This document shows, piece after piece, positions 1 to 64,000 of a stretch of 64,000 nucleotides of DNA. Under the pieces are notes generated by a model. The model saw nothing but the letters and a program-made list of their open reading frames with translations, was not told where the DNA came from and ran no database searches. The position numbers and the translations under genes were made by a program. Origin of the DNA: a virus. Taxonomy: Duplodnaviria > Caudoviricetes. Numbering within the stretch: the first letter of the stretch is position 1; the number at the start of each line of letters is the position of its first letter. The DNA lies in the IMG/VR virus record IMGVR_UViG_3300032227_001172, positions 1 through 64,000 of that record, one strand, 5' to 3'.

Positions 1-1
1 A

Positions 2-208
2 GACGATATGGATGGCTCTACAGATGCACAGGATGCTCTACCAGACGAAGATATGAATCTGGATGGTCAGCAGACCAAGCTTTTAAAGACGGTCGTGGAG
101 TTCCTTAATCAAGTCTCAACGCCTCTTTACTTTAGTAACAATAGATTCCTTTCCAATGCTGCTAAAGACCTAGCTTCTCAAATTAGCGATAAGTTTTGTA
201 TCGGATAA
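2..208 (+). CDS. hypothetical protein, 5'-truncated by the window edge
   Basis: Frame is open from base 2 to TAA at 208; acidic N-terminal part. Confidence 0.55.
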   Translation, partial: DDMDGSTDAQDALPDEDMNLDGQQTKLLKTVVEFLNQVSTPLYFSNNRFLSNAAKDLASQISDKFCIG

Positions 209-232
209 ATCAGACCATAGCTAATACAGGCA

Positions 233-260
233 TTGCCCTCTGTTGGATATGGGGTATAAT
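233..260 (+). promoter_or_regulatory. sigma70-like promoter TTGCCC-N16-TATAAT
   Basis: Intergenic; upstream of AAGGAG RBS and ATG 305. Confidence 0.6.
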
Positions 261-304
261 CTTGATAGTCAGACTCATATAGTTATCCATTAAGGAGTAG
301 TCCT

Positions 305-724
305 ATGTCTAATAATAATGATGAACCATATAATGATAATGATAATTATAGTGATGACGACAAATATTATCCTCAGAATAATTCACACAAAAAATATTTC
401 AAGTTCGATGATAAGGCTTGGGAAATGTGGGGTAAGTGGCTGTACGATGCTATGAATGATATAGTAGAAAGTTCCAGCCATACATGGTATGTCTATGGTT
501 TTAAGCCAAAAAAGTTTCCTGTGAATGATTGGATGCCAGACACTATGGAGGATAAATACTTCATGTGTCTTGGCAACAATCAATACAATGAGCCAATTTG
601 GAAAACAAAATATTTAGTTAAAGATAAGCTTAATGTGTTTTATAAAAATCATATGATGTCACATGCTTCATATATCCTAAAAGAACCATTATTTTACAAG
701 AGCCTGTTCGATAACCTGAATTAA
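305..724 (+). CDS. hypothetical protein
   Basis: 139 aa ORF with good RBS (taaggag). Confidence 0.75.
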   Translation: MSNNNDEPYNDNDNYSDDDKYYPQNNSHKKYFKFDDKAWEMWGKWLYDAMNDIVESSSHTWYVYGFKPKKFPVNDWMPDTMEDKYFMCLGNNQYNEPIWKTKYLVKDKLNVFYKNHMMSHASYILKEPLFYKSLFDNLN

Positions 725-743
725 TCTTAAAGAAAGATTTACT

Positions 744-1157
744 ATGATATTAGAGATTCTCAATTTGGATAAACTAATTAATTTCAGTAGACGTTTGGTG
801 TTTTTTAATTTTGATGAACAAAATGCAGACGAAAGCGATGCTGATTTTATAGAGAAGGTTAATAATATCAAAGACACAGACAATACTGAATTAGATCTGA
901 TTTTGCCTTTTGATGAATGTAAAGCTATTTTCCAGGAATTAATTAAAAAGAAAATCAATAAAACCACAAAAAGCGTAAAATATTTGATGAAAGAATCAGA
1001 CTATGATAAAATATTAGTAATGCTTAACAATAGAATGGAATCGAATATTGTTAAAGGTTTAGTAAATAAAGGTATAGTTGAAATTGCTTTTGATAGTGAA
1101 AAAAACGATTTTGTATTTTGGATAAAAACTAATAATGAAAAATCAGAAACCGACTGA
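744..1157 (+). CDS. hypothetical protein
   Basis: 137 aa ORF in operon context. Confidence 0.75.
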   Translation: MILEILNLDKLINFSRRLVFFNFDEQNADESDADFIEKVNNIKDTDNTELDLILPFDECKAIFQELIKKKINKTTKSVKYLMKESDYDKILVMLNNRMESNIVKGLVNKGIVEIAFDSEKNDFVFWIKTNNEKSETD

Positions 1158-1518
1158 TATCGAAGCTAGTCTCAAATATATTTGTAATAAATGCGGAGCT
1201 TCTCACTGGCTATTTTTAAGAGAGACTAAAGCAGAAAATTTTAAGATTGTGTGTGAGTGTAATAATATTTTTATAGTATCACAAATTATTTCATTAAACA
1301 TTGAGTATAAAGATACTACTACCACTACTATAGAAAATTCTGAAGATTACGCTTTAGGTCAGTCTATTATCGATACATGTACGAAAACATTGTTGTCTTT
1401 AGGATATAATAAAACAGAAGCGATCACATTAATTAATGAAGCTTATATAAATACAAATACTAAAGATAGTACTACTTTAATTAAGAATATTTTACAAAAA
1501 CAACCAATTGGAGTTTAA
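1135..1518 (+). CDS. Zn-ribbon protein fused to a RuvA C-terminal (domain III)-like helical bundle
   Basis: CNKC...CEC Zn ribbon, T-rich linker, then TLLSLGYNKTEAITLI...STTLIKNILQ resembling RuvA domain III (ALxxLGY...LIRxAL); abuts ruvB. Confidence 0.7.
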   Translation: MKNQKPTDIEASLKYICNKCGASHWLFLRETKAENFKIVCECNNIFIVSQIISLNIEYKDTTTTTIENSEDYALGQSIIDTCTKTLLSLGYNKTEAITLINEAYINTNTKDSTTLIKNILQKQPIGV

Positions 1519-1519
1519 A

Positions 1520-2413
1520 ATGGGAAACATATCTCGTCCAGCTACATTCAATGATATTATTGGTCAAGATGAAGCGGTGCAAAGATTGAGGATAACGACT
1601 AGCGGATGTAAAAAAGACAGTCAGGCTATGCCTCATGTTTTAATAGATGGGCCTCCTGGTCTTGGTAAAACCACTCTTGCTAGTGCCATAGCAAATGAAA
1701 TGGATGTTAATTTATATACAGTTAATGCGGCTAATGTTAGAAGTGCTAAACATTTAATTCCATATTTGATGGGTATGGATGCTAGAGCAGTGCTATTTAT
1801 CGATGAGATCCATAGACTTCCAAAACTTGTAGAAGAATTTCTGTATCCTGTAATGGAAGATTTTAGGGTAGATCTTTTAATAGAGAATAAGCCAGAATCA
1901 ATTGATATTCCAGTGTTTACATTGGTGGGAGCTACTACTAGTGGTGGTAGTTTAAGTCAACCGTTTTATGATCGTTTTACTATTAAAGAACATCTTTCTT
2001 TTTATACCTTAGATGTACTAGCAAAACTAGCCAAGTTAAACGCCGAAAAGGTCGGACTAATGCTTAACGAAGAACAAGCATTGGAAATTGCAAAAAGAAG
2101 TAAGGGAACACCAAGAATTTTAAATGCTAGACTTCAATGGTATAAACATTACACGTCATTTGATACTGCTCAAAAAAATATCGATGATATATTTAATAGT
2201 CAAGGCATTGATCAAAACGGGTTCGACTCTAACGATATTAAATATCTAAATATTCTCAAAAAGAATAGAGGTAATCCTCTGGGTCTAAAGAGTCTATCTG
2301 GAATGACAGGTATTTCTATTGAGACCATAGAAAATAGTATAGAACCATATATGGTAAGAATGGGATATATAGTTAGAACTCAAAGAGGAAGAATTATTGG
2401 AACTATTCCATGA
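1520..2413 (+). CDS. ruvB: Holliday junction branch migration ATPase RuvB
   Basis: RPxxFxDIIGQ, Walker A GPPGLGKTT, Walker B FIDEIH, GATT, DRF Arg finger, GTPR sensor II, C-terminal EPYMVRMGYIVRTQRGR; start moved to ATG 1520 after GGAG. Confidence 0.95.
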   Translation: MGNISRPATFNDIIGQDEAVQRLRITTSGCKKDSQAMPHVLIDGPPGLGKTTLASAIANEMDVNLYTVNAANVRSAKHLIPYLMGMDARAVLFIDEIHRLPKLVEEFLYPVMEDFRVDLLIENKPESIDIPVFTLVGATTSGGSLSQPFYDRFTIKEHLSFYTLDVLAKLAKLNAEKVGLMLNEEQALEIAKRSKGTPRILNARLQWYKHYTSFDTAQKNIDDIFNSQGIDQNGFDSNDIKYLNILKKNRGNPLGLKSLSGMTGISIETIENSIEPYMVRMGYIVRTQRGRIIGTIP

Positions 2414-3020
2414 TACAGTTGTGTGTCTCAACATTCTTAGACATAAATAGCTCTTTAAGGTATTGCTGTTCTGCCGACGGATTATGAAATTGAGAACCTA
2501 TATTACCATTAAATCCAACAAAAGTAAATGAAGATAACGGATATCTTTCTTTCAGATGAATGTATAACCATAGTCCACTGCTTAAAGTTTTTTGTTTAGC
2601 CCAAGGCTTTACATTAAAGTTGAGTTTATGTACTAGATGAAAATGTTCTTGATTAAAAGATAGTCTATATGGATATAGTCTAGTATTATCAATATTTAGT
2701 TCTTTAATTCGATCTAAAAAAACCTGATATGGTTCGTCTTGATCGGGCAAAGCACCGAATTGTTCAAAATCATACTTCTGAAGTAGTGTCAGATCTCTAA
2801 AGATTAATGTTCTTTTTCGTATATTAGATGTATCTGATAATACTCTAAAAAAAATCCATTTCTTTGGAAACTCTATAACACTACTGAAACTCAAAGGTTC
2901 TGCTGTATTCAGTAAAATGTATACCGCATTGTTATAGTCTGGATGATGAAGTAAAAAATTATCTAAATCGCCATACTTATTTTTGAGCCGATTAGCAAAT
3001 ATAAAAAATCTTTGAGCCAT
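2403..3020 (-). CDS. GT29/Maf-like (sialyltransferase-fold) hypothetical protein
   Basis: LSSGLW...FTFVGF...FHNPSAEQQYL resembles the GT29-like S/VS motifs; start moved to ATG 3020. Confidence 0.45.
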   Translation of the reverse strand: MAQRFFIFANRLKNKYGDLDNFLLHHPDYNNAVYILLNTAEPLSFSSVIEFPKKWIFFRVLSDTSNIRKRTLIFRDLTLLQKYDFEQFGALPDQDEPYQVFLDRIKELNIDNTRLYPYRLSFNQEHFHLVHKLNFNVKPWAKQKTLSSGLWLYIHLKERYPLSSFTFVGFNGNIGSQFHNPSAEQQYLKELFMSKNVETHNCIME

Positions 3021-3021
3021 T

Positions 3022-3345
3022 TCATTCACGAATAATATCATCTAATTTTAATTCAGTATAATATATTTCTAGTAGCTGGCAAGGTTCTACGGCTAAGAAT
3101 TTGTGCCATTTTTTAGGTTCTATGGTTATAGAGTCACCGCTATGCAAAAAGATTTCTCTATAATCTTGATTATGTTCCCAGATTTTTACTATTAGAAAAC
3201 CAGATTCTAAAAAAAATAAATTATATTTGAATTCATGAAAGTGTTTGGAACTCATGCCACCTTTCATGATTTCAGCTCTGTAAATTTCTACATTTTTATC
3301 ATTAAAAATTAATGTAGTCTTACCCCAGGCTTTGTCTGTAGTCAT
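3022..3345 (-). CDS. cupin-domain protein (mannose-6-phosphate isomerase type II C-terminal-like)
   Basis: KAWG, SSKHFHEFKYNLF, GDSITIEPKKWHKF, LLEI; start at ATG 3345 after GGAG. Confidence 0.8.
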   Translation of the reverse strand: MTTDKAWGKTTLIFNDKNVEIYRAEIMKGGMSSKHFHEFKYNLFFLESGFLIVKIWEHNQDYREIFLHSGDSITIEPKKWHKFLAVEPCQLLEIYYTELKLDDIIRE

Positions 3346-3370
3346 AAAGTTGTCTCCATTTATTTTATAT

Positions 3371-3390
3371 ATACACATATAACAGTGTAT
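3371..3390. promoter_or_regulatory. back-to-back GTGTAT motifs (- strand 3376-3371, + strand 3385-3390); putative divergent phage promoters
   Basis: One copy points at each of the two divergent genes. Confidence 0.6.
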
Positions 3391-3415
3391 ACTATATTAT
3401 TAGGAGGGTAATTTT

Positions 3416-3772
3416 ATGAAATATTTTATGTTGATTTTATTAATATTATATTCTAACATTGGTATGGCTAAGCCTCCAATTTTTTTAGATTCTTATGAAG
3501 AAGCCAAGAGCGTTTCTAAGCAATTCGATCAGACAATGATATTAATGTTTAGTGCGGAGTGGTGTCAGTATTGTCAAAAATTTAAACATGATATATCAAA
3601 TAATATTGATCAATTTGAAGATATCACAATTTGCATTATAGATATAGAATCTAATGAAAAATTAGTTAAAGAATTTAAAGTTAAAAAAATTCCTACAATA
3701 ATTTTATTTGATAAAAAAGGTAAACAAAAAAAAGAAATCATAGGATACACAGATATTAAAGCATTAAAATAA
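3416..3772 (+). CDS. exported thioredoxin-family protein
   Basis: Signal-peptide-like N-terminus; FSAEWCQYC active-site motif; cis-Pro motif IPT. Confidence 0.85.
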   Translation: MKYFMLILLILYSNIGMAKPPIFLDSYEEAKSVSKQFDQTMILMFSAEWCQYCQKFKHDISNNIDQFEDITICIIDIESNEKLVKEFKVKKIPTIILFDKKGKQKKEIIGYTDIKALK

Positions 3773-3773
3773 T

Positions 3774-4103
3774 ATGGATCATTTAGCATTAATTCTAATA
3801 ATTCTTCTTATTCTTAGTCATATAATATCCATATCGCTTGGAATAGGTTTGGGGTATTTATTGTTTAGAAATCGTAGTCAAGATAATTTAGCGACCCCTT
3901 CGAGTTTTTTTAATTCTAAGCATGTAGATAATAATGTTAACGATTGTAAAAAACCTAAATTAGATATTGATGAAACCAAAATAGTATTAAACGTATCAAC
4001 AGATGGTATGGAAAAAAAATTTGATAATATGACACAGGAAATCAAAACACAAAACGATACAGTTAATTCTGTGAATAAACTAAAGCAAATGAAAGGCAAA
4101 TAA
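3774..4103 (+). CDS. single-pass membrane protein
   Basis: Long hydrophobic N-terminal helix followed by a polar tail ending VNKLKQMKGK; 2 nt upstream of the actin gene. Confidence 0.75.
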   Translation: MDHLALILIILLILSHIISISLGIGLGYLLFRNRSQDNLATPSSFFNSKHVDNNVNDCKKPKLDIDETKIVLNVSTDGMEKKFDNMTQEIKTQNDTVNSVNKLKQMKGK

Positions 4104-4105
4104 TT

Positions 4106-5107
4106 ATGATAGGATTAGACGTAGGTACGAGTTTTATAGTAGCGGCCTCTTATGACAAAGATAATATTGTATTTAAAGATTTTAGAGACGCTTTTTATAT
4201 AATAAAACCGAATACTCCAATAGCAGCAAAAATGGTTGAGAAAGGATTACAAGGAAAGGTATTTATTAAAGATTCAGATGGATCTTTTGTAATACTAGGA
4301 AAAGATGCTATAGAAAAAGCTGTTGAAAGAAATGAAACAGCTAGAAGGCCAATGTATCGTGGGGTTGTTTCTGTAAAAGAAAAAGAGGCAAAAAGAATAT
4401 TAGCTTATATTTTAAAAGAAGTAGTTGGACAAGCTAAAAAAAATAATACTAAATTAGTATTCTGTGTTCCAGCACAACCTGTTGATCAAGAAGATGATGA
4501 TTTTGATGTTGGTTATCATGAAGATGTAGTAAAAACAATTTTATCAGAAGTAGGATATGATGCTAGATCTATTAATGAAGCTGAAGCACTATGCTATGCA
4601 GAATTAGAAGAAACTGATTATACAGGGATTGGGATTAGTTGTGGTGCGGGAATGATGAATGTTTGTGTTATGCTAAATGGTGAGCCAACTGTTGTTTTTA
4701 GTACAACAAAGTCTGGGGATTGGGTAGATCGTATGAGTGCGGTTGCGACAGGAGAACCCGATAGCGTCGTACAGGTTGAGAAGGAGGGCGGTGGATTTAA
4801 AATAGGTGAGCCAAACGACAATCCCGTTTTAAGTGCCGTAGCGTCTTATTACGAGCGTCTGATAGAATATACAGCAAAACAATTGTCTCATGCTCTTTCA
4901 GATCACAAAGCATTACCTAAATTTAAAAATCCTATTAGGATTGTAGTAGCTGGTGGTACGTCACAAGCTAACGGCTATATAGATAAATTACATGAAAAAT
5001 TATTACAATCTAATTTTCCATTAATTATAGAACAAGTCAAGCACGCTTCTGATCCCCTACACTCAGTCGCTAAAGGCTGTTTAATAGCAGCAAATGTTAT
5101 TTCTTAA
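4106..5107 (+). CDS. actin-superfamily ATPase, volactin-like
   Basis: Phosphate-1 IGLDVGT, RRPM, connect-1 INEAEA, phosphate-2 GISCGAGMMNV, GDWVD, adenosine VVAGGTS, connect-2 SVAKG. Confidence 0.9.
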   Translation: MIGLDVGTSFIVAASYDKDNIVFKDFRDAFYIIKPNTPIAAKMVEKGLQGKVFIKDSDGSFVILGKDAIEKAVERNETARRPMYRGVVSVKEKEAKRILAYILKEVVGQAKKNNTKLVFCVPAQPVDQEDDDFDVGYHEDVVKTILSEVGYDARSINEAEALCYAELEETDYTGIGISCGAGMMNVCVMLNGEPTVVFSTTKSGDWVDRMSAVATGEPDSVVQVEKEGGGFKIGEPNDNPVLSAVASYYERLIEYTAKQLSHALSDHKALPKFKNPIRIVVAGGTSQANGYIDKLHEKLLQSNFPLIIEQVKHASDPLHSVAKGCLIAANVIS

Positions 5108-5116
5108 ACGATAGGG

Positions 5117-5122
5117 GTGTAT
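5117..5122 (+). promoter_or_regulatory. GTGTAT motif (putative phage late promoter)
   Basis: Intergenic copy of the recurrent motif. Confidence 0.55.
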
Positions 5123-5159
5123 ATCTATTCATCGCTTATCTTACTAGAAAATCAAAGAT

Positions 5160-5945
5160 ATGAAATATTTAATTTATTACTATATACTGCTTTTTTACAG
5201 TAGTCTGGTATATGGAGGAACAATCGATCCTAATGCATCAGATGCTGAACATATACAATATGGACAAAAATATATTGCAGTATTACCTATTGCTGGTAAA
5301 TTAATAGATGATCAACATCCCTTTTTTAAAGCATCTTGTGTCGTAATAGATGAATATAATATACTGACAGCAGCACATATAGTGCATAATTCATCAGATC
5401 AATATGTAATTTTTGATAATAAAGAATACCCATGTGCATTAATTGCTAGTCATATAAATTTTGATCATAAAAAATTTGGCCCTGATGATATTGCTTTAGG
5501 TAGATTAAAAAAACCAATTCTTTTAAAGACATATCCAGAACTATATACAGATAAAGATGAATTAGATAAGATTTGTGGAATGGCTGGATATGGTTTTACT
5601 GGTAGTTTTCGTACTGGTTATCAAAATTTTGATCATAAAAAACGTGGAGGATCTAATATCATAGAAATGATTCAAAACGACATGTTGGTTTTTTCAGTAA
5701 ATAAAGGAATTAAGACCCAGTTGGAATTTTTAATTGCTCCAGGAGATAGTGGTGGTGGTTTATTTATTAATCAAAAATTAGCAGGAATACATTCTCATAT
5801 ATATACAACAGATGGAAAAGCTGATTCAAATTATAATGACTCTGCTTGTTGTACTAGAATAAGTAGACATATACAATGGATTCATGATACTAAATCATTT
5901 TTAAAAAAAACTATAGAGGAAAAAAATGTTAAGAAGGGAATGTAA
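5160..5945 (+). CDS. trypsin-like (S1) serine protease, probably exported
   Basis: Triad motifs LTAAH, DDIAL, PGDSGGG; hydrophobic N-terminus. Confidence 0.9.
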   Translation: MKYLIYYYILLFYSSLVYGGTIDPNASDAEHIQYGQKYIAVLPIAGKLIDDQHPFFKASCVVIDEYNILTAAHIVHNSSDQYVIFDNKEYPCALIASHINFDHKKFGPDDIALGRLKKPILLKTYPELYTDKDELDKICGMAGYGFTGSFRTGYQNFDHKKRGGSNIIEMIQNDMLVFSVNKGIKTQLEFLIAPGDSGGGLFINQKLAGIHSHIYTTDGKADSNYNDSACCTRISRHIQWIHDTKSFLKKTIEEKNVKKGM

Positions 5946-6843
5946 GCTATTACCGCATATTCGTCAAGACTTATTTGGTTTAAGTACGCAATCTATGCAG
6001 TTTTTCCCTTGGCCTATTAAAAAATTTGATGTCGAAAAGACATGGTATCTTTCTGAAGGAGAAGATATAACTGTTGGTGTTATAGACACTGGATGTGACC
6101 TTAATCACGAAGACTTAAAAGATAATTTACTTTTAGGTAGAAATTTTGTAGAAAATAATAATGATCCACAGGACCGCAATGGGCATGGTACTCATGTTGC
6201 CGGAACAATTGCTGCTATAAATAATCAATATGGTATGGTTGGAGTAGCTCCAAAAACAAAAATTTTACCAGTAAAAGTTCTAGGAGATGATGGTGGAGGA
6301 TCCAATGCTTCTGTAGCAAATGGAATACTATGGGCAGTTGATAATGGCGCAAAAATTCTTACAATGTCTTTAGGTTCTCCGCATAAATCTAGAAACATAG
6401 AAAGAGCATTGCAATATGCTGTTGATCATAAAGTAACTATATTTTGTGCTGCAGGGAATAGCGGAAATAATGTTGATATAATGTATCCAGCTAAATATCC
6501 TGAAACTATAAGTATTGGAGCAATAGGACAAAATTTATCAGTATCAGATTTTAGTTGTTGCGGAGATAGTCTTGATTTTGTAGCTCCCGGAGAAGATATT
6601 ATCAGCGCAGTTCCCGGCAATAAGTATGCTAAAATGACGGGAACAAGTATGGCAACTCCATATGCTGTTGGATGCGCCTCGTTATTACTATCCCTAAGAA
6701 AAAAACAATTTAATAGCAAGCACCTAGAAGATAAAAATGGATATATCGATGAATTTAAAAAAGTATCAATCCCAATAACTGGTCGATATGCAAACGATAG
6801 GAATTACCAAGGAAATGGTATTATTCTACCTATTACTTCTTAA
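5926..6843 (+). CDS. subtilisin-like (S8) serine protease
   Basis: VIDTG, HGTHVAG, AAGNSG, GTSMATP. Confidence 0.95.
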   Translation: MLRRECKLLPHIRQDLFGLSTQSMQFFPWPIKKFDVEKTWYLSEGEDITVGVIDTGCDLNHEDLKDNLLLGRNFVENNNDPQDRNGHGTHVAGTIAAINNQYGMVGVAPKTKILPVKVLGDDGGGSNASVANGILWAVDNGAKILTMSLGSPHKSRNIERALQYAVDHKVTIFCAAGNSGNNVDIMYPAKYPETISIGAIGQNLSVSDFSCCGDSLDFVAPGEDIISAVPGNKYAKMTGTSMATPYAVGCASLLLSLRKKQFNSKHLEDKNGYIDEFKKVSIPITGRYANDRNYQGNGIILPITS

Positions 6844-6910
6844 CCCCTCTGTATAATATATATGTTTTCAAACACTCAAGTCAAGTTGTTATCATGGCTT
6901 ATTTCCTGTC

Positions 6911-6938
6911 TTGACACGATATGGTTTTGTGTTATGAT
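6911..6938 (+). promoter_or_regulatory. sigma70-like promoter TTGACA-N16-TATGAT
   Basis: Intergenic; start of a new operon. Confidence 0.65.
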
Positions 6939-6982
6939 AAGCCGTATGGATCGATTTCACGTTAATTGAAAATTAAATAACA

Positions 6983-7159
6983 ATGGAAAGAGATAGAAAA
7001 GAAAATAGGCGATACAGCTATAAGCAAAAATCTAAAAAGAATCCAAAAGATTTTGATTTTGAATTGAGAGATAAGACAAAAATAAAAAAAGCTTTTAAGC
7101 ATAAAAAAAGACATCTAGAAGAAGACTCTTGGGATAATTGGGAAGATGAAATACATTGA
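6983..7159 (+). CDS. small basic protein (58 aa), absent from the ORF track
   Basis: MERDRKENRRYSYKQK...EEDSWDNWEDEIH; fills the gap after the promoter and overlaps the next gene. Confidence 0.65.
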   Translation: MERDRKENRRYSYKQKSKKNPKDFDFELRDKTKIKKAFKHKKRHLEEDSWDNWEDEIH

Positions 7160-7406
7160 AGAATTGAAGCCTGGAGATATTTTTGTATGGAAACAACAAA
7201 GATATGTTTTATCTTCGGACTTTAGGCCATTTAAAAATAATACAACTAGACACATGTCGATATCTATTCAAAATGGTAGCTGTAAATGGTTTAAGTCAGA
7301 TGAAATTGTAGACATAGCTGAACTTTATTACAGGGATAAAGAAGGAAATATTCTACTAGTTAAGGAATATGAGAATAATGATACTCAAAATAATGACTTT
7401 TCTTAA
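7146..7406 (+). CDS. hypothetical small beta-rich protein
   Basis: 86 aa; ELKPGDIF start reminiscent of SH3/KOW-like folds. Confidence 0.65.
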   Translation: MKYIEELKPGDIFVWKQQRYVLSSDFRPFKNNTTRHMSISIQNGSCKWFKSDEIVDIAELYYRDKEGNILLVKEYENNDTQNNDFS

Positions 7407-7644
7407 ATCATTATTATTTCATATTTATGCTGGCGCTCCAAAAAGCACACAAACCGAAATCAATTATCGGTTTGGTATTTGCTCTGGAGGGTGCGATATG
7501 TATAATACTAATGACAGCACATGCATGTTGTGCGGGTGTAATGTTAATGCAAAAAAAATATTTATGAATAAATTGGCGTGGGCTGATCAAGAATGTCCAC
7601 AAAAAAAATGGCTTAAAATCAACAGAAAGATTAATAATGCATAA
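7369..7644 (+). CDS. Cys-rich DUF6171-like protein
   Basis: RxxICxxxC...CMLCGC...CPxxKW; paralogue of 63425..63877. Confidence 0.65.
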   Translation: MRIMILKIMTFLKSLLFHIYAGAPKSTQTEINYRFGICSGGCDMYNTNDSTCMLCGCNVNAKKIFMNKLAWADQECPQKKWLKINRKINNA

Positions 7645-8188
7645 TACAAAAATCCAGTCTAATAATCATACATTTTATACATTTGATAAAAGTGATATCT
7701 TTACTAATATTAGACAAAGAATCAAAGGCAAAGCTTCGGGTGCCACCGTAATAGTCCCACATGTTTGTAACAATATTGATTTATTTGGTGGAGGATTTGC
7801 GGCAGAAGTTGCTAAAGAATTCCCGATAGTCAAAGAGAATTTCCATTTATTAGGAAAACAGGCTAAGTTAGGTCAAGCACAACTGGTATCCGCCATGAAA
7901 GATGCGGAATATGGATATGAAATTATCTTTGCAAATATGATTGCACAAAATAATATCCGTAATACAAAAAATCCGAGACCACTGAATTATGCTGCATTGG
8001 TTTATGCTATGAATACAGTTAAATTATTTGTTCTCGAATATAGAAAACAACATGAAAATGCTAATGTTGAAATTCATTGCCCTAAGTTTGGTAGTGGTTT
8101 AGCTGGTGGAGATTGGAAGTTTATTACAGAACTAGTCAAAGATATTTGGTATCCTATTAACAAAAGTATTTTTGTATATTCACTATAA
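7637..8188 (+). CDS. macrodomain ADP-ribosylhydrolase (Poa1p/SCO6735-like)
   Basis: HVCNN..FGGGFA, ANMIAQ, IHCPKFGSGLAGGDW. Confidence 0.85.
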   Translation: MHNTKIQSNNHTFYTFDKSDIFTNIRQRIKGKASGATVIVPHVCNNIDLFGGGFAAEVAKEFPIVKENFHLLGKQAKLGQAQLVSAMKDAEYGYEIIFANMIAQNNIRNTKNPRPLNYAALVYAMNTVKLFVLEYRKQHENANVEIHCPKFGSGLAGGDWKFITELVKDIWYPINKSIFVYSL

Positions 8189-8205
8189 CTTGATAAGGGG
8201 TAATT

Positions 8206-8331
8206 ATGTATTGGATTTATTTATTTTGTATTTGTGCTGGTATTTATAGAGGCTTTACAAAAAATAATGTATCAGTTAAGAGATCTTCTAGTAATAATTT
8301 AGATATTTGTGAATGGCTATATTTAAAATGA
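8206..8331 (+). CDS. 41-aa hydrophobic microprotein, absent from the ORF track
   Basis: AAGGGG RBS; MYWIYLFCICAGIYRG...; stop overlaps the next start (ATGA). Confidence 0.6.
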   Translation: MYWIYLFCICAGIYRGFTKNNVSVKRSSSNNLDICEWLYLK

Positions 8332-8858
8332 ATAGACTTAAAAATCAAAGAGTTTATTTGGCTGGTGCTATTGATAGAGTTTATGACAATGGTCGGGGAT
8401 GGAGACAAGAGATTACTCCATTTTTAGAGTCATTGGGCGTAATAGTATTTAATCCAATCATCAAACCTACGGAAATTGGATTAGAAGACTCAGAAACTCA
8501 TTTGATCAAAGCCAAGCTTAAAAAACAAAAAAGATACGATGAATTAAGCTCTATGATGAAGATCATTAGATCAGTTGATCTAAGATTAGTAGACATTAGC
8601 GATTTTTTAATAGTCAATCTGGATCTCGATATCCACCCCTGTGGAACATATGAAGAAATTTTTTGGGCTAATAGACAGAAAAAACCTATTTTAATTCATA
8701 TGGTTCAAGGTAAAGAGTATTCTCCTGATTGGTTGTTTGGTACAATTCCTCATCAAATGATATATTCTGATTGGAATGATATGTATGCTTATTTAGAGCA
8801 TATTAATAGCTCAGAAAATATTAATTCTCATAATAGATGGTACTTTTTTAACATTTAA
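8328..8858 (+). CDS. nucleoside 2-deoxyribosyltransferase / DNPH1(Rcl)-like N-glycosidase
   Basis: VYLAGAI, WR, VFNP, DLxxVDxSD, GTYEE, KKP. Confidence 0.85.
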   Translation: MNRLKNQRVYLAGAIDRVYDNGRGWRQEITPFLESLGVIVFNPIIKPTEIGLEDSETHLIKAKLKKQKRYDELSSMMKIIRSVDLRLVDISDFLIVNLDLDIHPCGTYEEIFWANRQKKPILIHMVQGKEYSPDWLFGTIPHQMIYSDWNDMYAYLEHINSSENINSHNRWYFFNI

Positions 8859-8870
8859 TAGAAATTATAT

Positions 8871-9335
8871 ATGACAGAATCTATAATAGAAAATCAAATT
8901 TTTGATAATTCAAAAGTTTATATACAACGATCTAAGATGACAGGCAAAGGCGTGTTTGCTAAAACAGATATTGTTGCTGGAGATATTATTGAAAGATTTC
9001 CATTAATGCCTACACAATTTAGAACTAGATATCAGGGTGATCCAAGTATATTGATGAATTCTTTTATTAAACAATGTAATTGTGCAGAATGTACTAAACA
9101 TGGGTATGTTATTTATTTGGGTTTTGGATATAGTTGTTTATATGATTTTAAAGCACAACACAAAATTAATGCCACATATAAAATTAATTATGACGAATTT
9201 TTTGGAGATGTAATTGCAACAGAGAATATAACAAAAGATTCTGAAATTTCTATTAATGTAACAGAGTCTCACTATTATACTCAGGCCATAGCCAAAGCAA
9301 AACAGGATAACAATGAAAATAGACCCGAATACTAA
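8871..9335 (+). CDS. SET-domain protein with degenerate active site
   Basis: GKGVFAKTDIVAGDIIE and IATENITKDSEISIN; the NH motif reads YDF and the terminal Tyr is absent. Confidence 0.75.
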   Translation: MTESIIENQIFDNSKVYIQRSKMTGKGVFAKTDIVAGDIIERFPLMPTQFRTRYQGDPSILMNSFIKQCNCAECTKHGYVIYLGFGYSCLYDFKAQHKINATYKINYDEFFGDVIATENITKDSEISINVTESHYYTQAIAKAKQDNNENRPEY

Positions 9336-10440
9336 GTTTGATTTTGATAATGTTTTGATAAAACCCAAGAGATCTAATTTATCAAGCAGATCAGAAGTTT
9401 GTCTTAATAGATCTTTTAAGTTTCCATATTCCAATAGAACGCTAGAATGTACACCCATTTTTGCGGCTAATATGGATACTACTGGTTCTTTTAATATGGC
9501 TAAAGAACTAGTCAAGCATGGCTGTAATACCTGTTTGCATAAACACTATAGTCAAGAAGATCTAATCAAATTTTTTACATCAAAATCCATACCTAATAAT
9601 CATGTATTTTATTCTACTGGTATATCCAAAACAGATCTTAATAAATTAACACAAACTTACGATAAGCTACAGACTATTAATGTTGATTTACCTAATTTAT
9701 GTATTGATGTAGCTAATGGATATAGTGAACACTTTGTTAAGACATGTAAGTATTTGAGATCTTTATATCCTGAAATTATTATTATGGCTGGTAATGTTGT
9801 CACTCCAGAGATGACAGAAGAACTTATTATGCATGGTAATGTGGATATAGTTAAAATTGGTATAGGGTCAGGCAGCGTATGCACAACCAGACTCAAAACC
9901 GGTATAGGATATCCGCAACTATCTGCAATACTAGAGTGCGTGGACGCTGCACATAGTTTAAATGGGCATATATGTAGTGATGGAGGTTGTACAACACCAG
10001 CGGATATTTGTAAGGCTTTTGCTGCCAATGCTGATTTTGTAATGCTGGGTGGTATGTTAGCTGGCACTGATTGTTGCGAAGGCGAGTGGGAATATGAATA
10101 TCGTAGAGCAATAATAGATAATGATAAAAATATTCTTGAAGAACGATGGATTGCCGATGATCCAGGACATGCCGAAAAAAGAAAAAAGAGTTTGAAATTT
10201 TATGGTATGAGCAGTAAAGAGGCTATGAATAAACATAACGGAGGAGTAGCTAATTATAGAACGAGCGAAGGCAAATGTGTCTCTATTCCTTATAAAGGAT
10301 TAACTTCAGATATTATTAAAGATATTCTTGGTGGACTTAGAAGTTCTTGTACATATGTAGGAGCGCATTCCATAAAAGATTTTTCTAAAAATACAACATT
10401 TATTTTAGTCAATAATACACACAATAGGATTTATTCATGA
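9313..10440 (+). CDS. guaC: GMP reductase
   Basis: AANMDT, CIDVANGYSE, KIGIGSGSVCTTR, DGGC, FVMLGGM, FYGMSS, YRTSEGK, GGLRSSCTYVGA. Confidence 0.95.
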   Translation: MKIDPNTKFDFDNVLIKPKRSNLSSRSEVCLNRSFKFPYSNRTLECTPIFAANMDTTGSFNMAKELVKHGCNTCLHKHYSQEDLIKFFTSKSIPNNHVFYSTGISKTDLNKLTQTYDKLQTINVDLPNLCIDVANGYSEHFVKTCKYLRSLYPEIIIMAGNVVTPEMTEELIMHGNVDIVKIGIGSGSVCTTRLKTGIGYPQLSAILECVDAAHSLNGHICSDGGCTTPADICKAFAANADFVMLGGMLAGTDCCEGEWEYEYRRAIIDNDKNILEERWIADDPGHAEKRKKSLKFYGMSSKEAMNKHNGGVANYRTSEGKCVSIPYKGLTSDIIKDILGGLRSSCTYVGAHSIKDFSKNTTFILVNNTHNRIYS

Positions 10441-11489
10441 ATCTACACTTAATGTCACCAATTGGTTATACAGGATATGGTTATGCAAGTTTAAACATTC
10501 TAAAAGCTTTATCCTCAGACAACCATGTTGCATTACATTTGATTGGAAACCCTAATATAGACAATCAAGATGATGTTACCTTAATTAAGCATAGTATCGG
10601 TTTATCTCATCTTATCCCATTAGACAGTCCATGTTTGAAAATATGGCATCAGTTCGATCTACTAAGTAGGGTTGGTAAGGGTCCATATATTGCGTTTCCT
10701 TTTTTTGAAGTTAATACATTTAATCAAAAAGAATTATACAATCTACAGCTGCCAGATAAATTCATTGTATCATCTAATTGGGCCAAAACTATACTACAAA
10801 ATAATAATATTGAACAGCCCATATCTGTTGTTCCACTAGGAGTGGATTTATCTATTTTTGATTATCGCAAGAATCAAAAAACTAATAATTATGTATTTAT
10901 TACAATTGGAAAATGGGAAAAAAGAAAAGCTCACGATGTGATTATTGAATGTTTTAATAAGGCTTTCGACATTAACGATAATGTAGAACTATGGATGATA
11001 ACCCACAATAGTTTCTTGAATAATGAAGAAGAAAGATACTGGACAGACTTGGTTAACACATCTAAACTTAGTAATAAGATCCGTATTTTCCCTAGACTAC
11101 CCAGTCATCAGAATGTAGCAGAAGTAATATCGTATGCTAATTGTGGTATATATATCTCTCGTGGAGAAGGTTGGGATATGGAATTATTAGAAACTATGGC
11201 TATGAATAAGCCAGTTATTGCATCTAATTATTCTGCGCATACTGAATATTGTAATAATACTAACTCTTTTTTGGTAGATATGCCAGATACAGAACCAGCT
11301 ATTGACAACAAGTGGTTTTTTGGACAATCCAATTGGGGTAAAATAACAGATACTCAAATTGATCAAACCATAGCCCATATGAGATACTGTTATGAAAACA
11401 ATATTTCAACCAATGAAAATGGCTTAAAAACTGCAGAATCTTTATCATGGCAGAATACAGCAGCTAAACTTATAGAATCACTGAAATAG
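10437..11489 (+). CDS. GT-B (GT4-like) glycosyltransferase
   Basis: TGYG, VVPLGVD, GKWEKRK, EGWDMELLE (EX7E). Confidence 0.9.
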   Translation: MNLHLMSPIGYTGYGYASLNILKALSSDNHVALHLIGNPNIDNQDDVTLIKHSIGLSHLIPLDSPCLKIWHQFDLLSRVGKGPYIAFPFFEVNTFNQKELYNLQLPDKFIVSSNWAKTILQNNNIEQPISVVPLGVDLSIFDYRKNQKTNNYVFITIGKWEKRKAHDVIIECFNKAFDINDNVELWMITHNSFLNNEEERYWTDLVNTSKLSNKIRIFPRLPSHQNVAEVISYANCGIYISRGEGWDMELLETMAMNKPVIASNYSAHTEYCNNTNSFLVDMPDTEPAIDNKWFFGQSNWGKITDTQIDQTIAHMRYCYENNISTNENGLKTAESLSWQNTAAKLIESLK

Positions 11490-11504
11490 TTTCTATCTTG
11501 ATTG

Positions 11505-11510
11505 GTGTAT
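11505..11510 (+). promoter_or_regulatory. GTGTAT motif
   Basis: Intergenic copy of the recurrent motif. Confidence 0.55.
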
Positions 11511-11547
11511 TTATTGTTGACATTATTATTTTAATAAGGATACTTTT

Positions 11548-12072
11548 ATGCCTATACCTTCTCCAGATAAAAACGAAGATAAACAAAAATTTACCGCTAG
11601 ATGTATGGGTAATCCAGTAATGAAAAAAGATTATCCAAATACACAACAAAGATTAGCTATTTGTTTATCTCAAACCAGAAAAAAAAGTAAAAGTAGTCTC
11701 ATAGAAGAAGTTCATGATCATTTACTAGCATCTAATTGCTGTTGGAATGATGAATGGGACGAGTTTACTGTAACACTAGATCTACCAGAAGATACCAGTA
11801 TTTATGATGAAGATGGTGTCGTCATGGCAGCAGAAAAAGGTGGCAGAAAAGTTACATTAAATAAACCTTTTAGAACACCAGATGGACCTAAAAAATTTAG
11901 CGTATATGTTAAGAACGATAAAGGAAATGTGGTCAAAGTTAATTTTGGTGATCCCAATATGGAAATCAAAAAAGATATTCCAGCAAGAAGAAAAAGCTTT
12001 AGGGCTAGAATGAGATGCGATACTCCTGGACCCAAGTGGAAAAGTCGATATTGGGCCTGTAAGAGCTGGTAG
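11548..12072 (+). CDS. two-domain phage protein (N: FxxRCM...QRxAIC module; C: basic KKFSVYV...VNFGDP...FRARxxC...YW module)
   Basis: Both modules recalled as recurrent in large dsDNA virus proteins of unknown function. Confidence 0.65.
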   Translation: MPIPSPDKNEDKQKFTARCMGNPVMKKDYPNTQQRLAICLSQTRKKSKSSLIEEVHDHLLASNCCWNDEWDEFTVTLDLPEDTSIYDEDGVVMAAEKGGRKVTLNKPFRTPDGPKKFSVYVKNDKGNVVKVNFGDPNMEIKKDIPARRKSFRARMRCDTPGPKWKSRYWACKSW

Positions 12073-12111
12073 AACAATTTTATATTAACTACAAAAAATG
12101 GATCAATAATC

Positions 12112-12663
12112 ATGACTAAACCAATCGAAGAACTATTAAAAGATCAAAATAATTCAGTTGCCAAAAAAGAAATGTTAAAAGCTCAACAGATCGAAGGATA
12201 CTCATCAGATACTGTAATAGAGCTAATTAAAAAATCTTTGAATATTCACTGGCAGCAAACAACTGTTTTAACAGCACAAGCTGAACATCTTGAAAGATGG
12301 GGATATAAAAAATTAGCAGCAATTCTTAAAGAAGATGCTATCCAAGAACAAACCCATGCAGCAATCAACATTAAGAGATTAGAGTTTTTTGATGCTGATT
12401 ACCAACCTTTAGTATTAAGTCCTCCATCCTGGAAGCGACATGATATGGTTGCAATGATTCAATACGATCTAGACTCTGTGAGAGAAGCATCTGCTACTGA
12501 AAGAGCCACAATAGTTGCTGCTAGAACAGTAGGCGATGAAATTACAGCTAATATATTTATCGAACTACTACAAGGTAGCGAAGACGGAATCGAGCTATAT
12601 GAAGGTTTTCTAAAATTAATAGAGCAAATGGGGCTTGATAATTTCTTAACTCTACAGGTTTAA
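12112..12663 (+). CDS. bacterioferritin-like protein with degenerate ferroxidase and heme sites
   Basis: ERWGYKKLA, EQTHA, GDEITANIF, LIEQMGLDNFL align with Bfr helices A-E. Confidence 0.8.
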   Translation: MTKPIEELLKDQNNSVAKKEMLKAQQIEGYSSDTVIELIKKSLNIHWQQTTVLTAQAEHLERWGYKKLAAILKEDAIQEQTHAAINIKRLEFFDADYQPLVLSPPSWKRHDMVAMIQYDLDSVREASATERATIVAARTVGDEITANIFIELLQGSEDGIELYEGFLKLIEQMGLDNFLTLQV

Positions 12664-12702
12664 TAGTATCGATTTAAAATTAATCTTTATAAAGGGTAAA
12701 AT

Positions 12703-13257
12703 ATGTTAGACAGATTTCATAAATTAATGAATCAAATATCGGAATCGGTTTCCATCGCACAAAAGACATATAAAAGTAAGTCAGAAGATGGCGATTTTAC
12801 AGAAGTTGAAGATATGGAAGTTGAAAGTCCTGAGATGGAATTAATGGAGTATAAAGCAGATTTTTTTGAGATGAACGTAGGCTCACTACGAGCTATAGCC
12901 ACACATGCTACAGAAATTCTCAATGCCCTAGAGAATCCAAGAGTCAAAGAAAACTTGACAGAGAGCTGGTTACAGGGTAAAATTGCTATTACCGAGGATT
13001 ACATGAGAACAATTCACGATTTTATCATGTATGTGTCCGAGGCTGCCGATAATATATCTGCGGCTGATCGACCCGGCCTTTGGGAAAATATTCGTAAGAA
13101 AAAACAAAGAGAGGGAAAGAAATACAAACCAGCTAAACGAGGAGATCCAGATAGACCTAATCCAGAACAATGGAAAAAATTAACCAAATCTGGTAAATGT
13201 GGAGTGTGCGGAACAACAGAAAAGAAGGACTGTCCATGCACAACTCCTGAACTGTAA
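12703..13257 (+). CDS. phage protein with acidic N-terminus and basic PGLWENIRKK module (possible head-internal protein)
   Basis: WLQGKIAITEDY and GLWENI motifs; C-terminal CxxC..CPC. Confidence 0.6.
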   Translation: MLDRFHKLMNQISESVSIAQKTYKSKSEDGDFTEVEDMEVESPEMELMEYKADFFEMNVGSLRAIATHATEILNALENPRVKENLTESWLQGKIAITEDYMRTIHDFIMYVSEAADNISAADRPGLWENIRKKKQREGKKYKPAKRGDPDRPNPEQWKKLTKSGKCGVCGTTEKKDCPCTTPEL

Positions 13258-13299
13258 TCATAGATTTTATAACTTTAACTTGATAAGAGGACATAAAGG

Positions 13300-13887
13300 A
13301 TGGATAATCAAAAATTTGAGGATCTTAGTACATACATATTGCTAGCTAAAAAGGTGATATCTAAATTTGCCCCATCGTTTTATAATGGGCTTCATAAGGA
13401 GCTTTTATCAAATGAAGATGCAGTATCTGATATAGCATCGGCTTTAATGATAGCAGATTGGAAATGGGATAAAGATCGTACAGGATTTAATGGTCAATCT
13501 AAAACTAGATATTCTTATAGAAACCAATGTGGTTTATGGGCTATTAAAACCTATGTGTCTAATAAATATAAGAAAAAAAATCATAAGCTATCCATAGATA
13601 ATTTAAGTAATGACGATCTAAGAACTCACGCCTCTCATATAGTTGACAACTCTAATTGTAATCCTTATGAGATTCTAGCAGAAAAAGAAGAAAAGAATTT
13701 TATTCAGCAAAATATTAACAATGTGTTGGAATCAGGCATCCTATCTGATAAACAAAAGAACCAAATTAAGAAATATTATTTTGAAAATAAAACATTGCTA
13801 GAAATTGGAAAAGAATATGGAGTTACAAGAGAAGCTGTTAGACAAAATATTCAAAAGGGACTAAAACGTATCAAGAATTATGTTTAA
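13300..13887 (+). CDS. phage sigma70-family sigma factor
   Basis: Region-2-like ALMIADWKWD...YSY; region 4 HTH TLLEIGKEYGVTREAVRQ. Confidence 0.85.
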   Translation: MDNQKFEDLSTYILLAKKVISKFAPSFYNGLHKELLSNEDAVSDIASALMIADWKWDKDRTGFNGQSKTRYSYRNQCGLWAIKTYVSNKYKKKNHKLSIDNLSNDDLRTHASHIVDNSNCNPYEILAEKEEKNFIQQNINNVLESGILSDKQKNQIKKYYFENKTLLEIGKEYGVTREAVRQNIQKGLKRIKNYV

Positions 13888-14284
13888 AAAACTAATATCA
13901 TATTTTTCTTCTAAACAGACCCACGATATTCTAAGGAAGCCAGCCGATATTAAGCTGGCTTCTCTTAATATCGAAATTAATAATGATGGAACTCTTAATA
14001 TTATATGTGATTGGCCAGAATTTAATGAAAATAATGCTCATAAAATTAAAGATATTGCATATTTTTATGCTCTTGGTATACACGCTATCAATAAAGGTTT
14101 CTTAGAAAAAGATATAATAGATACACTAGTTAATCATGATAAAACAAATGTATTTAATACTTTGTTTACTCAAAATACTCTATTAGAATTATTAAATTTA
14201 GAGAAAAATTTTAAACACAATAATCAAAACACACAGCATGATCAACCCATTGTATCTCCTTTAGAAGTATTTAAATCTCGGTAA
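13880..14284 (+). CDS. hypothetical protein
   Basis: 134 aa; overlaps the sigma factor stop. Confidence 0.7.
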   Translation: MFKKLISYFSSKQTHDILRKPADIKLASLNIEINNDGTLNIICDWPEFNENNAHKIKDIAYFYALGIHAINKGFLEKDIIDTLVNHDKTNVFNTLFTQNTLLELLNLEKNFKHNNQNTQHDQPIVSPLEVFKSR

Positions 14285-14312
14285 TTGCTTATCTCTTATT
14301 ACAGAATATAAT
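14285..14312 (+). promoter_or_regulatory. sigma70-like promoter TTGCTT-N16-TATAAT, possibly giving a leaderless mRNA
   Basis: ATG 14319 lies 7 nt after the -10 box and has no SD. Confidence 0.55.
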
Positions 14313-14318
14313 ACTATT

Positions 14319-14783
14319 ATGAAGCATGATACTTATCACATAGTGTGGCAAAAATGGGCTGATCCATTAGGCGAAGACGATATGGACAATATATCTCCAG
14401 AAGATAATGTGGTTACTTCTGATAATATTGATCCAGAATTTTATGATGATACTGGAGAACCAATATCAGATAATACAGAAATATCTGATAATGTTAATTT
14501 TTATCAAAAACCCACAAGGGTTATTATGACTCCGATGGGAATAATTCCGTATACCGATAATACTGCATCTAATAAAATTTTTAATTTGTGGGTAGGTCAT
14601 ACCAACTTCGATATTACAACACCTATTGTGAAAATGATAGAATCTTATCCTGGCATAGAAACTTTAGATATATTTACTAGATATAGATTTAGAATTGGAG
14701 TAGGCAAGTTATTTAATGCTGGTGAAGTTATGTCTACTCTAACTGATGATCTTTATAAATATTTATTAGAACACGAGAATTAA
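14319..14783 (+). CDS. hypothetical protein
   Basis: 154 aa; acidic insert; WVGHTNFDIT and TRYRFRIGVGKLF look like conserved blocks. Confidence 0.75.
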   Translation: MKHDTYHIVWQKWADPLGEDDMDNISPEDNVVTSDNIDPEFYDDTGEPISDNTEISDNVNFYQKPTRVIMTPMGIIPYTDNTASNKIFNLWVGHTNFDITTPIVKMIESYPGIETLDIFTRYRFRIGVGKLFNAGEVMSTLTDDLYKYLLEHEN

Positions 14784-14784
14784 A

Positions 14785-15450
14785 ATGGTTATTCCTAATA
14801 CAGATCAAGGTTTACAGGACATACATAATTCTTGTATTGATGTTAAATCTAGAGAAGTTTATCTACATTCTTCATTTGATTCTGATGAAGAAAGTGGCGT
14901 TGATTTCAAATCGGCTATAGTATTTGAAAAAAATATAAGATATCTGAATCAAATATCTCATGATCCTATTTTAGTGCATATGCATTTGCCAGGAGGAGTA
15001 TGGGAAGATTGTTTAGCGATTTATGATACCATAAAAACATCCCCCGCTAAAATATATATGTTAGCATATGCTAAAGTAGAATCTGCTAGTAGTATAATTT
15101 TTCAAGCTCCTCATTTAAGAGTTCTTATGCCAAATACCCATATTTTAATTCATTATGGTTCACTAAGCATAGAAAATGAACATAAGGCAGCCATGAGCAG
15201 TTTACAATGGAGCGAAAAAGAATCAGAAAAAATGATAGACATCTTTACCGAAAGATGCCTCAAAAGCCCTCTTGCAATAGAAAAAAATTGGAAAAAATTT
15301 ATTGTCAAAAAACACATAATGTCGCAGCTGGCTAATAAAAGTGACTGGATTTTAAATGCTGAGGAAGCTCTGTATTATGGCTTTGCTGATGGTGTATTAG
15401 GTGATAGAAAGTTTCCTACCATAGATCGATTAAAACAGAGAAAACGATGA
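14785..15450 (+). CDS. clpP: ClpP-family serine protease
   Basis: LPGG, AIYD, ESAS (Ser), LIHY (His), DWILNAEEALYYGFAD (Asp). Confidence 0.85.
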   Translation: MVIPNTDQGLQDIHNSCIDVKSREVYLHSSFDSDEESGVDFKSAIVFEKNIRYLNQISHDPILVHMHLPGGVWEDCLAIYDTIKTSPAKIYMLAYAKVESASSIIFQAPHLRVLMPNTHILIHYGSLSIENEHKAAMSSLQWSEKESEKMIDIFTERCLKSPLAIEKNWKKFIVKKHIMSQLANKSDWILNAEEALYYGFADGVLGDRKFPTIDRLKQRKR

Positions 15451-15451
15451 C

Positions 15452-16108
15452 ATGCTCCAATACGTTGAATATGGTTACTATGACTATGCTAGTGGAGAGC
15501 AAGAAACTAAAGATACTATAAGTATAGCTACTAAATTAGCTCCATCAACTATTTCTGTATTGCCACAATATGTTAAGCTGATTAAAAAAAATATACCAGA
15601 TCATATAAAATTAGGAACAGTCATAGATTATCCCTTTGGATTATCGAATTATGCAGATAGGGAGTCTGCTGTAGTTTCTGCTATTAAGAACGGGGCTAAC
15701 GCCATAGAAATTGTTTGCCCAAATTATGCATTGTGCAATAGGAAATACGATAAGTTTCGCTTAGAAATTGATGTCTTGAAAGAAATATGCGCTAATCATA
15801 ATGTAGATTTAAAATATGTTTTAGAATATAAAATATATACGTTAAATTTATTATATAAAATTTCAGAAATTTTGTTTTTAAAAGAATTATCAACTACATA
15901 TATTTCTAGTAGTTTTTTTATGGACAGTATTAGCGATAATATTCTTGTTGCTATGATGTTACAAAAAAAGAATCCAAATATGAATCTAATTGTCACGGGT
16001 CAAGCATGGACCGATAAGCATATAGATTTAATATTGTCAAATTCTAATATTTTTGCTTATAAAACTACGAATATTTATACTCTAGAAAAAATTATACGTA
16101 AAATTTAA
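15452..16108 (+). CDS. DeoC (deoxyribose-phosphate aldolase)-fold protein lacking the Schiff-base Lys
   Basis: TVIDYPFG, AIKNGANAIEIV, LKYVLE present; the KTSTG motif reads YISSS. Confidence 0.75.
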   Translation: MLQYVEYGYYDYASGEQETKDTISIATKLAPSTISVLPQYVKLIKKNIPDHIKLGTVIDYPFGLSNYADRESAVVSAIKNGANAIEIVCPNYALCNRKYDKFRLEIDVLKEICANHNVDLKYVLEYKIYTLNLLYKISEILFLKELSTTYISSSFFMDSISDNILVAMMLQKKNPNMNLIVTGQAWTDKHIDLILSNSNIFAYKTTNIYTLEKIIRKI

Positions 16109-16167
16109 GATTTTGGGGTAAAAAATAGAGTATATATATACAACCTTTTTACTGGAGAAATCATACT

Positions 16168-16743
16168 ATGGCCACAGTACAAACAGACGGTTCATCAGCC
16201 GTAACAAAACAAAGCACTGTTAATAACGGTGGTGTCGGACAAAATGTCGGCACTTCAACAGTTTTAGGTAGTCAGACATTAGGCACAGCTGATAGAGGTG
16301 GTGTATTTGGTTCCACACCAATCGCTAACGCTACCAAAGATTATGCCGACAAGGCGCTTTCTGCTGGAACATTCAAAGCTGAAAATCAAAGAGGAGTAAT
16401 TCAAAGAGTAACTTCTACTTTGGCTGGTGGTGTTTCCCAAGACTTTCTAACACACTCAGCAAATGATACTAGCAATGCTAGAAGTATTCATCGTCAAGAA
16501 AAAGTCACAACAACAAGAACAACATCTGCTATCCGTTCTGGTTACTGGAATATTTATACCGGTAGATGGACCACAAATCCAACAACCGCTACAGATAATT
16601 TCTGGGATATTGCAAACGATACGACATCAGCAACATCCACAGACGAAGCAGCTACTCCAACACGTTCAGTTCCTGGCGAACTAACTTATAAGCTTGGTAA
16701 TAAAGTACCAGTTTCTGTAGATTATAAAGCCAAGACAGGCTGA
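16168..16743 (+). CDS. probable virion structural protein (T/S/G/A-rich)
   Basis: Strong GGAG RBS, composition, followed by a terminator. Confidence 0.6.
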   Translation: MATVQTDGSSAVTKQSTVNNGGVGQNVGTSTVLGSQTLGTADRGGVFGSTPIANATKDYADKALSAGTFKAENQRGVIQRVTSTLAGGVSQDFLTHSANDTSNARSIHRQEKVTTTRTTSAIRSGYWNIYTGRWTTNPTTATDNFWDIANDTTSATSTDEAATPTRSVPGELTYKLGNKVPVSVDYKAKTG

Positions 16744-16752
16744 TAAATTTTA

Positions 16753-16758
16753 GTGTAT
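16753..16758 (+). promoter_or_regulatory. GTGTAT motif
   Basis: Intergenic copy immediately before a hairpin. Confidence 0.5.
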
Positions 16759-16771
16759 ACTACTATAGAGA

Positions 16772-16806
16772 AGCCAGAGGTGTTTAAGGCATCTCTGGCT
16801 TTTTTT
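16772..16806 (+). terminator. intrinsic terminator
   Basis: Stem AGCCAGAGGTG / CATCTCTGGCT followed by a T run. Confidence 0.85.
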
Positions 16807-16843
16807 ACAATATTCATCAATATGTAACGTATTGGAGATTAAT

Positions 16844-17176
16844 ATGGCCGATCCAGACCCAAATACTATCGGTGTTTTTCTTGATAATCTCACAACCTCA
16901 ATGGTTAGTATTATTATAGCACTAGTTGGTTTTTGGACAACTTTTATTAAAAATTTAGTTAATAGAAAAGAAGTAGAGCATATGATTCAAACACAAAGTC
17001 AATATGCTAAAGATAGAGAATTTATTATGGCTCGTTTAAATGATCATAAAGAAGATAGTGCTACATTATTTAAAGCACTTAATAAAAATACTGAAGTCAT
17101 GAGTGAACTCAAAGTACAAATTGGTATGCTTAGTAAAACTTTAGAAACACTAGAAAAAAGAATAGAAAGGTATTAA
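16844..17176 (+). CDS. TM helix plus coiled-coil protein (holin-like)
   Basis: MVSIIIALVGFWTTFI TM segment, then heptad-rich C-terminus; start moved to ATG after GGAG. Confidence 0.55.
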   Translation: MADPDPNTIGVFLDNLTTSMVSIIIALVGFWTTFIKNLVNRKEVEHMIQTQSQYAKDREFIMARLNDHKEDSATLFKALNKNTEVMSELKVQIGMLSKTLETLEKRIERY

Positions 17177-17180
17177 AACT

Positions 17181-17399
17181 ATGGCAAATGATATTGTAGA
17201 AGCTATTGCAGCAAATGAAATCAAAAATGGTTCAGCTATTGTTGCCTGTTTACCAACTGGACCTAATACAAATTTTGTAAATAATACATATGTAAATAAT
17301 CAACCTAATATTAATAGCATTCAAGCTAAATACGATAATAGATTTTACAATGGTATTTTTGTTCAATTAGTCGGTGACCAAACAGTAATAGGTGGATAA
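17181..17399 (+). CDS. small hypothetical (virion-like) protein
   Basis: 72 aa; GAAAGG RBS; TAATG coupling to the next gene. Confidence 0.65.
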   Translation: MANDIVEAIAANEIKNGSAIVACLPTGPNTNFVNNTYVNNQPNINSIQAKYDNRFYNGIFVQLVGDQTVIGG

Positions 17400-17659
17400 T
17401 GAGCATTCAAAGAATAAATGAGTTTCCAGTAGCTAGTGGTTTAACTAGTGACGATATATTTTTAATTATGGACGATCCATCGGGATCTGCTTTAACAAAA
17501 AAAGTATCAGTATCTGTTCTTCATTCTGGCTTAGTTCAAAGTAACACTAGTTTAGTTAATAATTCTGTTCGTATCACAAACATGATTAGTATCTCTCAAA
17601 GTAATTATGATAATCTTGCTACAAAAGATCCTAATACCCTATATATAGTTAATGGCTAA
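17399..17659 (+). CDS. short tail-fibre adaptor-like protein
   Basis: N-terminal RINEFP..SGLTSDDIFLIMD docking-type motif; C-terminal ISQSNYDNLATKDPNTLYIV fibre motif. Confidence 0.6.
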   Translation: MSIQRINEFPVASGLTSDDIFLIMDDPSGSALTKKVSVSVLHSGLVQSNTSLVNNSVRITNMISISQSNYDNLATKDPNTLYIVNG

Positions 17660-17671
17660 GGATAAATTTGT

Positions 17672-18292
17672 ATGCCAACAGTAAATAGCGATATATTTCT
17701 AAGTAATTCTAACATAACTTCTATTAAACTAAGAAATAGAGATATTTCTAAAGCTTTTTTAGGAAATACTTTAGTCTTTGAAAGAACAGGTTTCGGCACT
17801 TCTGGTTTTCAGTGGATGAATATAGGTTCTGTTACCTCTAGTACTGCTTCTGGAATTGGTCAAAATAATATCACGGTTTCAATTACACAAACTGGTGGGG
17901 GTATGGATGCCCATGATGGCATGGTTGGTGGCACAACCTTTCCAGAAGCTTACGGAGTACCACTTAGTGGAACTCAAATTAAGAACACTCAAGCAGGCAT
18001 CTTCACTGCAACTTTCAGTCAATCGGTTAATGATGCATTGGTTGCATTTGCTAGTGTCGGTCAAGGAGGTGTTCCTGTTCCAGTACAAATATCTTCTCCC
18101 TTTACTCCTGTTTGGGGTACAAGTACAACATATCAAAATCCAGTAAATGCTACACAATATTCTCAGTTTACTGGAGAAGAAGGATATAATATAATTCGAA
18201 TAGATGGAGCTATAACTACTGTAACTTTTAATTATACTGTTAGTGAAAATTATTGCACAGTTTGCTTCGGATTTGTTGACCAAAATGCCTAA
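17672..18292 (+). CDS. tail fibre / receptor-binding-like protein
   Basis: N-terminal ITSIKL..DISKAFLGNTLVF module typical of fibre tips; beta-rich C-terminal domain. Confidence 0.55.
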   Translation: MPTVNSDIFLSNSNITSIKLRNRDISKAFLGNTLVFERTGFGTSGFQWMNIGSVTSSTASGIGQNNITVSITQTGGGMDAHDGMVGGTTFPEAYGVPLSGTQIKNTQAGIFTATFSQSVNDALVAFASVGQGGVPVPVQISSPFTPVWGTSTTYQNPVNATQYSQFTGEEGYNIIRIDGAITTVTFNYTVSENYCTVCFGFVDQNA

Positions 18293-18302
18293 TTGCAAAT
18301 TG

Positions 18303-18308
18303 GTGTAT
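18303..18308 (+). promoter_or_regulatory. GTGTAT motif
   Basis: Intergenic copy of the recurrent motif. Confidence 0.55.
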
Positions 18309-18349
18309 ATTATTGTAGTCATTACTACTATCTTTAATTGGAGTTTAAA

Positions 18350-18832
18350 ATGGTCAAATCTGGCTATAGAACCACAGAATTCTGGTTTACATTAGTTAGT
18401 TTTATTGTTAGTGGTTTGTTTCTCTTCGGCATTATTACAGATCCTAACGCTAAAGACGAATTAATAGAAGTAGTTTCTCATGCTGTAGAAAGCTGTGTTT
18501 TATTAGGTGGTCAAGCGATGATTTTATATAAGTATATTAATAGTCGTAAAGAACATAAAATTGCTTATGAAAAAACTAAACAAAAAGAAGCAGATCTAAT
18601 AAATAAAGAATTAGAAGATTATGTTGGGGTAGACAATTCGACGAATAAGATTAATATAAATAAAGCTAGTGTTGGCGATCTTATACAATTACCACATGTC
18701 GGACCTGTTATTGCTAAAAACATTGTTAACTATAGAAAAGAACAAAATTTTCAAGATATTACAGATATTCAACAGGTCGATGGCGTAGGTAAAGCAGTTT
18801 TCAAAGATATTAAACAATATATTATGGTGTGA
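18350..18832 (+). CDS. two-TM holin-like domain fused to a ComEA-type helix-hairpin-helix DNA-binding domain
   Basis: KSGYRTTEFW plus 2 hydrophobic helices; KININKAS..LIQLPHVGPVIAKNIVNYR...VDGVGKAVF. Confidence 0.8.
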   Translation: MVKSGYRTTEFWFTLVSFIVSGLFLFGIITDPNAKDELIEVVSHAVESCVLLGGQAMILYKYINSRKEHKIAYEKTKQKEADLINKELEDYVGVDNSTNKININKASVGDLIQLPHVGPVIAKNIVNYRKEQNFQDITDIQQVDGVGKAVFKDIKQYIMV

Positions 18833-18836
18833 AATT

Positions 18837-19310
18837 ATGACTGATATTAATACAAAAACTATTATTCGTCAAGAAATCGATAAAATAATTACAGAAATTA
18901 AAAATAGTACCCAAGAAGTAAAATCTTTTGCATTATCAGAAGTATGGAAAATTTTACAGCTATTGACTGCTGTGGTTATACAATTAATAGAAACTATTGG
19001 GAATGATCTAAGTAGTCCAGAAAAAAAATCTTTGGCTCTAGATATCATCGGTAGTTTTTATGATAAGGTTTTTATATATATAGATATTCCTTGGGTCCCA
19101 TCCGTCTTAGAACCAATCATCCATTCTCATGTTAAAAGCCTGCTAATGTTACTAGTGAGTTCTGGAATTGATGCGATGGTTACAACATTTAGACAAGTTG
19201 GAGTTTTTAAACCAAAAGAACCAATTAGCGCACAAGCCAATGTTGGCACAGAACGTAAGATTATAGTAGATTTTTTAAATGATTTTAATAAAATAGTGAG
19301 GAACCAATGA
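18837..19310 (+). CDS. helical hypothetical protein, probably membrane-associated
   Basis: EKKSLALD..DIPWVPSVLE motif; amphipathic helices. Confidence 0.65.
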   Translation: MTDINTKTIIRQEIDKIITEIKNSTQEVKSFALSEVWKILQLLTAVVIQLIETIGNDLSSPEKKSLALDIIGSFYDKVFIYIDIPWVPSVLEPIIHSHVKSLLMLLVSSGIDAMVTTFRQVGVFKPKEPISAQANVGTERKIIVDFLNDFNKIVRNQ

Positions 19311-19675
19311 ATTTTACAGAGAGCTTTAGTGATTTTAGTAATAAATTAGGCCCAATGGATTTGGCTTTATATGCTGGTGTAGGCATAGTATTATGGGTTT
19401 TATTTAAGGATAAACTAAGCCCTGTTCAACAAATGATTCTTGATCTAGTAAACAAGACCAAAAACACTGTTAGTGTTCCGGTTATTCAACCAACAACGAA
19501 TTTTACAGAAACTAAAAAGTCTAAAGATTTATTTTTTGATTTAGTAGTTTCATGGAAGCAAACCAGAGATCTGGCCGTACAAAGCGGATGTCAAAAGGCA
19601 GTTGAGGTAGCTGATCAAATGTTTCCATATTTAAGTCCAGAAATTTGTAAGGATAAGGAGAAATCTAATGCATAA
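19307..19675 (+). CDS. single-TM hypothetical protein
   Basis: LALYAGVGIVLWVLF TM segment. Confidence 0.7.
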   Translation: MNFTESFSDFSNKLGPMDLALYAGVGIVLWVLFKDKLSPVQQMILDLVNKTKNTVSVPVIQPTTNFTETKKSKDLFFDLVVSWKQTRDLAVQSGCQKAVEVADQMFPYLSPEICKDKEKSNA

Positions 19676-20168
19676 TAAGATATGGCTAGCTCTAGGAGTA
19701 TTATTATTAGTTATTGGTTTATTTAAGCCAAATTTTGAATTGTTTCGATCAGTATCAAAACCTAATAATTCTGTTGAATGTTATGTCACAGATGCTCCTG
19801 CTGATACTGAGTTACTAAAAGAAGCACAAGATATTACAAAAATTTTATTAAATTCTTCTGACTCTACTAGAAAGTCTGATAGTTTGAAATTATCTTCATT
19901 ATATTGCGACATGTCTACTCTCATTTCTTTAGATGGAGAAGATCAAGTAATTAAAGATACAGCAGCTATTCGTTCTGCTAATAGTTTAGCTGGAAAAATG
20001 TTAAAATTAAATATTAAAGATAAATATCCTGATTTAGCAACAGAATCAAAGGACTTAGTTATTAAAGCAATCGGCGACGATGATGTTGTATTAAGTACAG
20101 ACTTAAGACACAAAGCTGTCGATGCATTTAGAGCTTTAAGTTGGGCTTTTTATGAGGGTAGTAAATAA
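19668..20168 (+). CDS. N-terminally anchored helical protein
   Basis: IWLALGVLLLVIGLF anchor. Confidence 0.7.
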   Translation: MHNKIWLALGVLLLVIGLFKPNFELFRSVSKPNNSVECYVTDAPADTELLKEAQDITKILLNSSDSTRKSDSLKLSSLYCDMSTLISLDGEDQVIKDTAAIRSANSLAGKMLKLNIKDKYPDLATESKDLVIKAIGDDDVVLSTDLRHKAVDAFRALSWAFYEGSK

Positions 20169-21094
20169 TGGCAAAAATGACACCGGCTGAACTATATAAT
20201 GAATATCGTAAAGGTTTTAGTGGCTGTATTTGGGAACAGCACGTATTTGATAGATTGATGGAGACTAGTAAATATGCATACTTTGCAGATGGTGCTAAAC
20301 GCATTAAAAATAGTGGTAAAGGACAATTATCGACACCTTATAAATCTGTTCTCAAATTTGATAAGAACGCATACATAGAAAGACAAACTACTGGTGATTG
20401 TGTTAGTCATGGAACTCGTTCAGCTTGTGATATTAGTAGATCTATAGAAATTGATTTAAAAGGAGATAAAGAAAGTTGGATAGCTAGAGGAGCAACAGAA
20501 GCTATTTATGGTGCTAGAGGTCATGGTGGACAGGGTATGAGTTGTGCTAGAGCAGCTGATTTTGTTAGTAAAAATGGCGGTATATTAGTACGTAAAAATT
20601 ATCCTGGTATTGCCGACTTTAGTAAATATGATGGTAATTTAGGGGCTGGATGGGGAGCTAGGGGTTTACCGGATAAAGTTATTGATATTGCTAATGATCA
20701 TCAAATTAGAACAGTATCTCTTATATTAACAGTAGCAGAAGCTAGAGATGCTTTAGCTAATGGTTATGGTATAGCTGTATGTTCTAACTATGGTTTTAGT
20801 AATAAACGAGACAGTAAAGGATTTGCTAAACAGTCTGGTAGTTGGGCTCATTGTATGGCATGGACAGCATGTGATGATACCAATGGAGAACCTTCTTTTT
20901 TGGTTCAAAATAGCTGGGGCAAATGGAATGATGGTGGTCATCCAGAATGGGGACCGATACCAGACGGCTCTTTTTTAATTCATGCCGATGTAGCCGAGGG
21001 TATGTTAAAACAAAATGGCTCATATGCATTTAGTGATTTTAATGGTTTTCCTCCTCAAAAACTGCCAGACTATGGCTTCGAAGACTATTTATAA
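20168..21094 (+). CDS. papain-like (C1) cysteine peptidase
   Basis: QTTGDCVSHG (oxyanion Gln and catalytic Cys), WAHCM (His), VQNSWG (Asn). Confidence 0.85.
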   Translation: MAKMTPAELYNEYRKGFSGCIWEQHVFDRLMETSKYAYFADGAKRIKNSGKGQLSTPYKSVLKFDKNAYIERQTTGDCVSHGTRSACDISRSIEIDLKGDKESWIARGATEAIYGARGHGGQGMSCARAADFVSKNGGILVRKNYPGIADFSKYDGNLGAGWGARGLPDKVIDIANDHQIRTVSLILTVAEARDALANGYGIAVCSNYGFSNKRDSKGFAKQSGSWAHCMAWTACDDTNGEPSFLVQNSWGKWNDGGHPEWGPIPDGSFLIHADVAEGMLKQNGSYAFSDFNGFPPQKLPDYGFEDYL

Positions 21095-21099
21095 AACAG

Positions 21100-21105
21100 G
21101 TGTAT
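21100..21105 (+). promoter_or_regulatory. GTGTAT motif
   Basis: Intergenic copy of the recurrent motif. Confidence 0.55.
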
Positions 21106-21147
21106 ATAATTAATATTAACAAGGTAGATTTCTAAGAAAGGATAATT

Positions 21148-21939
21148 ATGGCAGATCGTAAGATATCAGAACTTGCCGAAGCTTCAAGTGTTGCCAACGG
21201 CGACCTAATGGTTGTAGTCACTGGGGTGGGTGTAGCTGGCTCCACACTAACAACCAATAAATTTCCTCTTTCTGGTTTAGTTAACAATGTTATTAATATT
21301 AATGAACTTATTACTGCCAAGACAGGAATTCATATTGTTCCAACTATTAGCGCAACTCTGCCAAACAAAGTAGAGTTAAATGTAAGTGGCTATGCATATA
21401 CTTCCCACACTCATACAGCTTCTCAAATTACAAATTTTAGTGCTGCTGTTAGCGGAGAAGTTCAACAAATTATTAAGTTTCAAACAACAGATTTACCATG
21501 TACTGGTAAAATCCTTGTAGAAAGCTCTGATCTAACTATACCTTTAGCTGCTAATAGTAAATATTTGTGTCAATTAGGAACAATATTAACTAGTAATGAG
21601 GATGTCGCATTAAGCGGATTTGTAGAAATTACTGGAACACAAGGAGTAAATTATCCTACTAAATTCTATGGAACATGGAGTCATCTCGACGTAGATAATC
21701 AAGGGCATGGCTTTGTACATACTGATAGCTCTCCAATTACAGGCTATGGATTACTTTTAGATGGAATGGATAGTAGTGTTTTTGACAGATCATTTTCTGT
21801 AATTAATCAATTTGTTGTAGAGACAACTAATAATGAAGCCGATACCATCACTATAGGTATAGCTACTGATAGTACAAATCAAGCTACTAGCGGCGTACTT
21901 AAGAAAGGTAGCTGGTTAAAGGCTGAAAAAATTATTTAG
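21148..21939 (+). CDS. tail fibre-like structural protein
   Basis: N-terminal RKISELAEA..NGDLMVVV; HTHTASQITNF fibre repeat; C-terminal KKGSWLKAEKI. Confidence 0.7.
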   Translation: MADRKISELAEASSVANGDLMVVVTGVGVAGSTLTTNKFPLSGLVNNVININELITAKTGIHIVPTISATLPNKVELNVSGYAYTSHTHTASQITNFSAAVSGEVQQIIKFQTTDLPCTGKILVESSDLTIPLAANSKYLCQLGTILTSNEDVALSGFVEITGTQGVNYPTKFYGTWSHLDVDNQGHGFVHTDSSPITGYGLLLDGMDSSVFDRSFSVINQFVVETTNNEADTITIGIATDSTNQATSGVLKKGSWLKAEKII

Positions 21940-21949
21940 GCACTAATCT

Positions 21950-23467
21950 ATGGCTGATAGTACTATATCACAATTACCACTATCGCCATATGTCTTAGAT
22001 AAAGACTATATTGTAGTAGTTACGGGCCATCTACAAGAAGGATCATATCCTAGAAATGTTAAGGTTCCACTAGCATATATACGCAAATATATTGTTAGAT
22101 TAAATCTATTAACTAATCCAGTATCTGGAATTGATAGTTACTATAATAGTGGCTTAAATATTCTTAGTATATGGAACACCGGAATACATGCTATCCCTGG
22201 TAATAATGTAGAAATACAGTTTTCACAAAATACTCCAGCTGGTGGCAAATATGGAGGTACTGGTCCTATTTGTCATAGTGGCATTATTTCAACAACAGGT
22301 TTGAATAGTGTCGCTGAAAACTTAATAGTTGTGGGTCATAAGAACTATTGGCCATATAGTGGTATTATTTATAGTACAGGACTTAATGCTAAAGCTGGTA
22401 ATAATATAGAAATTAATTTTAATAGTAATAGTGCTGCACATAATCAGTATGGTGGTACTGGAGGTAAATATTCAAGTGGCATAATTTCTGTGACTGGATC
22501 CAATATTATTGATGGTAAAGGTATAGGCTACACAATTAATACTGAGTGGCCTCATCAATATACTTTATTTAATACAGAAAAAATTAAATACGCTTCTTCA
22601 GCTGTAACTATTACCAATAGTGATACTGGTCCTAATTCTACTACTAGTGGATATAATTTAATTACTTTGAATTATAATGATTTTTATCAATCTAAAACTA
22701 ATGAATCATTATCTTTGATTGGTACGGCTATTTTTAAAATTTCTAATATTACATTTGGTGATAGACCTTATGTTCCCGGACAAGGATCATTAAATACACA
22801 GAAATTACAAGAGCTATTACCATTAAGTGGAACCACACACAATTACAATTATATCAGTTGTGATGCAACAATTTGTGGTGGTGATACTTCAGTTTTTAAT
22901 CAAACTACACAATTTACAAATATCACATGGAATGAAAGTCATTTAGCTAATTTTGTTTCTGATAACAATTATGATTATATCATAGATAGTTTTGTATTAA
23001 ATATAGGTATTAGTGGTGGCAATAGCAATTCTTTAATTACTAATATATGTTCGTATCCAATTACATTTAAAAATACTAATTCTGGTGACAATAGACCATA
23101 TTATAATGCTAATCATTGCAACGAAACATATCGTTCTAATTATTATCCGTATTCTGTTGGCGCTATAGATCCAATGACAATTATGGCCAAAGTTGATCTA
23201 ACTCTTAATTCTTCTGGTATCAATGATTTTAATTCTTTAGCACTATGTGCATATATTACCAATGTTCGATGCTCTAGGATATATACCAATAGTGTTGACC
23301 TACAACCCAACACTTATTGTAATATAGTTTCTTCCGTTTGTCCTGGTTATTACACTAGTTTAGGTACAACAACACCAAATACGGCTACATATATTTCAAC
23401 AAGATGTTTTTCTAATACTTCAGCTACGATAGATGTTAAATTTATTAAGGGTGAAAATATCATATAG
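21950..23467 (+). CDS. tail fibre-like structural protein with internal repeats
   Basis: N-terminal STISQLP..DKDYIVVV; repeated GNNxEIxF...YGGTG...SGIISxTG units. Confidence 0.65.
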   Translation: MADSTISQLPLSPYVLDKDYIVVVTGHLQEGSYPRNVKVPLAYIRKYIVRLNLLTNPVSGIDSYYNSGLNILSIWNTGIHAIPGNNVEIQFSQNTPAGGKYGGTGPICHSGIISTTGLNSVAENLIVVGHKNYWPYSGIIYSTGLNAKAGNNIEINFNSNSAAHNQYGGTGGKYSSGIISVTGSNIIDGKGIGYTINTEWPHQYTLFNTEKIKYASSAVTITNSDTGPNSTTSGYNLITLNYNDFYQSKTNESLSLIGTAIFKISNITFGDRPYVPGQGSLNTQKLQELLPLSGTTHNYNYISCDATICGGDTSVFNQTTQFTNITWNESHLANFVSDNNYDYIIDSFVLNIGISGGNSNSLITNICSYPITFKNTNSGDNRPYYNANHCNETYRSNYYPYSVGAIDPMTIMAKVDLTLNSSGINDFNSLALCAYITNVRCSRIYTNSVDLQPNTYCNIVSSVCPGYYTSLGTTTPNTATYISTRCFSNTSATIDVKFIKGENII

Positions 23468-23472
23468 TGTAT
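23467..23472 (+). promoter_or_regulatory. GTGTAT motif
   Basis: Copy at the gene junction. Confidence 0.5.
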
Positions 23473-23497
23473 TATATTTATGGAGGTACCCATCAAT

Positions 23498-23674
23498 ATG
23501 AGATTTTTAGATAAAATAGCTTTAAATAGATTAATATCAATTATTACTGGTTTTATACTAAGCATAGTCAAAATATTACATTCGTCAAGAATTGATGATA
23601 CTATCGATATACCAACACCCAATATTAAGAAAAAAAGACCACTTAGAGATTTTATTAATAAGGTAATTAAATGA
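23498..23674 (+). CDS. small membrane-associated protein
   Basis: Start moved to ATG after GGAGG; hydrophobic helix and basic tail. Confidence 0.6.
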   Translation: MRFLDKIALNRLISIITGFILSIVKILHSSRIDDTIDIPTPNIKKKRPLRDFINKVIK

Positions 23675-23904
23675 ATAAAATACTATTTTATAGTCTTATA
23701 GCTTCAACAGCTATATTAATGTCATTACCAAAATATAGTACTACATCGGTAGTAACTATAGTTGGCGGAATAGTTGCGACCACACATAAAGATATTGAAG
23801 TTAAAAAACAGAAGAGAAAAGATTGTACAGTATGTAAGGGTAAGGGTTGGTATTTGAGCGGCGATGGCATAGCTAAAATTAATTGTCAATATTGTGAGCC
23901 ATAA
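23671..23904 (+). CDS. small exported/anchored protein with a DnaJ-type Zn finger
   Basis: Hydrophobic N-terminus; CTVCKGKG..GDG..CQYC. Confidence 0.7.
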   Translation: MNKILFYSLIASTAILMSLPKYSTTSVVTIVGGIVATTHKDIEVKKQKRKDCTVCKGKGWYLSGDGIAKINCQYCEP

Positions 23905-23908
23905 TTAT

Positions 23909-24268
23909 ATGAATGATCAACTTAAAGATTTATCAAATGAAATAATAGCAGAATCACTACCCAAAGATATGTATGGGAATCCATTAATTATTTTAATGGT
24001 TATCGGTATAATAGTAAACGCTATTAGAGTTATTCAAGAATGTAATAAGAACAATAAGGACTTAAAAAATATAACGGATCAAGTGCAAAATTTATGCAAT
24101 AAAAAAGGTTGGTTTACAAAAATGCGATTAAAAAAAATTATGCGTCAAACTATGAACAAAGATGAATATAAACAATATGCTCATAGTTTAGTAAATGGTA
24201 TCTTAATTAAAGGAGAAACAATCACGGAGGATAACATTTCTGTGTTACTGGAGGCCTCTAATGTTTAG
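23909..24268 (+). CDS. single-TM hypothetical protein
   Basis: PLIILMVIGIIVNAIRVIQEC; start moved to ATG 23909. Confidence 0.65.
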   Translation: MNDQLKDLSNEIIAESLPKDMYGNPLIILMVIGIIVNAIRVIQECNKNNKDLKNITDQVQNLCNKKGWFTKMRLKKIMRQTMNKDEYKQYAHSLVNGILIKGETITEDNISVLLEASNV

Positions 24269-24515
24269 TATATTAATATGGTGTGTTTATGGTATATTTG
24301 TTGGAGCTATAGCTAAAAGTATTGTTCCCGGCGAAGAAAATTTTGGTTTTATCAAAACTGTAGCTTTGGGTGTGGCTGGCTCTTATATGGGAGGTGCTGT
24401 ACTTTATTTATTAGGATCATATAATACCCTAGAGCCTTCTGGTATTTTTATGGGTATAGCAGGATCAATACTAACGCTAGTATTGTATAATAAACTCACG
24501 AATGAGAAGAAATAA
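24261..24515 (+). CDS. GlsB/YeaQ/YmgE (transglycosylase-associated) membrane protein
   Basis: GxxVGAIAKxIVPG..GFIxTxxLGVAGSxxGG pattern with 3 TM helices. Confidence 0.85.
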   Translation: MFSILIWCVYGIFVGAIAKSIVPGEENFGFIKTVALGVAGSYMGGAVLYLLGSYNTLEPSGIFMGIAGSILTLVLYNKLTNEKK

Positions 24516-25443
24516 AGTAGCTGTTGTTTTATGGCTATATCATACCGATCTTGCTAATGAATTTATTGACTTATTAGCTCCTCATCAAAAATATATAGAC
24601 ATATTTTTAGGATTATGTCATGACAATGCTAATACAGAAGCAGAGTCTTTATTTAAATACGTTTTTAAGGATAATCTGTATATAGAGTATCTGCCTAATG
24701 GCGGTACAGATATTTTACCTACGCTTAAATTATTAGAAAAATGTATAGATCATTATCCTATATTTTTTAAATTACATTCTAAATATAGTCCTTGGGGAGC
24801 ATTAAAACAAGTAAATTGGAGAGTCATATTATTAAACGATATACTGTATAAGAATAATTTTTCTACCACGATTAAGAATTTGCAAACATCGTCTGTTGGT
24901 ATTGTTGCTTCTAAGCCATTTATTATGAAAAATCATGAATATACAAATAGTCAAAATATTTTAGAATTATGTTCTATGTTGAATATTGACTATACTAAAC
25001 TAAATACTAAATCATTTATTGGAGGAAATATATTTGCTGCTAAAACCACACTTTTTAAACCTTTATTATATAATAATGCTGTATATCATAAACTATCTCA
25101 AGAGGTTGGAGCAATCAAGGATGACGACGGTGGTAAATATGTACATAGTATGGAAAGAATATTTGGTTATATGGCAGAGTATCATAATAAAAAAATAATA
25201 GGTGCTCCTTATCATAGTAATATAATTTTAAGCCCTAATCTTAAAAAACATAGACTACATCTAATAAAGCTTTATAATAAAGATTGTTATATACAAGAAA
25301 ATCCGAATGTGTATGGATCTATTATTAGTTTAGATAATAGTCATATGACAATACAATGGAAAAATACTGATCAGTATCAAATACAGTCTTATAAAAAACA
25401 TATTAAATATTTTGTGAATGTAAAATATTATGCTGACACCTAA
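24502..25443 (+). CDS. rhamnan synthesis protein F (RgpF)-like glycosyltransferase
   Basis: LYHTDL, PNGGTDILP, KLHSK, WR, FIGGNIF, HSMERIFG. Confidence 0.8.
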   Translation: MRRNKVAVVLWLYHTDLANEFIDLLAPHQKYIDIFLGLCHDNANTEAESLFKYVFKDNLYIEYLPNGGTDILPTLKLLEKCIDHYPIFFKLHSKYSPWGALKQVNWRVILLNDILYKNNFSTTIKNLQTSSVGIVASKPFIMKNHEYTNSQNILELCSMLNIDYTKLNTKSFIGGNIFAAKTTLFKPLLYNNAVYHKLSQEVGAIKDDDGGKYVHSMERIFGYMAEYHNKKIIGAPYHSNIILSPNLKKHRLHLIKLYNKDCYIQENPNVYGSIISLDNSHMTIQWKNTDQYQIQSYKKHIKYFVNVKYYADT

Positions 25444-27169
25444 AGAACTATATGAAGAATATTCAAAGAATCCCTGTACCTATTCTCATTCGTCTCCAAC
25501 ATATACACAACTAGACGCATCAGTCGATATCTTTAATCAGCTGTATGGCAATGCTATGGGTGCTGGTACGCCCATGAATTGGCTGCGTATTATTAATTTT
25601 TTTAAACAAGTGAAGTATCCTTGCATACAATCAGCGCCAGGATATAATGATATTCTTAATACTGGTAAAAATAAATTATCTCCAACATTTAAGTTTTTAC
25701 AACTTTTAGATGCAGAAGCATATGAAGAAGTTCAGCCAACAGTAAGAGCGGGAACATCTTATTCTGTTAGAAATTGTTGTGATTTAAGTAGAGCATGTTA
25801 TTTTACACACAATAAAACTACTAGTCGTTGGTTTAGTAGAATGGCTACCGAGTATTTGGAATATTATGGGTCTTCTTCTTTGCCTGATTGTTTATTTTTA
25901 TGTGGGCCTGATCTAGTGCATCCAATAGTGTCTGAATACTTTAGAGCGCCTGGATATAAAGTTAATGCCAGTGAGCCAATTCAGTATTCTGGGGCTGGGG
26001 ATCAGACTATACTAGATGATGCAGCAACTAATGATGCTGGTATGACTTGTTTTCCTACTGCTAATGGAGTGCCTGGAGCAAGTCATTTTTGTTATACTCC
26101 ACCCGAAAGCACTAATGCTATATGTACTAGTTGTAATGAGTGTCCGGCAGACCCAATATCTGGAGAAATTACAGACCCATCAAATCCTTGCTGCCATAGA
26201 GGAAGTATATATTACTTCAACCAATGTTGCAACACTGCAGATAAAGCTGTAAGCGATAGGCTTACTGATTGGTCTTTATGGATTAAGTCAGATGACGGCA
26301 GTTTTGATGGTACTATACTTAGAGGTAGATTGGGCGAAGTATTAAGACATGTTGGTATTTTAGAACGAAAAATTTATCATGGATATGCTAATTTCAGTAC
26401 CCAATGTTCTGGTCAAAATCCACCAATTACACTAGATGATTTATTTTTTCAATATTTTCAAACTATAAACGGATGGAATTATACTGAGCATAAACGATCT
26501 GATGACGGAGAAATACAAAGAGCCAGAACTATTTCATTGGTTTTAAAAGCATCAGTATTCAAAGCTTCTCCTAGCACAGATTCATTGTGGATGGTCGATC
26601 GTATAAAAGACTTATTGTATAATGGATATGGAGTAATGTTGTTAACAAATGTAGGTTTTAACAATCTTAAAGACTCAACTGGAGTGTCATATCCAGATAG
26701 AGTATTCTATCATACATATAATATTATTGGATATGATGATACTAAAATTGATTATGACGAGTGTGTATATGTGTTACAGTTACCTTTTGGTAAGTGGAAT
26801 AGCGGAGGTGATCCAACATGGGGTCCATTACCAGCAGGAAGTTTTTTAGTCACAGAAAGTCATTTACGTTGCTTGGTCAACTATTATCCAACAAGCGACT
26901 TTTATGGATGTAGACAAGAAATATGTATTAATAGTCCAATTAGAGATTGTTCTGATCCTACGATCATACGACAATTAGCCGGTTGTGGAGCTGGTTTAGA
27001 GGGTAGATGCGATCCTTATTATTGTACGCCTCAACAAAGAGCTTGCGGATTCGTATTCGCTGTATCACTATCAGAAGGTTTTCCTAAACAAGATTTAAAC
27101 TATGATCAATTTTATCCTATACAGCACTGGAAAGATAAGTTAAAAACTCAAACCCTGTATTATAAATAA
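25430..27169 (+). CDS. inactive papain-like paralogue with Cys-rich insertions
   Basis: Shares TPxELYxEY, GKxxLSxxxK, CDxSR, LxNGYG and GKWNxGGxPxWGPxPxGSFL with 20168..21094; catalytic Cys and Asn replaced. Confidence 0.75.
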   Translation: MLTPKELYEEYSKNPCTYSHSSPTYTQLDASVDIFNQLYGNAMGAGTPMNWLRIINFFKQVKYPCIQSAPGYNDILNTGKNKLSPTFKFLQLLDAEAYEEVQPTVRAGTSYSVRNCCDLSRACYFTHNKTTSRWFSRMATEYLEYYGSSSLPDCLFLCGPDLVHPIVSEYFRAPGYKVNASEPIQYSGAGDQTILDDAATNDAGMTCFPTANGVPGASHFCYTPPESTNAICTSCNECPADPISGEITDPSNPCCHRGSIYYFNQCCNTADKAVSDRLTDWSLWIKSDDGSFDGTILRGRLGEVLRHVGILERKIYHGYANFSTQCSGQNPPITLDDLFFQYFQTINGWNYTEHKRSDDGEIQRARTISLVLKASVFKASPSTDSLWMVDRIKDLLYNGYGVMLLTNVGFNNLKDSTGVSYPDRVFYHTYNIIGYDDTKIDYDECVYVLQLPFGKWNSGGDPTWGPLPAGSFLVTESHLRCLVNYYPTSDFYGCRQEICINSPIRDCSDPTIIRQLAGCGAGLEGRCDPYYCTPQQRACGFVFAVSLSEGFPKQDLNYDQFYPIQHWKDKLKTQTLYYK

Positions 27170-27175
27170 ATATAT

Positions 27176-28255
27176 ATGAATTTAGAATTATGTAATTTAG
27201 AAAAATTGTGGAAAAATGCAGCCACTACAGAAAAAGCGAATATTATATCATATTATGATCAAGATTATATTTGTTTATTAACTGAAGTGAATGACGCAAA
27301 CTCTTTAACATTAAATCTCAACGATGCTGCTACATGCTTAAGAACTATTGGATTATTAAAGATTAATCAACCAAAAGATACATCTAACACATTCACGGTT
27401 AATTTATCTAATCAAATTAATAATATTCATTCTATAGTAGTAGGACCAAATAGTACTTTAAATATACAAGGTTCTCATGATTCTATGAGTTTTAATTTTT
27501 TGAATTCATCTATTATTAGCATGAGCGGCTCATATTTTGGTTTAAATTTATCCATATTCCAATGTAATACAGATCATGGTTGTTCATTAACTGAAGTAAC
27601 TGGAACAATACGAACATTAATAGATAGCGCAGGACAAATACAATTGATCTCCTCAAAATTAATTAATTCTAATATTAAATCTTATGCTTTTAGTATAGAT
27701 TATAAATCTAGTTTATCTAATTGTGATTTAAGATGTAACAACACATTAAATTTGTTTACTAATAAAATAGAGAACACGTTTTGTTCTGGTAATATAATTA
27801 ATTATGCTGCTAATAAATTTGATTTAGCTTGTACGGCGTACTCTTCTATAAATATTAATGCGGCATTAGTGAATGGAGGAACCCTAATTGGTTCTGGTCC
27901 ACAAACTATAGCATATATAAATAATCCAAAATTAGTAACGGCTCTTAGATTAGAAAAAATTCCATATTTAAAAATAACCAGCGATCAATTATGTGAAATA
28001 AAAGGGACATATAATCCATCTGAAAGCTTGAATCTGGTTGGGGCTGATACTGAGAATAATTCAAGCCCTATGACACTTGCAGCTAGTTTTAGCACTAATA
28101 CTAGGTCAGTTACTATCAGTAATTTTATCAATTACGGAACTATAAATAGCGAAACTGTCACCTTGTCTAATGGTTCCAATTACGGTATTATTAAGGGTAG
28201 ATCTATAAATGTAGACTCATCGGTGAATAACTATGGAATCATACAACAAATATGA
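27176..28255 (+). CDS. N/S/I-rich probable beta-helix structural protein
   Basis: NYGxI repeats at the C-terminus; beta-solenoid-like composition. Confidence 0.55.
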   Translation: MNLELCNLEKLWKNAATTEKANIISYYDQDYICLLTEVNDANSLTLNLNDAATCLRTIGLLKINQPKDTSNTFTVNLSNQINNIHSIVVGPNSTLNIQGSHDSMSFNFLNSSIISMSGSYFGLNLSIFQCNTDHGCSLTEVTGTIRTLIDSAGQIQLISSKLINSNIKSYAFSIDYKSSLSNCDLRCNNTLNLFTNKIENTFCSGNIINYAANKFDLACTAYSSININAALVNGGTLIGSGPQTIAYINNPKLVTALRLEKIPYLKITSDQLCEIKGTYNPSESLNLVGADTENNSSPMTLAASFSTNTRSVTISNFINYGTINSETVTLSNGSNYGIIKGRSINVDSSVNNYGIIQQI

Positions 28256-28887
28256 ATATTTCTTTTACTATAACTGTATATAATGAATTATTAGAGTTAA
28301 AACAGCTTAAAACTCTTATAGAGCAAATCAAAGAAGAACAAGACGAAGTGGTAATATTACACACATATCGTGATGCTAATGAGCAAGAGCAAGCTTTGTT
28401 CAAAGATATCAAACAAATATCTGAATCATTTGCTGATCGCTATACAAATTTTCATTTTCAAAATAAATTTTGTGATTTAAAGAATTATTTAATTGGTTTG
28501 GCTACCAAAGACTATATTTGTAATTTTGATGCCGATGAGCTTTGTACCATTGACACGTTTCGATTATGGAAACAAGCAATAATGGCTAATAACTATGATC
28601 TATACTATTTACCTAGAATTAATACTGTGGTTAACTATACATTAGACGATATTAAAAAATATAAATGGACTATCAATGAATATGGATGGATTAATTGGCC
28701 AGATTATCAACCTCGTATTTTTAAAAATACTAGAAATATCAAGTGGTCTGGCAATGTTCATGAAGCTATTACTGGAGCAGTAAATACAGCTGCCTTGCCT
28801 GCTGACCCAAAATTTGCTATTATACATCATAAGACTATACAAAAACAAAGACAACAAAATAATTTATACGAGACCATAAAAAGATGA
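28252..28887 (+). CDS. GT2-family glycosyltransferase
   Basis: ISFTITVYNE, NFDADE, WPDYQPRIF, WxGxVHE. Confidence 0.85.
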   Translation: MNISFTITVYNELLELKQLKTLIEQIKEEQDEVVILHTYRDANEQEQALFKDIKQISESFADRYTNFHFQNKFCDLKNYLIGLATKDYICNFDADELCTIDTFRLWKQAIMANNYDLYYLPRINTVVNYTLDDIKKYKWTINEYGWINWPDYQPRIFKNTRNIKWSGNVHEAITGAVNTAALPADPKFAIIHHKTIQKQRQQNNLYETIKR

Positions 28888-29534
28888 TTATCGATAATAC
28901 GACAGATCCAAATGTTCAAAAACAACTGCGTAGTGAAGTACAGAGATTTCAGCTTATTAATCATTTGATTAAAACACATCAGTTTAAAAAATATTTAGAG
29001 ATAGGTATTTTTGATGGATATACTTTTAATAAAATAGAATGTCAAACCAAACATGGTGTTGATCCTGGTATTGAAGGTATAACAGCCTTATCTGTAACTC
29101 ATAGAATGCCATCTGATGATTTTTTTGAGATTTGCACAGATACCTATGATATTATTTTTATAGATGGTTTACATGAATATCATCAAGTTGTCAAAGATTT
29201 TAACAACAGTTTAAAATATATCAACTATAATGGATATATATTATTGCACGATTGTAATCCTGTAGATGAATTATCTCAAAATCCCAAGAGAGAAACAGTA
29301 AGTTGGAATGGAGACGTATGGAAAGCTTTTCTTCTGATAAAATCAGCCAATCCACACGCGTTTGTACTAGATACAGATTTTGGTATAGGAGTAGTACACG
29401 CTAATCAAAAACTTTATCCGGTCACAAATATTGATTTAGATATGGCGTGGTCAGAGTTTGTTAAGGATAAACAATCATTGTTGTCTCTCGTTACAGTGAA
29501 TGATATCAATACAATTGATCTAAATAATATATGA
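28884..29534 (+). CDS. class I SAM-dependent methyltransferase
   Basis: YLEIG, GVDP, YDIIFIDGLH, LLHDCNP, WNGDVWKA. Confidence 0.9.
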   Translation: MIIDNTTDPNVQKQLRSEVQRFQLINHLIKTHQFKKYLEIGIFDGYTFNKIECQTKHGVDPGIEGITALSVTHRMPSDDFFEICTDTYDIIFIDGLHEYHQVVKDFNNSLKYINYNGYILLHDCNPVDELSQNPKRETVSWNGDVWKAFLLIKSANPHAFVLDTDFGIGVVHANQKLYPVTNIDLDMAWSEFVKDKQSLLSLVTVNDINTIDLNNI

Positions 29535-30286
29535 ATAATATATCTACTGTATTATTATATTCCACTATCGATTACCGTTGGTTAAATGAATGTTTAGAGT
29601 CTGTATCTAAAATATCAAATGAGATTATTGTTGTAAGTTGTGATAAGCTATGGAACGGAGAACAGGAAAATAGCGACTTGTTGTTGAAAAGTCAGCAAAT
29701 TATTAACTCATATTTTAATACAAAATGGATATTTGTTCCGTGGATAAAAGGGTATCCTACGTTTTTCTGGGAGACACAATGTAGAACTAGTGGTATACTA
29801 TCCACATCTGAAAATACAGAATATATATTATTTTTAGATACAGATGAAATTATAGATACAGAAAAATTCACAGACTGGATAAATACCACAGAATATCAGC
29901 AATATGACTCTATGAAAATAGCTAATTATTGGTATTTTAGAGAAAAAATATATAGAGCAAAAACAGTAGAAGATAGTGTGGTTTTAGCAAAAAAAGATTT
30001 ACTTGTAAAAAATAATAGTATGATTATACCAATTATATCTGCTGGTAGAGAACAATATCATGAACTTATCGAATGTAATAAAAAACGGAACATACTTGGG
30101 ACAGACAGAGAACCAATGATACATCATTATAGTTGGGTTAGAACTAAAGAAGAAATGATGCAAAAGGTTAAATCTTGGGGGCATAATCAGGACAAAAATT
30201 GGATATCTATGATAGAAGAAGAATTCAGTAGGCCATTTAATGGCAAGTGTTTTGTTAATAATTATATATTTGATATAATAGAATAG
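29531..30286 (+). CDS. GT-A fold glycosyltransferase
   Basis: ILFLDTDE DxD motif; HHYSWVR. Confidence 0.75.
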   Translation: MNNISTVLLYSTIDYRWLNECLESVSKISNEIIVVSCDKLWNGEQENSDLLLKSQQIINSYFNTKWIFVPWIKGYPTFFWETQCRTSGILSTSENTEYILFLDTDEIIDTEKFTDWINTTEYQQYDSMKIANYWYFREKIYRAKTVEDSVVLAKKDLLVKNNSMIIPIISAGREQYHELIECNKKRNILGTDREPMIHHYSWVRTKEEMMQKVKSWGHNQDKNWISMIEEEFSRPFNGKCFVNNYIFDIIE

Positions 30287-30295
30287 GTATTTTAT

Positions 30296-30880
30296 ATGAA
30301 AATTATACAAGTGGGGGCTAACTCTGGTAATGATGAGGTATATCATTTTATTAAAAATCATATTCATGAAATTGATATAGTAATACTTGTTGAACCCATG
30401 CCCTATGTATTAGATAAATTAAAATTAAATTATCAACTTTTTAAAAATATTCACATTGAGCCAGTAGCAATAGTACCATCCGATCAAAATAAATTAGTAT
30501 TGTATTATGAGAAAAATAGCATTAATTATGAAGTTTGTTCATTTAGCAAACAACACTTATTAGATCATGGTTGTCCAGAATATAAGATCGAAAAAATAGA
30601 AGTTGCTGCTACATCTATTAATAACTTAATGAAGAAATATAATTTAGATCAAATTGATTATTTGTTTATTGATACCGAAGGACTAGATATATCCATTATC
30701 AAAGATTTAGATTTTAATTTATATACATTTAACAATATTATTTTCGAATCTGCTCACACAGACGGTGTCTTTCAAAAAGGCCAAAACTATAACAATATTG
30801 TTGACTATTTGCATAATTTAGGCTATAATATAACAACAGATAATCACTTAAATTCAACTGCTGTATTACAAACCAATTAA
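30296..30880 (+). CDS. FkbM-family methyltransferase
   Basis: IQVGANSG, LVEP, IDYLFIDTEGLD, IIFE. Confidence 0.9.
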   Translation: MKIIQVGANSGNDEVYHFIKNHIHEIDIVILVEPMPYVLDKLKLNYQLFKNIHIEPVAIVPSDQNKLVLYYEKNSINYEVCSFSKQHLLDHGCPEYKIEKIEVAATSINNLMKKYNLDQIDYLFIDTEGLDISIIKDLDFNLYTFNNIIFESAHTDGVFQKGQNYNNIVDYLHNLGYNITTDNHLNSTAVLQTN

Positions 30881-30884
30881 TACT

Positions 30885-31586
30885 ATGAAAATTTATTATA
30901 GAATTAGCGATACTGGTTATGCTAAAATTAAGCCTATCTATATAAATAATGAAAATTGTTTATCTAATTTTGTAAAAATATTTGATAAATATATTAATGA
31001 TATACATATTATAGCTGATAATATTTCAGACAATACACATAATATGATTACTAAATATATAGATTCGAAGAATATTCAACAAGTAACTGTGGGACATGGT
31101 GCTGGTACTTTTAATATAGCTTTAGATCAAGCAATATTATTAGATGATCAAGAAATTGTATATTTTGTAGAAAATGATTACATACACAAATTATCTAGTG
31201 ATCAAATTTTATTAGAAGGTTTTGATATAGGTTTTCCATATGTTACATTGTATGATCATCCAGACAAATATATGGATCCTGTTGTTGGTGGTAATCCATT
31301 ATGTTCTGGCAGAGCAGAAAACACAAGGGTTTACTTATCTAAATCTTGTCATTGGAAAATTACCAATTCTACTACTATGACCTTTGCAGCTAAAGCATCA
31401 ACATTGAAAAAAGATGTATCCATATTTAAGAAATGGACATCTGGAACACATCCAAATGATTACCAAATTTTTTTAGAATTGATGTCTAAAAATCAATTTT
31501 TAATTTCTTCTATTCCCGGATACTCTACTCATGGCGAAACTCAATGGTTAAGTCCTTTAACACAATGGAATGATTATGTATATTAA
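30885..31586 (+). CDS. GT-A fold glycosyltransferase-like protein
   Basis: IIADN, VYFVENDYIH, YDHPDKY, STTMTF. Confidence 0.7.
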   Translation: MKIYYRISDTGYAKIKPIYINNENCLSNFVKIFDKYINDIHIIADNISDNTHNMITKYIDSKNIQQVTVGHGAGTFNIALDQAILLDDQEIVYFVENDYIHKLSSDQILLEGFDIGFPYVTLYDHPDKYMDPVVGGNPLCSGRAENTRVYLSKSCHWKITNSTTMTFAAKASTLKKDVSIFKKWTSGTHPNDYQIFLELMSKNQFLISSIPGYSTHGETQWLSPLTQWNDYVY

Positions 31587-32220
31587 TAAAAAATCTTTTG
31601 ATACTGTTAAATATAATTTTGCTGAATCTTTATGTCAAATTTTTAATGTCAGTAATTTGTCTACAATTAAAAACGATATAGAGGTTCTCAAAAGAGAAAA
31701 CGACCAAAGTACACCTCATCACAAGCTATTTTATGAATGGATGGAAACACAGTCTTTTAGGGACTTATATGATTCTTTTATTAAAGAATATGTTAGGCCA
31801 TTATATTCAGATAAAATTGTAGTACAAAAAAGACCAACATTTCGTATCTGTTATCCTAATAATATTGCTGTAGGAGAGTTTCATAAAGATAAATGGTATC
31901 GTGATGGAGATTGGGCAGTTCAGGTTAAAGAACTTAACTTCTTTTTGCCTTTTACTGAAGCCTTTGATACAAACACCATATGGGTAGAATCTGAGGAAGA
32001 TAAAAAAGATTTTGCTCCTATGAATTGTAAATATGGTGAATTTATACAATGGGATGGTCCTAATTTATTGCATGGTAATTATATTAATCAAACAGGATCT
32101 ACTAGAATCAGCGTGGATTTTAGAGTTATAGAATACAATAACTATATTCCTAGCGATAAAGGATCCATTAATGCGAACAAAAAATTTAAATTAGGAGAAT
32201 ATTACGATCTATATGATTAG
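31570..32220 (+). CDS. 2OG-Fe(II) oxygenase-like protein (StrG-like)
   Basis: PTFR, FHKD (HxD), ELNFFLP, LHGN, TRISVDFR. Confidence 0.8.
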   Translation: MIMYINKKSFDTVKYNFAESLCQIFNVSNLSTIKNDIEVLKRENDQSTPHHKLFYEWMETQSFRDLYDSFIKEYVRPLYSDKIVVQKRPTFRICYPNNIAVGEFHKDKWYRDGDWAVQVKELNFFLPFTEAFDTNTIWVESEEDKKDFAPMNCKYGEFIQWDGPNLLHGNYINQTGSTRISVDFRVIEYNNYIPSDKGSINANKKFKLGEYYDLYD

Positions 32221-32992
32221 TGTTATTATTCCTACTCTTAATACTCCAAAAGCCCTAGATTTATGCTTACGATCAGCTATCGATGGACAACAACAAAACA
32301 ATGAAATTATTGTTGTAATAGATGGTGATTTTGTCAGCAATAAGACTATACTAGAAAAATATAGTTTACATATTAAGCCTCTGATTTTAGAAAAAAATGT
32401 AGGCACATGCAAAGCAACTAATCTTGGTGTTTATCATGCAAATCACAGCAATATATTGATTGTTAATGATGATAATGTGTTTCCTAAAGACTGGGATACT
32501 ATACTGTCTGCTTTGGATATCAAAAATACTGTGGTTGCGCCTAATCAGATAGAACCATATAATAGTATGTTTCGACAATTCCAGATTCATGATCTCGGTC
32601 GTGATCCTGCTACTTTTGATTTACAAGAATTTTGGAACTATGAACTTAAGACCAGAAAAAATTTGGTAGAATATACTGGATCAACCTTTCCAATTTTTAT
32701 CGATAAAATTAACTATTTAAGATGTGGAGGATTCGATAGCGACTATCCTTCAGCCAGTGGCTTTGTTGCAGATTGGGAATTTTTTATGAAATGCGAATTG
32801 AATGGATTAAAAATGTTAAGAACCTATCAATGTTTATTTTACCATTTTGTTTCCATTACTGCTAAAACGCCAGAAAAAATAGCAGCATCTCAAGAAGCAG
32901 AAAAACAATGTCATTTATATTTTAAGCGTAAATGGGGATCATTGGCACAACATAATACGCAAAATAATTCAAAACTTTTAAGGAATATTTAA
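32213..32992 (+). CDS. GT2-family glycosyltransferase
   Basis: ISVIIPT, VVIDG, IVNDD, GGFD, DWEF, YHF. Confidence 0.9.
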   Translation: MISVIIPTLNTPKALDLCLRSAIDGQQQNNEIIVVIDGDFVSNKTILEKYSLHIKPLILEKNVGTCKATNLGVYHANHSNILIVNDDNVFPKDWDTILSALDIKNTVVAPNQIEPYNSMFRQFQIHDLGRDPATFDLQEFWNYELKTRKNLVEYTGSTFPIFIDKINYLRCGGFDSDYPSASGFVADWEFFMKCELNGLKMLRTYQCLFYHFVSITAKTPEKIAASQEAEKQCHLYFKRKWGSLAQHNTQNNSKLLRNI

Positions 32993-33999
32993 TGTCAAAA
33001 TCTATTTTAGTTACTGGAGCAGCTGGTTTTTTAGGATCTCACTTTATTGAAGAAGTATTAGTTAATACTAATTGGAATATTAAGTGTCTGTGTAGATTAA
33101 CTTATGTAGGCGATTTGGATAGAATTATTAATAGTTTACACGTTAAAGAGCACGCTGATAGAGTTAAATTAATTTATCACGATTTAAAATTCGACATTCC
33201 AGAGCATACTCAAGAAAGTATAGGCGATGTAGATTATGTCGTACACATTGCAGCTAATAGTCATGTGGATCGTAGTATAACAACGCCAAAACAATTTTTT
33301 GAAGACAATGTAATGGGAACTGTGAATCTTTTAGAATGGTATAGAAAATATAATCCTAATGCTTTATTTGTTAATTATTTAACTGATGAGGTTTTTGGTC
33401 CAGCACCAGATAATTATGATTTTAAGGAAGATGATAGATGGAGACCAAGTAATCCATACAGTGCTAGTAAGGCTGGTCAGGGAGCAGCTGGCATAGCATA
33501 TGCCAATACATATAATTTACCAATTATTCATACATATACCATGAATCTTTATGGGGCAAGACAACATAAAGAAAAATTGGTGGCTAAGGCTATAGATAAA
33601 ATATCTAAAGATCAAATAGTACAAATTCATGCTAAACTAGATGAGCTTGGTCGTGTTCTTTATGTTGGACAAAGACATTGGCTACATGCCAGAAACGCTG
33701 CTAATGCTACATTATTTTTATTAAACCATGGAAAACCGGGAGAGCATTATAATGTAGTTGGAGACATTGAACTTAATAATGATGATTTAGTTAAAGAAAT
33801 AGCCAAATTAATGAATAAAGAAGCCAGAATACAATACGTGGATTGTGATAAGGCTAGACCTGGACATGATCGTAGATATAGTTTAGATGGATCCAAATTA
33901 AAAAATATGGGATGGCAACAACCAATAGATTTTGAAACGTCTTTAAAAACAACAATAGAATGGGTGCTTAATGATCAAAGTAAAAAATATTCTTTCTAA
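32992..33999 (+). CDS. rmlB: dTDP-glucose 4,6-dehydratase
   Basis: GAAGFLG, AANSHVDRS, TDEVFG, PYSASK, RPGHDRRY. Confidence 0.93.
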   Translation: MSKSILVTGAAGFLGSHFIEEVLVNTNWNIKCLCRLTYVGDLDRIINSLHVKEHADRVKLIYHDLKFDIPEHTQESIGDVDYVVHIAANSHVDRSITTPKQFFEDNVMGTVNLLEWYRKYNPNALFVNYLTDEVFGPAPDNYDFKEDDRWRPSNPYSASKAGQGAAGIAYANTYNLPIIHTYTMNLYGARQHKEKLVAKAIDKISKDQIVQIHAKLDELGRVLYVGQRHWLHARNAANATLFLLNHGKPGEHYNVVGDIELNNDDLVKEIAKLMNKEARIQYVDCDKARPGHDRRYSLDGSKLKNMGWQQPIDFETSLKTTIEWVLNDQSKKYSF

Positions 34000-34822
34000 T
34001 TCAGCCGCTGCTTTTGTCGGCACTATAGATAATATCAAGGATGCCTCTAGGCAACTAGAGTATATAAAATATAACAAAACTTGGTTAGATGATTTTGGTT
34101 TAATTGTTCTAAGCCTAAATGGAAATAAATCATTAATTGATTCTAATTTAGAAGAAATCAGCAATCTATTAAATCCTGAAATAGAACTACTGTATTCGGA
34201 TAATCTGGGAGTATGTTTCGGTGCTATGGATAATGATTTAAAAATTATTGATTATATAAGTAATAAACCAATCGAATATCTTTTTAAGTTTTCTCACGAC
34301 ATCATTGCCGATAATAGCTTATTAGATCTAGAACTAGATGAATCTTATGATTTTTTCTATATAAATAATATAGGTTATGCAGCGTTTAATGATCGCACCA
34401 AAGAGCAGCTGCTTAATGATATAAAATCTCAAACATATTTTTATCCTCAAACTAATTATTATATTATTAAAAATAAACTGAGTCGTTGGTTTCCAAACAA
34501 AAATGAGTTAATACAATATTATTCTTATTATCAGGATGCTATTAAAATAAATCCAGAATCTAGACCATGGGAAGTTTTGGGTGGCGCAACAGTCGGTTTG
34601 GAGGACGGACAAGGTTGTGATTGTGAACATATGTTAGCAAAAACAGTCAGGGCTAATAATCTTAAAAGTTATCATCTATTATCTGATTCTGATACAAACA
34701 AAATTATTGATTTGATCTATGATCATAAAATACATGATGGAAGTCATAAAAATATTACATATACCAATGTAGGTAATCTATGTCATTATCATGTTATAAA
34801 TCACCCCGTGGCCGCAATTTGA
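33971..34822 (+). CDS. hypothetical protein (possible divergent GT-A)
   Basis: 283 aa inside the glycan island; NLG, KFSHDII. Confidence 0.6.
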   Translation: MIKVKNILSNSAAAFVGTIDNIKDASRQLEYIKYNKTWLDDFGLIVLSLNGNKSLIDSNLEEISNLLNPEIELLYSDNLGVCFGAMDNDLKIIDYISNKPIEYLFKFSHDIIADNSLLDLELDESYDFFYINNIGYAAFNDRTKEQLLNDIKSQTYFYPQTNYYIIKNKLSRWFPNKNELIQYYSYYQDAIKINPESRPWEVLGGATVGLEDGQGCDCEHMLAKTVRANNLKSYHLLSDSDTNKIIDLIYDHKIHDGSHKNITYTNVGNLCHYHVINHPVAAI

Positions 34823-34832
34823 ATATTAAAGT

Positions 34833-35318
34833 ATGATTATAAATAATACCTATATAAGTGAATGTGTTTGGCTAAAACCTGAACAATATAAAGACAATAG
34901 GGGTATATTTTCAGAAATTTTTCAACAATCTAAAATTCCATATTTTAAACCATTGCAAAGTAACTATAGTTTTTCTCTATCTGGTGTGTTAAGAGGAATA
35001 CATAGAACACCATATGCCAAATTGGTAACATGCGTTAGTGGCAAAGTGTATGATGTTTGTGTAGATTTAAGAAAAGATAGTCCAACTTATCAGAACTATT
35101 TTGGTTTATTGTTAGATTCTCAAAATTTATATAGTTTATATATACCGCCATATTGTGGACATGGATTTTTAGCTATAGAAGACAGTACATTGATTTATCA
35201 ACAAGGAGATGAATATCAGTCATCATTAGACGAAACATATTGTTATAAACAATTTAATATCAATTGGCCATTTTTACCAAATATTATCTCATCTAAAGAT
35301 TCTAAAGCGTGTGACTAA
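34833..35318 (+). CDS. rmlC: dTDP-4-dehydrorhamnose 3,5-epimerase
   Basis: DNRGIFSE, GVLRGIH, KLVTC, DVCVDLR, YIPPYCGHGF. Confidence 0.93.
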   Translation: MIINNTYISECVWLKPEQYKDNRGIFSEIFQQSKIPYFKPLQSNYSFSLSGVLRGIHRTPYAKLVTCVSGKVYDVCVDLRKDSPTYQNYFGLLLDSQNLYSLYIPPYCGHGFLAIEDSTLIYQQGDEYQSSLDETYCYKQFNINWPFLPNIISSKDSKACD

Positions 35319-35321
35319 TTC

Positions 35322-37070
35322 ATGGATTTATCATCAAATATCCTGCCAATAGATTTTGATTGGCAATTTTATATAGAGAACCATGCTGATTTACAGCAGG
35401 CTGGGATCAACTCGGAAATATTAGCAATTCAACACTATATAAATCACGGAATAAATGAACAGAGAAGATATAAATCTAATAATCATTATGAGATTCAAAA
35501 TTATATTAATAACTCTAAAGCTCACTATGTTCCACCCAAAACTAAAATAGTATTATTTGTACAATGGTATACTGATTCTTCCACAGAAAGCAATAGATTA
35601 AAATGCTTATTCAATAATATAGAAAATAAGCATATTGATCATATTCATGTATTTTGTGAGATAAATAGTCACCAGCAACTAATGAATTATATAGGAAGTA
35701 ATAAAAAAATTTCGATTTCTTTTATTGATGATTGCCTATCCTATTCCGATTGGATGGAGTACGCTAATCAACACCATATAAATGATATTAAAATTTTAGC
35801 TAATTCAGATATTTATTTTGATGATTCTTTGCTTTTCATTAGACAACAAAAATTTAATTACCAAACTATATATGGTATAACCAGAAAAGATTTAAGTCAT
35901 GATGGAAAGATTGTGGATAGTAGCGATTTTTATGGAGATACTAAACACCCAACACATGCATCATATTCTCAAGATTGTTGGATTTATTTACAACCACTAC
36001 GCTTGCCAGATTTAAAATTAATTAACTATAAATTAGGATATAATAATTGTGATAGATTATTAAAAAAATATTTAGAACAAGAAAAATATAATTTTGTTAA
36101 TTTATATCCAAATATTAATGCTATTCATATAGATTATCGTACTACAAAAACACACAAATCTTATGATCTAAATTATAGCTGTGCTAATGATAGAATTATA
36201 GATATTAAAGAATATTTACAATTCAATAATTTACAATATTATCATAATAATCTTGAAGCAATAGTACTATTGATGACCGGAAAGGAGATAGAAGATGGAC
36301 AATGTTTGTATTTTATACAAAAACTTTTACAAAGCCTAAAAAATAACGAAGCGAACAAGCTCTTTGCTAAACTATTAGATTTCAAAATAATTATAACCAA
36401 ACATAATGACTTATTAATTAGATACAAAGAACAACTAGAACAATATTTTAAAAATATATCTATTATACGTATCGATATACCACAACAATATGATTTTTAT
36501 GACGACTATACGGAAACATCTGATTTGAGATACGGTTATAAATCAGGACCCAACTATTGTTTTTTTAAAGCTTTTGATCATTTAACTATGTATAATACAA
36601 CATTATTTTTAGAATGTGATTGTACTATCATAGATAATTGGCTAGAAAGACTTTATAACTATTGTAGGTTTAGTGGTCAGTTTTGGATCTCTGGTGCTTG
36701 GTATGACGGATTGAATATGGACCCATATCATAGTATTGTAAACCAACACATCAATGGTGGTAGTGGTATATATGCTACTGGTAATCCAGGTTTTATTAGT
36801 TTTATTAAATTTTGTTTTCATTTATTGACAGTATATGTCGATAAGTATTCTAAAAATCTACCATATGATTATTGTATTTATCAAATTATAGAAGATTATT
36901 TTAATTTTGATCACGACAATAGACAACTATGGCAATTTATTAAAAGAAATTATATACACAATAATATAATTGTGAATTATAGTAATCCTAAAGACATAGA
37001 TATAGATATTAAATACATAATAAATAAATATAATCCAGCTATTCTACATCAAAAACTGATATTAAATTAA
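35322..37070 (+). CDS. multidomain glycosyltransferase-like protein
   Basis: N-terminal FDWxFY...HY..HG..ExR module; ILANSDIYFD and SQDCW domain; C-terminal GPN..F, FLECD, HING domain. Confidence 0.65.
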   Translation: MDLSSNILPIDFDWQFYIENHADLQQAGINSEILAIQHYINHGINEQRRYKSNNHYEIQNYINNSKAHYVPPKTKIVLFVQWYTDSSTESNRLKCLFNNIENKHIDHIHVFCEINSHQQLMNYIGSNKKISISFIDDCLSYSDWMEYANQHHINDIKILANSDIYFDDSLLFIRQQKFNYQTIYGITRKDLSHDGKIVDSSDFYGDTKHPTHASYSQDCWIYLQPLRLPDLKLINYKLGYNNCDRLLKKYLEQEKYNFVNLYPNINAIHIDYRTTKTHKSYDLNYSCANDRIIDIKEYLQFNNLQYYHNNLEAIVLLMTGKEIEDGQCLYFIQKLLQSLKNNEANKLFAKLLDFKIIITKHNDLLIRYKEQLEQYFKNISIIRIDIPQQYDFYDDYTETSDLRYGYKSGPNYCFFKAFDHLTMYNTTLFLECDCTIIDNWLERLYNYCRFSGQFWISGAWYDGLNMDPYHSIVNQHINGGSGIYATGNPGFISFIKFCFHLLTVYVDKYSKNLPYDYCIYQIIEDYFNFDHDNRQLWQFIKRNYIHNNIIVNYSNPKDIDIDIKYIINKYNPAILHQKLILN

Positions 37071-37094
37071 AGAAACAAGTGAACATTGGATGTG

Positions 37095-37122
37095 TTGCTA
37101 TTTTGCGATCACGACGTATAAT
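37095..37122 (+). promoter_or_regulatory. sigma70-like promoter TTGCTA-N16-TATAAT
   Basis: Intergenic; start of the nucleotide/replication block. Confidence 0.6.
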
Positions 37123-37175
37123 AGCTTATTCGTCAGGTACGAGCTTTAGAAAAAAACCGAGATCAGAAACCAATA

Positions 37176-37637
37176 ATGAGACCGAATTGGATTGATTATT
37201 TTTTAGGATTAGCCAAAGTCGTATCTCAGCGTAGCCACGACATACATACTCAGCATGGATGTGTAATTACAGATATCAATAACAGAATTCTTGGAGTGGG
37301 CTATAATGGTTTTCCTAAAGGTATGAATGATAGCATACTACCAACTAGTCGCCCAGAGAAATATCACTGGATGATTCATGCCGAGAGGAATGCTTTATCG
37401 AATTGTGTGATTAGACCAGATAACGGAATAGCATACGTTACAGGTCAATCATGTAACGACTGTATTATGGCTCTGTGGCAAGAGGGAATTACTAAAGTGG
37501 TCATGTCGGAAAGTCATGGCACAAAATTATTTGATGCCGAAGCCAAAGCACGATTTGATTTATTTGTTAAAGAAACAGGTATAGAAATCGTTCGATATAC
37601 ACCAAACTTTGCATGGATTAAAAATTTAGATCTATAA
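37176..37637 (+). CDS. dCMP deaminase
   Basis: GYNG, HAERNA, CNDC Zn motif. Confidence 0.93.
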   Translation: MRPNWIDYFLGLAKVVSQRSHDIHTQHGCVITDINNRILGVGYNGFPKGMNDSILPTSRPEKYHWMIHAERNALSNCVIRPDNGIAYVTGQSCNDCIMALWQEGITKVVMSESHGTKLFDAEAKARFDLFVKETGIEIVRYTPNFAWIKNLDL

Positions 37638-37663
37638 AAAAGATCTTACTACAATTATCGATG

Positions 37664-37669
37664 GTGTAT
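37664..37669 (+). promoter_or_regulatory. GTGTAT motif upstream of the RNR gene
   Basis: Intergenic copy of the recurrent motif. Confidence 0.45.
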
Positions 37670-37790
37670 TTAGGAGTTAACTAGATAATCCTCAGCCCTT
37701 GCTTTTTTACACAAAACGATTTATCATACGTATGACCAAAATCAATCTTATAGGGCTAGTCAATCTGATTTTTTTCTTTAAGGAGATAGT

Positions 37791-39989
37791 ATGTCCGGAT
37801 TAAATGAATTGCAAAATTATACTTTCGTTAGCAAATATGCTCGTTGGATAGAAAGTGAAAACCGCAGAGAAACATGGAAAGAAGCGGTTGATCGTGTTAA
37901 AAGCATGATGAACGCATATTATGCGGACAAAAATCTCGACGCAGAGATTGGTTGGGCCTACGATTTTATGTTCAAGAAAAAAGTATTAGGAAGCCAAAGA
38001 GCGTTACAGTTTGGTGGTGAGCCGATACTAAAACGCCACGCTAAAATATATAACTGTACTAGTTCGTATTGTGACAGATTAAGATTTTTTCAAGAATGTT
38101 TTTGGTTACTGTTGTGTGGTAGCGGTACTGGTTTTAGTGTTCAAAAACACCATGTAGCTAAATTACCAAACCTGTCGTTAGTTGCCAAAAATCATGATAA
38201 TGGTATGAAATATACTATAGACGATAGTATCGAAGGATGGGCTGATGCGTTAGGCGTATTGCTCAGTTCGTATTTTACCAAAGCCAGTGAAGATAAGTTT
38301 AAAATCTATAAAGATCAATATGTGGTTTTTGACTATTCGAATATTCGCCAAAAAGGTGCTACTTTATCGTCCGGAGTGGGCAAGGCTCCAGGATTTGAAC
38401 CTTTACAAAAAGGTTTAGAAAAAATTAGAACATTATTAGACAAATGTATTGCTAATGAACAAAAAAGATTACGTCCAATAGACGCATACGATATTATTAT
38501 GCATAGTAGTGACGCTGTGCTTTCCGGTGGCGTTCGTAGAAGCGCTTCATTAGCACTATTTAGTCATGACGATGAAGATATGGCCAAAGCCAAAACAGGC
38601 AATTGGTATATGGACAATCCTCAAAGAGCCAGAAGTAATAACTCCGCTTTATTGTTAAAAGACAATACTACTTTTGAAGAATTCCAAACATTAATGGAAA
38701 GTGTCAAAGAATTTGGAGAACCAGGATTTATTTGGAGTGACTCTACAGAGATGACATTTAATCCATGTGTTGAGGTCGGTATGTGGCCTGTAGACGAATC
38801 GACAGGAAAGAGCGGTTGGCAAGGATGCAATCTATCTACAATCAATTGCTCATCTGTCACTGATGAAGAAGATTTTTATGAAAGATGTAAGGCGGCTGCA
38901 ATCATTGGAACTTTACAGGCTGGTTTTACCAATCTAGATTATCTAGGAGATACTAGTAAAAGAATTTTTGATAGAGAAGCATTATTGGGAGTATCATTGA
39001 CCGGAATTATGGAAAAGCATGATCTTGTGTTAACTGAACAAGTTCTAAAACAAGGTGCTAAAATTGCAGTTGAGACTAATAAAGAAATGGCTAAAAAAAT
39101 TGGCATTAATCAAGCAGCTAGGGTTACCTGTCTAAAACCAGAAGGAACCTCAAGTTCTATGTTAGGCACATCATCGGGCATCCACCCTCACCATGCTAAA
39201 CGCTATATACGACACGTACAGGCCAATGTTTTAGAAGCACCATACCAATACTTCAAAAAATATAACCCTCAAGCGTGTGAGAAATCTTCATGGTCAGCCA
39301 ATGATACCGATGAGGTCATTAAATTCCCTATTGAAGTACCTGATGGTGCTAAATTAAAGAATCAATTACCAGCGGTAGAAATGTTGTCTATTGTGAAGGA
39401 TACCCAAAAAAATTGGGTTCATTCAGGTAAAAATAGGTCATTATGTACACAAGAATTCTTAAGTCATAATGTAAGCAATACCGTAACCGTCAAACCAGAT
39501 GAGTGGGATGATGTTACCAAATATATCTATGATAATAGAAAATATTTTGCTGGTATATCATTGATTCCTCAGAGTGGAGATAAAGATTATCCACAAGCAC
39601 CATTTACTACTGTATATACCAGTAGAGAAATTGCCAAAGAGTACGGAGACGCTGCTTTATGGTGTTCCGGTTTAATAGAGCTTGGTCTTAACGCTTTCAA
39701 CAATAATTTATGGGCAGCTTGTGACTATATAACATTAAATCAACAGCAAGAGAATGATACTGCTGACAAAAAGTTATTCTCATTGAAAATGTTAAGGTTT
39801 GCTAAAAAATATTTTAATAATGATTTTAGAAGACTAACATATTGTATGAAAGATGTATATAATTGGAAAATTTATACAGATTTATTTGATAGTTTTAGTA
39901 AAGTTGATTATACACAACTACTGGAAACAGAGGATAATACTGCTGGAATTGAGGAAATTAGTTGTGCGGGTGGTGCATGTCTAATTTAA
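37791..39989 (+). CDS. nrdJ: class II (adenosylcobalamin-dependent) ribonucleotide reductase
   Basis: RRETW, YNC, GSGTGFSV, SGGVRRSA, FNPCVE, CNL, KPEGT, SSGIHP, C-terminal CAGGAC; no adjacent R2 subunit. Confidence 0.92.
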   Translation: MSGLNELQNYTFVSKYARWIESENRRETWKEAVDRVKSMMNAYYADKNLDAEIGWAYDFMFKKKVLGSQRALQFGGEPILKRHAKIYNCTSSYCDRLRFFQECFWLLLCGSGTGFSVQKHHVAKLPNLSLVAKNHDNGMKYTIDDSIEGWADALGVLLSSYFTKASEDKFKIYKDQYVVFDYSNIRQKGATLSSGVGKAPGFEPLQKGLEKIRTLLDKCIANEQKRLRPIDAYDIIMHSSDAVLSGGVRRSASLALFSHDDEDMAKAKTGNWYMDNPQRARSNNSALLLKDNTTFEEFQTLMESVKEFGEPGFIWSDSTEMTFNPCVEVGMWPVDESTGKSGWQGCNLSTINCSSVTDEEDFYERCKAAAIIGTLQAGFTNLDYLGDTSKRIFDREALLGVSLTGIMEKHDLVLTEQVLKQGAKIAVETNKEMAKKIGINQAARVTCLKPEGTSSSMLGTSSGIHPHHAKRYIRHVQANVLEAPYQYFKKYNPQACEKSSWSANDTDEVIKFPIEVPDGAKLKNQLPAVEMLSIVKDTQKNWVHSGKNRSLCTQEFLSHNVSNTVTVKPDEWDDVTKYIYDNRKYFAGISLIPQSGDKDYPQAPFTTVYTSREIAKEYGDAALWCSGLIELGLNAFNNNLWAACDYITLNQQQENDTADKKLFSLKMLRFAKKYFNNDFRRLTYCMKDVYNWKIYTDLFDSFSKVDYTQLLETEDNTAGIEEISCAGGACLI

Positions 39990-40013
39990 ACTTAATTTCA
40001 GAAAGGTCTACAA

Positions 40014-40736
40014 TTGAGAAAAAAAAATAAGTATAAAGCCCCTAAAAAAGGTACCATATTATTAAATAACCGTAAGGATGGTTTTAATAAACCAGAAGAT
40101 ATAGTTGTTGGTTTTAAAAATAGATTAAAGCCAAGATCTATCAATCAAAAAGATTATATTAGAACCATAGCAGAAAATACTATTACTTTTTGTAAGGGTG
40201 TTCCCGGTAGCGGTAAAACACATATTGCTATAGGTATGGCCTTAGAATATTTATTGGATGGCAAAGTAGAAAAAATTGTTATTACAAGACCAGTTGTAGA
40301 AGCCGGTGAAAAACTGGGATTTTTACCAGGAACAGCAGAAGAAAAACTGCATCCATATTTATTACCACTATTTGATGAAATAGAATATTTTTTGCAAATG
40401 ATGCATTTTCATAAATTAAAATCTAGTCGTCAGATAGAAATTGTTCCATTGGGTCTTATGAGAGGTCGTAGTTTTCATAATGCATTTATAGTAGCTGATG
40501 AATGTCAAAACGCATCCTATGAACAGTTAAAAATGCTATTGACAAGAATCGGCATCGACAGTAAAATGGTATTAACTGGAGATTTGGAACAATCAGATTT
40601 ACAAGACTTTAAACAGGGTGGTTTTCAGTCTATCATAGATAAATTAAATGGCGTCAACAACATAGGTTTTTCTGAACTAGAAGTTGTTGATATAGTTAGA
40701 AATCCTATTATTGCAGACATAGTGTCTAGATTATGA
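40014..40736 (+). CDS. phoH: PhoH-like ATPase
   Basis: GVPGSGKT, TRP, LGFLPG, MRGRSF, DECQN, GDxxQSD, VRNP; TTG start. Confidence 0.95.
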   Translation: MRKKNKYKAPKKGTILLNNRKDGFNKPEDIVVGFKNRLKPRSINQKDYIRTIAENTITFCKGVPGSGKTHIAIGMALEYLLDGKVEKIVITRPVVEAGEKLGFLPGTAEEKLHPYLLPLFDEIEYFLQMMHFHKLKSSRQIEIVPLGLMRGRSFHNAFIVADECQNASYEQLKMLLTRIGIDSKMVLTGDLEQSDLQDFKQGGFQSIIDKLNGVNNIGFSELEVVDIVRNPIIADIVSRL

Positions 40737-41311
40737 GATCGCATAAAGATTGTTTAGTCCTAAACGCCGACTATTCGCCTATTGGTATTATTGATTGGAA
40801 AAAAGCCATGGTATGGTCTTTTAGATATACTCATTCTCGTTATTCTGGTATAGAAATTATAGAATACTATTCAGATGATTATGTTATGGGGGCAAATTCT
40901 ACAGAAAAAATACCGGCGGTGATTAAAACTACTAAATTTTTCAAAATTAATCATCATACTGTTAATTTTTCTCGTAAAAATTTGTTCATTCGTGATAATT
41001 ATACTTGTCAATATTGTGGCGATCAATTACCTTCTAATCAATTAACTTATGATCATATTATTCCAAAGTCTAAATGGCAGTTCAAAAATCAGCCAGTAAC
41101 ATCTTGGACTAATATAGTTACGGCTTGTTTTAGATGTAATAGTCGTAAGGGAAATAAAAGTTTACAACAAGTTAATATGCAATTAATGACCAATCCATAT
41201 ATACCCAATAAAACAACTAAATACTTGCATGTCACCCATCAAATTCTTACTATAAGACATAGTATTCCCAAAGAATGGCAGTTGTATGTCGGAGCAATTA
41301 TAGCACAATAA
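40733..41311 (+). CDS. HNH endonuclease (McrA-like)
   Basis: LVLNAD, RDNYTCQYCG, TYDHIIPKS, WTNIVTACFRCNSRK. Confidence 0.92.
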   Translation: MRSHKDCLVLNADYSPIGIIDWKKAMVWSFRYTHSRYSGIEIIEYYSDDYVMGANSTEKIPAVIKTTKFFKINHHTVNFSRKNLFIRDNYTCQYCGDQLPSNQLTYDHIIPKSKWQFKNQPVTSWTNIVTACFRCNSRKGNKSLQQVNMQLMTNPYIPNKTTKYLHVTHQILTIRHSIPKEWQLYVGAIIAQ

Positions 41312-41652
41312 TGCCTACCTATTCCTATTTTTGTGAAAAATGTAAAAATACTTTTGAGCTATTTTTTAGTTTAAGAGAATATAAAGAAACAGTCAAATGT
41401 CAAAAATGTAAAAATACATGTTCTAGACATTATGAAGACCTATTAACTATCAATAGTTCTGTTAAGAAAAGTGATACAGAGTTGAAAACTATTGGAGATT
41501 TAGCTAATAGAAATAGAGACCGAATGAGTGAAGAACAAAGGCAAGAGCTAACTGAAAAACATAATTCTTATAAAGATAATGATTTGATTAAAGAACTACC
41601 AAAAGGTATGTCAAGGATTAAGAAATCTAAAACCAAAACAAAGTGGAGATAA
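41311..41652 (+). CDS. FmdB-family Zn-ribbon protein
   Basis: MPTYSYFCEKC...CQKC; start moved to the TAATG overlap at 41311. Confidence 0.85.
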   Translation: MPTYSYFCEKCKNTFELFFSLREYKETVKCQKCKNTCSRHYEDLLTINSSVKKSDTELKTIGDLANRNRDRMSEEQRQELTEKHNSYKDNDLIKELPKGMSRIKKSKTKTKWR

Positions 41653-41653
41653 T

Positions 41654-42046
41654 ATGGACTTTCACAGACCTAGTAACATATATAATACCGAAATTAATAT
41701 TAATGAGAATGAATTATCAAAAGAATTTTATACTGTTGTTGGACAAGAAGAATTTTTAGAAGGAGACAATCCACGCAGACATAACGACGATAGTCACGTA
41801 TATGCAAAAAAAATACAAAAAAAAGATGGTACTTATAAAACCATGATTAGAGTAGCAAATAATGGCAAACTATATAATCCTGTTGCCATCTATGGTGAAG
41901 AAAAATCTAACAATTTTTTGGAAAGAGTTTGTAGAGCTAATGATAAGTTTAGGCCAGTGAATAATAAAGCGTTTGAATGGTATATAAAATTTTTATCTAC
42001 TAAAAATATGGCTTGGTTTTATAATGCGGAAAGAGAGGTGGACTAA
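41654..42046 (+). CDS. hypothetical protein
   Basis: 130 aa; operonic. Confidence 0.75.
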   Translation: MDFHRPSNIYNTEININENELSKEFYTVVGQEEFLEGDNPRRHNDDSHVYAKKIQKKDGTYKTMIRVANNGKLYNPVAIYGEEKSNNFLERVCRANDKFRPVNNKAFEWYIKFLSTKNMAWFYNAEREVD

Positions 42047-42399
42047 TGTCACGAATTAATAAAACACAAAAATATGCTATTTTATGGTTACATAGTCAAG
42101 GATGGGATAGGAATCAGATTATTTCTGAACTAGAATTAACGGATAGTCAAATCAAGAATGTGCTTAAAGCTAATCAATCTTCTGTTAATCGTCTTAATAA
42201 TAAGATAGAAACAGGATCCTCTGTAGTTGCAAAATTACCTAACTCAAAAAATTTAATGATAACCGAAAGTCAATCCGGTATGCATAAAGTATCAGTAATG
42301 ACTAAAGCGGCATCAGAAATCAACGACGAAAACAAAAAACAGATTGTATCAAGATCTACTAAGGACTTATCAAAATATATTCACAAACCAAATGGATAA
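42046..42399 (+). CDS. hypothetical protein with an N-terminal HTH-like segment
   Basis: LHSQGWDRNQIISELELTDSQIKNVL. Confidence 0.6.
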   Translation: MSRINKTQKYAILWLHSQGWDRNQIISELELTDSQIKNVLKANQSSVNRLNNKIETGSSVVAKLPNSKNLMITESQSGMHKVSVMTKAASEINDENKKQIVSRSTKDLSKYIHKPNG

Positions 42400-42799
42400 A
42401 AATTTTTTAGAGAATATAGATTTAACAGACCAAGAAAAATCTGTATTAAATGTAATAGAAAATAAGATACAAAAGTATTTAGAATTAACAAAACAAAATA
42501 ATCTCAACAATATAGAAGAGATTATGGAGAATCCGAGTACTCTTGGGGAAACACCATTTCATTCTAAACACATCACTACGTATGAACGAGAAATTTTTGT
42601 ACATTTAGAAATGGAAATATCTGCTATAAATGAAAATGGACAACTAACGGAGGTTGGACAAATTTTAGAAAATTTCTATCATATACCAGTACCGTCTGGA
42701 TCCAACTACATAGAAAAAATACAAAATTTTACAGAGAAGTTTGAAAAAGAATTAAATAATTGCGCTATTCAAATTCATAAACACAATGAATCCAAATAA
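42392..42799 (+). CDS. hypothetical protein
   Basis: Start moved to ATG 42392. Confidence 0.7.
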   Translation: MDKNFLENIDLTDQEKSVLNVIENKIQKYLELTKQNNLNNIEEIMENPSTLGETPFHSKHITTYEREIFVHLEMEISAINENGQLTEVGQILENFYHIPVPSGSNYIEKIQNFTEKFEKELNNCAIQIHKHNESK

Positions 42800-43202
42800 A
42801 TATATCTCGAAATATTCTAATAATAAAACAGTTTCTGCGGCTCAATATATTACAGAACTAATTTGTGAACGAAAAGCCGCAAAAGATAAAAAAGATCTTC
42901 ATTATAGATTTTGGTTATCTAAAGAATGGTCAATTTTTTTTAGGAATCAAATAGCAACGGCCAATAAGTTAGTAAAGCAGTATCCCGATAAAGCTATCGT
43001 AAATGCTTTGTTAACAGATCAAGGTAAAAAAATTTTTTCGTTGCGAGCACCCCATCTTCCTTCTATCATAGAACAAGAAGAGGCAAAGCTATCTCAGCAA
43101 AATCAAACAATGACTAAGCAGATAGATCGTAAAACAGATATTACATACAGTAAATCTAAATTAAATAAAGGTATAATCTCAAGACTTAAGGAACTAGAAT
43201 AA
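42786..43202 (+). CDS. hypothetical protein
   Basis: 138 aa; TAATG-coupled to recA. Confidence 0.75.
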   Translation: MNPNKYISKYSNNKTVSAAQYITELICERKAAKDKKDLHYRFWLSKEWSIFFRNQIATANKLVKQYPDKAIVNALLTDQGKKIFSLRAPHLPSIIEQEEAKLSQQNQTMTKQIDRKTDITYSKSKLNKGIISRLKELE

Positions 43203-44227
43203 TGTCATTAAAAGAGGACGTAAAGAAAAAATTTGGTGACGAAATCATACGCTCTGCTACAGCAGTTGTGGATAGGGAGTGCGTAGTGATACCTGTTAGC
43301 CCAGCTCTTGATATTGTTTTAAACGGAGGTATTCCAGAAGGAAGTTTTGTTATTTTTACTGGACAACCCAAATGTGGCAAAACAACAACATCACTAGATT
43401 TTGCTGCTACAGCACAAAAAGAAGAATATAAAGGGGATCTAAAGAAACCAAGACATGTGTATTACCTAAATATAGAAGGTAGACTGAAAAAAAGAGATTT
43501 GGAGGGTATACCACATCTTAATTTAGATAGATTCGACATTATAGGTTCTCAACAAGGAAAAATTCTACACGCAGAAGAATATCTACAAATCGCTGAACGC
43601 ATTATTAATGAAGAACCAGGATCAGTTATAATCATAGACTCGTATTCTGCATTGTGTACAGAGGCTGAAATTACCAGCGATATGGATAAAATGCAACGTG
43701 CAGATGGGGCTAAGCTTTTAGCCAAGTTTTGTCGTAAAGTTGCTAATGTAATACCAGTAAATAAAAATATTGTTATAGGCATTACTCATTTAATGGGTAA
43801 TCCAGGTTATGGTAATGTTGAATGGAAAGAAAAGAGTGGACAAGCTATTGCATATCAAACAGACGTTAAACTAAGAGCAAAAATGTTTAGAGCATGGACC
43901 AGTAGTGCGGAAGGTCCGCAGATAGGTCAAGAGGTTGATTGGCAAGTGCTATGTTCTGCTCTTGGTCCTCCGGGTGGTAATATTAAGAGTTTTTTAAGAT
44001 ATGGGGAAGGTATAGACAAAGCTATGGAGCTTATTACTCTATGTATCGATTTAGGTATTATTGGTAAGGGTGGTGCTTGGTATACTCTAACTTCATTAGA
44101 GGATCAACCAAAATTCCAAGGCACTGAAAAATTAAGACAGTACGTTGTTGACAACCCTGAAGTTTATGATAAATTGATGTCTGAGTTGAGTAGTACTATG
44201 GGGTTGTCATGCAAGTCAAAGATCTAG
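43202..44227 (+). CDS. recA: RecA/UvsX-like recombinase
   Basis: LDIVLNGGIPEG, Walker A GQPKCGKTT, IIIDS, YGEGID, GAWY, KFQG. Confidence 0.9.
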   Translation: MSLKEDVKKKFGDEIIRSATAVVDRECVVIPVSPALDIVLNGGIPEGSFVIFTGQPKCGKTTTSLDFAATAQKEEYKGDLKKPRHVYYLNIEGRLKKRDLEGIPHLNLDRFDIIGSQQGKILHAEEYLQIAERIINEEPGSVIIIDSYSALCTEAEITSDMDKMQRADGAKLLAKFCRKVANVIPVNKNIVIGITHLMGNPGYGNVEWKEKSGQAIAYQTDVKLRAKMFRAWTSSAEGPQIGQEVDWQVLCSALGPPGGNIKSFLRYGEGIDKAMELITLCIDLGIIGKGGAWYTLTSLEDQPKFQGTEKLRQYVVDNPEVYDKLMSELSSTMGLSCKSKI

Positions 44228-44625
44228 ATGGTAATTATCATTATTGGAAATTAATTGGTAATATAGCACATGCATCTTATGAGAAAAAATCTCATTTACA
44301 CTTACAGGCTAGACAATTAATAAAAGAATGTTTTCCTACATTGCAAATTTTAGAGGAAGTAGTAATACCCTTGCGTAGATCAGAGAGTCTGGTTTTGGAT
44401 TTTTATTTACCTCTTAATAAAAGGTGCATTGAGGTACATGGAGAACAACACTATAAGTTTACTAGATTTTATCACAAAGATATGATGGGATTTATTAGAC
44501 ATAAAAAACGAGATAAAGAAAAACAAGAATGGTGTGCTTTAAATGGTATAACTTATATAGAATTGCCATATGATGAAGATATCACAGCATGGAGACATAG
44601 GATTAGCAATAATGAAAACAGCTAA
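44209..44625 (+). CDS. PD-(D/E)XK (DUF559/Vsr-like) endonuclease
   Basis: LDFYLP..CIEVHGEQHY, RDKEK, ELPY. Confidence 0.8.
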   Translation: MQVKDLDGNYHYWKLIGNIAHASYEKKSHLHLQARQLIKECFPTLQILEEVVIPLRRSESLVLDFYLPLNKRCIEVHGEQHYKFTRFYHKDMMGFIRHKKRDKEKQEWCALNGITYIELPYDEDITAWRHRISNNENS

Positions 44626-45097
44626 AGAAGAACTAGAGACTTGGGACGGTGTTTTAGATGAATATGAAACTCGTTTAGGTCTGCCAACCTATTCAGAAAA
44701 TATTTTACCAGAAGCTGAATTACAGAATTATCTCACAATGAGCAGAGACGTATTGGAAAAAACTACAGCGGAAGACTGTGGTCAAATAGCTTATAGGTTA
44801 GCACAATTCAGTTTCCATATTCAAAGAACACTAAATAGAGAAAATGCCAGATATAATTGGGCAGAAGAAACTATTAAAGAAGTAATAGCTGATGATATTA
44901 ATACTTATAAAGGTTATGGCTATTTAGAAAAATCCACACAAGCCATTAAACATAATGACAGAGCATCCAATCTGAATAAAATTAAAAAATATGCAAAACA
45001 GAGGTGCGATAGACTAACGTACCTAGCCACATCTGTAAAAAATTTGTCTGATATTCTATTATCTATACAAAAAACAAAGGGTTTAAGAAATGCATGA
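44612..45097 (+). CDS. helical protein, possible UvsY-like recombination mediator
   Basis: All-alpha coiled-coil pattern between recA and dnaB; start moved to 44612. Confidence 0.5.
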   Translation: MKTAKEELETWDGVLDEYETRLGLPTYSENILPEAELQNYLTMSRDVLEKTTAEDCGQIAYRLAQFSFHIQRTLNRENARYNWAEETIKEVIADDINTYKGYGYLEKSTQAIKHNDRASNLNKIKKYAKQRCDRLTYLATSVKNLSDILLSIQKTKGLRNA

Positions 45098-45473
45098 TTT
45101 AACTCCAGAACAAATTAAACAAATGATAACAATGCTACAGAGTATGTTGCCACAAGAGGCTACTACTACAAATGTGGATACAGTTGACAATAAGGACGCG
45201 CCACACAATAATAATATCAAGACATCCAAGAGAAGACCTCAGCCGTCATCAGTAAATAAATTTGATGCTATGGCAGAAGCCAGGATGCATAAAGATGATA
45301 TTGCTATTGATAAAAAATTAAATAAATACGGACCAACACCACGCACCAGAAAATTTGAATTTATCAATGTTAAGTGCAGGGTTTGCGGGAAAAATGAAAC
45401 TATCAATCCAGTTCTATTATATGAAACACCAGACAGATACAAGTGCAATAAATGTTCGGGGAGCGCAGGCTAA
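45090..45473 (+). CDS. hypothetical protein with a C-terminal Zn ribbon
   Basis: CRVCG...CNKC. Confidence 0.7.
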   Translation: MHDLTPEQIKQMITMLQSMLPQEATTTNVDTVDNKDAPHNNNIKTSKRRPQPSSVNKFDAMAEARMHKDDIAIDKKLNKYGPTPRTRKFEFINVKCRVCGKNETINPVLLYETPDRYKCNKCSGSAG

Positions 45474-46936
45474 TGATTTTATGTGATACATCTGCTGAAC
45501 GTGCTGTTTTATCTGGTATGTGTAAATATGGAGAAGATGCATATTTTGATGTAGCCGATATCTTACAAGAAACATCTTTTACTGTAGACAGTAATAAGAT
45601 TATTTATCAATGTCTCAAAAATATTTTTGATCGACACTCTAATGCTTCAATCGATGTTGCTATCATTTTTTCTTCTGCTTCCGAGATAGGCTTATCGCAT
45701 ATCTTTGACAAAAAGGAAGAAGTACAACATCTTAAAGCAATACTAGATTTTCCCGTTAATCTGGATAATATTCGTAAATTTGCTTCTAAGATACGCAAGT
45801 TAGAAATTGCTCGTTTACTCAGGGAGCAATTACAAAAGGCTCAAGATAAAATCTTAGATGTAAACGGTAATGAATCTATAGGAGCTATTCTAGGTATTGC
45901 CGAAGATTCGATTTTTGATTTTACTAATGTTCTGAACGATGCAGATAATAATCCTGTTGCTATTAGTGACGACATTGAAGCCTATATAGACGATTTGATT
46001 AATCATAAAATAGATCAGGTTGGTATTCCGACTGGCTTCCCTGTATATGATCAAGCTATTGGTGGAGGATTGCGAAAAAGCACAGTCAATGTTATTGCTG
46101 CTCGACCAAAAACAGGTAAAACATTATTATCAGATAATATGGGGTTTTACATAGCTAATAAATTACAAATTCCGGTATTGAATATGGATACCGAAATGAC
46201 GAAAGAGGATCATTTAAATAGAGTTTTGGCAATGATGAGCGAAATTGAAATTAATCAAATCGAAACTGGAAAATTTGCTGAAACCCCAAATAAGGCAGTC
46301 AAAATAAAACAGGCTGTTACAGACCTAAAACAAACCAAACTATACTATAAGTCTATTGCTGGTAAATCTTTTGAAGATCAATTATCCATTATGAGAAGAT
46401 GGATTATTAAAGAAGTTGGACTGAATGAAGATGGAACCGCTAAAGACTGCGTTGTTTTTTATGACTACTTAAAACTTATGGATACCCAAGGCATGAGTCA
46501 AGACTTAAAGGAATATCAGGTCTTGGGTTTTATGATGACTCAATTACATAATTTTGCAACGAAATATAAGGTTCCTATAGTTGCTTTTGTACAATTAAAT
46601 AGAGACGGCATTACTAAAGAATCAACTGATACCGCTAGTGGTTCAGATCGTATTATTTGGCTATGTAGTAATTTTAGTATTTTCAAACGCAAAACACCAG
46701 AAGAAATCGCTGAAGATGGTCCAGATAATGGTAATCGTAAACTAGTTCCTTTAATTAGTAGACACGGAGGAGGATTAGATGACAACGATTATATCAATTG
46801 TCACATGAAAGGCTGGTGTGCTAAAATTACAGAAGGTAAAACTCGATTGGAACTTATCAAAAATAATAAAAATACGAATGATGGCTTTTTAGTAGAGGAT
46901 ACCAATGACAATGACGAAGACATCCCGTTTGAATGA
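45473..46936 (+). CDS. dnaB: replicative DnaB-like helicase
   Basis: AERAVL, GIPTGF..D..GG, AARPKTGKT, TEM, DYLKL, QLNR; start at the TAATG overlap. Confidence 0.95.
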   Translation: MILCDTSAERAVLSGMCKYGEDAYFDVADILQETSFTVDSNKIIYQCLKNIFDRHSNASIDVAIIFSSASEIGLSHIFDKKEEVQHLKAILDFPVNLDNIRKFASKIRKLEIARLLREQLQKAQDKILDVNGNESIGAILGIAEDSIFDFTNVLNDADNNPVAISDDIEAYIDDLINHKIDQVGIPTGFPVYDQAIGGGLRKSTVNVIAARPKTGKTLLSDNMGFYIANKLQIPVLNMDTEMTKEDHLNRVLAMMSEIEINQIETGKFAETPNKAVKIKQAVTDLKQTKLYYKSIAGKSFEDQLSIMRRWIIKEVGLNEDGTAKDCVVFYDYLKLMDTQGMSQDLKEYQVLGFMMTQLHNFATKYKVPIVAFVQLNRDGITKESTDTASGSDRIIWLCSNFSIFKRKTPEEIAEDGPDNGNRKLVPLISRHGGGLDDNDYINCHMKGWCAKITEGKTRLELIKNNKNTNDGFLVEDTNDNDEDIPFE

Positions 46937-48059
46937 TCAGGCTAAATTAAAAGTTTTGTGTGATGATTTATGCGATAATATCGATCAATTATTTGACTAT
47001 TTTAATTTGGACTATAAGGATCATGGTAAAATGATTTCAATGGCTTGTCCTATCCATGAGGGAGACAACATTAGTGCATTAAATCTTTATGTTCAGGGAG
47101 ATAATTATAGAGGCAATTGGAAATGTCGTACTCATCAGTGTGAAAAAATATTTAAAGGTTCCATTATAGGATTTGTTAGAGGCTTACTGTCTAATAAAAA
47201 GCACCAATGGTCCAAGAACGGAGATGATACGTGTTCTTTTAAAGAAACCATAGAGTTCATTACGTCTTTTTTAAAGAAGGATTTAAAAGATATTAAGGTT
47301 TCTAGGGTAGCTAGAAATAAAAACCAGTTTACCAGCACCATTAATCATATCAATAATGTATCGTCTATAAATACTAAAGGTTGCTTAAAAAGAAATGATA
47401 TCAGACCTCTATTAGATATACCAGCACAATACTATGTTGATAGAGGATTTTCTAAAGAAGTCTTAAATAAGTATGATGTGGGTCTTTGTAATAATCCAGC
47501 CAAAGAAATGCACAATAGGATTGTCGTTCCAATCTATGATATAAATTATGAATACATGATAGGATGTTCAGGTAGAAGTATTTTTGAAAAATGTCATTCG
47601 TGTTCTACTTTTCATAATCCGTCATTAGAATGCCCCGCAGATAATAAAAAATATCTATATTCTAAATGGAAACATAGTACTAATTTTAAAAGTCAAAATT
47701 GTCTATATAATTTTTGGTTTGCTAAAGAACATATAAAGAATAGTGGTATAGCAATCATAGTAGAAAGTCCAGGAAACGTATGGAAATTAGAAGAAAATGG
47801 TATTCATAACAGTGTTGCAGTTTTTGGTGCAAATCTAAGTGATCGTCAAAAAATATTGCTAGATGCTTCCGGGGCAATGAATCTTATTGTTCTCATGGAC
47901 AATGATGAAGCTGGACAAAAAGCTACATTGGCTATTATAGATAAATGCAAAAACACTTATCGTATACATGTTCCTACTATATCAAAAGCTGACGTTGGAG
48001 AAATGAATACCGAAGAAATCGAACAACATATTAAACCATTTATTAAGAGGATACTATGA
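46905..48059 (+). CDS. dnaG: DnaG-like DNA primase
   Basis: Zn domain CPIH..CRTHQC, RIVVPI, GR, TOPRIM VES...DNDEAG; extra CHSC..H..C insert. Confidence 0.88.
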   Translation: MTMTKTSRLNDQAKLKVLCDDLCDNIDQLFDYFNLDYKDHGKMISMACPIHEGDNISALNLYVQGDNYRGNWKCRTHQCEKIFKGSIIGFVRGLLSNKKHQWSKNGDDTCSFKETIEFITSFLKKDLKDIKVSRVARNKNQFTSTINHINNVSSINTKGCLKRNDIRPLLDIPAQYYVDRGFSKEVLNKYDVGLCNNPAKEMHNRIVVPIYDINYEYMIGCSGRSIFEKCHSCSTFHNPSLECPADNKKYLYSKWKHSTNFKSQNCLYNFWFAKEHIKNSGIAIIVESPGNVWKLEENGIHNSVAVFGANLSDRQKILLDASGAMNLIVLMDNDEAGQKATLAIIDKCKNTYRIHVPTISKADVGEMNTEEIEQHIKPFIKRIL

Positions 48060-48637
48060 TTATAGCATTTGCTGGTAGAAAACAATCCGGTAAAACAAGT
48101 GCGTGTGAATTTGTTTCCAATGTTTGTTATGGAAATGGCTTAAATAGAATCCAAATATATAATTTTGCTGATCCACTAAAAGAAATGTGCATTAATATTC
48201 TGGGCTTAGAACATTATCAATGTTATGGATCAGATCATGAAAAAAACGAATTAGTCGATTGCTACTGGGACAATAAACAATTAACAGCTAGAGAAGTAAT
48301 GCAATTAGTTGGTACTAATATGTTCCGTGCCTTACAGCACAACGTTTGGTCTGAAGCCACAATACGCAGAATTCAAAAGGATAAATTTGATCTAGCTTTG
48401 ATTGCAGATTGTCGTTTTCCTAATGAGGTAGAAGCCATAAAAAAAGCCGGTGGATTGGTCATCAAATTAAATAGAAATTTATATAACTCTACCCATGAAA
48501 GTGAAAAAGCTTTAGATCCAGATCAATACGACAGTAGTAATTTTGATTTGGTTATAAATAACCAAGATATCTCAACAGCAACAAAAAATAATCTAATATA
48601 TAATTTCCTATTACAAAAAGGGGTGCTATTATCATAA
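48056..48637 (+). CDS. deoxynucleoside monophosphate kinase
   Basis: GRKQSGKT, FADPLK, REVMQLVGT, DCRFPNE, HESE. Confidence 0.9.
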   Translation: MIIAFAGRKQSGKTSACEFVSNVCYGNGLNRIQIYNFADPLKEMCINILGLEHYQCYGSDHEKNELVDCYWDNKQLTAREVMQLVGTNMFRALQHNVWSEATIRRIQKDKFDLALIADCRFPNEVEAIKKAGGLVIKLNRNLYNSTHESEKALDPDQYDSSNFDLVINNQDISTATKNNLIYNFLLQKGVLLS

Positions 48638-49674
48638 TTACTTACTTAAGAAGTAGTTCATATGGAACACACTCTATGTGTCCGATGCAATATTTTATAG
48701 AATATAATTTAGGTATGAAGTCTCCGTCCAATAAAAAAGCAGATAAAGGCACTATATGCCATAAGGTTTTTGAAATTTTAGCTTTCATTAAGTTAAATAA
48801 GCAAAATAACAGCAAATATTTTGAAGACGATATTGTAGGAAATATTGATATTACAAATTATAGTTTATCTGAACTGATAGAACAAGTATATAACTATTAT
48901 ACATCTCGTTTTACTCATCATGAGTGGACACCTAAAGACTTTAAAGACTGCACTAATTGGATTCATAAGGCTTTAGATTATGGAAACGGAATGTTCGATC
49001 CACGCAATAGAGATATTATATGTCCAGAACAACATTTTGATATACCCATTACTAAAGACTGGGCAAAATATGACTATCCTACCAAAGAAGGTCGATTAAA
49101 AGGAACACTGGGTATAAAAGGGACTATTGATCTTATTACAAAAGTTAACGACGAGACCTACGAAATCATAGACTGGAAAACAGGTAGGAGGCTTGATTGG
49201 GCTACTGGTGAAGAAAAAACATTAAATAAGTTACATTCTGATCCACAATTAATGTTATATTATTATGCTATTCATCAATTATATCCTCATATAAAATATA
49301 TTATTGTTTCTATTAATTTTATTAATGATGGAGGCATGTTCTCGGTGTGTTTCAATCAGTCACATCTTTATCAGGTTGAAATGATGCTAAAACAAAAATT
49401 TGAGACCATAAAAAATACTAATAATCCACCATTAAATAAAAGCTGGAAATGTAGTAAATTATGTCATTTTGGTAAAAATAGTTTCGCCAATACAAATCAT
49501 GCACCACTTATAGAATATAGAAAAAATCAAACTATTCCTATAGGTAACACAATGACTATTTGTGAACAAATCAAACACGACATTGGTATCAAGGGTATGA
49601 ACAATGTGATTGACGAGTATCAGACACCAGGATATAATATAGGACAGTACAAAGCCCCTGGAAGTGCAGAATAA
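48631..49674 (+). CDS. PD-(D/E)XK Cas4/AddB-like exonuclease, probable ATC/ATA start
   Basis: SSSYGTHSMCP, GTICH, GTIDL, IIDWKTG, QLMLY, CxxLC..C; frame is open upstream of ATG 48676. Confidence 0.85.
   Translation: MIITYLRSSSYGTHSMCPMQYFIEYNLGMKSPSNKKADKGTICHKVFEILAFIKLNKQNNSKYFEDDIVGNIDITNYSLSELIEQVYNYYTSRFTHHEWTPKDFKDCTNWIHKALDYGNGMFDPRNRDIICPEQHFDIPITKDWAKYDYPTKEGRLKGTLGIKGTIDLITKVNDETYEIIDWKTGRRLDWATGEEKTLNKLHSDPQLMLYYYAIHQLYPHIKYIIVSINFINDGGMFSVCFNQSHLYQVEMMLKQKFETIKNTNNPPLNKSWKCSKLCHFGKNSFANTNHAPLIEYRKNQTIPIGNTMTICEQIKHDIGIKGMNNVIDEYQTPGYNIGQYKAPGSAE
49610..49638 (+). promoter_or_regulatory. sigma70-like promoter TTGACG-N17-TATAAT inside the 3' end of the nuclease gene
   Basis: Near-consensus; ~70 nt upstream of dnaE-N. 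Confidence 0.6.
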
Positions 49675-49709
49675 ATCAAATTACTTATGATTGGTGAGTC
49701 ATTCATTTT

Positions 49710-51584
49710 ATGAAGAAATATATCCCTTTGCACGTACATTCTATGTACAGCTTATTGGACGGTTTGTCTAAACCAGATCAAATTGCTGATAGATGTATAG
49801 AAATAGACGCTAAATCATGTGCTTTAACAGATCATGGTAATATCGCCGGTGCTGTTAAATTTTATACTCAGATGAAAAAAAGAGGTATAAAACCAATACT
49901 GGGTTGTGAACTATACATTAGCGACAATGATGCTTCTATACAAGATAAAAATAATAAAAAATTGAGCCATTTTATAGTATTGGCTAAAAACTATCATGGA
50001 TGGCAAACCTTAATTAAAATTGTATCCGAATCAAATAAACCTGAATTTTATTATCATAAACCAAGACTAGATCTTAATCGTCTAGGAGAATTACTGGATG
50101 GTAATTTGATAGGTTTTTGTGGACATCTAGGATCAACCCTCGCAGATAAGTTGGTTATCGGAGATACTATATCTAATGACTGGAGAAACATTGGTCTAGA
50201 ATATATTGGTAAATTTAAAGATATATTTGGTAAAGAAAATTTTTTCTTAGAATCTCAATTAATGGATAAAGATAATTTATCCGTACAATCTCCTTTGACT
50301 GATTGTATTAGAGAATTAGCCAAATTAACTAATACGAAAGTTATTTGTACTCCAGACGCACATTATTGCAGACGTTCTGATGCTGTTGATCAAAGAGTAT
50401 TGCTATGCAATAATCTAAAGACTACATTGCCAGAGATCAATAGAAAATTAAATAATAATGAAGAGATAGGACTAAGTGCATTTTTCCATTCAGAAAATTT
50501 TCATATTTTATCTCAAGAAGAAATTCATACTCTCCATACCCAAGAAGAAATCAATAATACAAATATTGTTGATGACATGTGTGAAGAATATGATATTTTA
50601 AGTAAGCCAAACCTACCTCCATTTGATTGTCCGGATGGCTATGATGACGCTGAATATCTGAGACAGTTATGTAGAAACGGATGGAAAACCAAAATAGCCA
50701 ACACCGTTCCTGCTGAAGACCAACAAGCTTATATAGATAGAATCAAATATGAACTAGACGTATTACAGGGGGCTAACTTGTCTAGTTATTTTTTGATCGT
50801 TCAAGATATAGTTAATTATGTTAGAGGTAATAATTGGTTGCCTGGACCCGGTAGAGGTTCTGCTGCTGGTTGTTTAGTTTCATATTTAATAGGTATTACT
50901 AATATAGATCCCATTAAATATAATCTTATGTTTGATAGGTTCTATAATGCTGGCCGTAATACTAAAGAACACATATCAATGCCAGATATAGATGTGGATG
51001 TTCCGATTAATAAACGAGAAGATATTATTCAGTATATTAAAAATAGATATGGTATTGACAAAGTATCTCAAATGATTACATTCAATACTATTAAAGGCAG
51101 AGGCGCTTTAAAAGATGTATTGAGAGTATATGGTAATATTTCTTTCGAAGAAATGAATAGAATTACCAAAAATATACCAGATGAAGCTAAAATTGCAGAC
51201 GAATTGCAAGTCATGAAAGACGAAACAGGAGAGGCATCCATTATTAGATGGGCCTTAGAAAATAATGCTGATAAGCTCAAAGAATGGTGTTTCATAGACC
51301 AACAAGGAGAATTGCAAGGACCGCTTGCCAAAAGGTTTGAACAGGCTATAAGATTAGAAGGCGTGAAGTCAAACCAATCTAAACACGCAGCGGGTATTGC
51401 TATTAGTTCTCAAACATTAAGCGATATTTGTCCGATGGTATATGATTCCAAAAACGATCAGATGATTGCTGGTATGGAAATGCAAGATCTAGAAGCAATT
51501 GGCATTATTAAGTTTGATATTCTCGGAGTAGCGATGTTAGACAAAATTATGACTATTCAAGATTTATTAAAAGAAGGAGACTAA
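49710..51584 (+). CDS. dnaE: DNA polymerase III alpha, N-terminal part (PHP, palm, thumb)
   Basis: LHVHSMYSLLDG, TDHG, GCE, DAHY, GRGSAAG, PDIDVD, HAAG, KFDILG, then stop. Confidence 0.95.
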   Translation: MKKYIPLHVHSMYSLLDGLSKPDQIADRCIEIDAKSCALTDHGNIAGAVKFYTQMKKRGIKPILGCELYISDNDASIQDKNNKKLSHFIVLAKNYHGWQTLIKIVSESNKPEFYYHKPRLDLNRLGELLDGNLIGFCGHLGSTLADKLVIGDTISNDWRNIGLEYIGKFKDIFGKENFFLESQLMDKDNLSVQSPLTDCIRELAKLTNTKVICTPDAHYCRRSDAVDQRVLLCNNLKTTLPEINRKLNNNEEIGLSAFFHSENFHILSQEEIHTLHTQEEINNTNIVDDMCEEYDILSKPNLPPFDCPDGYDDAEYLRQLCRNGWKTKIANTVPAEDQQAYIDRIKYELDVLQGANLSSYFLIVQDIVNYVRGNNWLPGPGRGSAAGCLVSYLIGITNIDPIKYNLMFDRFYNAGRNTKEHISMPDIDVDVPINKREDIIQYIKNRYGIDKVSQMITFNTIKGRGALKDVLRVYGNISFEEMNRITKNIPDEAKIADELQVMKDETGEASIIRWALENNADKLKEWCFIDQQGELQGPLAKRFEQAIRLEGVKSNQSKHAAGIAISSQTLSDICPMVYDSKNDQMIAGMEMQDLEAIGIIKFDILGVAMLDKIMTIQDLLKEGD

Positions 51585-51585
51585 A

Positions 51586-51771
51586 ATGTCCACAACACAG
51601 AAATTTGTAGATATTGCTATTGGCACTAAATTTAAGTTTGACAATAAAGAATATGTAAAGATTAAAGATCAAAGAGTAACATGTTGTAAAGTTTTTAATG
51701 CTACATTACCCGATGACCCCAATCAAAAGTTTTTTATTGTTCCAATTAGCGAGGTAGAAATTATCAACTAA
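51586..51771 (+). CDS. 61-aa hypothetical protein inside the split dnaE locus
   Basis: GGAG RBS; TAATG coupling to the exonuclease. Confidence 0.75.
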   Translation: MSTTQKFVDIAIGTKFKFDNKEYVKIKDQRVTCCKVFNATLPDDPNQKFFIVPISEVEIIN

Positions 51772-52457
51772 TGATTAATTATAACAAAATTTGCGTATTT
51801 GATTTTGAAACAGACGGTACTGATACTAGTTCATGTAGCCCAGTGCAGTTAGCCGCTGTCATTATTGATCCTCTTAAATTAGAAGTGATTGCCAATTCCG
51901 AATTTAACATCTATTTTAAACCAGAAGTGTTAGAGAAGGATCCAAAATATGAGTATACGACAGATGTTGTAGATTTTCATGCAAAAGTTCAGGGCTGTTC
52001 AAAAGCAGATATCATGGATAGATGGCTACAATATCCATCACAAGAGCATTCTTGGAAAATGTTTGTAGATTATTTAGATAAATATCATACCCGAACATCA
52101 AAGAAAAGTCAGTTTTCTGCACCAATAGCAGCTGGATATAATATATATAGATTTGATCTTCCTATAGTTGATAGACTAAGCAAAAAATATGGGAATACTA
52201 ATAAAGAAAATAGATCAGACATATTTTATCCTAGAGACGTAATAGATATTATTAATTTAGTATTTTATTGGTTTGAACATAATAGTGAATTGAAAAGCTA
52301 TACATTGGATTCTTTAAGAGATTACCTCGGTATTTCTAAAGAAGGGGCACACGATGCTGTCAAGGATATTAGAGATAGTGCAGAAGTCTTGATCAGATTT
52401 ATGAAACTGCATAGGCGTTTATCTAACAGTATAAAGTTTAAGGATTCGTTTAAATGA
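51771..52457 (+). CDS. DEDDh 3'-5' exonuclease (DnaQ-like)
   Basis: FDFET, GYNIYRFD, HDAVKD. Confidence 0.92.
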   Translation: MINYNKICVFDFETDGTDTSSCSPVQLAAVIIDPLKLEVIANSEFNIYFKPEVLEKDPKYEYTTDVVDFHAKVQGCSKADIMDRWLQYPSQEHSWKMFVDYLDKYHTRTSKKSQFSAPIAAGYNIYRFDLPIVDRLSKKYGNTNKENRSDIFYPRDVIDIINLVFYWFEHNSELKSYTLDSLRDYLGISKEGAHDAVKDIRDSAEVLIRFMKLHRRLSNSIKFKDSFK

Positions 52458-54067
52458 AACATTTTGCTTACTCTTGTGGTTGTAGTTTTGATGTTATAGA
52501 TGATAGCAATCTTAAGATAAATTTTGATCCTGTTCATCACCCAATAAACTTTGATTGCAAAAAAACATGGGATTTGATATCTGATGGGAATACTAAGGGG
52601 TGTTTCCAATTAGAATCTAGGCTTGGTAAATCAATGGCGAAAAAGCTCAAGCCAGAGAATATAGAACAATTATCCGCTTTAATTTCTATATTACGTCCGG
52701 GTTGTTTAGAGGCGATTAGAGATGGTAAAAGCGTAAGTAACCATTATATAGATAAAAAAAATGGACAAGAGTCGGTCGATTACTATCATCCGTCATTAAA
52801 AAATGTACTACATGCCACATTCGGCGAAATGATTTATCAAGAACAGGCCATGGAAATAGCCAAACATATTGCTGGATTCGATTTGCAAGAAGCAGACAAC
52901 CTAAGAAAAGCTATTGGCAAAAAGAAACCAGAAGAAATGGCAAAACTGAAATTAAAATTTATGCTTGGAACTAAAGCACTCAAAATTGTAAATGATAATG
53001 AGGCTGAAGAAATTTTCGGATGGATTGAAAAAAGCCAAAGATATAGCTTTAATAAGAGTCATGCCGTAAGTTATGCCGTCAACGCATATTTATCTGCTTA
53101 TACTAAAGCACATTTTCCTCGTATTTTTTTTGCATCTTATTTGAGATTTGCTAAAGATAAAATTGATCCTAAAGCTGAGATCAAAGCTCTGGTACAAAAT
53201 GCCACAGAAATGGACATCTTAGTCTGTGTGCCAGATATTAGAAATTTAAATGAATTATTCATAATGAAGAATAAAAAAATATATTTTGGTTTAACAGATA
53301 TTAAGGGTTTTGGTCAGTCTGTATATAAGAAACTGATTGCTTTGGTTAAAGATCAGTCAATTAATTTTGATAATATAAGCTGGTCAGAGTTTGTTGTTAA
53401 GATATTAGTTAATCTAAACTCCATTGCAGCTAAATCTTTAATAGAAAGTGGTGCTTTGGATTATTTCAAAATGACCAGAACATCTATGCTGTTAGAGTTA
53501 AGTTTGGTTTCAGAATTAACAAAAAAAGAAGTAGAGTTTGTAAATCATAATTTAGTGGGATGCAGATCGATTTATGAGTGCTTATATAAATTATGTCATA
53601 ATGCTAAATTAACATCTCGTAGAAAAACTATTATTGAAGGATTATTAAATACATTATCTAATCCACCATATTCATTGGAAGATAGTCCTGAATGGATTTC
53701 TGATACCGAAGAAGAAGCATTGGGTTGTAGTATTACTTGTTCTAAAGTAGACATGTATGATATTGGAATGACAAATTGTAATTGTAAAGATTTTAAAAAT
53801 ACTCTATTAAATGATATCATTTTATGTGGAGAAATTTCTACTATTAGTGTTACTAAAACTAAGACAGGAAAAAACCCCGGATCAGAAATGGCCTTTGTAT
53901 CATTATCAGATAGTTATGGTCTAATAGATAGTGTAATATTTTTTCCAGAAGCATATAAAGAATGTCGTAATATTTTATTCGATAATAATGTAATTATTGT
54001 TAAAGGTAAAAAAAGTAAAAATGGCGATTCATTAATTGTCGAAAAGGCATTTATTCCGAAAACTTGA
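52454..54067 (+). CDS. dnaE: DNA polymerase III alpha, C-terminal part (fingers, HhH, OB)
   Basis: GCFQLES, LRPG, IYQEQ, ADNLRKAIGKKK, YSFNKSHA, FGLTDIKG, LIESGALD, MAFVSLSD. Confidence 0.95.
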   Translation: MKHFAYSCGCSFDVIDDSNLKINFDPVHHPINFDCKKTWDLISDGNTKGCFQLESRLGKSMAKKLKPENIEQLSALISILRPGCLEAIRDGKSVSNHYIDKKNGQESVDYYHPSLKNVLHATFGEMIYQEQAMEIAKHIAGFDLQEADNLRKAIGKKKPEEMAKLKLKFMLGTKALKIVNDNEAEEIFGWIEKSQRYSFNKSHAVSYAVNAYLSAYTKAHFPRIFFASYLRFAKDKIDPKAEIKALVQNATEMDILVCVPDIRNLNELFIMKNKKIYFGLTDIKGFGQSVYKKLIALVKDQSINFDNISWSEFVVKILVNLNSIAAKSLIESGALDYFKMTRTSMLLELSLVSELTKKEVEFVNHNLVGCRSIYECLYKLCHNAKLTSRRKTIIEGLLNTLSNPPYSLEDSPEWISDTEEEALGCSITCSKVDMYDIGMTNCNCKDFKNTLLNDIILCGEISTISVTKTKTGKNPGSEMAFVSLSDSYGLIDSVIFFPEAYKECRNILFDNNVIIVKGKKSKNGDSLIVEKAFIPKT

Positions 54068-54092
54068 CATCGTTGCGTTGGCGATGTATAAT
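54064..54092 (+). promoter_or_regulatory. consensus sigma70 promoter TTGACA-N17-TATAAT
   Basis: Perfect consensus upstream of ssb. Confidence 0.85.
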
Positions 54093-54132
54093 ATGGTGTA
54101 GTTTGGTCAATTTTTCAATTTAGGAGAATTCG

Positions 54133-54501
54133 ATGAATATTAATCTTCTTCGTGGTAATTTAGCTCGTGATCCAGAAGTGCGAACTGTTAGTACTGGTAA
54201 TGGTAAACAAACATCTGTAGTTAATTTTACTATTGCTGTGTCTAGGGAATATGTAAAGGCTAGTGGTGAGAAGGATAAGATTACCACATTTGTGCCTTGC
54301 GAAGCGTGGGATACTGGCGCCGAAATTATAGGTGAGTCATTTAAGAAGGGCGATCTAGTAATGGTAGAAGGATCGTTACGCAATGATTCATGGGAAAAGG
54401 ATGGAGTTAAGCATAATTCTCTAAAAGTTAGAGTAAATAATTTCTCCAAGATTACAAAGCTTTCACGACAAAGCAAGGATAAAGAAGAAGTCGCGTTCTA
54501 A
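54133..54501 (+). CDS. ssb: single-stranded DNA-binding protein
   Basis: GNLARDPE, FTIAV, W, KKGDLVMVEGSL; acidic tail EEVAF. Confidence 0.95.
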   Translation: MNINLLRGNLARDPEVRTVSTGNGKQTSVVNFTIAVSREYVKASGEKDKITTFVPCEAWDTGAEIIGESFKKGDLVMVEGSLRNDSWEKDGVKHNSLKVRVNNFSKITKLSRQSKDKEEVAF

Positions 54502-54526
54502 TTGTCAGAATATCACTAAGTGGATT

Positions 54527-54555
54527 GGGCGTATAAATTTCTATACGCCCTTTCT
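54527..54555 (+). terminator. hairpin / probable intrinsic terminator after ssb
   Basis: Perfect 9-bp stem GGGCGTATA / TATACGCCC followed by TTTCT. Confidence 0.75.
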
Positions 54556-54578
54556 CCTTAATAAGGACCAATATCAGT

Positions 54579-56240
54579 ATGTCTAATAAAAAACTCAGAG
54601 TGTTGATGGTTTCCGAAGCTAGTTTTTTGAGTTCGGGATTCGGTACTTACGCCAAAGAAATCCTCTCAAGATTGCATAATACTGGAAAGTATGAGATTGC
54701 AGAATTAGCCTGTTATGGTAAAGTTAACGATCCTAAAGACGTAGGTATACATTGGAGATATTACGCTAATGCCGTAAATGCCAATGACCCAAGACATGAA
54801 CAGTATAGTCCTTTAGAGAATCAATTTGGCAAGTGGAGATTTGAGAGAACACTATTAGATTTTCGTCCAGACATAGTGATCGATGTTAGAGACTATTGGA
54901 TGAATTCTTATCAACAGTTTTCTCCCCTAAGACCATTCTTTCACTGGATACTGATGCCAACAGTAGACTCTGCTCCACAACAAGAAGAATGGATAGATAC
55001 ATTTTTACATGCTGATGCGGTTTTTACATATTCTGATTTTGGTCGAGACACCCTGGCTAATCAAAGTTTTAATAAGATTAATTATATCGATACCACATCT
55101 CCAGGTGTAAGTTTAGATGTATTTCAACCATTACCGAATCGTTCGGAAATTAAAAAGGCTCTGGGCTTAGAAGATAAGTTTATTATAGGATCAGTTATGC
55201 GTAATCAAAAACGTAAACTGATTCCGGAACTTTTTACAGCGTTCAAAAAACTGTTAAAAGATCTACAAGAATCCAATAATCCAGCTGGTGAAAACATATA
55301 TTTATATTTACATACCAGCTATCCAGATGCCGGATGGGATATTCCTCAATTATTAAAGGAATATGAAGTTGGCAATCGTGTCCTATTCACATATTCATGC
55401 AAAAATTGTTCATTCTTTAGACCCTGTCTATACAATCATCCTTTGACATTTTGTCCAAAGTGTGGCACTAAGTCATTTTCTATGCCAAACGTTAGTGCTG
55501 GTATTACTCAACAAGATCTTAATATTTTAATGAATACTTTTGATCTTTATGTTCAGTATGCTATATGCGAAGGTTTTGGCATGCCACAAGTTGAAGCAGC
55601 ATCAGCTGGGGTACCAATAGCTTCTGTAGACTATAGCGCAATGAACGACGTGGTTTATAAACTTAAAGGCTATCCTATAAAAGTTAATCAATATTTCAAA
55701 GAACTAGAAACTAAAGCTATCAGAGTTTATCCTGACAATGAAGATCTTGTTAGAATTATTAAAGACTATATTAGTATGCCTAATATTTTACGAGAACAAA
55801 AAAGACACGAAACCAGAAAATTAACAGAACAACATTATAACTGGGATAATATTGCTAAAAAATGGGAACATTATTTAGATAATATAAAATTAACTGGTCT
55901 ACAGGGTCAATGGTCAAGCCATCTCAAGCATATTCAACCGGTAACTAATATGAATAAGGATGGGAATCCATATGATACAATTATAGATTGGGTTTCTCAA
56001 AACATGACAGGCCATCAGCTATTAACTTCTAAGTTATTACTTAATATGATTAGAGATCTTGATTATGGTTTTACTATTAATGGTATGAGTACTCAAAACT
56101 ATAGTATTGATAATGTTAAGAAGAGCTTGGAGGTAATGATCAATAATCATAATACCGCCATGGTTGCAAAAGACAATCCACAATTGTTACCAACAGAAGA
56201 TTATATAGACTATGCTAATATGAAGGATGCTACTAAATGA
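54579..56240 (+). CDS. GT-B (GT4-like) glycosyltransferase with an inserted Zn ribbon
   Basis: SGFG, RNQKRK, CKNC...CPKCG insert, EGFGMPQVEA. Confidence 0.88.
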   Translation: MSNKKLRVLMVSEASFLSSGFGTYAKEILSRLHNTGKYEIAELACYGKVNDPKDVGIHWRYYANAVNANDPRHEQYSPLENQFGKWRFERTLLDFRPDIVIDVRDYWMNSYQQFSPLRPFFHWILMPTVDSAPQQEEWIDTFLHADAVFTYSDFGRDTLANQSFNKINYIDTTSPGVSLDVFQPLPNRSEIKKALGLEDKFIIGSVMRNQKRKLIPELFTAFKKLLKDLQESNNPAGENIYLYLHTSYPDAGWDIPQLLKEYEVGNRVLFTYSCKNCSFFRPCLYNHPLTFCPKCGTKSFSMPNVSAGITQQDLNILMNTFDLYVQYAICEGFGMPQVEAASAGVPIASVDYSAMNDVVYKLKGYPIKVNQYFKELETKAIRVYPDNEDLVRIIKDYISMPNILREQKRHETRKLTEQHYNWDNIAKKWEHYLDNIKLTGLQGQWSSHLKHIQPVTNMNKDGNPYDTIIDWVSQNMTGHQLLTSKLLLNMIRDLDYGFTINGMSTQNYSIDNVKKSLEVMINNHNTAMVAKDNPQLLPTEDYIDYANMKDATK

Positions 56241-57358
56241 ACGGACTATTTATAGGACCATATCGTCAAAATGATGGCTGGGGTATGGCTAGTAGAGATT
56301 ATATTAAAGCTATATCAACTCAAATCCCAAACTTAACAACTAGACCTATATATTTTACTAATAATACTATAGATATAGAGTCTGATATTTCTAAACATGA
56401 AAAAATACTATCTAAAAACTATGATATTGTTTTCCAAAAAACGCTTCCTCACTGTTTAGCTATTAATAAAAGTATTAAAAAGAATGTGGCTCTTTTTGTT
56501 TTAGAAACTAATGACATCTCCAATTCTAGTTGTATTAATAATCTTAATCAGATAGACGAGATTTGTGTTCCGTCTTCTCAAGAAGAAAAGTGTCTTAAAT
56601 TATCTGGAGTAACAACACCTATCAAGGTGGTTTCAGAACCCATTAATACAGACTTTTATAATACTAATCGTAATCATAAAATAGATTTACCTAAAAATAT
56701 AGAAAAAAGCTTTAAGTTTTATACTATTGGAGAGTTTGTAGAACGTAAAAATTTCTTAGATTTAATTACTGCTTTTCATTTAGCCTTTGAGCCAACAGAC
56801 AATGTTTCATTAGTAATTAAGACACATAGACCAGGATCATCTTCGGCTGACTCATTAAAATATATTCAACAGGTAATATATAATCATAAACGTAAGCTTA
56901 ATATTAGACAGATTTATCAACAGGAAATATTGATTTGTGATAGATTATCTGATTTAGATATGATAGGATTGCATAATGCGTGTGATTGTTTTGTGATGCC
57001 TTCATGCGGAGAAGCATTTTGCAGACCAGCTGCTGAAGCATTAGTTCTAGGTAAAACTCCTATTGTTACAGACAACACCGGTATGATAGATTTTATCAAT
57101 AATACCAATGGTTTTGTTGTTAATAGTCGTAAGCAGCCGGTCATCCTAGAAGAAAGAACACTATCGAATGATTTTGATATCTATAATGCTTATGAATACT
57201 GGTATAAGCCGAATATCTATAGCCTTATAGAATCTATGCAAAAAATTTACCAAATGTCTAAAAAAGACAAAGAAACATATAAAGCCAAGCAACAACACGG
57301 TATAAATTCTATTCAACAATTTAGTTATGAGACTATAGGACAAAAAATATGCATCTAA
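56237..57358 (+). CDS. GT-B (GT4-like) glycosyltransferase
   Basis: DGWG, ERKN, EAFCRPAAEA. Confidence 0.85.
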   Translation: MNGLFIGPYRQNDGWGMASRDYIKAISTQIPNLTTRPIYFTNNTIDIESDISKHEKILSKNYDIVFQKTLPHCLAINKSIKKNVALFVLETNDISNSSCINNLNQIDEICVPSSQEEKCLKLSGVTTPIKVVSEPINTDFYNTNRNHKIDLPKNIEKSFKFYTIGEFVERKNFLDLITAFHLAFEPTDNVSLVIKTHRPGSSSADSLKYIQQVIYNHKRKLNIRQIYQQEILICDRLSDLDMIGLHNACDCFVMPSCGEAFCRPAAEALVLGKTPIVTDNTGMIDFINNTNGFVVNSRKQPVILEERTLSNDFDIYNAYEYWYKPNIYSLIESMQKIYQMSKKDKETYKAKQQHGINSIQQFSYETIGQKICI

Positions 57359-58248
57359 GTTTTATCAATGCTAATATTTTACATCAGGTATTAGAGGATG
57401 ATACTAATATAGTATATAATCCTACTAATAAACTATTCGATAATATACTATATTTAATAGATTTTCGATTTTTTGTGTTTGGGGATTATGTACCAAAAAC
57501 AGATAACTGTACCGCACTATCTCCTGATTATATTGATTTATATAATTATGATATAGCTATTTTTAATGGTATTGTTAATGCATCACAACAAACAGTAAGT
57601 AAAACATTGCATGTTAATACTCTAATTTTTGAACATGATTCAAAAAATAATAGTCTAAAAAAAGAAGATTTGTTGATCTTAAACAATAAAACAAAAGGCA
57701 TTAAAAAGATTTTTTTCGATCAAACCATTTTAAATAGTTGGAATCAATCTGATTCTATTTATCTACCATATGGTATACCAACAAATGTCTTCAAAAATAA
57801 TCTAGAGTATAATGATCGTAAAGATATTTTAATCTACGGCAATCCTATGCTATCACAGCAACTCTATAGTCATTTGCATAATATGCAAAAAAGTTGCTCA
57901 ATCTTAGATTGCTCTCAATTAACTATAGAAGAATTAAATAAAAAGTTTAATAATTATAAGATTGTTATTAATCTTTATAATGATAACTTATTAAGTTTAG
58001 CGGCCCTGGCAGCTGGTTGTCATGTTATTACTTTAGGCAATGCTAATAGTTCGCCTGTTGGTATTTATTCTAAACAATCTATAGAACAAATAGTACAAAC
58101 TCTTAATGATCTGTTAACCAATCAACAAGGCCCAAATAATGAATTGATACAAAAATATTTAGAAGACAATCATAACTTTGACCTGTTTAAAATGAAATTA
58201 TCAGACCTAATCCGTACAACTGCAAAAAGAGAGGCTTTTATATTATGA
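57349..58248 (+). CDS. divergent GT-B-fold protein
   Basis: LPYGIP, YKIVIN, LAALAAGCHVI (EAMAxG-like, but without Glu). Confidence 0.55.
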   Translation: MHLSFINANILHQVLEDDTNIVYNPTNKLFDNILYLIDFRFFVFGDYVPKTDNCTALSPDYIDLYNYDIAIFNGIVNASQQTVSKTLHVNTLIFEHDSKNNSLKKEDLLILNNKTKGIKKIFFDQTILNSWNQSDSIYLPYGIPTNVFKNNLEYNDRKDILIYGNPMLSQQLYSHLHNMQKSCSILDCSQLTIEELNKKFNNYKIVINLYNDNLLSLAALAAGCHVITLGNANSSPVGIYSKQSIEQIVQTLNDLLTNQQGPNNELIQKYLEDNHNFDLFKMKLSDLIRTTAKREAFIL

Positions 58249-58658
58249 TTAAGAATATTAATTTGGTTAAAGAAATCAATGATACCAATCCAAAAGGCAT
58301 GAATAATGTTAGTCTGGAAACACTAGCTCAAGTAACCAATAATTTTGTTGAGCATATTGATTGTGTCTGTTTAGACGAATTAGCAATACAGCCTAGGAAT
58401 CAGGTTTTCCCTATAATCTTATCCAAGCTTTGTATTGGTGGTAGCTTATCTCTAAAAATGATCAATACTGGCTTACTCGCCAACAAGATTAAAAAATCTG
58501 AATTAACCGGAGACAAGCTATCCACTATACTACCGCATGTAAATTCTGTTTGGTCCGACAATGAGATTAGTGATTATATTAATAAATATTCTTTATTAAT
58601 CAAAGGAATGTATTACGATAATATATATACTATTTATCAACTAGAAAAAACAGCATGA
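58245..58658 (+). CDS. hypothetical protein (remote methyltransferase-like remnant)
   Basis: KLCIGGSLSL resembles LxPGG; no SAM-binding Gly loop. Confidence 0.5.
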   Translation: MIKNINLVKEINDTNPKGMNNVSLETLAQVTNNFVEHIDCVCLDELAIQPRNQVFPIILSKLCIGGSLSLKMINTGLLANKIKKSELTGDKLSTILPHVNSVWSDNEISDYINKYSLLIKGMYYDNIYTIYQLEKTA

Positions 58659-59353
58659 AAATAGCTTGTTGTATCTTATCATATAACATAACAAAAGGAA
58701 TGAAGTCTTTCGGCCCTATTGGACTACTTAAAAAAAATAACAGCGATAAAGAATTAATACTCTATCAAATCGAATATTTGCGTAAAATCTTTGGTTCTGT
58801 TGATATTTACATAGTTACTGGTTTTGGTAAAGAAAAACTAGATAAAAAAATATTACAAAAAAAATATGTTAATATCATACACAATGATGAGTTTAACCAT
58901 AAGAACTATAGTTATGCTTTTAAGTTATTTCTAAAACACATCGAATCTAAACTCGATACCTATCAAGGTATTTTATTTTTAGATTCTAATATTCTAATTA
59001 AATCACTGAAACAAAAGAAACGTACACAATCATGGATTGTAGCCAAACAATATAAAGATATGCCAGGAGCAGAAGATTTTCTGGGTATTAATATTAATGC
59101 ATCTAATATTGTAGAATATTTATTCTATAACATCGGACATCTAAGCTGGTGTAAAAGCTTCTATTTGACTCAGAGAGATACCCATGCTATAATAAAAAAC
59201 ATGGGCCTCTACCACGATAATATGTTTTTGTTCGAAGTTATTAATGAATCGATAGAGCGTCTGGGACTAAAGCTATCTGTAAATCAGGTAGCCTCAAACA
59301 ATAAAGAGATTATAGAAATTAATGGCTTAAAGGATAAATATAAAGTTAAATGA
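58655..59353 (+). CDS. divergent nucleotidyltransferase-fold (LicC-like) protein
   Basis: MKSFGPIGLL, LILYQI, IYIVTGF, N..N; GxGxR loop absent. Confidence 0.65.
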   Translation: MKIACCILSYNITKGMKSFGPIGLLKKNNSDKELILYQIEYLRKIFGSVDIYIVTGFGKEKLDKKILQKKYVNIIHNDEFNHKNYSYAFKLFLKHIESKLDTYQGILFLDSNILIKSLKQKKRTQSWIVAKQYKDMPGAEDFLGININASNIVEYLFYNIGHLSWCKSFYLTQRDTHAIIKNMGLYHDNMFLFEVINESIERLGLKLSVNQVASNNKEIIEINGLKDKYKVK

Positions 59354-60129
59354 AAAAAATATTACTACATAATGGCAATAATAATATTATTAAAGCTATT
59401 AATAAGTATCTAGTTAAAAATCTAGATACTGATAAAACACAAATACTATTCAATAGCTGGCATGGTCAACTATGCTCTGTTTACCAGACCTATAAACCAG
59501 AAATGGTATTTTGGTGTGCTTCAGAATATTCTCAAGAATTTCAAGATTTTATAACAGAATATCATAATAGTACTAAGATTTTTTTGATTGTAGATGTTGA
59601 GATAATGCAGGAGTCCTTGAATAATTTCTTAAACACAATAGATAATGTTAAAATTATTAAAAATGCTAAATTTAATACACACTATAAAAATACTATAGCA
59701 GAATACTCTGATCTGTATGATCATGAAATTTTCTTTGATAAAAATTTATCACGTAATGATAAAACAGTAGTTATACTATCTCCCAACAATGAACGAAACC
59801 ATATGTTGTTGGATGATGTCCTATATCCAAAAAACAAACATCCTATTGTTGTAGTGAATAATCCTGATTTTGATTCCGTAGTTAATTTGGGACTAATAAA
59901 CTATAATGATCTGTCTTTTATTATGAATACTTATAGTAGGGTTATAGATTTAGATAATTTGTTCACATTGGAAGCATCAGCATGTAATATAGACTCTATA
60001 GATATTACCGATAAGGATATCAATGCTGCCTTAGATAACAATATAACTCATTCTAAAATCAATGATTTGAATAACCATACTTATGAAGTTTTTGTTCAAC
60101 AAAAAATATTACCACATATCGGATTATAA
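59350..60129 (+). CDS. divergent GT-B-like protein
   Basis: LEASACN motif; alternating alpha/beta pattern. Confidence 0.5.
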   Translation: MKKILLHNGNNNIIKAINKYLVKNLDTDKTQILFNSWHGQLCSVYQTYKPEMVFWCASEYSQEFQDFITEYHNSTKIFLIVDVEIMQESLNNFLNTIDNVKIIKNAKFNTHYKNTIAEYSDLYDHEIFFDKNLSRNDKTVVILSPNNERNHMLLDDVLYPKNKHPIVVVNNPDFDSVVNLGLINYNDLSFIMNTYSRVIDLDNLFTLEASACNIDSIDITDKDINAALDNNITHSKINDLNNHTYEVFVQQKILPHIGL

Positions 60130-60132
60130 ACA

Positions 60133-60600
60133 ATGAATATAGGTTTTTATCTTTTAGATATTACTAATCAAAATCCTAAGCATCAACAGATATTATCTGC
60201 TATTAATACTTTATGTAAAAATAGACCATACGATAATATTGTATTATTCAACAATCAATTTAATACGGTTGATCTTGATCATAGATATTACACATTACAT
60301 ATGAGCGAGGCTAAATATTTCAAAGGCATTTTGTTTGTTTTTGATATTAAAAGTGCCATGCTAACACGAACGTTTCCAGCACCAAGTAAACAAATTCTTT
60401 TTGTAGATCAAGTCGAATGGCACGAGAAAAAGAATATGCCATATAGATTTTGGCATGATATCTATATGAACGATAGTTTTGAATTAGTAACAGAAAATAA
60501 GGATATGTTTAATCTGTGTGAATTGTGTTGGAAAAAACCCATAGGCAATATTTTCAATTTTCAAGCTAGCGATATAGACCATGTCATACAAAAACTATGA
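60133..60600 (+). CDS. hypothetical protein (Rossmann-like half domain)
   Basis: 155 aa; MNIGFY start. Confidence 0.6.
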   Translation: MNIGFYLLDITNQNPKHQQILSAINTLCKNRPYDNIVLFNNQFNTVDLDHRYYTLHMSEAKYFKGILFVFDIKSAMLTRTFPAPSKQILFVDQVEWHEKKNMPYRFWHDIYMNDSFELVTENKDMFNLCELCWKKPIGNIFNFQASDIDHVIQKL

Positions 60601-61372
60601 TCATTATTCTGATCACGATAAACAGCAAATTATCAAAGACTTATATGTTAAGCAGGGACTAAGCTTTGGTTTGATTGCTGAACAATTAAATACTTATGCT
60701 AATAAAATTAGACGAGATGCTATAAAGTATAAAATTACTATTAGGGATAAAAGCGAAGCCCAGAGTAATGCATTAAAACAAGGAGTACATAAGCATCCAA
60801 CAAAAGGCACTAAACGCCCAGATAGCACAAAAGAAAAAATAGGTAAGTCTGTTATGACAGCATGGGATGGTTTAACTACTAAAGAGCTAAATGATAGAAA
60901 AGAAAAAGCTCAACAACTTTGGAATAATTTATCAGAAGACGAGAAACAAAACAGATTAACTTTAGCCAATAAGGCTGTTAGAGAAAGTAGTAAATTAGGT
61001 TCTAAACTAGAACACTTTCTATTAAATTCTTTGATAGCTGATGGATATAAAGTAGAATTTCATAAAGAACAACTTTTGTCTAATACCAAGTTGCAAATTG
61101 ACCTCTTTCTTCCTACTATGAATATAGCTATAGAGGTCGATGGGCCATCACACTTTTTACCGGTATGGGGCAAAGACACGCTAGCTAAAAATAAAAAATA
61201 TGACGAAAAGAAGAGCGGTTTAATTGTCGGAAAAGGACTTAAATTAATAAGAATAAAACAACTTCATGATTTTTCCAAATCTAGAGGATTAATTGTTTAT
61301 CAGAATTTGATAAACGCAATTAAGGATCTTGATATATCTACTAGTATACGATCTATAGAAATAGAGGACTAA
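60581..61372 (+). CDS. homing-endonuclease-like protein (HTH and NUMOD-like segments plus DUF559/Vsr-like nuclease)
   Basis: LSFGLIAEQL HTH, GTKRPDSTKEKI, IDLFLP..AIEVDGPSH, LIRI. Confidence 0.75.
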   Translation: MSYKNYDHYSDHDKQQIIKDLYVKQGLSFGLIAEQLNTYANKIRRDAIKYKITIRDKSEAQSNALKQGVHKHPTKGTKRPDSTKEKIGKSVMTAWDGLTTKELNDRKEKAQQLWNNLSEDEKQNRLTLANKAVRESSKLGSKLEHFLLNSLIADGYKVEFHKEQLLSNTKLQIDLFLPTMNIAIEVDGPSHFLPVWGKDTLAKNKKYDEKKSGLIVGKGLKLIRIKQLHDFSKSRGLIVYQNLINAIKDLDISTSIRSIEIED

Positions 61373-61375
61373 ATA

Positions 61376-62083
61376 ATGGTTAAGAAATCTGCAGAATCAA
61401 ATACGCCACCAGAAACTATTGTTACACCTAATGATTTAGGATGGACAGATTATGTTTTGAGTTTATTGTCTGATGATGAAAAAATAGCTGGTAATCCCAC
61501 CACAGACGGATTAAGAAGAGTATTTGAAATAGCAATGAATTGTGTGGTAATAGATTCTTCATCAAATGTTGTACAAACTCCAGATCCACAAAACGAGAAA
61601 AGAGCCACGGTTGTTCACAGTATCTCGTATGTATTAAAAAACATTGATCCGAACCTAGAAGAATTAAAATATAGGTCTGTGAGCGGCTCTGCGGATGTTT
61701 ATTGGGGAAACTGCGACAAAGCATTTCGTAATCATCCTGTCGCTGTAGCAGAAACCAGAGCAGAAGGAAGAGCACTCAGAAGAGGGCTAAAACTCAGAAA
61801 AGTGGTAGCAGCTGAAGAAATAGCAGCAGTTTTGGAAGATGATCCTGATGGTAATAATGTTTCCAAAATTAGTTCTAATCAGATTAATTTTATTGATGTA
61901 TTAGCACAAAGACTTAATATTAATGTGTTAAAGCTTGTAAATACACTTGACATTTCATTTGATACTGTATATAATATTACGCATGAAGATGCTATTAAGG
62001 TTATACGACATCTTAACGTATATCAGCAAGACACATCTTCTATCGCAGAAAATATTATGGGGTATCAACCAGAATGGAAATAA
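61376..62083 (+). CDS. Rad52/Sak-like single-strand annealing protein
   Basis: GL..., ATV, GSAD, AETRAEGRALR..L, AEEI. Confidence 0.7.
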   Translation: MVKKSAESNTPPETIVTPNDLGWTDYVLSLLSDDEKIAGNPTTDGLRRVFEIAMNCVVIDSSSNVVQTPDPQNEKRATVVHSISYVLKNIDPNLEELKYRSVSGSADVYWGNCDKAFRNHPVAVAETRAEGRALRRGLKLRKVVAAEEIAAVLEDDPDGNNVSKISSNQINFIDVLAQRLNINVLKLVNTLDISFDTVYNITHEDAIKVIRHLNVYQQDTSSIAENIMGYQPEWK

Positions 62084-62086
62084 ATT

Positions 62087-62419
62087 ATGAAAGTTAAATA
62101 CAAGCCAAATTCACGTTTAGAGTTTGAATTAGAAGGTGCTGGTCAAAAAGAAATATTTAAGGAATTAGCCACAGTACAAGAGATCTTCTCTGAAGATAAA
62201 TGTGGAGTATGTAAAAAGGACAATATTAAGTTTGTTGTTAGAAGTGTTGACGGCAACGACTACTATGAGATGAGATGCTTGTCTTGTGGTGCTGCTTTAG
62301 CATTTGGACAACATAAAAAAGGTGGCACTTTATTTCCAAAGCGTAGAGACGAAAACAATAATTGGTTAGACAATAACGGTTGGTACAAATGGAACAAAAA
62401 TCAAGAATCTTCAGACTGA
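62087..62419 (+). CDS. Zn-ribbon protein
   Basis: CGVC...CLSCGA. Confidence 0.75.
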   Translation: MKVKYKPNSRLEFELEGAGQKEIFKELATVQEIFSEDKCGVCKKDNIKFVVRSVDGNDYYEMRCLSCGAALAFGQHKKGGTLFPKRRDENNNWLDNNGWYKWNKNQESSD

Positions 62420-63432
62420 TAGAAAATATTGTTATTATTGGCTATGATAATGGTTGTTGGCATAGCTTAATTTTTCATACCATATTATTACTAGTAATGG
62501 CTTTGATAGTGGAAATCCCTCCACCAATACATAAGCCTATTGTTTTAACAATCACATCTCATAATACCGAGGATGCATTAAGTATGGATCCTCCTTCTAT
62601 GTCCGTAGCATTTGATGACACTATAGATCAATCCGATGACGGTGCTTCTATGTTGGATCAAGTAGCTTATATTGATACGGCACCAGATATAGTTGACAAT
62701 ATAGATCTTCCAATTTTAGAAGAATATACTTCTTCTCAAACACAGGAGACTATAAATACAAAAGATCTAATGGAAAAGATTGGGAGAAATACAGACACAG
62801 AGCAATATGAACAAGACATTAAAAAGCCTTCATCTATTCCTATTCCGACAACACCAAAGATTAAAGTCAAAACAAATACTGGTGCTATAGCAAAACGTAG
62901 CCAACAGACCACCAATTCAACCAACACCGATAACCCACTGCGTCAACTAATAGCAGATGGTACATCAATAGGCGATGGTATACCACGAGAGGTTCTAAGT
63001 AATGGAGATGGACAAAATACCGGTGATATAGATGGTCGCCTTAAAATGTATGGAGCCAAAACAGGAGATATTCAAATATCTTTAATATGGAATACTGTTG
63101 ATGATATAGACTTACATGTTAATTATTCTAATAGATCAAGCAACGAAACTATTTTTTGGAGATATAGATTAGGCCGTAGTGGTGGGATGCTCGATATTGA
63201 TATGAATGGTAGTGGTCCACAGTCCAATAAGCCCATAGAAAATATTTTTTGGCCCAATAATGCAGCACCATCTGGACAATACACAATTGGGGTACATTTT
63301 TTTAGGTCATGGTCACAAAATAAGACTGTGCCAGTAATAATAAGAGTGCAGACTCTTAAGGGTGTTACTTTCCATAATGCTATAGTTAGATTGGGTAGTC
63401 CTTTAACTATAGTAACAACTTTTTCTAATTAA
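62389..63432 (+). CDS. membrane-anchored protein with a C-terminal YfaP/DUF2135-like domain
   Basis: SLIFHTILLLVMALIV anchor, acidic linker, GDIQISLIWN..DIDLHV..LDIDMN..ENIFW..GQY. Confidence 0.8.
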   Translation: MEQKSRIFRLIENIVIIGYDNGCWHSLIFHTILLLVMALIVEIPPPIHKPIVLTITSHNTEDALSMDPPSMSVAFDDTIDQSDDGASMLDQVAYIDTAPDIVDNIDLPILEEYTSSQTQETINTKDLMEKIGRNTDTEQYEQDIKKPSSIPIPTTPKIKVKTNTGAIAKRSQQTTNSTNTDNPLRQLIADGTSIGDGIPREVLSNGDGQNTGDIDGRLKMYGAKTGDIQISLIWNTVDDIDLHVNYSNRSSNETIFWRYRLGRSGGMLDIDMNGSGPQSNKPIENIFWPNNAAPSGQYTIGVHFFRSWSQNKTVPVIIRVQTLKGVTFHNAIVRLGSPLTIVTTFSN

Positions 63433-63877
63433 TAGGTCCCCATCTGCCATCAGGACAATTAGCATGTTTATTTGCTAATTTATTCTTGTAGTTTTTTTCT
63501 CTAACAATATGACATCCACACAACATACAAGCGTCGTCTTTATAGTAGTTACATTGTTTACAAATGCTTAATCTTTTTTCTATATCTTGTTGTGAACACA
63601 AACCATCGAGATGATCGTCTGCTTTAGGCTTATGAGACTCATCAATAACATTACTCATAATCTTAGTAATATCATTATTATTATTTACTATCTGTGCATT
63701 TTTTAAAACTTCTGGCTTGCCATTAGAAACTTCTTGTGTAAAAAGACTAGTCGCATATGGAAAACATAGAATTTTAGCTTCTGGATTTTCCAAAGATAGA
63801 ATTAATCCACAATTATTACACTTATAAATCTTTTTATTTTTAAAGATTTCGCCTGTTTCTTGGAATTCACAATACAT
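63425..63877 (-). CDS. Zn-binding protein with a C-terminal DUF6171-like domain
   Basis: CNNCG; RLSICKQC..CMLCGC..CPDGRW. Confidence 0.7.
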   Translation of the reverse strand: MYCEFQETGEIFKNKKIYKCNNCGLILSLENPEAKILCFPYATSLFTQEVSNGKPEVLKNAQIVNNNNDITKIMSNVIDESHKPKADDHLDGLCSQQDIEKRLSICKQCNYYKDDACMLCGCHIVREKNYKNKLANKHANCPDGRWGPIN

Positions 63878-64000
63878 TATTGCCAGATCTCATTATTTAA
63901 ACGACTTAAAAAGTTATAACTATTTCTTATATCTTGAGCACTCCAACATATCCAATCTCTGCTATCACAAATTGTTTGCTTGTCTGCTGTTCCAGCCACA
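63877..64000 (-). CDS. 3' end of a gene truncated by the window edge
   Basis: Open minus-strand frame ending ...NNEIWQ-TAA with a TAATG overlap onto the next gene. Confidence 0.55.
   Translation of the reverse strand, partial: VAGTADKQTICDSRDWICWSAQDIRNSYNFLSRLNNEIWQ

Follow-up and report, generated by a model that had tools for sequence, protein, structure and literature searches.

A probable minimal RuvA-like adaptor, with a zinc ribbon and a RuvA domain III-type tail, encoded beside RuvB in a jumbo phage

RuvAB is the textbook branch-migration machine, and the tetrameric platform formed by RuvA is considered integral to it. In the locus described here, the gene directly 5' of a phage ruvB encodes a small protein that retains of RuvA only the domain docking on RuvB, joined to a zinc ribbon. 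We analyzed a 64,000-nt stretch of DNA (the window; positions 1 to 64,000 of IMG/VR record IMGVR_UViG_3300032227_001172) from the complete 231-kb genome of an uncultured phage, a T4-like jumbo phage that encodes its own RuvB DNA motor. The features of the locus are as follows.

233..260, + strand: sigma-70-like promoter match (TTGCCC-16-TATAAT, 10 of 12 positions), a consensus match only
305..724, + strand: up139, 139 aa, first gene of the cassette
744..1157, + strand: up137, 137 aa, a conserved acidic protein
1135..1518, + strand: mini-RuvA adaptor, 127 aa, zinc ribbon, linker and domain III-like bundle
1520..2413, + strand: phage RuvB, 297 aa, AAA+ motor

We favor, with a probability of about 0.6, the reading of the 127-aa product as a minimal RuvA-like adaptor which both anchors and regulates the phage-encoded RuvB in branch migration or fork remodelling.

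The adaptor and ruvB genes are the second pair in a conserved cassette of four genes (305-2413), forming its 3' half; an earlier note on this DNA did not mention the two further conserved genes 5' of the adaptor. The best promoter match 5' of the cassette is the one at 233-260, and the number of promoter-like sites in the region was not clearly greater than in shuffled sequence. The adaptor gene ends with TAA at 1516-1518 and the ruvB ATG begins at 1520, preserving the 1-nt gap described in the earlier note. GGAG is found 7 nt 5' of this ATG, and all 21 aligned phage RuvBs keep M1, supporting ATG 1520 as the true start of ruvB. The order up139 - up137 - adaptor - RuvB was kept in all 42 IMG/VR loci, and also in 8 other contigs, wherever the DNA reaches. 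In the synteny test for which that note had called, an adjoining adaptor-ruvB pair was found in every relative examined, with the two genes overlapping by 8, 4 or 1 nt or lying no more than 3 nt apart. Upstream, up137 and the adaptor gene share 23 nt in the window and 23-62 nt in all relatives with both gene ends readable, and this overlap together with the invariant gene order suggests coupled translation. A programmed frameshift fusing up137 to the adaptor was considered and rejected: the adaptor is read in the +1 frame with respect to up137, K5 and P6 are conserved counting from M1, and longer fused proteins were not found, the last being weak evidence.

The zinc ribbon, Thr-rich linker and three-helix tail that had been described from the sequence were all recovered in the 127-aa ORF at 1135-1518. 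The ribbon spans residues of about 12-47 and holds the cysteine pairs C17-x2-C20 and C40-x-C42. All 146 family members have C17, C20 and C40, and 99% have C42; conservation across the family is 90% or more for P6, Y15, H24, W25 and C42. The AF2 model gives the ribbon four short strands (pLDDT 60-67), and its structural neighbors in the Atlas are the Zn_ribbon_4 and Zn_ribbon_5 families, generic ribbons only. With two Cys knuckles on short strands the N-terminus is probably a zinc ribbon of the generic type, with a predicted Zn site. It is followed by a segment (52-72) that is disordered in the AF2 model and includes a run of five Thr (T61-T65), and then by three helices at residues 76-122 with pLDDT of about 85. 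Across the family the linker is Lys-rich and 7-53 aa long, six Lys positions are the majority residue (61-81%), the zinc-ribbon domain has a median net charge of +4 and the median pI is 9.0. The window's copy departs from this median in not being basic (pI 5.8, net charge -1, with about +1 for the zinc-ribbon domain as counted from the sequence), which weakens the case for DNA binding by this copy. At 50% identity the family comprises at least 218 clusters, and phage contigs carry all members with examined context. In a pattern scan of IMG/VR a single-protein pattern gave no matches, the 146-row alignment was too diverse to yield a pattern and a 15-row alignment worked. The adaptor had no match by tblastn against 50,697 phage records, and PHROGs held no family matching it or its relatives.

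Searched against Pfam, the adaptor had a single match, RuvA_C (E 1.6e-3, 19.3 bits), under the 24-bit cut-off. Scanned singly, 15 of the 146 members matched RuvA_C (PF07499; best E 3.5e-6), and no other Pfam family was matched by more than two of them. Comparison of the 146-member family with 50 bacterial RuvAs using hhalign resulted in Prob 94.7 and E 6.2e-8, pairing adaptor residues 73-121 with RuvA 164-213, and control comparisons against three unrelated alignments reached Prob 1.3 at most. Structural search placed RuvA domain III in the top four ranks of 48,161 PDB representative chains, the best being 7pbp_G (Z 6.7, rmsd 1.7 A over 48 aa), with 2ztc_A, 1ixs_A and 1ixr_B at Z 6.2-6.7 and the next, unrelated chain at 5.5; a Z of 6-7 is modest for a 48-aa helical domain. 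Foldseek ranked 7x7p_A and 1ixs_A first, at a whole-model E of about 0.7. UBA domains were also among the structural matches, and a PDB profile search from five sequences returned RuvA domain III at E 0.66, beside a chance Ig-domain match. The hydrophobic residues L86, L89, G90, Y91 and L120 fall on the L..LGY and LI..L motifs when aligned to RuvA domain III. The sub-threshold RuvA_C match is backed by profile-profile and structural matches, by strict synteny with ruvB and by the predicted docking, and we take the C-terminal three-helix domain to be homologous to RuvA domain III.

The rest of RuvA was not recovered. RuvA_N (PF01330, OB-fold domain I) was detected neither in the adaptor nor genome-wide at E <=10, using a search that recovers RuvA_N in 10 control genomes, and it was also absent from two other complete related virus records. 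No HhH family (domain II) matched the adaptor, and genome-wide HHH_5 matched just one protein, the ComEA-like HHH_3 protein encoded at 18338-18832. A RuvA HMM run against the six-frame genome matched only the adaptor ORF, at HMM positions 145-199. The earlier note had stated that the protein has no OB fold or HhH domain and had asked whether a full ruvA lies elsewhere; the Pfam searches and the alignments, which reach domain III only, agree with the former, and the RuvA_N, HHH_5 and six-frame searches returned no canonical ruvA. Its claim that the junction-recognition module has been replaced holds to the extent that domains I and II are absent from the protein and from the complete genome, with a zinc ribbon instead; loading of the motor on a different substrate, which the note had also proposed, is conjectural. 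RuvC and RusA were not found in the complete genome, and no conserved resolvase was identified in it. The single Endonuclease_7 gene of the genome is missing from the same neighborhood in relatives, suggesting that it may be a mobile HNH endonuclease. A RecA-family recombinase (RecA/UvsX-like) is encoded at 43202-44227.

The ruvB gene is intact, as had been claimed, with all three domains and all catalytic motifs present. The 297-aa protein matched RuvB_N (1.9e-47), AAA_lid_4 (3.5e-8) and RuvB_C (2e-20) in Pfam, and RuvB chains of the PDB at E 1e-63. None of the motifs for Walker A and B, sensor 1, Arg finger and sensor 2 varies within the phage RuvB clade, with GPPGLGKTT, DEIHR, GATT, YDRF and GTPRI kept in all 21 phage RuvB copies. 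Relative to bacterial RuvB the phage protein lacks about 18 N-terminal residues. The presensor-1 beta-hairpin insert is present and resized: its segment is 20 aa long in the window's RuvB compared to 24 aa in 79 of 79 bacterial RuvBs, and a second phage subclade (8 of 21 phage RuvBs) has a longer, acidic segment of 25-26 aa. The phage RuvBs are monophyletic (SH-aLRT 100, stem of 3.58 substitutions per site), and 8 of their 37 clade-specific fixed substitutions fall in residues 69-85. Judged from these sequences phage RuvB is a long-branched clade of its own, altered exactly at the docking surface. The tblastn search of the 50,697 phage records also returned RuvB matches of 36-41% identity, many on short unannotated records, and these may be bacterial ruvB and not phage genes.

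Complex prediction with the adaptor and the phage RuvB, a check that the earlier note had called for, resulted in an ipSAE of 0.69 in three runs compared to 0.00 for the best of 3 controls, a score that may partly reflect memory of structures because this is a textbook pair with solved RuvA-RuvB complexes. Of 80 solved complexes used for calibration 58 attained this ipSAE mark, as did 2 of 110 mismatched pairs. The three runs agreed in at least 87% of contacts with partner pLDDT of at least 84, and the predicted interface joins RuvB 74-86 and 117-128 with adaptor 81-91 and 112-126. These RuvB residues belong to helix alpha3 and the presensor-1 hairpin, the site of RuvA domain III on RuvB (PMC9477746), and the tail is thus predicted to dock at the canonical site. 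The docking face of the phage RuvB has diverged from 79 of 79 sampled bacterial RuvBs, pointing to a private phage pair.

The in silico results on tail homology, the missing domains I and II, RuvB integrity, synteny and docking underlie the reading of the 127-aa protein as an adaptor of the RuvB that the phage encodes. The domain III of bacterial RuvAB serves as tether, fulcrum and nucleotide-exchange factor at the docking site (PMC9477746). In the phage, the zinc ribbon would replace RuvA domains I and II as the anchor, and we infer that it most likely binds DNA directly. With the ribbon on DNA, pulling by the ATP-driven RuvB hexamer would move the branch point, and together with the RecA/UvsX-like recombinase the module would act in recombination-dependent replication and repair. 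The substrate is likewise inferred, as is what the two upstream gene products do, and up137 and up139 would probably be further subunits or regulators. A tentative extension, possible and clearly less probable than the adaptor reading itself, is a four-protein machine in which a monomeric zinc-ribbon anchor, using domain III as a handle, would load a private RuvB on substrates other than a Holliday junction caged by RuvA, and the acidic proteins would gate it. Candidate substrates would be stalled or reversed forks, D-loops and concatemer branches.

The zinc ribbon could instead anchor RuvB to a protein, either up137/up139 or a replisome or recombination factor, with the four products in one complex and the adaptor as the bridge. 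We consider this rather unlikely. The invariant four-gene order and the up137/adaptor overlap wherever readable are consistent with it, as are the strongly acidic up137 (pI 4.5, net charge -11) opposite a basic adaptor family, the window's adaptor that is itself not basic and the confident fold of up137 (pLDDT 85, pTM 0.72). Fused up137-adaptor proteins were however not found, again weak evidence, and up137 had no informative fold match (best Z 5.4; Foldseek MarR rows at E >=0.19 and TM of about 0.25). The adaptor could also be a regulatory cofactor only, with the tail as a nucleotide-exchange or ATPase modulator and the zinc ribbon serving structure or oligomerisation with no targeting. RuvB would then reach DNA via its own winged-helix head domain. 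The action of domain III alone on the RuvB nucleotide cycle in RuvAB (PMC9477746), an intact RuvB_C and a ribbon that resembles generic ribbons only would all fit. This explanation is improbable, as the ribbon is the best-conserved part of the adaptor, six positions are majority Lys (61-81%) across the family, and the variable, tether-like linker mimics the domain II-linker-domain III layout of RuvA.

The earlier note had also proposed that the protein captures host RuvB. In such an anti-host decoy a free domain III would compete with host RuvA, inhibiting repair and recombination or recruiting the motor, and cross-species RuvA-RuvB complementation in bacteria (PMC9477746) indicates that domain III is able to bind foreign RuvBs. 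The adaptor gene is however always translationally coupled to the phage ruvB, the complex predicted with the phage RuvB is confident, and the docking face (alpha3 and the presensor-1 hairpin) is changed compared to all 79 bacterial RuvBs, making host capture less likely than the note had suggested and, in our estimate, very unlikely. Least credible is a tail that is a generic UBA-like three-helix bundle, convergent with RuvA domain III and with no RuvB binding. The sub-threshold Pfam score of the single sequence, the UBA domains among the structural matches and the PDB profile E of only 0.66 are in its favor, and they are outweighed by the profile-profile Prob of 94.7 with clean controls, top four structural ranks that are all RuvA domain III, a ruvB adjoining the adaptor gene in every locus examined and the predicted docking at the canonical site.

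The adaptor can be compared with parts of known systems. An isolated RuvA domain III fragment alone is reported, in work by Nishino and coworkers in 2000, to bind RuvB and modulate its ATPase. The adaptor is like this fragment in that the RuvB-binding module is detached from the junction-binding core; the fragment was a laboratory truncation (J Mol Biol 298:407, cited in PMC2265524), whereas the adaptor is a natural conserved protein with a new N-terminal domain. As in bacterial RuvA-RuvB (E. coli, S. typhimurium, T. thermophilus 1IXR/1IXS and the 7PBL series; PMC9477746), a genuine RuvB has its partner gene directly upstream, a flexible linker leads to a three-helix bundle of domain III type at the end of the partner, and docking is predicted on helix alpha3 and the presensor-1 hairpin. 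Unlike bacterial RuvA of about 200 aa, the adaptor is 127 aa long, has a single four-Cys zinc ribbon instead of OB-fold domain I and HhH domain II, and gives no indication of a tetrameric junction platform. The phage system also differs in its genome without RuvC, in a RuvB that stands apart in a viral clade on a long branch, its hairpin resized and its N-terminal 18 residues missing, and in two extra conserved genes in the operon. The role proposed here is that of phage T4 UvsW and phage T5 D10 (PMC5180179 for D10), phage branch-migration motors in recombination-dependent replication; these are however SF2 helicases unrelated to AAA+ RuvB and need no RuvA-like adaptor. A published generalization on jumbo phages (Iyer et al. 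2021, PMC7824862) is that they have RuvC and lack a RuvB-like ATPase. The phage studied here is like them a large phage with its own recombination genes, and its lineage shows the reverse pattern, RuvB without RuvC or RuvA.

No paper was found in the literature on a RuvAB variant with only domain III and a zinc ribbon, and the conserved four-gene cassette, the family of at least 218 clusters and the separate phage RuvB clade are new. A large natural family thus pairs RuvB with a docking domain and a zinc ribbon only, raising the question of how an AAA+ motor gets re-targeted and offering a minimal system in which the tether and nucleotide-exchange role of domain III can be separated from junction caging by domains I and II. 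If the four-protein machine were true, domain III would be a portable RuvB handle, open to grafting onto new targeting modules in evolution, and RuvB would be able to remodel DNA in vivo with no need of a tetrameric RuvA platform. Three conserved, unannotated phage protein families likely gain a context.

The AF2 model of up137 is confident and had no clear fold match; the best VIA match was Z 5.4 and BFVD gave nothing informative. We rejected up137 as a winged helix or DNA binder, as the MarR or winged-helix rows were consistent and weak (TM of about 0.25, rmsd >10 A), and a family pI of about 4.5 argues against DNA binding. A paralogue of up137 near the Endonuclease_7 gene is real (Prob 96). 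A second module of zinc ribbon and up137-like protein at that place was also rejected, the CxxC neighbor being unrelated to the adaptor (Prob 8.7) and the Endonuclease_7 gene not being conserved there. The first protein of the cassette, up139, had no PDB sequence match; its N-terminus is acidic and rich in Asp, and its C-terminal motif GLFDILN is conserved.

The open reading frame at 1135-1518 (+) encodes a 127-aa protein, here called the adaptor, with cysteines arranged as C17-x2-C20 and C40-x-C42, five consecutive threonines (T61-T65) and a C-terminal segment that includes LLSLGY..TEA and LIKNIL. Its TAA stop (1516-1518) is followed by the ruvB ATG at 1520, which is preceded by GGAG. The invariance of M1 of the ATG form across 21 aligned phage RuvBs makes TTG at 1508 an unlikely alternative start for ruvB. 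The adaptor's only Pfam match, RuvA_C (residues 84-121, E 1.6e-3), scored 19.3 bits, short of the cut-off of 24 bits. The ORF sequence, the stop and start positions and the Pfam results therefore agree with the earlier note, which had described a protein with a CxxC...CxC zinc ribbon, a Thr-rich linker and a RuvA domain III-like tail encoded directly ahead of ruvB. The AF2 model contained four short strands (12-47, pLDDT 60-67), a disordered stretch (52-72) and three helices (76-122, pLDDT ~85).

Five independent lines agree that the adaptor tail is RuvA domain III. A word-based search returned only 4 adaptor relatives. When 1.84 billion representative proteins were searched with a profile, 368 clusters were returned at E ≤1e-3 and 218 at ≤1e-10, and among the matches listed (150 adaptor-family clusters) all were 105-184 aa and matched over their full length. 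The proposed RuvA_C similarity was recovered in 15 of 146 family members scanned singly (best E 3.5e-6), the window's copy scoring under the cut-off, and no other Pfam family was matched by more than 2 of the 146. Comparison of the family by hhalign with 50 bacterial RuvAs, taken from genes 5' of ruvB in 80 genome loci, gave Prob 94.7 and E 6.2e-8 and paired adaptor residues 73-121 solely with domain III (RuvA 164-213); controls against three unrelated alignments gave Prob ≤1.3. Residues aligned with the hydrophobic domain III motifs L..LGY and LI..L were conserved in character throughout the adaptor family (L86, Y/F/L89, invariant G90, F/Y91 and L/I120). Exhaustive structure comparison against 48,161 PDB representatives placed RuvA domain III at ranks 1-4, led by 7pbp_G (Z 6.7, rmsd 1.7 Å, 48/48 residues) and followed by 2ztc_A, 1ixs_A and 1ixr_B, with unrelated chains starting at Z 5.5. 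Modest Z-scores are to be expected for a 48-residue domain. Foldseek also returned 7x7p_A and 1ixs_A at the top for the adaptor, but at E ~0.7 and with UBA domains next. The adaptor gene was adjoined by ruvB in every relative examined.

The source IMG/VR record is 230,691 bp with direct terminal repeats and is rated 100% complete; the window is its first 64 kb. RuvA_N had no match in this genome even at E 10, and RuvC and RusA were absent. HHH_5 touched a single ORF. Its product does not resemble RuvA, and no other helix-hairpin-helix protein was detected in the genome:

18338-18832, + strand: 164-aa product, HHH_3 domain of ComEA type at the C-terminus (E 1e-15)

A full-length RuvA HMM run against the six-frame genome matched one ORF, the adaptor, at HMM positions 145-199 (E 5.4e-5). 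These RuvA_N, HHH_5 and RuvA HMM searches found no full ruvA elsewhere in the genome, and the reading of the earlier note is therefore not refuted on this count. Two related viruses whose records are likewise rated complete, at 152 and 178 kb, also lacked RuvA_N and RuvC.

In the zinc ribbon, C17, C20 and C40 were invariant across the adaptor family and P6, Y15, H24, W25 and C42 were conserved at ≥90%. Lysine was the majority residue (61-81%) at six family positions, the median net charge of the domain was +4 and the linker (7-53 aa) was Lys-rich. The window's own adaptor has a pI of 5.8 as compared to a family median of 9.0. The only structural neighbours of the ribbon were generic Zn_ribbon_4 and Zn_ribbon_5 proteins. 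We infer from this layout a DNA-binding head on a tether. The core claim of the earlier note, that the junction-recognition module was replaced while the RuvB handle was kept, is supported in silico. As two of the three defining RuvA domains were tested for and absent, the adaptor represents a variant form of RuvAB and falls outside the RuvA family strictly defined. No published description of a zinc ribbon with RuvA domain III was found in the literature on RuvB in jumbo phages, phage-encoded RuvA/RuvB, RuvA_C or domain III with zinc.

Complex prediction was carried out with phage RuvB (alignment of 21) and adaptor residues 70-127 (alignment of 146). Docking was predicted in 3/3 runs with an ipSAE of 0.69 (best of three controls, 0.00), a mark that 58 of 80 solved complexes attained, as did 2 of 110 mismatched pairs. 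At least 87% of contacts were shared between runs, with partner pLDDT of at least 84. The predicted interface placed adaptor residues 81-91 (including L89, G90 and Y91) and 112-126 (including L120) against RuvB 74-86 and 117-128. This predicted site is the one at which RuvA domain III acts as tether, fulcrum and nucleotide-exchange factor (Wald et al., PMC9477746). The score indicates likeness to solved RuvA-RuvB complexes rather than proof of binding, and because such complexes are already solved, memory may be part of its source.

The phage RuvB (Pfam RuvB_N 1.9e-47, RuvB lid and RuvB_C 2e-20) belongs to a distinct lineage. In a quick tree that carries long-branch caveats, the 21 phage RuvBs formed one clade (SH-aLRT 100) that excluded the 79 bacterial RuvBs sampled and had a stem of 3.58 substitutions per site. 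Identity was 63-99% inside the clade and 34-44% to bacteria, with a median of 58% among bacteria. The phage clade has 37 fixed positions that differ from the bacterial majority, and eight of them fell in RuvB residues 69-85, a stretch that comprises helix alpha3 with the flank N-terminal to it and overlaps the predicted docking face. The presensor-1 hairpin segment was 24 aa in 79/79 bacterial RuvBs; in the phage clade 13/21 copies, including the window's, had 20 aa, and the other 8/21 had 25-26 aa and an acidic tip. The longer-hairpin subclade, with the tip KDDEDKDKPE, was seen at loci L019, L023, L026, L040, L041, L046 and L048. Adaptor position 82, a predicted contact, was Cys in 14/14 short-hairpin loci and Ala in 6/7 long-hairpin loci, a single evolutionary event of no statistical weight. 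The clade-specific RuvB changes suggest that motor and adaptor co-diverged. The earlier note had also considered an adaptor aimed at host RuvB, and the changed docking face and hairpin of the phage RuvB therefore argue against that target.

Two further genes, up139 (139 aa, 305-724, +) and up137 (137 aa, 744-1157, +), lie 5' of the adaptor gene. The order up139, up137, adaptor, RuvB was constant wherever the DNA reaches (42 IMG/VR loci plus ENA, JGI and Logan contigs, a sample that takes in distant adaptor-family members), confirming the synteny in relatives. The adaptor and ruvB genes overlapped by 8, 4 or 1 nt or were separated by 0-3 nt, and up137 overlapped the adaptor gene by 23-62 nt at every locus with both gene ends readable. 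Identity to the window's copies was 63-79% for RuvB, 31-59% for the adaptor, 32-79% for up137 and 36-53% for up139. Acidity is strong in up137 (family pI 4.5, net charge -11) and mild in up139, which has an Asp-rich N-terminus. The up137 model was confident (pLDDT 85, pTM 0.72) and had no convincing structural relative in structure comparisons. Neither protein looks like a stand-in for the RuvA DNA-binding domains. In one relative's contig a rIIB-like gene lies directly 5' of the cassette, which fits T4-like biology. Downstream, a convergent gene for a 212-aa protein (2403-3041, -) overlaps the ruvB 3' end by 11 nt; it was conserved at the same position at 31-35% identity in four related loci (L003, L015, L017 and L018), and other relatives carry a 301-aa minus-strand gene in its place.

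A paralogue of up137 was detected beyond the window at G000:C1:211800-212183 (L050:552-935; hhalign E 2.6e-9, Prob 96). It is preceded by a 138-aa CxxC..CxxC protein and followed by a gene with a weak winged-helix (HTH_39) match and by an Endonuclease_7-like gene. The paralogue family is itself conserved, with 15 homologues found; in relatives a DNA ligase and an Ogg-HhH glycosylase lie close to it and the endonuclease is missing. Recombination-related genes were as follows:

43202-44227, + strand: RecA/UvsX-type recombinase (RecA 67 bits, plus RecA_C)
near 212.4-213.0 kb: Endonuclease_7-family gene, sole copy in the genome (30.8 bits)

The recombinase is flanked by four 130-151-aa ORFs without a Pfam match. 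The Endonuclease_7 gene was missing from the equivalent neighbourhood of two relatives. It may therefore be not the lineage's resolvase but a mobile HNH endonuclease.

The window has a G+C of ~31%, carries nearly all genes on the + strand and had no tRNA genes. A volactin-family actin is encoded at 4106-6843 (+; Pfam Volactin, 2.2e-65), and the RuvB-volactin neighbourhood was found again in relatives L003, L132 and L133. Counterparts of the two ORFs 3' of volactin carry Pfam Trypsin (L136) and Peptidase_S8 (L003) in related contigs. One related and complete record, G002 (177,880 bp, locus L043), is classed as a provirus by IMG/VR; should this be correct, the sequence flanking it could identify the host of the phage lineage.

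Follow-up and report, generated by a model that had tools for sequence, protein, structure and literature searches.

A short protein with a single predicted transmembrane (TM) helix and, immediately downstream of it, an actin-like ATPase of the volactin family are encoded as a conserved pair of genes in the genome of a tailed jumbo phage. We consider it the best explanation, with a probability of roughly 0.6, that the two proteins constitute a phage cytoskeletal module which is tethered to the membrane and organises either replication or virion assembly.

A volactin-family actin-like ATPase in a jumbo phage genome

The DNA analysed here (the window; 64,000 nt) is the start of IMGVR_UViG_3300032227_001172, a complete record of 230,691 bp with 123-bp terminal repeats (DTR). 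The record carries PHROG matches to a large terminase (TerL), a portal and tail fibres, and with a size above 200 kb its source is a tailed jumbo phage; that the actin gene is carried by a phage is thus borne out. The gene pair lies inside a replication/early block encoding RuvB, DnaB, primase and a split DnaE, with RuvB located beside it in 75 of 80 related viral loci, and no tubulin is encoded in the 230,691-bp genome. The lineage is a large and widespread group of uncultured jumbo phages from marine and freshwater habitats, represented by 1,746 protein clusters (E ≤ 1e-5) and 170 IMG/VR stretches. Among the deposited phage genomes of INPHARED, a search with the terminase retrieved relatives at ~25% identity only and no cultured relative, while a search with the actin retrieved only two uncultured huge phages at ~33% identity, in both of which the gene upstream of the actin encodes a non-TM protein. 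'Moraphage' (PMC12619734) belongs to a separate lineage, and actin is not discussed in that paper. The sequencing runs found to contain the stretch are four DNA runs from one study, one of them possibly the source; no RNA run is listed.

The actin-like protein (333 aa; positions 4106 to 5107, plus strand) was assigned to its family using Pfam, an AF2 model, Foldseek and a family alignment. It matches the Pfam Volactin profile PF25216 with 221.7 bits (cut-off 35 bits; E 2.2e-65) over profile positions 3-321 of 321, i.e. the full length, and a six-frame search of the genome returned the same match. The score against MreB/Mbl (PF06723) was 24.4 bits, under the cut-off of 27 bits and confined to residues 57-125. 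Scores against the NCBIfam models of MreB (16-17 bits; cut-offs 293-366) and of MamK, BeeR and salactin (28.3, 26.6 and 24.6 bits; cut-offs 400, 530 and 400, respectively) were likewise far below threshold, no ParM or StbA family match was found in Pfam or NCBIfam, no PHROG family includes the protein and a sequence search of the solved structures retrieved no relative. In a phylogenetic tree (quick IQ-TREE search, SH-aLRT support only), the branch that separates all 119 family rows from MreB had a length of 3.4 changes per site and a support of 100%. The phage protein is hence a volactin-family member with an actin fold, and the initial annotation of a volactin-like actin rather than an MreB, FtsA or ParM was correct.

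The affinity to the haloarchaeal volactins proposed there stands at the level of the family only, as the tree does not place the phage clade as sister of the archaeal core but as one branch of a family that also spans many bacteria. Archaeal members score ~450 bits against PF25216, as compared with 222 for the phage actin, which is ~32-36% identical to distant family members. Within the family, one bacterial protein is a fusion with a Wzz/BY-kinase envelope module, one member has a ParB-HTH domain at its N-terminus, and the upstream protein of some bacterial relatives is Cys-rich and non-TM.

Every motif block reported earlier was located in the translation, viz. GLDVGT, RRPM, PAQPVD, YH, INEAEALCYAEL, TGIGISCGAGMMNVC, GDWVD, ATG, YYERLIEY, GGTS and PLHSVAKG. 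The nucleotide site comprises D5, G7 and T8 (phosphate-1), E158, S178, G180, G182 and N185 (phosphate-2), G204, D205 and D208, and G283, G284 and T285 (adenosine). The claim that all five actin motifs are intact is accurate as to the presence of the blocks and needs amendment for phosphate-2, which reads S-C-G-A-G instead of the canonical D-x-G-x-G and so misses the canonical Asp. This atypical motif is a trait of the whole family including archaea, with S178, G180 and G182 invariant or nearly so in a 44-sequence alignment, all 15 invariant columns of which are found in the phage actin.

The AF2 model of the actin is of high quality (pLDDT 96.7, pTM 0.93), and the nearest solved structures identified with Foldseek are MreB and the filaments of BeeR (TM score 0.74) and MamK (0.72), which share only 14-20% identity with the phage protein. 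Among the viral structures in BFVD, only Hsp70s and generic actin-fold proteins were matched (TM score ≤0.62).

The conserved gene pair and its neighbours

The putative anchor (109 aa; 3774 to 4103, plus strand) begins with a short N-terminus and a single TM helix, which a variable linker joins to a conserved tail. It has no match in Pfam, PHROG or NCBIfam, DUF7139 included; its homologs of ~100 aa fall into at least 464 clusters, every one unnamed, and a query of the ESM Atlas retrieved its own viral cluster only. The TM helix (residues ~4-30; 3783 to 3863, plus strand) is variable in sequence and always hydrophobic, with a maximum 19-residue hydropathy of 1.8-3.3 in 40 of 40 aligned homologs. 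In 37 of these 40 the C-terminal side of the helix is the more basic of the two, and an N-out, C-in topology is therefore predicted, in which the tail would be cytoplasmic by the positive-inside rule. The tail (residues ~62-109; 3957 to 4100, plus strand), a predicted actin-binding element on the basis of its invariant columns and of co-folding, contains a strand region of the form I-D-x-x-K-x-V...T-D-G followed by a terminal K-L-K-x-x-K helix, in which K102, L103, K104 and K107 are invariant in the homolog alignment.

The coordinates and spacing of the genes were as first annotated, with a gap of 1 nt between the thioredoxin gene (3416 to 3772, plus strand) and the anchor gene and of 2 nt between the anchor and the actin genes. 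Conservation of the TM-gene/actin-gene pair across phages is confirmed. The anchor gene lies directly upstream of the actin gene, with a gap of 1-6 nt, in ~79 of the 80 related viral loci while the genes flanking the pair come and go; as all of these loci come from a single lineage of phages and are not independent, the synteny is partly inherited. Identity across these loci is 74-88% for the actin, 61-84% for RuvB, 39-69% for the proteases and 29-48% for the anchor. The anchor is still beside the actin at 53% actin identity, and in relatives at 39-49% the upstream gene encodes the same C-terminal tail with a non-TM N-terminus. In 70 loci from outside the clade, an HMM of the tail matched 15 of 133 adjacent same-strand ORFs as against 3 of 2070 others (Fisher p 1.7e-16), a background that contains spurious ORFs and related loci.

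The thioredoxin encoded upstream (Pfam Thioredoxin, 55 bits) carries the CxxC site WCQYC and an N-terminal signal-like segment, in agreement with its description as an exported protein. Its inclusion in the system is contradicted by synteny: it was found in only 33 of the 80 loci and its position changes, the gene following that of the actin, or lying apart from it, in some of them. It is thus a variable neighbour outside the core, and because conservation covers the TM-actin pair only, the conserved unit comprises two genes, anchor and actin, and not the three of the proposed operon.

A GTGTAT motif had also been placed ahead of the gene set. The sequence, GTGTATACT, is indeed present at 3385 to 3393 (plus strand), 23 nt before the thioredoxin start, as a possible promoter element, and an exact copy at 16753 and a one-mismatch copy at 18303 each lie just upstream of a plus-strand ORF. 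Statistical support is absent, as the window contains 8 matches with up to one mismatch against 17.8 expected; with the count below chance expectation, GTGTAT(ACT) was rejected as a recurrent promoter. Scans for sigma-70 promoters and terminators gave results at chance level.

Predicted tail-actin interface and candidate functions

Modelled alone, the anchor is poorly predicted (pLDDT 0.62). Co-folding with the actin, a check suggested for the tail along with the initial annotation, predicted an interface with an ipSAE of 0.70 (0.68-0.71 in three runs) as against 0.02 for the best control. This passes the mark that most solved complexes (58 of 80) and hardly any mismatched pairs (2 of 110) reached in the calibration set, which applies only roughly here since paired alignments of our own were used. 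The partner pLDDT was at least 74 and the run-to-run contact agreement at least 93%. In the model, the interface on the anchor is formed by tail residues 69-109 with the invariant KLK helix at its centre. The terminal helix occupies the cleft that subdomains IA and IIA of the actin form, anchor residues 96-107 lying against actin residues 164-172, 191-193 and 316-331, and anchor residues 86-94 pair with the actin strand 19-26. That the two proteins bind each other through the tail is accordingly a prediction of the modelling.

We propose that the anchor is a bitopic inner-membrane protein, N-out and C-in, whose otherwise disordered cytoplasmic tail would fold onto the actin, with the tail β-strand joining the hairpin of subdomain IA and the terminal K-L-K helix entering the IA/IIA cleft ('barbed-end' groove). 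Filament formation in the family, taken together with a tail that is predicted to grip the actin, suggests that the phage may produce ATP-driven filaments of its own and tether them, probably by an end, to the inner membrane of the host. For polymerisation, this reading extrapolates from a single archaeal protein and from structural neighbours at 14-20% identity. Such filaments would give replication or virion assembly a spatial arrangement with respect to the membrane, a role favoured by the location of the module in the replication/early block of a genome without tubulin. By occupying the IA/IIA cleft, the helix might also cap or sequester actin subunits instead of tethering them.

An actin-fold protein that binds the tail of a bitopic protein need not polymerise, as the PilM/PilN pair illustrates. 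It is conceivable, though rather unlikely, that the phage protein is a membrane-tethered, non-polymerising ATPase serving as a scaffold or switch, like PilM on PilN or FtsA on the divisome. PilM:PilN and FtsA:FtsN complexes are among the structural matches of the actin, the predicted interface consists of a short tail lodged in a cleft and phosphate-2 is atypical, all of which speak for such a role. However, MreB, BeeR and MamK, which head the structural matches with TM scores above those of PilM, FtsA and EutJ, are filament formers, and the conservation of the actin, very high beside that of the neighbouring genes, fits a polymer with several interfaces. Moreover, the founder of the family, Haloferax volactin, forms dynamic filaments in vivo, which are bound to the membrane by their tips, and is a determinant of cell shape (PMC10869688).

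This influence on shape, along with the predicted inner-membrane location of the anchor, also lends some weight to a take-over of the host, in which the filament, instead of placing phage DNA or capsids in the cell as the initial annotation also suggested, would replace or perturb MreB or FtsZ, and the cell would be enlarged, reshaped or blocked in division. Secreted proteases and the periplasmic thioredoxin are frequent neighbours and the bacterial Wzz/BY-kinase fusion involves an envelope module, yet the envelope-related neighbours are variable and unlinked to the pair, and the location of the module in a replication block beside RuvB makes this alternative improbable as well.

Small proteins with an N-terminal TM helix and a charged tail are common in phage lysis cassettes. 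The TM gene may in principle be such an unrelated neighbour of holin, spanin or exclusion type, kept beside the actin by the shared ancestry of the 80 loci, all from one phage lineage, but this is very doubtful: the pair stays 1-6 nt apart while its flanks vary, relatives with an actin at 39-53% identity retain the tail motif next to it, including those with another N-terminus in place of the TM helix, the predicted location of the tail is the cytoplasm and the co-fold passes with controls near zero. Segregation of the ParMRC or AlpC/AlpA type by a DNA-binding adaptor and a centromere, e.g. in carrier-state, plasmid-like maintenance, is the least probable alternative: the adaptor-upstream-of-actin layout, the helix in the barbed-end cleft, the ParB-HTH domain of one family member and the Cys-rich non-TM upstream proteins of some bacteria recall such systems, but the adaptor N-terminus in this clade is a TM helix and not a DNA-binding fold, no centromere-like iterated repeat array was found around the module and the actin lacks a ParM or StbA match.

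Comparison with known systems and implications

The volactin of Haloferax volcanii (VolA, HVO_2015) belongs to the same Pfam family, PF25216, as the phage actin, the former being encoded on a chromosome and the latter on a virus. HVO_2016, a CdpA-like protein, adjoins volactin, which was recovered in a CdpA pull-down (PMC12126565). Of 23 archaeal volactin loci, 21 have the gene of a DUF7139/CdpA-like membrane protein immediately upstream, a layout analogous to that of the phage pair in which homology of the partners is not established; the phage protein has one TM helix in ~100 aa, whereas the CdpA-like proteins have 3-4 in 250-340 aa. The phage tail gave a 22-residue match to the CdpA-like proteins (hhalign E 1.3e-3, probability 18%), which was taken for a lead only and not for homology.

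In ParM-ParR-parC and Alp7A/Alp7R, an actin-like polymer and a small adaptor are likewise encoded next to each other. ParR binds ParM in the IA/IIA 'barbed-end' groove, and many actin-binding proteins use the same groove on actin; the C-terminal helix of the phage adaptor is modelled at this very site. The characteristics of ParMRC, namely a ParM-family actin, a DNA-binding ParR and a centromere array, are lacking in the phage module, in which the actin falls outside the ParM family, the TM helix replaces the DNA-binding domain and centromere repeats were not found. In MreB-RodZ, too, a bitopic membrane protein binds a bacterial actin with its cytoplasmic portion, and MreB is the closest solved fold, the matches including the MreB-RodZ complex 2wus. 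The phage actin nevertheless falls under the MreB cut-off, with a long branch between the two families. RodZ contacts subdomain IIA of MreB through its helix-turn-helix domain, while the phage adaptor is modelled with its C-terminal helix in the cleft.

AlpC-AlpA of the Corynebacterium glutamicum prophage CGP3 is also a phage actin-like protein with an adaptor and is tied to viral DNA replication (PMC4446434). AlpC probably belongs to a different actin family, and AlpA is a DNA-binding protein that links phage DNA to the filament, in contrast to the membrane adaptor described here. The PhuZ and TubZ spindles are polymers of the tubulin superfamily that jumbo phages encode themselves and use to organise the infected cell (PMC7950403, PMC8314001). 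The present phage has an actin and no tubulin gene. To our knowledge, no membrane adaptor of PhuZ has been described.

The phage cytoskeletons known so far are built from the tubulins PhuZ and TubZ or, in one prophage, from the actin AlpC with its DNA adaptor AlpA. What is new here is an actin of a family characterised only in a haloarchaeon, coupled to a membrane adaptor. A literature search found no paper on a volactin-type actin, or on such a membrane-anchored actin cytoskeleton, in a phage, in line with the earlier statement that none had been characterised. Since the pair is small (109 and 333 aa) and the model names four invariant residues, it is directly testable in vitro.

A broader generalisation can be put forward tentatively, that the volactin-family actins of archaea, bacteria and phages might all use a neighbouring cognate adaptor, of which a short, amphipathic C-terminal helix of K-L-K type would dock in the barbed-end cleft and the N-terminal part would pick the cargo. 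Under the same tentative proposal, the phage clade would use a single TM helix as its N-terminal part and archaea a CdpA-like domain with 4 TM helices, and other members would have amphipathic, coiled-coil, Zn-ribbon-like or ParB-HTH parts. If such a rule holds, the phage pair would be the smallest version of the archaeal volactin tip anchor, and it could help explain how volactin tips attach to the membrane, with the CdpA-like neighbour as a candidate anchor. If this is true, abundant aquatic jumbo phages would build a third phage cytoskeleton beside PhuZ/TubZ and AlpC.

The phage genome and its actin

The virus record is complete (230,691 bp) with 123-bp direct terminal repeats. Large terminase, portal and tail-fibre genes are present, and the record is therefore assigned to a tailed jumbo phage. 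The G+C content is ~31%, and the nearest deposited phages show a terminase identity of only ~25%. The window, which represents the first 64 kb of the record, also encodes DnaB, a primase, a ribonucleotide reductase and a DnaE-type polymerase (phrog_405). The polymerase is split over two ORFs, 49710-51584 and 52454-54067, each matching one half (N- or C-terminal) of the profile. Two giant minus-strand ORFs, G000:C1:85360-100596 (5,078 aa) and 114835-128604 (4,589 aa), are located outside the window.

The actin (4106-5107, plus strand, 333 aa) is encoded 2 nt behind a 109-aa transmembrane (TM) protein (3774-4103), which in turn lies 1 nt behind a thioredoxin (3416-3772). The initial annotation had placed the three ORFs exactly, and all the motif blocks it listed are present in the translated actin. 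The Pfam Volactin profile (PF25216) matches this ORF over its whole length with 221.7 bits (cut-off 35), the MreB Pfam profile scores only 24.4 bits, under its cut-off, and scores of 16-28 bits are obtained with the NCBIfam models of MreB, MamK, BeeR and salactin, whose cut-offs are 293-530. An AlphaFold2 model based on a 44-sequence alignment (pLDDT 96.7, pTM 0.93) has MreB and the filaments of BeeR (TM-score 0.74) and MamK (TM-score 0.72) as its closest solved chains, at 14-20% identity, with EutJ, PilM, FtsA and actin among the lower-ranked matches. A grouping with non-polymerising actin-fold enzymes, which would have spoken against the cytoskeletal proposal, was thus not observed, since the nearest folds are those of polymerising actins. 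The phosphate-2 motif is S-C-G-A-G instead of D-x-G-x-G, as in the whole family.

An exhaustive profile-free search identified 935 clusters (50% identity) at E<=1e-3 and 274 at E<=1e-30. A species-level genome scan found family members in Archaeoglobaceae, Planctomycetota, Bdellovibrionota, Desulfobacterales (among them the complete chromosome of Desulfosarcina variabilis), Hyphomicrobiales, Acidobacteriota, Patescibacteria and one Heimdallarchaeon, and in the phylum containing the haloarchaea a volactin copy of ~450 bits occurs in 47 of 251 genomes. A maximum-likelihood tree of 119 family members, together with MreB from the same bacterial genomes, separates MreB from all 119 by a branch of 3.4 changes per site with full support. 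Within the family, a tight phage clade (99% SH-aLRT) is nested among metagenomic representatives, those checked having phage-like contexts, and the archaeal core is not its sister. The description "volactin-like" is therefore appropriate at the family level, but the specifically haloarchaeal relationship originally proposed is too narrow.

Unusual architectures were also observed in the family. Three metagenomic proteins that are 39-53% identical to the actin (P0122, P0127, P0148) are ~700-aa, intein-bearing forms with Intein_splicing and LAGLIDADG domains (Hint in one), the inteins occupying two conserved sites, after residue ~203 (before G-D-W) and ~180 (inside phosphate-2). Two fusions came from the representative search: P0139 carries an N-terminal ParB-HTH domain followed by the volactin domain, and in P0199 Wzz, GNVR and a ParA/MinD-like P-loop come after the volactin domain, a BY-kinase/polysaccharide co-polymerase layout.

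Conservation of the gene pair

Close relatives of the actin form 1,746 clusters at E<=1e-5, with 170 confirmed stretches in IMG/VR. In a synteny comparison of 80 related viral loci, with identities relative to the copies in the window, the actin was found in all 80 (74-88% identity), RuvB in 75 (61-84%), a trypsin-like protease in 59 (39-56%), a subtilase in 33 (46-69%), the TM protein in 75 by tblastn (29-48%) and the thioredoxin in 33 (26-46%). The pairing of TM gene and actin gene described in the initial annotation is conserved, the former being directly upstream in 75/80 loci (tblastn), usually at a gap of 1-6 nt; of the five loci that seem to be exceptions, four carry a diverged TM gene with the same build. 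Gene content varies between RuvB and the pair, and likewise between the pair and the proteases. The thioredoxin, previously included in the system, lies downstream of or separated from the actin in some loci, and its shifting position and presence in 33/80 loci rule it out as a component, leaving it a variable neighbour.

In locus L068, a 202-aa ORF (L068:739-1347) is inserted after the TM gene and ahead of the actin and is likely a mobile gene, as is an HNH gene (weak Pfam match) after the actin in another locus (L086:7022-7330). Just downstream of the actin in the window, the genes of a signal-peptide-bearing, trypsin-like serine protease (5160-5945) and a subtilase (5926-6843) overlap by 20 nt, and both genes shift position across the 80 loci.

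The adaptor tail and its predicted binding site

The TM protein family comprises at least 464 clusters of ~100-aa proteins, in which no Pfam domain or meaningful name was found. In the alignment, a very short N-terminal segment is followed by a single hydrophobic helix, variable in sequence, and then by a linker that also varies. The fourth and last part is a conserved tail of ~50 residues, which contains an I-D-x-x-K-x-V...T-D-G stretch and finishes in a helix with K102, L103, K104 and K107 invariant. In 37/40 sequences the hydrophobic helix has a more basic flank on its C-terminal side than on its N-terminal side, and so the tail should be cytoplasmic, as is the actin.

Beyond the phage clade, an actin of 53% identity is preceded by a TM protein of 120 aa in which this tail is retained, while those of 49%, 46% and 39% identity are preceded by proteins with no TM helix, which have a basic/amphipathic or coiled-coil N-terminus and a tail of similar type (...DKLKKML..., ...DKLRQLKK... 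and ...SKLRNLL...); an actin of 42% identity has a ClpP-like gene instead. When the phage tail HMM was searched against the full set of 2,273 ORFs from 70 non-clade loci, it matched 15 of the 133 ORFs adjacent to the actin in the same orientation, as against 3/2,070 others (Fisher p 1.7e-16), most matches being individually weak, the loci interrelated and the background inclusive of spurious ORFs. We read this enrichment as a strong positional signal that stops short of proving homology. The gene directly upstream of archaeal volactin encodes a 3-4-TM DUF7139 protein in 21/23 loci, an arrangement already noted for HVO_2016 and HVO_2015 (PMC12126565). In CdpA, a disordered linker joins a TM domain to a small C-terminal domain, and volactin is listed in a CdpA pull-down (PMC12126565). 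Profile comparison aligns the last 22 residues of the phage tail with the archaeal motif V-D-x-Q-V-x-G-L-K-x-L-K-G, at only E 1.3e-3 and 18% probability.

Other neighbouring genes were seen in further loci. In the uncultured huge phages LR756511 and LR745208 (actins ~33% identical), the upstream ORFs L082:3756-3986 (76 aa) and L083:3325-3948 (207 aa) are without a TM helix or Pfam match, have basic tails (L083: ...A-L-K-A-V-R-K-K...) and may be another adaptor variant. In three Bdellovibrionota/Acidobacteriota MAG loci (L118, L125, L127), the volactin-like gene has an N-terminal extension and is preceded by a 110-166-aa ORF and a ~344-375-aa ORF starting D-P-G-x-F-Y-x-K, possibly another actin fold, with no Pfam match; a ~400-aa protein follows, whose S-[SV]-N-[KR]-[IL]-T-P-F motif resembles S-S-V-N-K-L-K of the phage tail.

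The TM protein was poorly predicted when modelled alone. Co-folding of tail residues 55-109 and the actin from paired alignments supports the suggested tail-actin contact at the level of a model, with an ipSAE of 0.70 (0.68-0.71, three runs) against 0.02 for the best of three controls; the calibration mark is reached by 58/80 solved complexes and 2/110 mismatched pairs, and is valid only roughly because the alignments were self-supplied. The partner pLDDT is >=74 and contacts agree >=93% between runs. In the models, the K-L-K helix (residues 96-107) packs on actin residues 164-172, the 191-193 hairpin and the C-terminal helix 316-331, a cleft between subdomains IA and IIA according to the model's secondary-structure map, and tail residues 86-94 pair with actin strand 19-26. 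This cleft is the ParR site on ParM and the one used by many actin-binding proteins on actin. If it is buried inside the filament, a cleft binder would hold filament ends, which would match the tip contacts reported for volactin (PMC10869688).

Probable role of the module

The best reading is that the TM protein and the actin constitute a two-gene module, in which the actin would build ATP-driven filaments and the tail of the adaptor would tether them to the inner membrane of the host. Its role is most likely the spatial organisation of replication or assembly, because the module is part of the replication/early block and the 230,691-bp genome yielded no tubulin gene. Among the main rivals, the actin could be a scaffold held at the membrane that does not polymerise, comparable to PilM/PilN or FtsA, or could manipulate host shape or division. 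Two further rivals have evidence against them. DNA segregation of the ParMRC or AlpC type is opposed by the adaptor being a TM protein and by the absence of centromere-like repeats around the module. Mere inherited synteny of the TM gene and the actin is opposed by the predicted co-fold and the persistence of the tail on different N-termini.

The described phage cytoskeletal cases are tubulins and AlpC/AlpA. No volactin in phages was found in a full-text literature search, PMC10869688 and PMC12126565 do not link volactin to phages, and no such system was found in the literature on actin-like proteins in jumbo/huge phages, phage-encoded actin or recent jumbo-phage reviews. The actin family and the adaptor principle are already known, and the viral setting and the type of adaptor are new.

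Follow-up and report, generated by a model that had tools for sequence, protein, structure and literature searches.

A DnaE-type DNA polymerase encoded as two intein-free halves, with genes for a proofreading exonuclease and a 61-residue protein in the break, in a clade of phages

The Escherichia coli Pol III core consists of alpha, epsilon and theta, of which alpha is a single chain and theta is helical, and PolC has its exonuclease as a domain within PHP, on the same chain. In cyanobacterial split DnaE and in the "fractured genes" of environmental phage-like DNA, split inteins on the two halves ligate them by trans-splicing, and in the fractured genes the sequence between the halves encodes a homing endonuclease (Dassa et al. 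2009, PMC2677866). The intein-split cyanobacterial DnaE was the only natural split found in a survey of approximately 2,000 bacterial genomes (PMC3919608). The family B polymerase of the T4-related Aeromonas phages 25 and 44RR is split into gp43A and gp43B, with either an untranslated spacer or the gene of a homing endonuclease as the interruption (Petrov et al. 2010, reviewed in PMC2988022); the two proteins of phage 25 copurify and are active, and activity is also described for the split NrdA of phage Aeh1 (PMC2988022). Finally, the group 2.2 jumbo phages encode a split "minimal Pol III alpha" (Iyer et al. 2021, PMC7824862).

Here we describe a locus in a window of 64,000 nucleotides (the whole stretch of DNA that was analyzed) from an uncultured phage, whose 231-kb genome is complete with direct terminal repeats. 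The features of the locus, all on the plus strand, are as follows.

48676..49674, +, gene for a Cas4-like PD-(D/E)XK nuclease, an upstream synteny anchor in common with sister phages that have a contiguous dnaE
49610..49638, +, candidate promoter-like site before dnaE-N, 11/12 consensus matches, with a putative function
49710..51584, +, dnaE-N, a 624-aa ORF for the Pol III alpha PHP, palm and thumb, including D426, D428 and D603
51574..51579, +, Shine-Dalgarno sequence AAGGAG of the 61-aa gene, read from the sequence inside the last dnaE-N codons (K-E-G-D)
51586..51771, +, gene for the 61-aa microprotein, a predicted SH3-like beta-barrel with invariant Cys33-Cys34
51771..52457, +, gene for a 228-aa 3'-5' exonuclease of the DEDDh type (DnaQ/RNase T-like), present once in the genome
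52454..54067, +, dnaE-C, a 537-aa ORF for the Pol III alpha fingers, HhH (beta-binding region) and OB fold
52454..52543, +, N-terminal leader of dnaE-C (~30 aa), without a counterpart in contiguous DnaE
54064..54092, +, candidate promoter-like site at the 3' end of dnaE-C, before ssb, 12/12 consensus match
54133..54501, +, ssb, which follows dnaE in both the split clade and the contiguous-dnaE sisters, a synteny anchor

The genes are tightly packed: dnaE-N and the 61-aa gene are joined by TAA-A-ATG (a 1-nt gap), the 61-aa gene and the exonuclease gene by TAATG, and the exonuclease gene and dnaE-C by ATGA, and the two dnaE halves start from separate ATG codons, each with a Shine-Dalgarno sequence. 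The ORFs and junctions thus agree with the original prediction, made from the sequence of the window, that the 869 nt between the halves are coding throughout and tightly coupled. That prediction had dnaE-N ending 16 residues past KFDILG, which we correct to 18.

The protein dnaE-N matched the Pfam families PHP (PF02811, 2.3e-37) and DNA_pol3_alpha (PF07733, 1e-72), and its palm region aligned with Taq, E. coli and M. tuberculosis alpha. dnaE-C matched DNA_pol3_finger (PF17657, 7e-44) and HHH_6 (PF14579, 2.8e-9) and gave a weak OB match (25.5 bits versus a cut-off of 27), with a beta-barrel modelled at residues 454-533. All three catalytic Asp residues, D426 and D428 (PDIDVD) and D603 (KFD), were located in dnaE-N, as had been claimed, and were invariant in 28 relatives; the expected metal-ligand positions of the PHP domain (D17, H42, E67, H87, H139, D216 and H218) were invariant too. 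Mean column identity in the alignment of relatives was 78% for dnaE-N and 71% for dnaE-C and, judged by these alignments, both halves are under strong constraint.

The break was predicted to fall at the palm/fingers junction with almost no loss, and both the profile coverage and the structural homologues place it there. Of the full-length phage DnaE profile phrog_405, positions 41-616 were covered by dnaE-N and 622-1069 by dnaE-C, that is, almost end to end, so almost nothing is missing. In the alignment, the break corresponds to approximately residues 636/648 of Taq alpha and 565/588 of E. coli alpha, in a loop past the third catalytic Asp at the palm/fingers border, where the contiguous DnaE of sister phages has a linker of 10 residues. 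The exonuclease matched RNase_T (PF00929, 3e-11; 44.5 bits versus a cut-off of 24) and phrog_192, "DNA polymerase exonuclease subunit" (2.6e-20). It has the ExoI D-x-E, ExoII D and ExoIII H-x4-D motifs, and the corresponding residues D11, E13, D129, H194 and D199 were at least 97% conserved across 57 exonucleases.

Like the E. coli Pol III core and PolC, this locus pairs a C-family polymerase with a DEDDh proofreader, and like cyanobacterial split DnaE and the fractured genes (the latter also with an intervening gene), it carries dnaE in two genes. However, neither the trans-splicing DnaE nor the PolC model fits, as had been argued from the outset: there is no intein, the break point is a different one, the proofreader and the microprotein lie between the halves, and the exonuclease is a separate ORF while the PHP domain is uninterrupted. 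The microprotein resembles theta in size only, since it is predicted to be an all-beta barrel, whereas theta is helical. The best functional analogy is gp43A/gp43B, likewise a phage replicative polymerase divided, without inteins, between adjacent genes, although that polymerase belongs to family B and here a family C enzyme has a functional partner gene in the break. In the group 2.2 jumbo phages, too, a catalytic module resembling that of Pol III alpha is made as two proteins without inteins, but that version is a minimal core that lacks PHP and other domains, is encoded by distant genes and accompanies a family-B polymerase, whereas here a full-length DnaE is cut once, is encoded by neighboring genes and has no other polymerase beside it. 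We found no published description of this arrangement in the literature.

The original prediction called for a search for the same split point and gene order in related phages, and both were present. At least 177 relatives were found in IMG/VR, 80 contigs of which (68-85% identity) were examined; among GenBank phages, megablast gave no match and the best tblastn match was ~34% identical. A contiguous dnaE occurred in 0/80 contigs: as in the window, the polymerase was encoded by two ORFs in each, and dnaE-N (605-631 aa) stopped at the same position. The order dnaE-N, small ORF, exonuclease, dnaE-C, in which neighbors overlap or lie a few nucleotides apart, was found in all contigs of this set that reached far enough. 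On these sequences, the recurrence of the gene order and its tight coupling is far beyond chance. More distant relatives were split at this point as well, their halves separated by as many as seven genes, and in the divergent L085 and L087 dnaE-N was followed by the gene for the small protein, then by cargo genes and, after these, by the exonuclease gene and dnaE-C.

Sister jumbo phages with a contiguous DnaE (P0005-P0040, e.g., L081, L082 and L091) were 46-58% identical to dnaE-N and had synteny in common with the split clade (Cas4-like nuclease, dnaE, ssb and glycosyltransferases). Their DnaE is one polypeptide of 1124-1157 aa, versus two here, and has no Cys-Gly-Cys leader. An orthologous DEDDh exonuclease was present (E values of 7e-44 and 5e-27), encoded just upstream of dnaE in L082 and downstream, between glycosyltransferase genes, in L081. 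The microprotein was not found in the flanks of the sister genes, nor in the whole 122.8-kb record G001, the one genome searched in full. In a free tree, L085 and L087 grouped with the sisters whose dnaE is contiguous, but the branch was weak (SH-aLRT 87). An AU test did not reject a tree in which all split forms are monophyletic (p = 0.315), and so a single origin of the split is allowed.

Several explanations other than a polymerase of two chains were weighed. The genome is a metagenome assembly, which would leave room for an assembly or sequencing artefact, or for a pseudogene; however, the 80 contigs are independent, come from many samples, are divergent in sequence and have intact frames in the same arrangement, none with a contiguous gene, and therefore we give the artefact practically no credence. 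The halves might instead be ligated post-translationally by a trans-splicing element that is highly reduced and went unrecognised, with the leader, for example, as a remnant intein piece, given that the leader is Cys-rich, conserved and missing from contiguous DnaE and that inteins do occur in dnaE-C of this clade. Such inteins, which served as positive controls, were detected at RPG/C of dnaE-C in L036 (PF14890, 5.5e-12) and L025 (1.1e-8), and L069 has a Cys-led split intein with a Vsr-like endonuclease at YSFNK/C (junction YSFNK/CLDVS..., Hint match at 5.8e-6). In L069, then, a true fractured-gene arrangement occurs elsewhere in dnaE-C, on top of the palm/fingers split. At the palm/fingers junctions of the window the hallmarks of inteins were missing, in line with the original reading: Pfam found no Hint/intein domain in either half; dnaE-N ends in ...LLKEGD, which aligns to a polymerase helix, without an N-intein led by Cys or Ser; dnaE-C begins with the leader, which has no Hint match and no C-intein His-Asn before a Cys, Ser or Thr; and in place of a homing endonuclease gene the DEDDh exonuclease and 61-aa genes lie between the halves. 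Moreover, the extra residues amount to ~25 in total, far below what a Hint fold requires, and L043, L053 and L077 have no leader at all. Ligation is accordingly very unlikely. Joining at the level of the RNA or the ribosome, by an ORF-bearing intron or translational bypass, is extremely improbable. Group I introns are frequent in phage polymerase genes, some relatives have a probable short bypass elsewhere in dnaE-N, and the RNA of the dnaE interruption in the cultured Bacillus phage Jayan is highly structured and folds far better than shuffled sequence (z = -5.3). That interruption is probably an intron, and for this reason Jayan and WH1, also cultured, were left out of the true splits; as an intron positive control, the split dnaE of these two Bacillus phages gave nothing in Rfam at gathering score. 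Against such joining here, Rfam gave no family at E <= 1 in positions 49000-55000 save a chance snoRNA match within dnaE-N, the 869 nt are occupied by two conserved, translationally coupled genes, the interval reaches 2.2-4.1 kb with unrelated cargo genes in relatives, and dnaE-C keeps its start codon, Shine-Dalgarno sequence and leader in the manner of protein-coding sequence.

Another alternative is that the halves no longer cooperate, so that one or both have separate roles or the phage uses the host Pol III. The complete genome encodes no PolA, PolB, clamp or clamp loader, and no polymerase besides the split DnaE. The lack of a phage clamp and clamp loader favors this alternative, and some host replisome parts are required in any case. 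Nevertheless, the halves always co-occur and keep their catalytic and DNA-binding motifs, the genes lie within a full replication module in which those for DnaB, primase and SSB adjoin dnaE, and we know of no functional form of a C-family polymerase that has a palm without fingers. We regard separate roles as unlikely. Because the split is genuine, conserved, intein-free and at the palm/fingers border, in the sole polymerase, a noncovalent multichain replicase is the best reading. The original proposal added that the leader and the 61-aa protein may form the interface; of the two, the leader at least is dispensable.

In our preferred reading, held with good confidence on the basis of sequence comparison, the only replicative polymerase of the phage is a DnaE-type Pol III alpha of two noncovalently assembled chains. 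The first chain would comprise PHP, palm and thumb (72 kDa class) and the second the fingers, HhH and OB (61 kDa class), with the cut in a surface loop right past the helix after the third catalytic Asp. Overlaps between genes and scans for consensus sites suggest that the four genes are cotranscribed, and the promoter-like site at 54064..54092 likely marks the end of the unit; both halves, the DEDDh proofreader and the 61-aa beta-barrel protein would then probably be made from one translationally coupled message. We infer that the two-chain enzyme assembles and is active, the four products coming together without a covalent join into a complex like the Pol III core.

The gene for the microprotein lay 3' of dnaE-N, directly or past one small ORF, at every locus examined. 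The 61-aa protein matched no Pfam or PHROG family, and Pfam searches on 42 homologues returned no family in common. It forms a stand-alone family of 171 clusters with Cys33-Cys34 invariant, which is new and, in the genomes examined, was seen only at the dnaE split. Its predicted fold is an SH3-like beta-barrel; matches of the model to the PDB were weak and SH3/KOW-like (eIF5A, EF-P N-domains and Tudor; E >= 0.05, TM ~0.55), and so they bear on fold class only, not on function. The leader of dnaE-C is predicted to be a beta-hairpin (pLDDT ~80), and its C8-G9-C10, F12 and C35 were invariant in 28 relatives. The lineages L043, L053 and L077 kept the split and the microprotein while the Cys-Gly-Cys leader was gone, so the leader is dispensable. 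These three lineages also weaken the idea of a four-Cys site shared between Cys-Cys and Cys-Gly-Cys. A complex prediction with dnaE-N 310-624, dnaE-C 1-300, Zn and the microprotein scored 0.00, which has no bearing either way on binding. An interface or accessory role for the microprotein and the leader would be a guess. We can only tentatively suggest that the microprotein, with the leader in most lineages, is a dedicated assembly subunit that staples the palm and fingers halves (maybe through a shared metal or disulfide site) or tethers the proofreader at the cut, in which case the split would be an adaptive subunit architecture and not a tolerated accident.

C-family replicases are usually regarded as single-chain enzymes, and here a large natural clade cuts alpha without any rejoining element. 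For annotation, two dnaE ORFs in these phages are not to be taken as pseudogenes or frameshift errors. The natural palm/fingers split is a ready-made test of domain docking and a two-part polymerase scaffold for engineering, and it presents a case in which the gene of a partner protein, the proofreader, moves into that of the enzyme.

The window takes in the opening 64 kb of a single-contig virus record of 230,691 bp (GC 0.34); the record has a 123-bp end overlap and is classed as having direct terminal repeats and as 100% complete. The gene for its Pol III alpha (DnaE) is split between the palm and the fingers, and two further genes lie between the parts.

49710-51584, + strand: dnaE-N, 624 aa; PHP and Pol III alpha palm (Pfam)
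51586-51771, + strand: 61-aa ORF (microprotein); ORF call
51771-52457, + strand: exonuclease gene, 228 aa; RNase_T (Pfam)
52454-54067, + strand: dnaE-C, 537 aa; fingers, HhH and weak OB (Pfam)
49610: promoter-like site upstream of the four genes; 11/12 consensus matches
54064-54092: promoter-like site, perfect sigma-70-type consensus (TTGACA, 17 nt, TATAAT; 12/12), overlapping the dnaE-C stop just before ssb

The successive junctions read TAA-A-ATG, TAATG and ATGA, and the Shine-Dalgarno sequence of the small ORF, AAGGAG, is located within the final codons of dnaE-N. Against phrog_405, a profile of full-length phage DnaE, dnaE-N matched 41-616 and dnaE-C matched 622-1069. The original prediction described the locus correctly, with the exception of one count: dnaE-N stops 18 residues past KFDILG, not 16. 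A terminator scan inside the four-gene unit returned nothing convincing, and the four genes are likely to form one transcription unit and to be co-transcribed. A terminator-like hairpin lies 3' of ssb (54527-54550). The surrounding replication module encodes DnaB, a DnaG-like primase, a dNMP kinase and a Cas4-like nuclease upstream and SSB downstream. Pfam models run over the whole genome of the parent record detected neither a family A nor a family B polymerase (PolA, PolB), and neither a beta clamp nor a clamp loader; the same searches succeeded in control genomes. The split DnaE is the only polymerase of this genome, and it presumably uses a host clamp or none.

Alignment to solved structures placed the end of dnaE-N at about residue 636 of Taq alpha and the resumption in dnaE-C at 648 (about 565 and 588 in E. 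coli alpha numbering). On the E. coli alpha domain limits of Lamers et al. 2006, the third catalytic Asp is followed by a palm helix, and we take the break to lie in the loop directly after that helix, where the fingers start. In related phages with a contiguous dnaE, 50 to 60 uninterrupted residues run from KFDILG to GxFQLES, and a linker of ~10 residues corresponds to the stop, the inserted genes and the ~30-residue dnaE-C leader of the split clade.

We then asked how this break is shared among relatives. Scanning IMG/VR with dnaE-N found 177 relatives, and the 80 that were kept (68 to 85% identity) came from many source samples, the longest contig reaching 224 kb. In all 80, dnaE-N is 605 to 631 aa long and has an identical stop position; wherever the contig is long enough, the small ORF, the exonuclease gene and dnaE-C follow in that order, overlapping or spaced by a few bases. 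A contiguous dnaE was sought among these 80 and found in none. The shared split point and gene order that the original prediction proposed to look for are therefore both present, and their recurrence across so many samples rules out an assembly artefact. Mean column identity is 78% for dnaE-N and 71% for dnaE-C; the catalytic Asp and the fingers motifs are invariant across the aligned relatives, and among 57 distinct exonuclease sequences the DEDDh residues are conserved.

Rejoining of the halves by an intein or by RNA was weighed next. Hint/intein models matched neither dnaE-N nor dnaE-C, as had been predicted for this break, and an Rfam scan of the split region matched no family. The terminus of dnaE-N lies within sequence that aligns to a helix of contiguous polymerases, and the space between the halves is taken up by two conserved genes. 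Inteins are easily seen in this gene family when present, given three relatives that served as positive controls. Two have an ordinary intein at RPG/C of dnaE-C (L025 and L036; PF14890, 1e-8 and 5.5e-12). The third, L069, has a "fractured gene" further along dnaE-C, distinct from the palm/fingers break (L069:11967-13845), in which YSFNK and a Cys-led N-intein are followed by a Vsr/DUF559-type endonuclease gene and a C-intein ORF (13735 onwards). This fracture is close to the site of the cyanobacterial DnaE intein and matches the arrangement reported at environmental dnaE loci (Dassa et al. 2009, PMC2677866). The in-frame fingers inteins lengthen dnaE-C to 788-799 aa (L025:8726-11092, L036:8732-11131), and L025 has a weak HNH match besides.

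Splicing or bypass across the whole interval is not credible given its variable, multigene content. In L050 and L069, genes for DUF1501, DUF1559 and ThyX and a small ORF lie between the exonuclease gene and dnaE-C, which sets the halves about 3.5 to 4.1 kb apart. In the more divergent L087, dnaE-N is followed by the small protein, two ORFs, UDG, the exonuclease and dnaE-C. In L085, a pair of small-protein paralogues comes after dnaE-N, then three ORFs, the exonuclease, a 51-aa ORF and lastly dnaE-C. The interval behaves like ordinary intergenic space for whole genes. The palm/fingers break, as read from sequence, is one without an intein or other rejoining element.

The cargo genes of L050 (8740-11370) and L069 (8725-11970) include a DUF1559 protein with an N-terminal methylation motif. 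DUF1501 and DUF1559 are families typical of Planctomycetes, a possible hint to the hosts of these two phages. A separate interruption was seen in dnaE-N of L022/L023 (about 5975-6000), L067, L076, L078 and L064, where a short gap just past the PHP H-V-H-S codons (8, 8, 10 and 11 nt, not multiples of three, with TAG, TAA and TGA inside) precedes a frame that picks up at H-Y-S-L-L-D-G. It is likely a programmed bypass or frameshift, because the site is the same while the sequences differ across independent assemblies. The window's own dnaE-N reads uninterrupted at this position.

The microprotein matched no Pfam or PHROG family. Across 42 homologues its mean column identity is ~39%, with Cys33-Cys34 in 42/42 and F16, N38 and V57 nearly invariant. 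Searched with a profile, a set of 1.84 billion representative proteins gave 171 clusters, nearly all stand-alone and 55 to 70 aa long, and in the three divergent members examined the gene lies just 3' of dnaE-N. Two complete split-clade genomes hold exactly one copy each, at dnaE, and the window's genome has no paralogue. No homologue was found in the flanks of the contiguous-dnaE sisters or in the whole 122.8-kb record of one of them (81% complete). AlphaFold2 modeled a confident five-stranded beta-barrel (pLDDT 93), whose best structural neighbors, SH3/KOW-like domains, fell below significance. L085 has a tandem pair of Cys-Cys paralogues (2689-3044). In an unrelated 371-aa library protein (P0125), a short EKVSCCGMFNAVP-like unit is repeated in tandem about 12 times and matches the Cys-Cys core of the profile (E 7e-22).

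Within the dnaE-C leader, none of 28 relatives departs from C8-G9-C10, F12 or C35, and the leader is modeled as a beta-hairpin (pLDDT about 80). L043, L053 and L077 have no leader, yet keep the split and the microprotein. In L085 the Cys-Gly-Cys leader has its own 51-aa ORF (4723-4878), with a 14-nt overlap with the dnaE-C start; a frameshift, an error of sequencing or one more split could each account for this.

Among longer homologues, the nearest are contiguous DnaE proteins (1124 to 1157 aa, 46 to 58% identity, contigs up to 177 kb) from loci with the same synteny. Their orthologous exonuclease gene is directly upstream of dnaE in L082 and L083 and downstream in L081, between two glycosyltransferase genes, whereas in the window's clade it is inside dnaE; the proofreader gene has therefore moved within the module. 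A maximum-likelihood tree built on the dnaE-N region grouped the 14 close split forms that were sampled into one clade (SH-aLRT 99). Its sister group comprises ten contiguous forms, joined on a weak branch by the split L085 and L087. The AU test did not reject one clade for every split form (P value = 0.315), and the split may have arisen once.

The best-supported reading is a two-chain alpha in which the dnaE-N and dnaE-C products would join without a covalent bond and the DEDDh exonuclease would join them as a third subunit; we infer that the split polymerase is co-translated, assembled and active. Analogous cases are the intein-less gp43A/43B pair of Aeromonas phage 25, which copurify and polymerize, and the split NrdA of phage Aeh1 (PMC2988022). 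A survey of ~2000 bacterial genomes gave the intein-split cyanobacterial form as the sole natural DnaE split and treated other fragments as likely errors (PMC3919608). The jumbo-phage split of Iyer et al. is a different one: the genes of a minimal Pol III-like module lie far apart, and a family-B polymerase is encoded as well (PMC7824862). In the cultured Bacillus phages vB_BceM_WH1 (L089) and Jayan (L090) the annotation divides dnaE into two or three pieces, broken at other sites than here, with gaps that are non-coding or strongly structured (Jayan, L090:4712-4983, z = -5.3; an annotated 76-aa ORF inside is probably spurious). These interruptions are likely introns; Rfam found no intron in them.

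Literature searches on split dnaE gave intein papers only, and no description of the window's arrangement came up in the literature searched. A full-length DnaE cut between palm and fingers without an intein, its gap holding the proofreader gene and a microprotein specific to the clade, is real and widespread and, within that search, previously undescribed. It joins the known class of naturally split polymerases and is directly testable by reconstitution.
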